Assembly (NCBI GenBank): GCA_951406725.2 | Contig: OX597817.1 | Location: forward strand, 58,404,001-58,468,000 | Length of the DNA stretch: 64,000 bases | Direction: 5' to 3' | DNA from: Octopus vulgaris | Lineage: Eukaryota | Part shown: positions 1 to 64,000 of the stretch, one piece after another | How the letters are laid out: each line of letters begins with the position of its first letter | How positions within the stretch are numbered: position 1 is the stretch's first letter | The notes under the pieces: model-generated | Database searches by the model: none | What the model was told of the DNA's origin: nothing | The model's input: the letters and a program-made list of their open reading frames with translations, nothing else | Position numbers and translations under genes: made by a program

Positions 1-229
1 ATCAACGACAACAGCAAGCTAGTTTCACCATACCACTAAAAAGAAACAACAATTACCTAAACCATGAGCGTTAAGATGGATACGCGAGTAAAATTATAAA
101 TAGAGAAACGAAAATAAACTTTGGAAACAGCAACGCCACCATAGGTTACGTGGAAACGATGAACGCGTTTTCAAGGGAGATAATCAAAGGACGTAACATT
201 GTTATACTTCATGTAAAGTAAATATAACA

Positions 230-440
230 AATGAAAAATATTTCAAGAATCCATAAAAATTCCCGGATCCCTACCAAAATTTCATCATCTGTTCCGTGTG
301 TCATTACCAACTTTTCCTGCAAGTTTCATCAAATACCGTTCACAACTTTTTGAGTTATTTTGCCCACAGTCGGACAGACAGAGGGACAGACGGACACACC
401 AACGCCGATGAAAACATAACCTCCTTCTTTGGCAGAGGAT
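230..440 (+). mobile_element. Helentron-associated non-autonomous element (HINE-like), 3' part
   Basis: AAGTTTCATCAAA, a (GACA)n tract and terminal GAAAACATAACCTCC...GGCAGAGG stem-loop, typical of HINE/DINE-like elements. Confidence 0.5.
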
Positions 441-446
441 TTTCCA

Positions 447-1970
447 TACGTATGTGATAGTATGTCTCTCTCTCTTCAGCATTCAAGATAGTAAAGACGC
501 AACGCTTTCAAATATTCCCAGTAGAGAAGTATTTTAACCAAAGGTATTTTACTGGTGAACGTTCTTCGTAACCTTTTAATTTCTTCTATGAGACAGGATG
601 AGTCAGAAGCCCAAAGCTGTGAGCAGTAATCTAACCTGCTCAAGGCGACGAGCTGGCAGAAACGTTAGCACGCCGGGCGAAATGCTTAGCGGTATTTCGT
701 CTGCGTTACGTTGTGAGTTCAAATTCTGCCGAGGTCGACTTTGCCTTTCATCCTTTCGGGGTCGATAAATTAAGTACCAGTTACGCACTGGGGTCGATGT
801 AATCGACTTAATACCTATGTCTGTCCTTGTTTGTCCCCTCTGTGTTTAGCCCCTTGTGGGTAATAAAGAAATAAGTATTTCGTCTGCCGCTACGTTCTGA
901 GTTCAAATTCCGCCGAGGTCGACTTTGCCTTTCATCCTTTCGGGGTCGATTAAATAAGTACCAGTTACGCACTGGGGTCGATATAATCGACTTAATCCGT
1001 TTGTCTGTCCTTGTTTGTCCTCTCTGTGTTTAGCCCCTTGTAGGTAGTAAAGAAATGGGTATTTCGTATGTCTTTATGCTCTGAGTTCAAATTTCACCGA
1101 GGTCGACCTTGCCTTTCATCCTTTCGGGGTCGATAAATTAAGTACCAGTTGCGTACTAGGACGATTTAATCGACTGCCCCCCCACTACCCCCAAATTTCG
1201 GGCCTTGTGCCTAGAGTAGGAGCGAGTAATCTGACCTGCTCAGAACTCAGGCTTTCCATAGAGTAAGCCTAACTACAAAGGTTTGTAGGATCCATCCTAT
1301 GAGATGTCTACATTTAGAGGTCAGTCTGGTGATGTGGCTAAGGAAAGATGCATCAATTGACATGATTACTCCTAAGTCCCATATGTCATTAGCGCTCTGA
1401 ATCATTCTGTGTCAAATATTGTGATTTGTGTGCATTCCCTCTGTAACGAAGAACCTGAAATCTTGATGTATTAAATGTCCTTTTGTTTTAACCCACCTAT
1501 TGATAAATGAGGTTTAGCTCATTTTTGGAGTGTGACAGTATCTTCTGGAGTTTGGATAGCCATGGATATTTTTGCGCCATTGGCGTAACTCGTTATTTCG
1601 GATGAGTGCACTTGTGATACGTATGCGATAGTATCTCTCTTTCTCTCTCTCAAGATATTAGAGACGCAACGCTTTCAAATATTCCCAGTAGCTAGGTCTT
1701 TTAACCAAAGGTATTTATAATAAATAATTATAGTCCTAAAACCGTTCTCTGAGGCATACTACTTACTACGGAGTGAAAAACCATTTCCAGCAACAGATTG
1801 GCCCCTACCATGTAAGAAGTCAAAGAGCCATTCTCTGAGTTTTCCTGAGATACCAAGATTCTTTAACCTGTGACAGATGATTCCATGAACAATCTTGCCG
1901 AGCGCCTTAACAAAATCAAGGTATATACAGTCAATGTCCTTTCCTCTCAAGAGATTACTAAGAAAAGTTT
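447..1970 (-). pseudogene. Old, fragmented CR1-group LINE RT remnants (interrupted by a SINE)
   Basis: Minus-strand peptides SRLDYCSQLW, YWEYLKALRL and IYLDFVKALGKIVHGIICHRLKNLGISGKLREWL match the intact ORF2 at 52712-55708; segment 447-548 recurs at 1617-1716. Confidence 0.75.
643..1224 (+). mobile_element. Nin/Deu-domain-like SINE with three tandem core units
   Basis: Three units containing GTTCAAATT..GAGGTCGACTTTGCCTTTCATCCTTTCGGGGTCGAT..AAGTACCAG; 18-bp TSD AGTAATCT(A/G)ACCTGCTCA at 625-642 and 1225-1242. Confidence 0.85.
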
Positions 1971-1984
1971 TTCGGTGTGAAAAA

Positions 1985-2067
1985 CTTCCTGGTTTGGGGA
2001 TTTCCTGGTAAGTTCCGAGAATCGGGGATACTTTCTGGAAAAGTCCGAGCACTTCCTGGAAAATTCC
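1985..2067. promoter_or_regulatory. Cluster of NF-kB-like and STAT(GAS)-like motifs
   Basis: GGGGATTTCC 1996-2005, TTCCGAGAA 2013-2021, TTCCTGGAA 2053-2061, GGAAAATTCC 2058-2067; motif match only. Confidence 0.3.
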
Positions 2068-2239
2068 GATGATGTGACATTACTTGGTAGGCCTTGCGTA
2101 AAGAGTAATTATACAACCGTTTTTGTAACGATTAATGCATAGCGTACTAGGATACGATAGGGAAACACATGTAAAGACTATAATTCATAAACCAATAATA
2201 ATTTTTTCTACAACCGAATCTCCAATTTAAATCTCAGCT

Positions 2240-3180
<941 letters not shown>

Positions 3181-3387
3181 TTCTTTTATTCTTTTTGATT
3201 GCGGTCATGCTGGAGCACCGCCTTTAGTCGAAGAAATGGACCCCAGTACTTATTCTTTGTTAGCTTAGTACTTATTCTATCGTACCCTTTTGCCGAACCG
3301 CTGAGTTACGGGGATATAAACACACCAACATCGGTGGTGGGACAAACACATACACAAATACATACATACATACACACATACATACAT

Positions 3388-3479
<92 letters not shown>

Positions 3480-3642
3480 GACAAGATTCTTTCAGTTTCC
3501 ATTCACCAAATCCACTCACAAGGTCTTGGTTGGCCCGAGACTGTAGTAGAATACACTTGCCCAAGGTGCCACGCAGTGGGACTGAACGCGGAGCCATGTT
3601 GTTGGGAAGCAAGCATTTTACCACACAGCCATGCCTGCACCC
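3181..3642 (-). mobile_element. tRNA-derived CORE-type SINE with internal microsatellite
   Basis: Head ..GTTCAGTCCCACTGCGTGGCACCTTGGGCAAGTG.., same family as 16085 and 29110; 3' end abuts a TA-rich array. Confidence 0.85.
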
Positions 3643-3736
3643 ATATATATATATATATATATATATACATACACTCGCACATATATACATACATACTTAC
3701 ATGCATATACACACACACACACATACATATATATAT

Positions 3737-3791
<55 letters not shown>

Positions 3792-4358
3792 CATATATAT
3801 ATACATATATATATATATATACATATATATATCTGTGTGTGTGTGTATATAAATGTATCAAGTGGTTCTGCCAAACGCTAAGTGTCCATTGTATTCTAAC
3901 ATTGTATTCCTGGGCTTTATCATTTTTCCATTCTCCAAAAATATCGTTCACAATAACTTGGTGGAAAGTTGAGCCAGCGAACGGCCATCAGTTCTCCACA
4001 ACGGTACGACAATAAAGTTGAATGGCTGGCGAGGTTTAATCTTGAGACAGGCAGGAAACGTTTGTGATAAGTGGCGACATCTTGTGAGGAGATGCTCTGG
4101 CACATACATAGTACACCGCTTCTCGAGTGAGCGGTGGGTTCCGGCTTAAGGGCGATTGAAGGCCGACACGTGAGTTGGTGGAGTGCTGGTTGGGAAATCT
4201 ATTGTTAATATTTGAGACAATGAAAGTACAATCTATTAAATATATACTTCATCTATTTATAAATTGTGATTTTATATTCACCCTACACGTGCCTCTGTAT
4301 ATGTTTGTTTGTATGTTTCTGTGTGTGTGTGTGTAGGTGTATGTGTGCTGGTGTATGT

Positions 4359-4393
<35 letters not shown>

Positions 4394-4513
4394 TATATAT
4401 ATATATGTAACTATATATATTTATATTATATTATATATATATTTATGTATGTATATTTACATTCATACATGCATATGTGTGTATATAGCTATATGAATAT
4501 ATATATATGTATG

Positions 4514-4565
<52 letters not shown>

Positions 4566-5214
4566 TAAATATGCGTATGTGTGTATGTATATATATGTGT
4601 GTGAGTGTGTGCGTGTATGTATATGTATGTACACACACATACACACACAAGTAAAAACATAGGTGGAAAATGTGGTGGAAAAATTAGTACTCGAATCCGT
4701 AAAGTAGAGTAAAGCACTATTAAAATCGACTTTAATGAAATAGTATAAGTGTGTGTATATATAAACATATATGCAGCACTCACTTTTACAGCCCGAACGT
4801 TCCCTCGGGAAGAGATTTCTGTTGACAAACAGACATGGGGTAAAACTATTTTTCTGTCTTACTGAGCGGGGAGCACTAAAAAGTGCTAAGTGAAATTGCA
4901 ATGCTATTATCAGTCGAATTTGGTAGATGCAAGTTCGAACTGGGGAACAAGCCACTCACTGCGTTTTGTATCGAAAAACTCCCTAGGTGTATGTATTTAT
5001 TTATGTATTCGTATATTTTATCATCCTTTAAAAAAAAGGCAAATTCTGTATAATAGAGCGATTATATTTTCATCGCCAAAAGCAATGTATTCTTAACTGC
5101 CCCGTCCTCCCACCGACGGTTACGACGAAGAGGGTTCCAGTTGATCGGACCAACGGGACCGCCTGCCCGTGGAATTAGCGTGAAAGTAGCTGAGTACTCC
5201 ACAGGTACCCATAA

Positions 5215-7058
5215 CCTGCTCCCTCCATCTGTGGCGATGACAGGCATTACTCTCCCAGTCAGTCTCCTGCATATCAAAGGCCTTTAATGAGGACTTGACA
5301 CAGTCCTTAAATCGCAGCCTTGGTTTCTGCTGGGGTCTCTTTCCATTCACAAGTTCCCCATATAGCATCTGCTTAAGGATCCTGCTATCCTTCATTTTAA
5401 TAAGGTGTCCAGTCCAATGTAACTAACTAGCGCTTGTGCACCATCGCCTCAATACTCTCAAGATATCAGCTGTCCTCAGGACCTGTGTGTCTGGAGTTTT
5501 TAAGGTCCAGTCAACATTCAGAATGTGTCTGAGACATCTCTGATGAAAGCATTCAAGGACCCTTACATGATGTTTGTAAAGGATCCATGTTTTACATGAG
5601 TAAAGGAGTGTTGTCAGTATACATGCACGGTACACAGCAATTTTTGTTTGCCTTGTGATGCCATGCTGGGACCAGACACGAGACTGAAGAGACCGGAAGG
5701 AATCAGTTGCTCTCTGCAGCCTGAGAGATATTCCCTCATCCAGGGAGCAAGAACGGCTGAGTGTGCTGCCCAGGTAGACTAACTTGTCTACCATTTTCAG
5801 TATTGTTCCTTCAACCAAGATAGCTGATCCACACATGGATTTCCTGGTGCAGGCTGGAACATTACAACAGTCTTGTGCAGGCTAATGCTGAATCCAAATG
5901 CCTTGCAAGAAGCAGAAATACGATTCATAAGTATTTGCATGTCATCCACTGTATGAGTGACTAAGTCACAGTCATCTGCATAAAGGAGGTCATGAATAAG
6001 AGACTGGAAAACTTTTGAATTGGCAGCAAATCGGTGCAGATTAAAGTCGTGGCCAGAAGATCAATACTTGACACATATTCCCGAGAGCTAACCTTAGCAA
6101 AAGCATGAGTAAAAGCAGCAGCAAAGTATAAAGAAAAGAGAGTTGGAGCAAGGATGTCACCCTGCTTGACATATCCATTGTCCATCTACTTGATCGGAAG
6201 CCATATTGAGATTCAGATAGGACATCATTTACGAAACACCCATTCAGGCGGGTAACATGAATATTTGCCAGAACTTTGCCAGCAGCTGATAGTAGAGCAA
6301 TACCTCTGTAGTTACCACACATTGTTCTGGCTCCTTTTTCTTTATAGAGAGGAAGAATAATTGCATCCTTCCAGTGCTTAGGCATTGCACCATCCCTCCA
6401 GACTGCACTAATAAGTTCATGAAGAGACTGTATGATGTAATCACCACCAAATCGCAAGACCTCAGCACAAATTCCATCCTTTCCTTGTGCCCTACCGAGA
6501 TTCAGTTTACTTATTGCTGTCATTACCTCATCTAATAAAAGCGTAGAATTTAAAGAGGCGATGATAGCTCTTTGTTGCCTAGTATCAATCACTGTTTCAT
6601 CCACAACTTACTCATGCTTTAGGAGTTCAGAGGAGTGTTCAATCAAGCGATCTGTGATTTCTGTTGATTTAGTAAATGGAGTAGAAGACTCCTTGAAAAG
6701 CAAAGGAGATGATGCAGAGCTCTTTGGCCCATAAACTTGCTTCATACGATGGTAAAGCTTCTTGCTGTCATTTGCATCAGCAGCATCCTGAACATCACGA
6801 GCAATATCTTCCCACTAAGCGTTCTGCATCTTCCTGAGAGATCGCTGCAGTAGTGATTTTACACTGCTATAGTTGGCAAGTGCTAGATTTCGTTGCACAG
6901 CTGAAAGTCCTCTGTGTAGCAATACATTGTGGGCATGGCGCTTTACAGCTAATAATCGCTGAACTTCAGCATCATTTTCATCAAACCAGTCTCTGTGTCT
7001 GATAGTAGCATATCCCACTGTATTAGCAGCATATTGAAGAACCTGGTCACGAAAGATG
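5215..7058 (-). pseudogene. Degraded RTE (BovB-like) LINE
   Basis: Broken ORFs with DWFDEND, NYRGIALLSAAGK, GVKQG-like YVKQGDILAPTLF, YLGSTLS and KQMLYGEL..GKRP. Confidence 0.9.
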
Positions 7059-7829
7059 ATGATTAGAGTGAAAGAGAGAAGAGGGCCAGTCGGCATTCCT
7101 CAGCATCTGAGTGCCCACAAGATATATGATGCCGTGTTGAGGAAAGAACTTCAAACTCGCTTGTCCAGCATTGAAAATACTGCAGCATGGGAAGAGCAAA
7201 GTTCCAGATGATTAGAGTGAAAGAGAGAAGAGGGCCAGTCGGCATTCCTCGGCATCTGGCGACAAGGGCGACAAGAAGACTTTATATCTAATATGGGCTG
7301 CCTACGTGCAGGTCGCTGACCACATGCTTCCAACACGTCAGGTCTACATGCTTCACCACCTTCCCATCGCCGCAGGACTTCCGAACGAATATAAAATAAA
7401 TATATACTAAAAATAAAAAATATATATATATATAAATATATACTAAAAATAAAGATACATATATACTGAAAATAAAATAAATATATATATAGGGAGTGGA
7501 AGCAGCACGTATTGAGCAGAGGTCAGCAATGCCTGTGCAGAGTTTTAGGTCCAATAAGGCTTGCACAACACCTCATAGACCCTCTCCACTTTATTGACAT
7601 TATCCAGAGACAAGCCGGAGCAAGATGTCTGGTGCCAATATGAGTCGCTGGCTCAGGGATATGGGAGTGTCATGATCTCTAGCACAAACCAAAGATCCCC
7701 CAAATGTCCAATTCCAGGATGGTGTCCGGCATGCTGAAAGACCACCGGAGGTGAGGCATGTCTCTCCTTGAGCCATGTCTCTAGGAGAATGTCACTCTGC
7801 TATAAAACCTGATATGTAGGAAATGGCAT

Positions 7830-8049
7830 TGGACACATACATACATACATACATACATACATACATACATACATACACACACACATACATACATACATAC
7901 ATACATACATGCATATACTCATTTATATATTGAAATGAGGAAGGTATTACGTAACGGATGCTTTTCCTACTATATATTACGAAAACCTGAAACGTATGTA
8001 TTAAATGATGTCAAAACATCACTATTTGATTTGGCTTCATTATTACAAC

Positions 8050-8092
<43 letters not shown>

Positions 8093-8159
8093 CACACGCA
8101 CACACACACCACACACACACGCACGCACATACACACACGCATAATGCTTGCATGCATGC

Positions 8160-8192
<33 letters not shown>

Positions 8193-8390
8193 TACATGCA
8201 TGCATGTATGTATGTATGTATGTATGCATGCATGCATGTATGTATGTATGTATGTATGTATGTATGTATGTATGTATGTATGTATGTATACATGCATGCA
8301 TGTATGTATGCATGTATGTATGTATGTATGTATGTATGTATGTATGTATGTATGTATGTATGTATGTATGTATGTATGTATGTATATATA
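7830..8390. repeat. (CATA)n, (CA)n and (TATG)n microsatellites
   Basis: Directly visible. Confidence 0.9.
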
Positions 8391-8699
8391 TTTCTAATGT
8401 TCTACACGAGCTCACATGTTCGTTTATGGTGTATTTTGTTGATGGGCCATGAAGGGGTATTCAGTTAAACAGACGCCATTAAATGACTGGTACATTATTT
8501 TATGGATTTCCAGAAGAGCAAAAGCCAAAATTTGACCTCCAAGTAATACAGACTCTTAACGTTGACCTGGAACTCAGGCCAGTCTCTGATCAGGACTTAT
8601 CTTATTATTAAATCAATATCTTACTCAGCAATCACTATTTTATTAATAATTCTCAAAATTTATTTCAGTTCATTTTCTGAAAGCCACCACTTTTTATTT

Positions 8700-9600
<901 letters not shown>

Positions 9601-10169
9601 ATCCACCCTCCCCATATCCTTACCATTCAATACATCCACCGCCACTTTCACCAATATTCATTCTTCACTTGAATCTAAGAATCTAAAATCAGGTGGAGGA
9701 GGTTCTGCCTGGTACCACACAATACTTGGCACGGCTGGCTTTTAATTTCACCCAACCATCTGAAGCACATTCACTTTCATGAGTGCCTAACACTCGACTT
9801 CATTTTAAAGTCTCCATTTGTACTCCTTTTGTTATTCAGAATTACAAACGCCTACTAACGCTACAAGAACGATTTTAGTCTGTCTTGCAATCAGTTGAGA
9901 CACCTACCAAGTCAATTCCATCTTCATCTGCAGAAGAAGTCATCGATAAACTTCCAGAATATATCTCAGACTTTATCAAGTAACAAAGAGAATTATAAAT
10001 ATTGATTTCTGAACAAAACAAATATTGATAATTTCGGAGGCGATAAGATATTGAATTCCTACATAGGCCCAGCGTCCAATCATTTTTATATTACCAACAA
10101 AAAGAGGATAAGCAGAGCAAAGAAAATCAATTACAGGAGGAGACCTCATCATTTATCCTCATCCGAAAG

Positions 10170-10272
10170 ATGTATCAGTTGGGTCTGATATTGCTTTGTG
10201 TTAGTTTCTGCTCCATCTTCAGACCAACGGCTAGCTTTTGTTATGAACAAAATGCCAACACGGAATTCACAA
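10170..10272 (+). CDS. Beta-microseminoprotein (PSP94/MSMB-like) gene, coding exon 1
   Basis: ATG, MYQLGLILLCVSFCSIFRPTAS (signal-peptide-like) then FCYEQNANTEFT; phase-1 donor A|GTAAGT. Confidence 0.85.
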
Positions 10273-10289
10273 GTAAGTCTTGAAAGCTC

Positions 10290-10665
10290 TTACCCTTTAT
10301 TTGTTTCAGTCATTGGACAGCAGCCATGCTGTGATGCCGCCTTGAAAGGTTTTAGTCGAAAGAAATCAGCGACGTCAGTGCTTATTTTAAAGTCTGGTAC
10401 TTACCTCTCGCTCTCTTTTGCTGAAACCACTAAGTTAAGGTGACGTAACTACACTAACACCGGTTGACAAGCGTTGTGAAGTGACAAACAGAAACACAAC
10501 GACACACAAACATACATACAGTCATACGCAGTTTTTGCCTACCAAATTCATTCAGAAAGCTTTGGTTAGCCCAGTACTGTAGAAGAAGACATTCACCGAA
10601 GGTGCCACGCAGTGGGAATGAACTCAAATCTATGTGGTTTCAAAGCGCGCTTCGTAACCACACTG
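10290..10665 (-). mobile_element. Diverged CORE-type SINE in intron 1
   Basis: Similar to 16085-16542 along its length. Confidence 0.75.
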
Positions 10666-10984
10666 TTTGTTCCTGGCTGAGAATATATATATTTGTTTTT
10701 ATGTAAGGTTTTTTTTTATGTGGAGTAACAATACAAGAAATTTAACTTTAAACTGCAGTATTACTCAATACCTTATGTAGGATGCATATCTATTGTAGTT
10801 TTGAGAGAGGAAGGGTGACAGTGACTTCGAAATTTTGGCCTACTACTCTCCGTCGAACTGTGATACATCTGGGTTCTTCTTATAACACAGATTGATGATG
10901 TCATGAAAGCAGAAATTTCGAGATCACTATCATTGCTGCTTCTTGTAAAAGTATATATATATGTATATATATTTTCCGAATTTG

Positions 10985-12040
<1,056 letters not shown>

Positions 12041-12336
12041 TGAGTAGCGAACTGCTGCCAATGAGATATTTCATTTTATCCCAACTACTGATTCGCAGCT
12101 TTTACCACAACTACGACAGTTAATGCAATGGCTGACCCACGACACCGTCACCGTGTTTATATTTGTGTCTTCTCAGCTCACCAATAGAAAGCCAACATTT
12201 ATAACACAATTGTCAGACATGTTCTTTCAAGTAGTGAAGGTTCACTATTAGCTTGCTTTAGTTCATGTTTCCTAGAAACTGACGGAAGTAGCCCTTCGTT
12301 GCCAACCTCATTATTAATCATTCTATATCTCTCTCC

Positions 12337-12453
<117 letters not shown>

Positions 12454-13013
12454 AACACTTTCCTCTCTGGTCAATCTCTCATCAACTTCTTCAAGTATCA
12501 CTTGAAGAGGAAAGTGAGAGTAGAGAGGCAAGTTTTGTCTAGTGAATGTTTTAAAAAAAGATGGGTGAATGTAGCAAGGATGGCACGTATGAATGACGAA
12601 GCCACCTTGACTATGATTCTATGAACCATAAAAATTAATACATAGAGTTGCTTATTTGCAAAAAAAAAAATAAAAGAAAGAAATATAACATGTGACTTCA
12701 TTGACCGAGGTTACCGTGGTCTTTTCCGTAGGCTTTTCCTTCCACGGGTAAACCTCACCTGTCCTCCCCTTTACACTTCATATTGACATTTCTGTGATAA
12801 CGATCCCTATTGATCAATTTTTTTCCTCTCCCCCTTTTTTTTAACCACCCCCTTTTTTTTGTCCTCCTTCTCTCCTTTTACGATCCCTTTTGATCGACTC
12901 CCCCTTTTTTTATTTTTATTTTTAATTTTAATTTTTTTTTTACCTTCAAAAGAAAAGCTCTACCTTGTAATTTGTTCTATCTGTGTGCAGCCCTGTGTGG
13001 CTAATAAAGAAAC
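12454..13013 (+). mobile_element. 5'-truncated L1/Tx1-like LINE 3' end within an (ATCT)n array
   Basis: Peptide NTFLSGQSLINFFKYHLKRKVRVERQVLSSECFKKRWVNVARM..* (stop 12622-12624) resembles a Tx1 ORF2 C-terminus; T-rich 3' UTR; AATAAA 13003-13008; (ATCT)n on both sides. Confidence 0.6.
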
Positions 13014-13014
13014 A

Positions 13015-13081
<67 letters not shown>

Positions 13082-13082
<1 letters not shown>

Positions 13083-13295
13083 GGGGGAGTTTTTACGAAA
13101 AAAAAAAACCCAAAAAACAAAAGGCGAAGACAGGTGGTGTACAAAAGAAAAAAAAAAGATGTATTAGTATAACGCTCAGGAATAGAAAACGTCTTTTACG
13201 TTACGAGCCTAGCTCTTCTACAGAAAGGGACACAGAAAAAAATAAAAACAATGAAGAAACAAGGAGAGAAAAGAATGTGTGTAGTGGCTAACGAT
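13082..13295 (-). mobile_element. Probable Penelope-like terminal fragment between (ATCT)n arrays
   Basis: Minus strand CTGTAGAAGAGC-TAG-GCTCGTAACGT resembles a decayed hammerhead core typical of pLTRs. Confidence 0.35.
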
Positions 13296-13326
13296 CTATC
13301 TATCTATCTATCTATATCTATCTATC

Positions 13327-13393
<67 letters not shown>

Positions 13394-13431
13394 TATTCTG
13401 TATACATGTACACACACACATACACACGCAT

Positions 13432-13473
<42 letters not shown>

Positions 13474-13474
13474 G

Positions 13475-13538
<64 letters not shown>

Positions 13539-13844
13539 CGCAGCGTGCCACTTTGAGCAAGTGCCTTCTGCTCGAGCCCCGATCTGCTGAATGTCGAAGC
13601 CTTTGAGAAGTTTTACGAACAATTTCACTCGTTAAGGACCGAAGATGAAATCGGATTTAATAAAGCTGCTGATAATGGCGGCCTTTGGTGAAAGCAATTA
13701 GTTAGTATTGAGTGGAACAGCGTCTCTTATATTGTTCTGGACTGGTAGCGGTTGTTATGGATCTCCGTCGTCTGACGACGAGGATTCAGTTGTTTTGTCG
13801 ACAGAATTATCTGCTCCTGAATTACATATATATATATATACATA

Positions 13845-14065
13845 TTGGTTTCAAATTTTGGCACAAGGCAAGCAGTTTCGGGTGGGGCGGGGTGTAGGTC
13901 GATTACATTGACCCCAACACTCAACTGGTACTCATTTTATCATCTCTGAAAGGATGGAGTGCAAAGTGGACCTCGACGGAATTTGAACTCAGAGCACAAA
14001 GACGGATGAAATGCCACTAAGCATTTTGTCCGGCTTGCTAACGATTCTGCCAGCTCACCTCCTTA
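13845..14065 (-). mobile_element. Nin-like SINE
   Basis: Reverse complement of the 643-1224 family. Confidence 0.8.
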
Positions 14066-14150
14066 ATAACAACAGCAACAACAACAGAAACAACAACAAC
14101 AGCAACAACAATAATAATATAACTTGACCCTTTCTTCTTTATTTCTTCAG

Positions 14151-14271
14151 GGTTAGGACGCGCCATTAAGTTCTGCAGCTTTCGAGGAATCAAACTTTTG
14201 TCCGGTTCTCGACTAAAAACCCAAGACTGTCTTTCTTGTAACTGCACAACCGAGAAACTAAAATGTTGTGG
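14151..14271 (+). CDS. Beta-microseminoprotein-like gene, coding exon 2
   Basis: Acceptor TTTATTTCTTCAG, donor GG|GTAAGT; encodes (R)LGRAIKFCSFRGIKLLSGSRLKTQDCLSCNCTTEKLKCC(G); phases match exons 1 and 3. Confidence 0.9.
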
Positions 14272-15059
14272 GTAAGTTTTGCATTTGTCTTTAGTAATTC
14301 ACTCAGCGGACAATCATTAGTCATAAGTCACCTTTCTGATGATCGGCATCTGCTTGTGCAACTCCAAGTAACAGAATATACTCACACACACACACACACA
14401 CACATACACACACACAAACACATGCACAAACACACACAAACACAAACACACACACACACTCATACATGCATGCACACATACAAACACGCACACGCACGCA
14501 CACAAACATACACACACGCACTTACTCACACACGCATGCATGCACACACACAAATACACACGCACACACACACACACAAACATACACACTCACACATGCA
14601 TACATGCACACACACAAACATAAACACACACACAAACACACACGCACATATACAAACACAAATACAAACACACATGTACACACGCACACACATATACTGA
14701 TACGCATGCACCCACACAAACACACACACAAGCACAGATACACAAACACAAACACGCACGCACGCACAAACACACACATGCATGCACACACATATCCTAT
14801 GTGTGTGTCTATGCATGTATGCATGTTTTGTTTCACAGTTTTAAGTTCTTCTGAATGATGGCCGATCCAAACGCTAAAAAAGTGACAAGACTTTTTTGTA
14901 GTTAGAATAGTTTCTGGCGTTTTTAAACATGTGATTGAATTAGTGTGTGGCCGTATATATAAGTGCATGCAGCTGCACTTGCGTTTTGTGTAAGCATGTC
15001 TCTTTAGTACTTTGGTGTGCATGTGCATGTATGTATGTATGTGTGTGTGAGTGAGTGTG

Positions 15060-15249
15060 TGTGTGTATGTTTGTGTCTGTGTTTGCCCCCCCCCCAACAT
15101 CGCTTGACAACCGATGCTGGTGTGTTTACGTGGCCGTAACTTAGCGGTTCGGCAAAAGAGACCGATAGAATAAGTCCTTGAGTCGATTTGCTCGCCTAAA
15201 GGCGGTGCTCCAGCATGGCCACAGTCAAATGACTGAAACAAGTAAAAGA

Positions 15250-15250
<1 letters not shown>
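15060..15250 (+). mobile_element. CORE-type SINE 3' half
   Basis: Ends GGCGGTGCTCCAGCATGGCCACAGTCAAATGACTGAAACAAGTAAAAGAG then (TA)n. Confidence 0.85.
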
Positions 15251-15284
<34 letters not shown>

Positions 15285-15285
<1 letters not shown>

Positions 15286-15700
15286 TAGCAGTATCGCCCG
15301 GCGTTGCTCGGGTTTGTAAGGGAAATAACTATATAAGCATTTTTAGAGATGTAAAGTATAATAGCCATCTCAATATGGCTAACCACCACAAAGGCGGGGT
15401 GTTACTGTAGCTTTTTACGTTCTGAGATTTAATAATAAATTTTTAGAGAGTTACTTCCCTTATATATGCCAAAAATGCATTAAAAACGGGAAAAATTGAT
15501 GGTAAATTATTTTAAAAATCGTAGACTTATCATAGACGCGCGCTAATACCCAGAAGGGCTCGATATGAATCACGACTATAAGATACCCGGTTTTGGTTAA
15601 ACTGCAACGCAAAATGTGGGAGTAGTTAGGAATCTAAATCGTAGGAGACAGACAGCACACAACCTCACTTATATATATATATATATATATATATATCTAT
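15285..15700 (-). mobile_element. Non-autonomous Helitron
   Basis: Minus-strand 3' end CCCGAGCAACGCCGGG hairpin followed by CTAG|T; homologous to 36126-36627. Confidence 0.8.
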
Positions 15701-16018
15701 ATATATATATACACACATATACAAACGGAAGTTTAAAGTGATTGCCCGTCACACAGGTTGCTTAAACCATGGTGTAGTTGAACCGGGTTTTATACTTTCG
15801 TGGTCTGCGAATTGGACGCGCAACCACCGCCGATGATTGTTTCTTTAACTCCGGCTATGATGTCGTTGCTGCTGCTGGTGATGTTTCTGCACGTGATTTA
15901 ACTTCCTAAAAAAATCCCATTCCTGCTCTAATGCTTTAGATTGTGCTGCCTTTCCGGATATGAGATCTACTGACGACACAGATATTATATATGCTTTCAC
16001 ACATACCTACACACATAC

Positions 16019-16084
<66 letters not shown>

Positions 16085-16311
16085 TACTCTTTACTTTTTC
16101 ACTTGCTTCAGTTATTTGACTGCGGCCATGCTGGAGCACCGCCTTTAGTCGAGAAAATCGACCCCAGGACTTATTCTTTGTTAGCCTAGTACTTAATCTA
16201 TCGGTCTCTTTTGCCGAACCGCTAAGTTACGGGGACGTAAACACACCAGCATCGGTTGTCAAGCGATGTTGGGGGGACAAACACAGACACACAAACATAT
16301 ATATACACACA

Positions 16312-16354
<43 letters not shown>

Positions 16355-16542
16355 GTATACATACATATACATATATACGACGGGCTTCTTTCAGTTTCCG
16401 TCTACCAAATCCACTCACAAGGCTTTGGTCGGCCCGTGGCTATAGTAGAAGACACATGCCCAAGGTGCAACGCAGTGGGACTGAACCCGGAGCCATGTAT
16501 TTGATAAGCAAGCTACTTACCACACAGCCACTCCTGAGCCTA
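16085..16542 (-). mobile_element. Full-length CORE-type SINE
   Basis: tRNA-like head (TGGCTGTGTGG A box, GGTTCAGTCCC B box), CORE-like CCTTGGGCA.GTG, internal microsatellite, LINE-like tail. Confidence 0.9.
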
Positions 16543-16983
16543 TATGTAGAGTGCATATAAAAAATTTCGGCTAATGACGTAATGTAATAGGTGTGTATGT
16601 AAGTGCACGGATTAGTTTACCACTAAAACTCCGGCTTGAACTGGATCTGAAACAAAGGACGTGTAGCTGCTTGTCAAAGATGGCTATAAGTGGTTCATCA
16701 TTGAGCGTGTTGATCTACATTAGGAAGAGAGAATGAACAGACAAAACACGTGATATCACTTTAGAGCATACAATTTATAATACGGACATAATCGCAGAGT
16801 GGTTATAGTAAGCACAGGATTAAGAAATAATGCGAAAAGTCTCTTACAGTTGTTTCCAGAATAGCTGAGAATGTGGAGCAAATCTCCTATGATTAAAAAT
16901 TTCCATGTGAGACAGCTATTCCAAATACAGAGTCGGCCAAAAATCACGCACTAAAATATTGATGTTTTTTTAAAAAATATATA

Positions 16984-17732
<749 letters not shown>

Positions 17733-17734
17733 TT

Positions 17735-18015
17735 TTATTATATGAAAGTCCTCAGCTTATTTTACTGGGTATGATGGAAAGTGTCAGCTGTCCACACCAG
17801 CAGACTAAGGTGACACTTGTTTACTGGTCATGCTTCAAGAACCCTGCAAAGAATTCTAGCAGTTCCAAAGCAATGCTGATTTTTGTAGGTCTTCTACCTT
17901 CATACTAGCACCAATCTTTTTTGGCCATGTTGGTTGTTGAGTGCTGATACTTCCAAATGCACCAATTACTATTGGTATCACGTCTACTCTCTTCCTTGAC
18001 TACAACCATTTTGTT
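17735..18015 (-). mobile_element. R4/Dong-clade (restriction-like endonuclease) LINE 3' fragment
   Basis: VDVIPIVIGAFGS...LQKSALL/GTARILCRVLEA* with one frameshift; 3' end runs into (TGA)n. Confidence 0.75.
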
Positions 18016-18365
18016 GCTATGTATAAGTCCGTGTTGTATTCATCCTTATTTTATCTATTTTATTCAATTTTAGAAAAATCAAAGCATGTTTTTGACAATT
18101 ACGGAGCGTAGTGACTTTATTTTGTGCGTGACTTTTGGCCCATCTAGCATAATAACACACATTCAGTGGCCGAATAAAAAATACTGTAACTAAAGTTGCG
18201 GTAGTTTCTCCTTTCCAGTTTTCAGAATTCACCGAAAAAAGCAGAAAGTAGAACTTATGAACTGTAGGAGTCATTGAGCTTGAATAAATATATTTGTGAC
18301 ACTCCACAGATAATATCAGGTTCTCTGTTTACGTTGTTGATATTTATACGGAAACATGACTAGCG

Positions 18366-18434
<69 letters not shown>

Positions 18435-18869
18435 TACACACACACACAGAAAGATAATACACACACATACATGTATATGCACGCACACTCACGCATATGT
18501 TGTTTACGTAATAACAATTTAAAATCTTCATGTGACAAGAAATTATTTGTTGGAACTCGAAGTAGATTAAGCTATAAATAATAACGTGTAAATATTGGAT
18601 TAAAAAGTCGAAGGCTGTCATATTTACAGATGTGAGTTTGGTATTCCACGGGTAACCTTCAACCTTTTCTATCCAATGAGTTTAAAAAATCAAATATCCA
18701 CACGCTATTATTTATAGCATTATCTACTTCAAGTTCTACTATTAAAAACGATAGAACTCTGCATTATATTCCTCTGAATAGGATATGTAGTCTGCTAGCC
18801 GTGTCCGTTAGAAGAGATTTCTGTGATAACCACATGATTCTCTTAATCAGTACATTACACATTACAATA

Positions 18870-19121
18870 TATATATATTGTATAAAAGATCGTGGGTAAG
18901 GCCAAAACAATGCGAGGTAAATGCAAGGTAAATCACAAAAAAAACCTCCAAATATATGAATTAATGTAGACTTACCTTGTATTCGTCAATTTCTTGAATA
19001 TGGGGTCATAACTCCGAAATATTGTATACAAGGTAAGTCTAAATTAATTCACATATTTATGTTCTTGTGATTTACCTTACATTTACTTCGCATTGTTTTG
19101 GCCTTATCCACGGTCTTTTAT

Positions 19122-19125
<4 letters not shown>
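18870..19125. repeat. Fold-back element, ~105-bp inverted arms, TA-flanked
   Basis: TTGTATAAAAGATCGTGG..GACTTACCTTGTA pairs with TACAAGGTAAGTC..CCACGGTCTTTTTATACAA. Confidence 0.85.
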
Positions 19126-19175
<50 letters not shown>

Positions 19176-19178
19176 TTA

Positions 19179-19235
<57 letters not shown>

Positions 19236-19331
19236 TAGAAAAAAAACCACCTATATATAATTTTATATGTAATTTTCTAGATGGTGTAATTTAATTTTTC
19301 ATTTTGAATTGATAAATGGTGGTTTTTCCTA

Positions 19332-19379
<48 letters not shown>

Positions 19380-19446
19380 TGAAATTTGATTTAGCATTTC
19401 TAAATTGAATTTTTTCCTGAAAGTTTGGAATAATATTCCCTCAAAT

Positions 19447-19516
<70 letters not shown>

Positions 19517-19561
19517 GTTTGTGTGTATATATATATATATATGTATGTATGTATGTTTGTG

Positions 19562-19592
<31 letters not shown>

Positions 19593-20051
19593 GTATATGA
19601 GTAAATAAATAACAAACGATGGATAAATGTCAGATATTTTATCCAACGTTTGTTATTTATTTATTCGCTTATAATATACCAACAGGGATTCCCGACCCGT
19701 CGGACATCCTGGAGTATGTCAAATACCGTGCGACCAATCCACCGTCCGCTTTGGACCAGCTCCTGGGCGTTAAATACTCGTAAGGGTTAAATTGTCACTG
19801 TGCTTAACCTGAATATTTCACTGGATATGTTTTAGTACCCAGTATTTTTATTCGACTAAAGGTGGTGTTTACAAGTTAATTCAACCCTATCATTTAAGTA
19901 CCTGATTTTTTCCTTGATCTTTAATATTATATATATATAAAATACATACATAGATACATACACACATACATACACACATACACACATACATACACACATA
20001 CATACACACACACATACATACATACATACACACACTTACATACATATACAT

Positions 20052-20106
<55 letters not shown>

Positions 20107-20298
20107 TACATACACACATACATACATGCATACATACATACATATATATATATGTACTAGTCCAATCAGAATGGACATTTAATATTTTATTATTTCATCA
20201 TATATCATCTTATATATATTATTATATTATAAAATTGTAAATAAAACGTGAAAATCAAAGTTGGGATTTCTTTGAGTAATAAATTTTCCTATAAACAA

Positions 20299-20386
<88 letters not shown>

Positions 20387-20949
20387 GTTGGCTACAGGAG
20401 TAGTAGACCCCTTATCAATGGCTTGCAGACTTTTCCCTGCATCTTCTCAGACCATATTTTATGTATGAATGTATGTATATATGCACGTACGTTTTTGTGT
20501 GTGTGTATGAATGCATGTATGTGTATGTGTATGCATACTATACATACATACATACATACATACATACACCTGTATAAACATAAATACATACATATTTACA
20601 TCAACAACGAGTCTAGCCTGTGTAATTTCCCAAACGAAAGCCACACAATTAAAGTAGGGGGACATACCATACCAACCAACACACACACGTATGTGTACAC
20701 ACTCTCTCCATCTGTTTCCCATAGAAATGAAAGAATTTATATTAGATTCTCGTTTACTATTTACATTCCTTTATATATCTTAGATAATCGCTGCCTGTTT
20801 CGAATTCTTACCGGAAACGCCACGTATATATACAACATACATAATATATACATAAATACTTACACACACACACACACATACACACGTATATATATAATAT
20901 ATATACACATACAAACATGTTTGTGTGCATACATATGTACGTATCTATA

Positions 20950-21168
20950 TACAAGAGATGCTGAAAAGCTCCTGTCTTTAAAGTTGTCGCGTGAGGCCTG
21001 GCTGCAGGCCCAACCTTACGAATTCTTTTACGGGGCTTAGAAAAACTGAAGGACGGCTGCAATAAATGTGTGAACCTGAGAGAGGAATATGCTGTATAGA
21101 ATCATAATTAACTGATCCTCCTATATTTTCTTTTACCCACAGCCAGGAATTTTTCAGCACTCCTTCGT
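20950..21168 (+). mobile_element. Mariner-derived MITE
   Basis: TIR like TACGAAGG.GTGCTGAAAA.TTCCTGGC, TA ends, residual transposase C-terminus; second copy at 34747-34965. Confidence 0.75.
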
Positions 21169-21238
21169 AAGTGTGTGAGTGTGTGTGTATATATATATAT
21201 ATATGTGTGTGCATATATATATGTATGTATGTGTATAT

Positions 21239-21311
<73 letters not shown>

Positions 21312-21679
21312 TACACATGGACATGTGCTCCTTTCTAATCGGTCAAGACTAACGGCTTCATGACATACATACATACATACATACATACATACATACATAC
21401 GTACGTACGTACATACATGCATACATACATACATACATGCATACATACATACATACGTACGTACGTACATACATACATACATACATACATACATAATACA
21501 TGCATACATACATACATACATACATAAGTAATTATTTGGACCTTGGGTATATGGTTAGTAGCATGCCGATAAAAGCACTTCCACTGTTTAGGCTACCTGA
21601 TGTCTTCCACAGATTTAATATAAGTGTCAGATCTACTTCAGTATTTCTGCAGGATTCGTTGAGTTTATAATGAATGAAT

Positions 21680-22320
21680 GAAACGGAAAATGGAGTTCGC
21701 AAGAATCTTTATTTAGGAGAACGATCGTTTCAACCCTTCCTGCTTCTGTCCTCTGTGGGCGGGATATTGTACAAATGACTGTGTTGCTTCCTCCAGTGCA
21801 GAATGCATCTCATCGGGCGTCTTGTTTGAAATAATATATACTTCGCTAAATATCCTCGGTTTCGTTTCACATGACCACGTATATAGATATGTGTATATGT
21901 ACGTCTATATATGTGTTCATGTCAAGACGTGTTTACTTATCTTTCTTCATTTTATCTTTTAATTGTTTTCTTTTGAAACTATTTTATTTTTTTATCTTTT
22001 ATTACTTTACTCTGTGTCAGTTACTCACAATGAACTGCAACCGGACCCATTAATCGGTTACAATCTGGAAATTGTATCCATTCCCTATCATTGCAGTCAA
22101 CACTCCACTGGCGACAACAACATGCCAAGCGAAACGAAGTAGATTTGGCGAGGTATCTTATTTAAAACAAGACACCCGATGTGATACATTTTCTTGCACT
22201 GGTGGATGCAGCACAACCAGTTGCATAGTAACCCGTTTGCAAGGGACAGATGCAAGATGGTGGGTCGAAACGATCGTTGTGTTGAATAAAGATTCTTGCT
22301 AACTCCATTTTCCATTTCCC
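21680..22320. repeat. Diverged inverted repeat (~190-bp arms), Penelope-like remnant
   Basis: 21680-21870 is the reverse complement of 22130-22320 (e.g. GCAAGAATCTTTATT..AACGATCGTTTC). Confidence 0.7.
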
Positions 22321-22321
22321 T

Positions 22322-23510
22322 CATACATACATGGTGGTTGTCTACTCCTTATGCAGAGTTTGGCCACCTCCTGTACCTACACCTTAGAACCATCATGACA
22401 TCTAATGTGGCTTAAAAGCATCTAATGTGAAAAGACACCCACATAGATTGCATATCCGATATGGACCACCAAGTGTTGCAGTTAAGTTCTGATCTTTGTG
22501 GATCTTAGAATGTCTTTTGAGGTTTCCGTTAGATTTGCAAACCTCCTGGCATACATTGCATTCAAAGGTATGGATAGACATACAGGCAGAACAGTTGGTG
22601 GAGGTTCGTCTTCCATGGGTTCGCAAATGAGATTTGAGCCCAGCAAAAGAAAGGCATGTTCTGTCACAAACTGTGCACACAAAAAGGTCATTGTGATTCG
22701 CCTTCTCGATTGTAATATTCTTCCTTAAATCTTTTTTGAGTCTTGCATGCGTTATCCTGGCCTCTTCAAACGCTTTCACTCCACTCCACACAGCTCGATC
22801 CGAAACAAGGATTTCTATGTCCTCTGGATCTATTCCAAATTCATGTTAGTCCTAATGCCGTCCTTAGGCTTCTTTTGGGGTTTACACCAATAGCGTTTCT
22901 CCTCTGCAAGTTCACCATAAAACAGCTGTTTGGGTGTGCGTTCATCCCCCATTCGAACAGTAAGGCCACACCATCTCATTTGGTTTTACAAAATCATTGC
23001 TTTAATTGAGGTGATGCCTGCAGGTGCAAGGACATCTGTGTTTGGAGTAAAAGAACTCTATTTAATGTTTAAAATGCGATGAAGGCATTTTTGGTGGAAT
23101 TCTTCTAACAATTTGAAATGTCTTTCATAACATGTCCTTGTTTTAGAAGAACACAACAGAGATGGTAAGACAAAGGATTTGTAAAGAACCAACTTTGTAT
23201 TGTTGTTTATATGTTGCTGACACCAAACACGCGACTCCAAGCTACCAAATGCTTGTGCTGCCATTTGAATTCGCAGGTGTATTTCTGTAGCTAGATTCCC
23301 ATCTTTTTGTACTTTCAAGGTAGATGAAAGTACCAAGGTCAGGTCGCTCTTGAGTGCTAGTGGTAGCATGTAATCCAGTACAACCTGTTGCATGGCCGGG
23401 TCGTCGGTGCCTAAACTGGCAACCCCACCAGGCTTGCTTGATGAGGAGGGTGTTTGTTAGCTACCCTGAGGGATGAAAAATAAGACCCGTCAAAAGGGCA
23501 GAGGAACTTA
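22322..23510 (-). mobile_element. Internally deleted RTE element with C-terminal C2H2 fingers
   Basis: UTR-like sequence joined to EIHLRIQMAAQAFGSLESRVW..FHQKCLHRIL; C-terminal CTVCDRTC..HLRTH and CNVCQEVC..HSKIH; short (ATGT)n tail. Confidence 0.75.
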
Positions 23511-23562
23511 AACATACATAATACATGCATACATACATACATACATACATACATACATACAT

Positions 23563-23593
<31 letters not shown>

Positions 23594-23663
23594 TATAATA
23601 CACATGCATGTATATGTGTATGTGATGTGATACAGATATCTATATCACTAAACAGATGGAAGT

Positions 23664-23910
23664 GGAGGCGCGTGGCTTAGTGGTTAGGGTGTCAGAATCA
23701 TGATCGTAAGATTGTGGTTTCGCTTCCTGGACCAGGCGACGCGTTGTGTTCTTGATCAAAACACTTCATTTCACGTTGCTCCAGTCCACTCAGCTGGCAA
23801 AAATGAGTACCACTGCGATGTACTGGCATCCCGTCCAGCTAGGGAACACATACGGCATAGAAACCGGGAAACCGGGCCCATGAGCCTGGCTAGGATTTAA
23901 AAGGGCACAT
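23664..23910 (+). mobile_element. tRNA-derived SINE (second family)
   Basis: GGAGGCGCGTGGCTTAGTGGTTAG A box and GGTTTCG.TTCC B box; copy at 33689-33930. Confidence 0.8.
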
Positions 23911-24137
23911 TTATTTTAAACCTCACTCAAGTCATACACATAGGTGCGTGATGGGCTATGTGCTTGCTTGTGTATGTGTGTATGTATGCGTGTGCGTGTG
24001 TGTGTGTGTGTTGTATACTCAAATAGCAGATAATTGAGAGATACTTTGCTTTGTTTTTTGTTTTTTTAAAGAAACGGTTCCTCTTGTCCGATTGGTTTAT
24101 CTTTCTACTTTTTTTCTTTTTTTGTGTGAAATTTCAG

Positions 24138-24303
24138 GTTTGGTGTGAACAGCGGTCTGCACGTGGTGCCAAAACAGTGCAAGATGCTGAAGGACGGCTG
24201 CACTCCACACTATGTTCGTCGGGACAACGAAAACGTTGATTGTGTTTCGGGTACACCGATAATGATCGACGATTCCGCTCATAAGAAATCAGACCACGAC
24301 TAA
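24138..24303 (+). CDS. Beta-microseminoprotein-like gene, terminal coding exon 3
   Basis: Polypyrimidine tract plus TTTCAG acceptor; FGVNSGLHVVPKQCKMLKDGCTPHYVRRDNENVDCVSGTPIMIDDSAHKKSDHD, TAA at 24301-24303. Confidence 0.9.
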
Positions 24304-24724
24304 AAATGATCCCTGCTGCACATTGTTCGACTCACCGACATGAGACATGAATAAGAACTACTGCAAAAACAGCCAAACTATGCACGGCATTCATTGTGGC
24401 AAATTAGAATAGAATATAAGTATTTTAGTAAGCAACTTATATTTTGGTTTTCTCTTTGCTTTTTTTCCAGGTTCGAATCCTGGCTAACGCATTTGATTTT
24501 TGTGGTTGTCACGGTGACCACTCAAAGATAATTTCACATCATAAAATTTTAACTGATCTTTCCTCAGACTCCCCTAAACCGATTGTCAAGTAGAACTAAT
24601 GACCTTCATGCGTCATATTTAACGATTATCATCACTTACCTCTTCCTACCCTCCTTTTTTAACCACCACCACCACCACCATCATCATCATCGTCATCATC
24701 ATTGTTATTTTGTTCTTTACTTAC

Positions 24725-25815
24725 ATCAGCTTTTGAGTTCAAATCCCGCCAGGCTTGAATTTACCTCTTCTTAAATTTCGAGGATGGGGTTTCTATCATG
24801 AATAAATAAAGTACCAGTCGTCTACTGGGGTCGATATAATCGATTATGCTTCCTCCCTCCACCGCCGTTTTGTCTTGTATTTAGTTACGATCATTTTCTG
24901 CATTCTGCCTTAAATTTCATCGAGGCCATCTTTAACTTTCATCCCTCTGGGGTTGATAATATAAGATACTAGCCAAGGACTGGGGTGAAGGGTGGATTCA
25001 ATCAAATGAGCCACACCCTTAATTTTGCGGCTTTGTGCCTATATTAGAAACATTTATCATTATTTCGGACATTATCATCACTATCGTCAATTATTTCATT
25101 ATCGTCGTCAACATCATTATCATCGTCATCGTCCTTCATTATCGTCAACTTCATTATCATCATCAACTTCAATATCGTCGGCATAATTCTTCTTCTTATT
25201 GGTAGCGAAAGTCGAAGCAATGAAATACCAATCTAGCAGATCAACTCCGAAATCTGGTTTTAATTCTGCGATGGAGTAATTTCAGTTCATGTTCGTCTTT
25301 CGTGGCCTCGGGAGATGGATTTATACCACAACATCTTATTTCCTTCATCACTTAGAATTTGCAAACATTCCCATCAATGAAACCAGCAATTATTATTGCC
25401 ATCATCACGAAACATTAAGGCGGTGAGTTGGCAGAATCGTTAGCGCGCCGGACGAAATGCTTAGAGGTATTTCGCCCGTCGCTACGTTGAGTTCAAATTC
25501 CGCCGGGGTAGACTTTACCTTTCATCCTTTCGGGGTCGATAAAATAAGTACCAGTTGAACACTGGGGTCGATGTAAACGACTCATCCCCTCCATAAAAAT
25601 TGCTGCCCTTGTGGCAAAATTTGAAAACATTATCACGAACATTAATGTTCGGTCGATTGGCAGAATCGTTAGAGCGTCAGAAAAAATGCCCTGTGATATT
25701 TCTTCTGGCTTTTTACGTTCTGAGTTCAAATCCCACTGAAATCTTTGCCATTCCTTCTTCCGAGTTCAATAAAATGAAGAACTAGTCAAGTATTGGAGTC
25801 GATGTAATCGACTGC
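24725..25815 (+). mobile_element. Cluster of diverged Nin-like SINE copies
   Basis: Core motifs near 24735, 24910, 25490 and 25720. Confidence 0.7.
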
Positions 25816-26300
25816 ACCTCATTGTGACAAGAACCTTGCACGGTAGTAAATTCTCCGTACGTTTGCAAACCATTTCAATTCCTAATTGAAACCTAATTTC
25901 TCTATATTCATTGGGAAGATCATAATCATCACAGCGCTTCATTTTCCGTCATGGATAGAAAACAAATATCCAGGCTTCATGTAATCCTTACCAAATCTCT
26001 CACCGCAATATTTTCAGTTTTATAATCAACCAAAATCTTACGCTTCCCAATGACACCAGCATATTTTAAGAATTCAATTTCTTGTAACAACGTATGTTTT
26101 CATTAAACCATTTAACAGTAATATATTTCTTCGCTTTTTCATTTCTGGTCTGCTGTCTGAAAGAAAACTGTAAACAATGAGAGGCAACGAGTATTTCATA
26201 ATCAGAAAGACCATCTTGGTATTTCGAGAACATCGAAACAAAAGGTTATCCGACTACAACTGGAAATGTAGATAGTAACAGGTTGTATTAAGTGTTTATA

Positions 26301-26505
26301 CAGCAATCCCTCGACTATCGCGGGTGTTATACAGTAATCCCGCGATAAGTGAAAATCCGCGAAGTAGAAACAGTACTGAACTATACATTTTAAAAAATTA
26401 TTTTTATAATTTGTGTGTATTTATTTCATTATAAATGCAAAATAACAGTACGGATGAATCGATGTAAGCTTAAATGATAAACCGCGATATGGCAAGGGAT
26501 TACTG
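26301..26505. mobile_element. pogo/Tigger-type MITE
   Basis: TA|CAGCAATCCCTCG..ATCGCGG ... CCGCGAT..AAGGGATTACTG|TA. Confidence 0.8.
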
Positions 26506-27432
26506 TATATGTAAGTAAGTACAAAGAGAATATGTTATACAAGGTGAGATCAATATCAAAGATGGAATATTGAAACAGAATTGCTATTAAGATAGAATAT
26601 TAGATATTAAAAAAAACAATGCTACTTTTTTTTATATAGCAAAGCGATTGATATGTGTCTTAGAAAAGTTTAAGTTCTGCTGCGCTATTTCGTGTTAGAA
26701 TCTCATTTACAAAGTCTTCGAAGGACAAATATACGAGCATACATACATACATTGCAATGCAATGCAATACATACATACATACATACATACATACATACAT
26801 ACATACATACATACATACATACACACACACATACATACACACATACATACACACATACATACACACATACACACATACATACACACACACATACATACAT
26901 ACACACATACATACACACATACATATATAAATACATACACACAAGCATACGTACATACATACGTACATACATACATACATACATACATACACACATACAT
27001 ACATACACACATACATACACACATACATATATAAATACATATATATATATATCACACACACACACACAGACAGACACACACACACACACACTCACACATA
27101 CATATTTGTATGTGCGTGGGTGCACGTGTGTATTCTTCACGAAGGAGTTCTTTACTCGAAATCTTAAAATTGACAAAATACTTGTTTATATGAAAACATT
27201 TCAATAACTTTGATACTTTGGAGGAAAGACTTTTGTCAACATGACATGGCAGTCCCGACTTAGGACGAATGTTGCTGTAATTTAGCCTCAGGACATATCG
27301 TCTCAAGCCGGCTATACGACATGACCCGTGTCCTTATATTTTCGAACAAGGGAATCTAGCACCCCCACTCAGCTCAAAACAATATCTGTGTATCGCGATA
27401 TCCGGGTTATTTCCCTTCATCATTGCAGAATA

Positions 27433-27852
27433 ACATTACTTCCGGTCTGATTGTTGATCCACACACTCAAAAACCATTCCGTATTGAGAATCACATGAGA
27501 TCTATGGTAAAACCTCATCACCAAACAAATAAATAAAAATAACGTCCGGCAGTTAACGGATTAATCTGCTTAAATACTTCACTTAATTTTTGTCCTTGTC
27601 ATAAATTGTTCTCACGACAGACGCAGCAAGTTTTAATATTTTTATAACATGGTTGAGGTTTTTCTCCTGCGTGAAATGTTTGTAAAATATGGAGTTCAAC
27701 GTTGAACTTAATCTCTTTGTTACTCCGCTTCACAGCTTTCAGTTTCACTTGGAGTCTCCTTTACAATCATTTTCAGTGAGAATAACATATTGTACCGGAC
27801 GTGGTTGTAGTTAAGTCCAACAGCGGTGGCGATTGATAGGAAAACGTATAAC
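27433..27852 (+). repeat. ~420-bp local duplication, copy 1
   Basis: Closely similar to 30840-31256. Confidence 0.9.
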
Positions 27853-27914
27853 GAATAGACAGAGTATAGAAGCCGAGGAAAGCTGTGCGTGTTCTGTGTT
27901 GGGAGTAATTGTCA

Positions 27915-28490
27915 ACCGAAGCCTTGTGAGTGGAGTTGGTAGACGGAAACTGAAAGAAGCGGCGAGCTGGCAGAAACGTTAGCAAGCCAGGCGAGATGCT
28001 TTAAAGTATTTCGTCTGCCGTTACGTTCTGAGTTCAAATTCCGCCGAGGTCGCCTTTGCCTTTCATCCTTTCGGGGTTGATAAATTAAGTACCAGTTACG
28101 CACTTAATCCCTTTGTCTGTCCTTGTTTGTCCCCTCTATGTTTAGCCCCTTGTGAGCAATAAATAAATAAGGAAACTGAAAGAAGCCTCCGTCTGCGTGT
28201 ATGTGTGTGAATGTGTGTGTTTGTTCACCCACGGCTTGACAACCGGTGTTGGCGTGTTTACGTTTCCGTATCCTAGCGATTCGGCAAAAGGGTGCGATAG
28301 AATAAGGATTCGGCTTACAAAAAAGAAAAAAAGAAGAAAAAAACATCAAGAAAAAATGAAGACAAAAACGAAAAAAAAAAAAAAAAGACAAAAAGCAAGA
28401 TAAGTCATGGAGTGGATTCATTCGACTAAAATTTCTTCAAGGCGGTGCCCCAGCATGGCCGCAGTCTAATGCCTGAAACAAGACAGAAGA
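27915..28490 (+). mobile_element. CORE-type SINE with a nested Nin-like SINE (27961-28170)
   Basis: 16-bp TSD GGAAACTGAAAGAAGC at 27945-27960 and 28171-28186. Confidence 0.85.
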
Positions 28491-28644
28491 TAAAAAAAAA
28501 ATTTTTTAAAAAAACAAAAAAGAAACCCTGAGACATTTGATGGCATAAAAGATGCACGGACGTGTTAGACGCACCTCAATTTCAGCAGTGAAAATAAAAA
28601 AAAAAAGAAAAACAGTCTGGGTACATTAAAGTATGTAATATATT

Positions 28645-28915
28645 CTTTTCTACTCTAGGCACAAGGCCAGAAATTTTTGGGGAGGGGGCCAGTCGATTAG
28701 ATCGACCCCAGTACGCAACTGGTACTTAATTTATCGACCCTGAAAGCATGACAGTCGACCTCGGCGGAATTTGAACACTGAACGTAAATACAGACGAAAT
28801 ACCTATTTCTTTACTACCCACAAGGGGATAAACACAGAGCGGACAAACAAGAACAGACAAACGGATTAAGTCAATTATATCGACCCCAGTGCGTAACTGG
28901 TACTTAATTTAATCG
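28645..28915 (-). mobile_element. Nin-like SINE, two tandem units
   Basis: Reverse complement of the 950-1224 region. Confidence 0.8.
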
Positions 28916-29109
28916 GTGCTTCGGATGCAGGAATAGAAATGAAAAAAAAAGAGGCGGCAGAGGAGGGGCCTAGAAGGGTGGGAGCTATACGATACAGGAG
29001 AAATCACTGTAATTTAAGGCAATAATAATACCGAGGTCAGTTGAATTGGAGCACCAACAATGTGGAAAGAAAGTATAGAGCGTATAGATGTTGCTTGATT
29101 GGAGTGGCC

Positions 29110-29525
29110 ATAGGCGTAGGAGTGGCTGTGTGGTAAGTAGCTTGCTTACGAACCACATGGTTCCGGGTTCAGTCCCACAGCGTGGCACCTTGGGCAAGTG
29201 TCTGCTGCTATAGCCTCGGGCCGACCAAAACCTTGTGAGTGGATTTGGTAGACGGAAACTGAAGGAAGCCCGTCGTATATATGTATATATATGTATGTAT
29301 GTGTGTGTATATGTTTGTGTGTCGGTGTTTGTCCCCACAACATCGCTTGACAACCGATGCTGGTGTGTTTACGTCCCCGTAACTTAGCGGTTCGGCGAAA
29401 GAGACCGATAGAATAAGTACTAGGCTTACAAAGAATAAGTCCTAGAGTCGATTTGCTCGACTAAAGGTGGTGCTCCAGCATGGCCACAGTCAAATGACTG
29501 AAACAAGTAAAAGAGTAAAAGAGAG
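29110..29525 (+). mobile_element. Full-length CORE-type SINE
   Basis: Same structure as 16085-16542. Confidence 0.9.
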
Positions 29526-52711: not shown

Positions 52712-55708
52712 TCATGGAGGCTTTCTAGCAACTGCTATTTGGTGCATGAGAGAGTTCGATGCAGCTGCCCTCATCTGCCCCTCCTGCCGTGAAGTTGGTT
52801 CATCTGGGACACCTGACAGGAAGAGATCCAGCTTCATTTTAAAGACATCTGTATCCACCCCATGCAGGTCTCTCAGGTTCTTCGGGAGGATATTGAAGAG
52901 CTGTGGGCCTCGGAAGCCCAGGCTATCACAGAATCTTGTCCTACATCTTGATGGCAGGTTTGGAGTCCTAGGCACCACGCAGTGGCGCCCAGTTCTGGCA
53001 TTTGCGTAACTCTCGATGCCAAAGTTCAGGACACTTCCCTCCAGGATCTTCCAGATGTATATTATGGCATATCTTTCCCGCCTACGCTCCAGGGAATATA
53101 ATTTTAATCTCTTGAGTCTTTCCCAGTAGCTTACATTCTGCATAGAGGCTATCTTCTTTGTGTAGCTTCGTTGGATCGCCTCAAGTTCTGTGATCAACTT
53201 GACACTGGATGGTGACCATAGCTGAGAGCAATAGTCAAAGTGGCTTAGGACAAGTGTCTTCCAGAGGACCATCATGGTTTCTTGTTCTCTTGTTCTAAAG
53301 GTTCTAAGAATCCATCCAGCCAGCCGTCTACATTTCATTGTCAGTTTAGCAACATGTACATGAAAGGTCGCGTCATCACTCATGTGAATACCCAGGTCAC
53401 GCACTGATTGTGCCTCTGGGATTGCAATCCCTCCGGGTCCAGTGTATTCATTGGGTATTGCATTCAGTTTTGCATGCTGATAGTATAAAGCTTGAAACTT
53501 TCCAGCATTGAACTGCATGCTATTCTTTTCAGCCCACTTGTATATTTCGTCCAGCTCACATTGCAGGTGTTTAGTGTCCTCAGGGTTCTGTATTGCCTGT
53601 GAAACTTTTGTATCATCTGCATAACTTGTGATCGTGGCTCTCTGCGTGGCTGAGGGCATGTCTGAGAGGGCCATTATGAACAGTAGTGGTCCCAGAACAG
53701 TGCCCTGCGGAACACCGCTCACTATTTGTGTGTTAATGGAGGTGGCCCCATTGGCTACTACCACCTGACTTCTATCCTTCAGAAAGTCATGAAGCCATTC
53801 TCCCAGTTTTCCAACTATGTTGAGATCACGCAGTTTGTGACATATCATTCCATGATCGACTTTATCAAAGGCCTTTGCAAAGTCGAGATATATCACTTCC
53901 ACATTTGAGTGGTTGAGCAGCCGTTTCAGCACCCAGTCATAGTGTTGTAGGAGCTGAGTTAAACAGCTTCTCCCTGGTCGGAAACCATGTTGGGTGTCGG
54001 GCAGCAAGTCATTCTCTTCAAGGAAGGTGATCAGCTTCCTTCTGACTATTCGTTCCATGACCTTGCTGATGTGTGAGGTCAGAGAGATAGGTCTATAGTT
54101 CTTGGCTTCCGCTCTGCTACCTCCTTTATGAATGGGGCATATTTTACCTTCCTTCAGTTTTCCTGGAAGTTTGCCAGCTGCAAGGAAGCTCTGAAAGAGG
54201 AACTGCAGTGGTCTTGCTAGGACTCTCTTACATGCTTTTAGGAGGATTGCCGGGAATCCATCGGGGCCAGTAGCTGAGTCTGTTTTCATTTCATCTATAG
54301 CCTTGGTTACATCGTCTTCCTTTATATCGATGTAATCTATCGTCGCCGCCTCTGATTTTATATCTGCAGTGGTAAAAAAGTCAGTTGGATTGGTGATTTG
54401 GAGATGCCCAAGGGGTGGAGTGAAAACACTCTTGAATTGCTCATTCAGTATTTCACTTACCCTCATTGGTTTTCCTGTAAGTGTGCCATCCTTTTCGAGG
54501 AGTGGCCCTATTCTACAGTGCACTGTAGCTGTTTCTTTGGCATACCTGTAGAAAGCTCTGGGGTTAGATTTTATGTTTTCTATAGCCCAGGCTTCTTTGT
54601 CTGCTCTTTCTTTTTCATGGGAGAGTTGCAGACATTTTTCGATTTCCAACAGTTTTATTTTTAGGCGGGACTTTTCACTGCTTTCAATCTGTTTGTTTAG
54701 GCGATTTGAAAATTTCGTACGCCGTCTCATTAAAATTTTCCTCTCTCTGGGGATTTTGTTCTTGTGTACAGTGGCCTTTCTCTCTGGGACACATTTGTAG
54801 CATATGGCTTGCATTACAGACATGAATTGTTGAAGTTTCACGTCGATGTCTGGCGAGGAGAGACATTCAGGCCAGTTTTGTTTGAGGATCTCTTTCTCAA
54901 TTTGTTTCCAGTTTGCCTTATGGTAGTTCAAGCTGGAAAGATTTTGAGGGTTTCTTGTAGGCTGCATGTCCGTGCTCTCTTTTGGCCCGTACATGGTCAG
55001 CTCTATCATGTTGTGATCCGAGAGTAGTGTCGGTGTCACTTTCACATTATGGATGAGATCCATGTCATTTGTGAAGCAGAGATCCAGTGTGTTACCTGCC
55101 CTGGTTGGTTGGAGTATTACCTGCTCCATGTACAGGGTGTTGATGAGGTTCAGGAGGGACCTCGCCTGTCCTCGTTCACATCTTGTCATTCCTGGGAGAG
55201 AAAGGCCCTCGGGCCATCTGACATTGGGCAGATTGAAGTCTCCCATAAGAAGCACACCTATGTGTTGTTCTAATGTGGTTAGAATTTCTTCTATTTTTAT
55301 AAGGCAGTCTTCGAACTTGCCCACATGGCTTGGGGCATCTGGAGGGCGATATGTAGCACACACAACTACATCAAGTTGCCTAATATGTACAATTAGTGTG
55401 TCACACACCGAGTTTGAGTATGACAAGAGGACCTGGGGTGTGAGGTCCTCACGGATGTACATAGCAACACCTCCATGACTCCTTTCTTTCCTGTCGGTCC
55501 GTAGTACAGCATACTGTGGTATGTGTAACTCCGCATCTGCTATGTCCGGTTTCAGGTGCGTTTCTGTAAGTGCTATGCATAAGGCTTGATTGCATGCAAC
55601 AAAGTCTCTCAGGAACGGGATCTTTGTCCTGTTACTGAGTGTTTGCAGTCCTCTGATGTTCAGTAGGAGTATCGAGGTGAGGTGTACGTTGTTGCCGGCG
55701 GTGTCCAT
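52712..55708 (-). CDS. LINE ORF2: AP endonuclease plus reverse transcriptase, intact (998 aa from the first ATG)
   Basis: LNIRGL, LTETHL, YRPP, GDFN, LDL, SDH; [27 protein letters not shown]. The track start at 55816 is a GTG; the first ATG is at 55708. Confidence 0.95.
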
Positions 55709-56571
55709 CCTGTGTCTGTTTGCTGTGGTGGTCTGGTATATAGTGGGTAGTCCCACCTGCGGGCTTGGGTTTGATGAAGCCAGGTCAGCTGCTGTACAAT
55801 CTTTTGTGCCATGCACAAAAAAGATTGTTGCTCAGCAGCTGCTCTTTCGACAACATCATGTTGGCTGTTTGTGGCGCGCACAACATCTGCGTACCTCCGC
55901 TTTGGGGCAGGTGGTGCGTAGTCCATCCCTTTTCTTTGTGTTGATGGTTTGTCCATCTGCCTCGTGTCTCTGTGGCAGGGTCCCCGATGTGCAAAGCGGC
56001 AGCCTGCACCTTCCTTTCCGTGCCAGCAGGAACCTCTCAGGTAGAACATACACACCCGTGTGCGCTGTTTGGTTCCATCCTTTGCGGTTCCACTTCTACT
56101 CCTGGTTGTTTCACTCTTTGGTCCTGCTTGAGCTTTTTCTTTTCCTTTAGCTCTTCCAGTCCTTCTTTTAGTTCTTCTTCCTCCCTCTACCTCTTCACCG
56201 GGTTCTCCGTCTCCATGGCCCTTGCTGCCGGTTGGAGAACTTGCACCTGGGTTCACTTCCCGGGCAGGTTTCTCATTCAAAACCTCCTCCTGGGCGTCCA
56301 CCAGGTGGGGGTGACTTCTTTCATCGTCTCCATTCTTGCCATCTTTGCCCCGCTCGTTCTCAAAGATGGCATCAAGTGCGCCAATGTGCGACCGTACAAG
56401 CGCATATGAGCGCACGAATTCCTGTCTCTTTCGCTCCATCTGAGCCGCTGTCCTCTTGTAGCCTCTGCTCTTCAGCGCAGCCGCAATCACCTCGCTAGGG
56501 CTATCTCCGCCGGCGCACTCCCATGCTCGTACGAATAAATCCAGCTCGTCACGTCTCCATGCTCTGGACAT
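55660..56571 (-). CDS. LINE ORF1, 303 aa: Myb/SANT (trihelix)-like N-terminus, basic linker, CCCH zinc finger
   Basis: WRRDELDLFVRAW..IAAALKSRGYKRTAAQMERK..F..Y; CMFYLRGSCWHGKEGAGCRFAH (C-x7-C-x8-C-x3-H). Confidence 0.8.
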   Translation of the reverse strand: MSRAWRRDELDLFVRAWECAGGDSPSEVIAAALKSRGYKRTAAQMERKRQEFVRSYALVRSHIGALDAIFENERGKDGKNGDDERSHPHLVDAQEEVLNEKPAREVNPGASSPTGSKGHGDGEPGEEVEGGRRTKRRTGRAKGKEKAQAGPKSETTRSRSGTAKDGTKQRTRVCMFYLRGSCWHGKEGAGCRFAHRGPCHRDTRQMDKPSTQRKGMDYAPPAPKRRYADVVRATNSQHDVVERAAAEQQSFLCMAQKIVQQLTWLHQTQARRWDYPLYTRPPQQTDTGWTPPATTYTSPRYSY

Positions 56572-56619
56572 GCTGGATAATCCGTCTATCCGTTTATCTA
56601 TCTAATTATGTTCGAGAGA

Positions 56620-57780
56620 AGACAGGAAGATATTAAGGCTAATTAGAAGATAGAGTACTTGAAAAAGAAATATTAACAATATTAACGTTTGTGTAAAAAC
56701 GTTATTTGGGTAAAAACGTTATTTAATCTTAAGGCTAATTAGGAGATAGAGTATCTGAAAATATATTAGCAATATTAATATTATATTAGAGTGTGGGTAA
56801 AAAAACGTTATTTAATCTTAAGGCTAATTTGGAGATAGAGTATCTGAAAATATATTAGCAATATTAATATTAAGGCTAATTAGAAGACAGAGTATCTGAA
56901 AAATTATATATACAATATTAAGCAATATTAACCGTTATTTAATTTAATCTTAAGGCTAATTAGACGTTATTAATATTAAACGTTATTTAATTTAATCTTA
57001 AGGCTAATTAGAAGATAGAGTATCTGAAAATATATTAGCAATATTAATATTATATTAGAGTGTGGATAAAAACGTTATTTAATCTTAAGGCTAATCAGGA
57101 GATAGAGTATCTGAAAATATATTAGCAATGTTAATATTATATTAGAGTGTGGGTAATATTAAACGTTATTTAATTTAATCTTAAGGCTAATTAGAAGATA
57201 GAGTATCTGAAGAAGTATTAACAATATTAAAACAATATTAAATGTTATTTAATTTAATCTTAAGGCTAATTAACAATAATTATTAACAATATTAAACAAT
57301 ATTAAACGTTATTTAATTTAATCCTAAGGCTAATTAACAATAATTATTAACAATATTAGACAATATTAAACGTTATTTAATTTAATCTTAAGGCTAATTA
57401 ACAGTAATTATTAACAATATTAAACAATATTAAACGTTATTTAATTTAATCCTAAGGCTAATTAACAATAATTATTAACAATATTAAACGTTATTTAATT
57501 TAATCCTAAGGCTAATTAGACGTTATTAATATTAAACGTTATTTAATTTAATCTTAAGGCTAATTAGAAGATAGAGTATCTGAAAAATTATTAACAATAT
57601 TAAAACAATATTAAACGTTATTTAATTTAATCTTAAGGCTAATTAACAATAATTATTAACAATATTAAACTATATTAAACGTTATTTAATTTAATCCTAA
57701 GGCTAATTTGACGGTATCAATATTAAACGTTATTTAATTTAATCTTAAGGCTAATTAGAAGATAGAGTATCTGGAAAATT
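56620..57780. repeat. AT-rich modular tandem array immediately upstream of ORF1
   Basis: About 17 copies of AAGGCTAAT, mostly as AAACGTTATTTAAT(TTAAT)CTTAAGGCTAATT, alternating with AGAAGATAGAGTATCTGAA or AACAATAATTATTAACAATATT modules. Confidence 0.9.
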
Positions 57781-58577
57781 ATTATATCGAGAACAGTTAT
57801 TGAAAATGTAAACAAACCAAATGACGATCGCAACTTTAACTAAGATGTGGGCCTAAGTGAAAGATAAAATAGAATAATAAATAAAATATGAAATAGATGA
57901 AATTGATACTTAATCCAACAATGTGGTCTGGATAATTTTTTTGGTTTACGGGATTTTTTTCGGGAGAGATGCTTCTTTTTTCTTTCTTGCAGGAGATAAC
58001 TTGATTCAGTTATTTTTGCACCATGTGCGTTTCGGCGAAAATGAAAATTACTGTGTATATGTATATATTTATATATATATTTTTAAAAATATTTTTAACC
58101 AAAGTGTTGTAGTGATCTCTATGACTTAGAGTTTTACGTTTTGCAACTACAGTGGGTTATTTCGCCGTTCTATGCAGACTTTTTCACAGAGCAAAGGCAA
58201 TCACGTCTTTCTCTGCTGAAAACGGAACCATATATATCATATATATACATATATATATATATACGTATATATACATATATATATATATACATACATATAC
58301 ATATATATACATATATATATATACATATACATATATATACATATACATATATATATATACATATATATACATATACATATATATATACATATATATACAT
58401 ATACATATATATATATACATATATATACATATACATATATATATATATAATATATATACATATACATATATATATATACATATATATACATATACATATA
58501 TATACATATATATATATACATATATATACATATATATACATATACATATATACATATACATATATATACATATACAT

Positions 58578-58611
<34 letters not shown>

Positions 58612-58799
58612 ACATATATATATATACATATATATATACATATATATACATATATATATACATATATATACATATATATATATACATATATATACATATA
58701 TATATACATATATATACATATATATATACATATATATACATATATATACATATATACATATATATACATATATATATATATACATATATACATATATAC

Positions 58800-58830
<31 letters not shown>

Positions 58831-59021
58831 CATATACATATATATACATATACATATATATACATATACATATATATATATATACATATATATATACATA
58901 TATACATATATATATATACATATATATATATACATATATATATATACATACATATATATATACATATATATATATATATACATATATATATACATATATA
59001 TATACATACATATATATATAC

Positions 59022-59076
<55 letters not shown>

Positions 59077-59197
59077 CATATATATATATATACATATATA
59101 TATACATATATATATATACATATATATATATACATATATATATATATACATATATATATACATATATATATATATACATATATACATATATATATGT

Positions 59198-60533
<1,336 letters not shown>

Positions 60534-60545
60534 TATATATATATT

Positions 60546-60901
<356 letters not shown>

Positions 60902-60940
60902 CATATATATATACATATATATATATACATATATATATAC

Positions 60941-61011
<71 letters not shown>

Positions 61012-61030
61012 CATATATATATTTACATAT

Positions 61031-61072
<42 letters not shown>

Positions 61073-61076
61073 TATA

Positions 61077-61185
<109 letters not shown>

Positions 61186-61790
61186 TCACCACAGTGAATA
61201 TAATAACGAATTATATAAATTTATATATGAGGATAATATCGATATTTAAATGTCGAAATTATCAAGTGGCCAGCATGAAAGAAATGTCGATATTATCCTC
61301 ATATATAAATTTATATAATTCGTTATTATATTCACTGCGGTGCTTATTTTAACCATATCGTACTTATGCGGTGATTTGGCGGGCGATTCAAACTGGCTGT
61401 GTCCATACGTATGTATGTGCGACGCTCGTATATGTAAGTATATCGTTTGCTGTGCATATATGTATCTGTATTTATGTACCCTTGATATATTCAATTTATG
61501 ACGGTAAAGCTTATCTAAAGCAGAACCAGAAATCCTTGGATCTTGAATTATTCAATAATTTTTGCTTGTATGTTTTGTCCCTCCGCTTTACCTCATGGTG
61601 CGATATGAACATTTAACGTGGTTTTATAGTCAGAGTTTCGACTGCTATTTCGGCGTGTTGGTGTCTTTTAGACACCCTCATTTTTAATTGTTAAAAATGT
61701 TCTTACCTTTGTAAGGTATTTCTTTCATGCTGGCCACTTGATAATTTCGACACTTAAATATCGATATAATCCTCATATATAAATTTATAC
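61186..61790. mobile_element. Penelope-like remnant with an inverted terminal segment
   Basis: ~56-bp inverted arms at 61187-61241 and 61286-61342; spacer is the reverse complement of 61720-61760; direct repeat at 61286 and 61760. Confidence 0.65.
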
Positions 61791-61791
61791 A

Positions 61792-61868
<77 letters not shown>

Positions 61869-61928
61869 ACATATATATATATATATATACATATATATAT
61901 ACATATATATATACATATATATATATAC

Positions 61929-61961
<33 letters not shown>

Positions 61962-62000
61962 CATATATATATACATATATATATACATATATATATACAC

Positions 62001-62043
<43 letters not shown>

Positions 62044-62061
62044 TATATACATATATATATA

Positions 62062-62095
<34 letters not shown>

Positions 62096-62114
62096 TATAT
62101 ACACATATATATAT

Positions 62115-62179
<65 letters not shown>

Positions 62180-62382
62180 TACATATATATATACATATAT
62201 ACATATATATATATATATACATACATATATATATACATATATATATACATATATATACATATACATATATATACATATACATATATATACATATACATAT
62301 ATATACATATATATATACATATATATATATACATATATATATATACATATATATACATATATATATATACATATATATATAC

Positions 62383-62413
<31 letters not shown>

Positions 62414-62414
62414 C

Positions 62415-62632
62415 ATATAATATAATATTATTAGAGACAAAACCACTATTTTGCAAAACAAACAAGGACTTTTTATTAAAATTTTATGTATTGATTAAGT
62501 CTTTCCTTGCTTGTTTTGCAAAATAGTGGTTTTGTCTCTAATAATATTATATAATATTTTACTATAAAATTGGATTTAATCCTAAATCTGATTTTTTCCC
62601 TGTAAATTTGGATTTATTCCCTAATATTTATT
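62415..62632. repeat. Fold-back element with ~42-bp near-perfect arms
   Basis: ATATAATATTATTAGAGACAAAACCACTATTTTGCAAAACAA and its reverse complement ending near 62551. Confidence 0.85.
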
Positions 62633-62652
62633 ATATATACATATATATATAC

Positions 62653-62687
<35 letters not shown>

Positions 62688-62736
62688 CATATATATATAC
62701 ATATATATATATACATATATATACATATATATATAC

Positions 62737-62767
<31 letters not shown>

Positions 62768-62805
62768 CATATATATATACATATATATATATACATATAT
62801 ATACA

Positions 62806-62841
<36 letters not shown>

Positions 62842-62867
62842 CATATATATACATATATATATATATA

Positions 62868-64000
62868 AATCCTTAAATCCTTAAAAATGTTTTAGCCCGA
62901 AGGCCGCGGCCATGCTGGGGCACCACCGCTGATTGAGCTACACTAGTTTGTGAATCCACCTCTGATACGTGGCACTTGATCAACAAGGGAGTTCGATGCT
63001 GCTTCCCGCATCCGTGTCTCCTGTCGTGAGGTAGGTTCATCTGGGACTCCCAACAAGAAGAGATCCAGTTTAGTTTTAAAGAAACCCACATCCACACCAT
63101 GTAAGTCTCTCAGGCATTTAGGGAGGATGTTAAAGAGCTGTGGTCCTCTGAAACCCAAGCTGTTGCAGTATCTGGACCTGTATTTTGATGGTGATGTTGG
63201 AATCCTTGGCACCACGCAGCGGCGCCCCGTTCTGCGGTTGGAGTAACTTTGAATGCCAAAGTTTGGGACAAGACCCTCCAGGATTTTCCAGATGTATATC
63301 ACTGCATATCTCTCCCGCCTCCGCTCCAGGGAGAAGAGGTTTAATACCTTCAGTCTTTCCCAGTAGCTGACATTTTGCATTGAGACGATTTTCTTTGTGT
63401 AGCTTCTCTGTGTTGCTTCGAGTTCTGCTGTTTGTTTTATATTGTGTGGTGACCAAAGTTGGGAGCAGTAGTCCAAGCGGCTGAGGACAAATGTTTTCCA
63501 TAGGACCATCAGTGTCTCCTTCTCTCTTGTTCTGAAAGTTCGGAGAATCCATCCAGCTAGCCGTCTGCATTTTATCACCAGATTAGCAATATGCATTTGG
63601 AAAGATGCATCATTGCTCATGTCAATGCCCAGGTCACGCACTGATTTTGACTCAGGGATTGCAATTCTTCCTGGGCCAGTGTATCCAGTCTTCACGTCAT
63701 TTACCTTTGTGTGCCAGTAGCGCAGGGCCTGGAATTTACCTGCATTAAACTGCATGTTGTTGTCCTCAGCCCACCTGTATATTGTGTCCAGCTCATGTTG
63801 CAGATGCGCAATATTTTCAGGGTTTTGTATTGCGTGGGAGACTTTTGTGTCATCTGCATAGCTAGCAAGGGTGGTCATCGTAGCAACTGAAGGCATGTCT
63901 GAAAGGGCCACTATGAACATCAGTGGCCCCAAGACAGTGCCCTGTGGGACACCGCTTGTTATTTGCGTTTCCCTGGAGGTGGCTCCATTGCTCACAACTG
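62868..64000 (-). mobile_element. CR1-group LINE, subfamily C; ORF2 open to the window edge
   Basis: 350-aa ORF with [19 protein letters not shown]; (TTTAAGGA)n tail abutting a TA array. Confidence 0.95.

What the first reader, a model, noticed from the sequence alone, without database searches (positions are those of the whole stretch)
15195..15250. SINE-LINE partnership: shared two-hairpin 3' end with compensatory changes
Seen: the SINE tail GGCGGTGC-TCCA-GCATGGCC-A-CAGTC-AAAT-GACTG-AAAC matches the LINE A end (60264-60302) GGCGGTGC-CCCA-GCATGGCC-A-CAGCT-CATA-AGCTG-AAAC. Stem 2 changes sequence but keeps pairing: CAGTC/GACTG (SINE), CAGCT/AGCTG (A, A1), GGCC-TTCG-GGCT with a UUCG loop (C, ~62890) and GGCCA-ATAC-TGGCC (B, ~39870). 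Stem 1 keeps an internal G-G mismatch. SINE copies at 3181, 15250 and 35192 also end in TA arrays. Known: stringent LINEs mobilise SINEs that share their 3' stem-loop. Inference: this CR1-group family drives the CORE-type SINE, and the double hairpin is the RT recognition element.
Basis: partly seen in the sequence, partly recalled or inferred. Interest (0 to 1): 0.7.

Follow-up and report, generated by a model that had tools for sequence, protein, structure and literature searches.

The report
Octopus SINE borrows LINE two-hairpin tail
A short octopus repeat (SINE) ends in the same 39-base, predicted two-hairpin tail as a CR1-type retrotransposon (LINE), so it likely borrows that LINE lineage's reverse transcriptase: a well-known kind of partnership, seen here in a new animal group.

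Summary
Observation confirmed. A ~420-nt SINE (7 copies) and CR1-group LINEs (6 copies, 3 main lineages) share a 39-nt 3' end. A covariance model finds 13 significant sites, all at these ends, and SINE-LINE homology is confined to the tail. The sense strand folds into stem 1 (G·G mismatch, G·U) plus a 5-bp stem 2. Compensation is real but thin: about three independent double changes in stem 2. B's apparent four shrink when realigned. The host is an octopod. The SINE's terminal repeat differs from every LINE here and it keeps a pair that family A changed, so the partner is likely A's ancestor or sister, not A itself. The type is known: bivalve SINE-CR1 pairs with compensatory stem-loops are published (PMC4824008), with an unrelated tail sequence. 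RT recognition is inferred, not tested. The side findings are more unusual: all six CR1 copies, and one RTE, sit inside (TA)n arrays, and ORF1 has a predicted Myb/SANT-like domain plus a CCCH finger. Verdict: new member of a known kind.

The parts
15085..15250 (+). Focal SINE copy, 5'-truncated at the internal (TG)n: 3' body and tail
15201..15220 (+). Stem 1: 3 bp, G·G mismatch, 4 bp (starting with G·U), 4-nt loop
15222..15235 (+). Stem 2: 5 bp, 4-nt loop; followed by AAAC (15236-15239) and an A-rich terminal repeat (15240-15250)
15251..15284 (.). (TA)n array at the SINE's 3' flank
29110..29529 (+). Full-length SINE copy: A/B-box-like head, CCTTGGGCAAG, internal TA/TG microsatellite, body, hairpin tail at 29466-29504
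16088..16543 (-). Full-length SINE copy; ends in (TG)n, not TA
3181..3649 (-). Full-length SINE copy; stem 2 lost; TA-rich on both sides
10287..10663 (-). Old, diverged SINE copy (60-69% to the others)
28194..28490 (+). Older SINE copy with the LINE-type stem-1 loop (CCCA)
34964..35190 (+). 5'-truncated SINE copy ending at a TA array
52625..58230 (-). Full-length CR1-group LINE A, TA arrays at both junctions; hairpin tail 52647-52685; (AATC)n end; AT-rich tandem repeats in the 5' region 56630-57784
52712..55831 (-). ORF2, open for 1039 codons (Met at 42): AP endonuclease + reverse transcriptase (P0001)
55660..56571 (-). ORF1 (P0002 from Met 11): predicted Myb/SANT-like three-helix N-terminus, CCCH finger
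48262..50789 (-). 5'-truncated LINE A copy in TA arrays (tail 48283-48321)
59198..60327 (+).
46325..47450 (-). LINE A1: mosaic copy (5' 600 nt about 99% to A, 3' 500 nt about 87%), tail 46346-46384
62868..64000 (-). LINE C (74% aa to A), runs off the window; tail 62889-62927
39845..40777 (-). LINE B (35% aa to A), tail 39862-39910 with extended stem 1
41503..45549 (-). Unrelated RTE-like LINE, also with TA arrays at both ends, without the hairpin tail (control)

Best explanation
The SINE carries a 39-nt 3' tail shared with a CR1-group LINE lineage, and this tail likely folds in the RNA into two hairpins that the LINE's ORF2 protein would bind to copy the SINE in trans. Shown: shared sequence only at the 3' end; pairing kept through G·U intermediates and about three double changes; stem 1 far more conserved in sequence than its neighbours. 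Inferred: (1) a Pol III-type SINE captured the 3' UTR of an ancestor or sister of family A, after the A/C split and before A's last stem-2 change; (2) stem 1 (G·G mismatch, CCA loop) is the identity element and stem 2 is read by shape or spacing; (3) the basic helix between EN and RT (about residues 355-385 of P0001) is the tail-binding region, by analogy with zebrafish L2; (4) TPRT starts in the terminal repeat after AAAC.
For: Homology of the full SINE to the 5.6-kb LINE is one 46-column hit at the LINE's 3' end (E 1e-6); none to the RTE. CM hits with E<0.001: 13, all SINE (7) or CR1 (6) 3' ends; 7 of them were not in the training set. Sense versus antisense folding: -17.9/-11.0 (SINE), -17.5/-12.5 (A), -15.9/-11.8 (C), -22.9/-14.1 (B) kcal/mol; z -4.0/-1.0, -3.4/-0.4, -0.6/+0.4, -3.9/-0.9. 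A versus C: stem 1 19/20 identical, upstream UTR 15/29, ORF end 106/150, stem 2 plus AAAC 10/19 with 4 of 5 pairs kept. SINE versus A: all 4 arm differences are doubly compensated; null P 0.005 (any substitution) or 10/210 (transitions only). Seven hand-picked rows: 5 pairs changed on both sides, 0/500 shuffles. In two public runs, 65 and 97 contigs align to the LINE 3' end and continue with the SINE's A-rich repeat (table 7). Conserved basic stretch between EN and RT in 27 relatives. Precedent: loop specificity with exchangeable stems (PMC4176376); bulge and U-U mismatch needed in UnaL2 (PMC1636434 abstract).
Against: On all 13 window ends the automatic alignment gives only 2 doubly changed pairs, no better than shuffles (392/500; covariation score 49/500) (B is misaligned there). 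The 7-row test used rows I chose and a structure derived from them. Terminal repeats differ: SINE A-rich AAGTAAAAG-type, A AATC, A1 AAAATC, C AAGGATTT, B TTCTAAGTTA. Young SINE copies are 90-93% identical and A copies 96-98.5%, so their bursts need not overlap. C's fold alone is not significant (z -0.6). No binding or mobilisation data. B has a different stem-1 loop yet the same core, so the core alone may not discriminate partners.
Confidence: 0.8

Rival explanations
1. Family A itself, as it now stands, is the SINE's current driver.
For: A has the closest tail (31/39 nt), an open ORF2 and young copies.
Against: Different terminal repeat; the SINE shares stem-2 pair 5 (C-G) with C and B, where A has U-A; SINE copies are older.
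Confidence: 0.35
2. The tail is inherited, but the 'compensatory' changes arise without selection on RNA shape, by template switching within short inverted repeats, and the paired stem 2 has no role.
For: Only about three events, two of them adjacent; LINE copies here are mosaics, so exchange is common; SINE copies break stem 2 freely after insertion.
Against: G·U intermediates at three positions and sense-strand bias fit RNA rather than DNA pairing; loops vary while pairing persists across lineages 35% identical in protein.
Confidence: 0.12
3. Chance similarity or convergence of GC-rich hairpins.
For: The 20-nt motif has about 120 exact matches in metagenome contigs, none of the 119 loci examined being a LINE or SINE.
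Against: 11 matches against 0.07 expected in the window; always the same place in the element; E 1e-6 against the whole LINE.
Confidence: 0.01
4. B has the stem-1 core because it swapped tails with the A/C lineage inside the octopus genome, not because the module is ancestral to the subclade.
For: B and A are separated by a node holding 113 of 145 sequences; ancestry would predict the module in many relatives, and only one could be checked.
Against: That one relative (L120, 40% identical, host unknown) shows the same layout just before its terminal repeat, though weakly: E 0.058 in its 3' region with an octopus-only model and absent from the list over 98.5 kb.
Confidence: 0.35

Closest known systems
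BivaV-SINE2 / BivaCORE-SINE1 with CR1-14_CGi (Nishihara et al. 2016, PMC4824008; passages and parts of the supplement read)
   Same: Mollusc tRNA-SINEs sharing a 3' tail with a CR1-group LINE, with predicted stem-loops and compensatory changes.
   Different: The bivalve tail is AT-rich and unlike this one by eye; here two tandem GC-rich hairpins with a G·G mismatch, in an octopod.
Bivalve HCD-SINE / CR1 and CR1-Zenon partnerships (Martelossi et al. 2024, PMC11481361; passages and Suppl. Fig. 1 text read)
   Same: Shared 3' ends of 35-61 bp at 72-95% identity; this pair (39-49 nt, 79-84%) falls in that range.
   Different: None of the five tail alignments matches; 'octopus' has 0 occurrences in its main text.
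UnaL2/UnaSINE and ZfL2-1/-2 stringent L2 systems (PMC1636434 abstract; PMC4176376 passages and section 13)
   Same: 3' stem-loop with an internal mismatch; loop gives specificity, stem exchangeable; tail-binding region between EN and RT.
   Different: L2 clade, single stem-loop, experimentally shown; here CR1-group, two hairpins, no experiment.
Octopus SINEs OK, OR1, OR2 (Ohshima and Okada 1994; paper not held; named in PMC4824008 and PMC4758252)
   Same: tRNA-derived octopus SINEs; OR1 or OR2 is listed as a CORE-SINE. This family is probably one of them (inference).
   Different: Identity could not be tested. The passages of the SINE/LINE pair table shown for PMC3747384 have no octopus entry ('octopus' 0 occurrences).
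Microsatellite-targeting non-LTR elements (PMC4640811 passages)
   Same: Insertion inside simple repeats.
   Different: That paper places most target-specific families in early-branched, Tx1 and R1 groups; this is a CR1-group element, and targeting is not shown.

Membership tests
tRNA-derived SINE | [quoted passage not shown] | tested here: inconclusive
   A/B-box-like words seen by eye in 4 full copies; ARAGORN 0 genes and Rfam 0 hits
tRNA-derived SINE | Short, dispersed, non-coding, ending in a simple repeat | tested here: met
   About 420 nt, 7 dispersed copies, A-rich terminal repeat
tRNA-derived SINE | Target-site duplications | not tested
   Flanks are often microsatellites; not examined
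CORE-SINE | Conserved CCTTGGG core word after the head | tested here: met
   Present in 3 of 4 full copies, one mismatch in the fourth; word named in PMC5786205 section 21, which notes the Ceph domain has it too
CORE-SINE | Alignment over the whole 45-60-bp CORE domain | not testable with these tools
   No usable reference sequence in a tool; by eye only a short likeness to BivaCORE consensuses
Octopus OK/OR1/OR2 | Identity to the published consensus | not testable with these tools
   Paper not held; SINEBase supplements unreadable
CR1-group LINE | ORF2 with AP endonuclease and RT, 5'-truncated copies, short tandem-repeat end | tested here: met
   Pfam Exo_endo_phos_2 E 6e-12 and RVT_1 E 2.5e-30
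CR1-group LINE | RT phylogeny with named clade references (CR1 versus CR1-Zenon versus L2) | not testable with these tools
   Relatives are nearly all unnamed; the CR1 label rests on recalled C-terminal motifs; only 30% identical to the RTE-like element here
Stringent SINE-LINE pair | Homology confined to the 3' tail | tested here: met
Stringent SINE-LINE pair | Conserved 3' stem-loop | tested here: met
   Predicted only; weak on all 13 ends
Stringent SINE-LINE pair (with family A specifically) | Shared 3' terminal repeat | tested here: not met
   SINE repeat differs from A, A1, C and B; so A itself is not filed as the partner
Stringent SINE-LINE pair | Trans-mobilisation dependent on the tail | not testable with these tools
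   Needs a cell assay
Target-specific non-LTR element | Most independent copies in the same target repeat | tested here: inconclusive
   6 of 6 3' and 5 of 5 visible 5' junctions in TA arrays, but one cluster, and an RTE does the same

The most novel reading that the evidence does not exclude
This octopod CR1-group lineage is a (TA)n-targeting retrotransposon, outside the clades where targeting is usual, with a Myb/SANT-plus-CCCH ORF1 that fits none of the described ORF1 types. Its two-hairpin tail is an ancient module of the whole subclade (stem 1 identity, stem 2 shape), which the SINE hijacks. Targeting would come from the Myb-like domain or from read-through (UA)n RNA pairing with nicked (TA)n DNA, building LINE-TA-LINE arrays.
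Probability: 0.25. Interest if true: 0.6.

Novelty: new member of a known kind. Interest (0 to 1): 0.33.

Why it matters
It names a likely LINE partner lineage for an abundant octopus SINE, for which I found no published partner in the searches made (Repbase and Dfam could not be searched). It also supplies a compact test system: an open ORF2 and a 39-nt tail with natural variants that separate a sequence-conserved hairpin from a shape-conserved one. The structural work I read on stringent recognition is all on L2 elements with one hairpin. The principle is not new. If TA targeting and the Myb-like ORF1 hold up, they would bear on how simple-repeat-rich cephalopod genomes grow.

Tried and rejected
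No whole genome is held, so no genome-wide covariation or junction count. Exact motif scans: 1 viral and 118 metagenome loci, 0 of 119 with LINE or SINE homology, so chance. Related-locus scans of viral contigs: none. Of 61 LINE-bearing contigs from genome contigs, 28 had a hit to the ORF2 C-terminus, none had the octopus motif at up to 2 mismatches, and only L120 both belongs to the subclade and has its 3' end. My descriptor match for L120 (1 of 28 loci; 8 of 5000 shuffles) was written after seeing L120 and is optimistic; the leave-out model did not list it over 98.5 kb. Model R1 included L120, so one search is circular. Read-laying showed 40 variant rows, none in the hairpins, with 195 rows hidden, so it says nothing on hairpin variation; it did not test TA junctions. 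No RNA holder listed. ESM Atlas: no usable hit for ORF1. PDB sequence search: only L1 and R2 proteins. Foldseek gave no match at E<=0.001 for the ORF1 N-terminus. Earlier-findings look-ups returned nothing. Rejected by eye: Meta or V domain in this SINE; homology to the bivalve CR1-Zenon tail; RTE as partner. CR1-Zenon was considered and left open: PMC10294476 reports it reduced or absent in cephalopods.

Full report
Observation. The quoted sequences are in the window as described. The stem-1 pattern has 11 matches at up to 3 mismatches against 0.07 expected; ten are SINE or LINE 3' ends and one (43900) lies inside an RTE ORF. A covariance model built from 7 rows (6 from the window, plus L120) finds 13 window sites with E below 0.001: seven SINE ends and six CR1-group LINE ends, and nothing at the second SINE family or the RTE. 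The full SINE hits the full 5.6-kb LINE once, in its last 65 bases (46 columns, 82.6%, E 1e-6), and does not hit the RTE.

Host and parts. No genome is held. The nearest named ORF2 relative is from Argonauta hians (58%) and the only ORF1 hit in that database is from Octopus vulgaris (a member of its cluster is 40% identical over the whole length), so the host is an octopod (inference). Twenty listed runs from 12 studies and ten organism labels hold at least half of the LINE's words, one of them a possible source of this DNA. The SINE is about 420 nt: a head with A/B-box-like words, CCTTGGGCAAG, an internal TA/TG microsatellite, a body, the hairpin tail and an A-rich repeat. Three copies are 90-93% identical, the rest 60-85%. 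ARAGORN and Rfam find nothing, so tRNA origin is by eye. LINE A is full length at 52625-58230 (-), with an open 1039-codon ORF2 (endonuclease and RT). A1, C (74% aa) and B (35% aa) are relatives. A versus C differences by codon position are 66/48/141 over 346 codons, as for coding lineages under selection. The CR1-group label rests on domain content and recalled C-terminal motifs; no named clade reference was available.

Structure. All four lineages fold on the sense strand into stem 1 (3 bp, G·G, 4 or more bp) and stem 2, more stably than the antisense strand; z is -3.4 to -4.0 for SINE, A and B but only -0.6 for C. G·G is present in 13 of 13 ends. Stem 1 is conserved in sequence (A versus C 19/20, against 15/29 just upstream), while stem 2 with AAAC is 10/19 identical yet keeps 4 of 5 pairs. 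In the most economical register the stem-2 pairs are, for SINE/A/C/B: pair 2 AU/AU/GU/GC, pair 3 GC in all, pair 4 UA/CG/CG/CG, pair 5 CG/UA/CG/CG, and pair 1 CG/CG/mismatch/mismatch. That is three double changes, each explicable as one event, with G·U states seen in C and in copy A48. The statistics are mixed: 5 doubly changed pairs and 0/500 shuffles on 7 chosen rows, but 2 pairs and 392/500 on the automatic alignment of all 13 ends. For SINE versus A the null probability is 0.005, or 0.048 if only transitions are allowed.

Who is the partner? The SINE shares pairs 1-2 with A, shares pair 5 with C and B, and has its own pair 4. One older copy (28441) keeps the LINE's CCCA loop. Its terminal repeat matches none of the LINEs here. 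I infer capture from an ancestor or sister of A. In runs X1 and X3, 65 and 97 contigs align to the LINE 3' end and then continue with the SINE-type A-rich repeat, so the shared tail is not peculiar to this window.

Mechanism. By analogy with zebrafish L2, where ORF2p reads the loop, tolerates stem exchange and binds through a basic region between EN and RT (PMC4176376, passages and section 13), and with eel UnaL2, where a bulge and a U-U mismatch are needed (PMC1636434, abstract), I infer that stem 1 is the identity element and stem 2 a shape or spacing element. A basic stretch at about residues 355-385 is conserved in 27 aligned relatives and is the candidate binder. None of this was tested.

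How old is the module? B is far from A and C in a tree of 145 sequences (common node 113 leaves) yet keeps the stem-1 core. One host-contaminant contig of the same subclade, L120, shows the same layout just before its terminal repeat (z -2.3). An octopus-only model ranks that site first in L120's 3' region at E 0.058 but does not list it over 98.5 kb. This is a weak lead; a tail swap inside the octopus genome remains possible.

What is known. PMC4824008 (passages, parts of the supplement) already reports bivalve CORE- and V-SINEs sharing stem-loop tails with compensatory changes with CR1-14_CGi. PMC11481361 (passages, Suppl. Fig. 1 text) extends this to seven partnerships. The bivalve tails differ in sequence. 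I also read passages of PMC4758252, PMC5786205 (and section 21), PMC5804259, PMC10294476, PMC3531059, PMC3747384, PMC4640811, and the abstract plus a term search of PMC4120745. The 1994 octopus SINE paper is not held and SINEBase supplements could not be read; these, Repbase and Dfam may already name this SINE and its partner. Searches listed no paper on an octopus SINE-CR1 pair. The SINE works like a stringent-type parasite; membership in CORE-SINEs and identity with OK/OR1/OR2 are untested beyond one short word.

Side findings. All six CR1 copies have TA arrays at the 3' end and all five visible 5' junctions do too; background is 6% of positions in 1-38000 and 15% in the whole window. An unrelated RTE in the same cluster does the same, and only 2-3 of 7 SINE copies do, so a local hot spot is as likely as family-specific targeting. 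Most known target-specific families lie in other groups (PMC4640811). ORF1's N-terminus matches Myb_DNA-bind_4 below the curated cut-off (E 8e-4; 6 of 20 aligned members at E<=0.1), is modelled as three helices (mean pLDDT 83), and its best structural matches are mostly Myb/SANT/TEA/trihelix domains at Z 7-8, rmsd 1.8 over 55 residues for LUX. Such Z values can reflect a common helical arrangement. A CCCH finger follows. The ORF1 survey PMC4120745 has 0 occurrences of Myb, SANT or CCCH, and one search listed no paper on such an ORF1.

Verdict. A real, ordinary-type SINE-LINE tail partnership in an octopod, with modest natural covariation: new member of a known kind, interest 0.33. The bolder reading (TA-targeting CR1 with a Myb-like ORF1 and an ancient two-hairpin module) has probability about 0.25 and would deserve 0.6.

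Noticed in passing
window 39100-64000: Cluster of seven LINE copies (six CR1-group, one RTE-like), each embedded in (TA)n arrays of 0.7-2.5 kb; the array between the two most similar A copies (50790-52623) is 99.5% pure TA, the others 67-90%.
   Followed up: partly
window 55660-56571 (-): LINE ORF1 with a predicted Myb/SANT-like N-terminal domain and a CCCH finger; only 33 relatives among 1.84 billion representatives.
   Followed up: partly
window 46325-47450 (-) and 59198-60327 (+): A1 and A59 are 5'-truncated at the same position within 1 nt, and both are mosaics: A1's 5' 600 nt is about 99% to A but its 3' 500 nt about 87%; A59 diverges in the middle. Suggests template switching or gene conversion, or a truncation hot spot.
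   Followed up: partly
window 56630-57784: The LINE's long AT-rich 5' region holds nested tandem repeats (periods of about 32-267 nt).
   Followed up: no
window 642-1219, 13842-14067, 25417-25813, 27959-28171, 28623-28915, 31260-31438, 32399-32610: A second SINE family with at least two different tails and tandem partial copies; it lacks the two-hairpin tail and matches no LINE end in the window.
   Followed up: partly
window 27900-28490: A copy of the second SINE family is inserted into the middle of an older copy of the hairpin-tailed SINE.
   Followed up: no
L120:2326-2367: Eukaryotic LINE contig inside a bacterial MAG with a similar two-hairpin 3' layout; 61 such LINE-bearing contigs were found in genome contigs.
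   Followed up: partly
window 60613-62384: Inverted duplication of about 670 bp inside the TA array between LINE A59 and LINE C, ending in a short non-repetitive segment.
   Followed up: no
window 15275-15688, 36117-36628, 36929-37148: Another dispersed repeat, with a 102-bp internal tandem unit, starts right after the focal SINE's TA array.
   Followed up: no
window 485-1983 (-) and 6143-6595 (-): Old RT relics of other LINEs, the first interrupted by the second SINE family.
   Followed up: no
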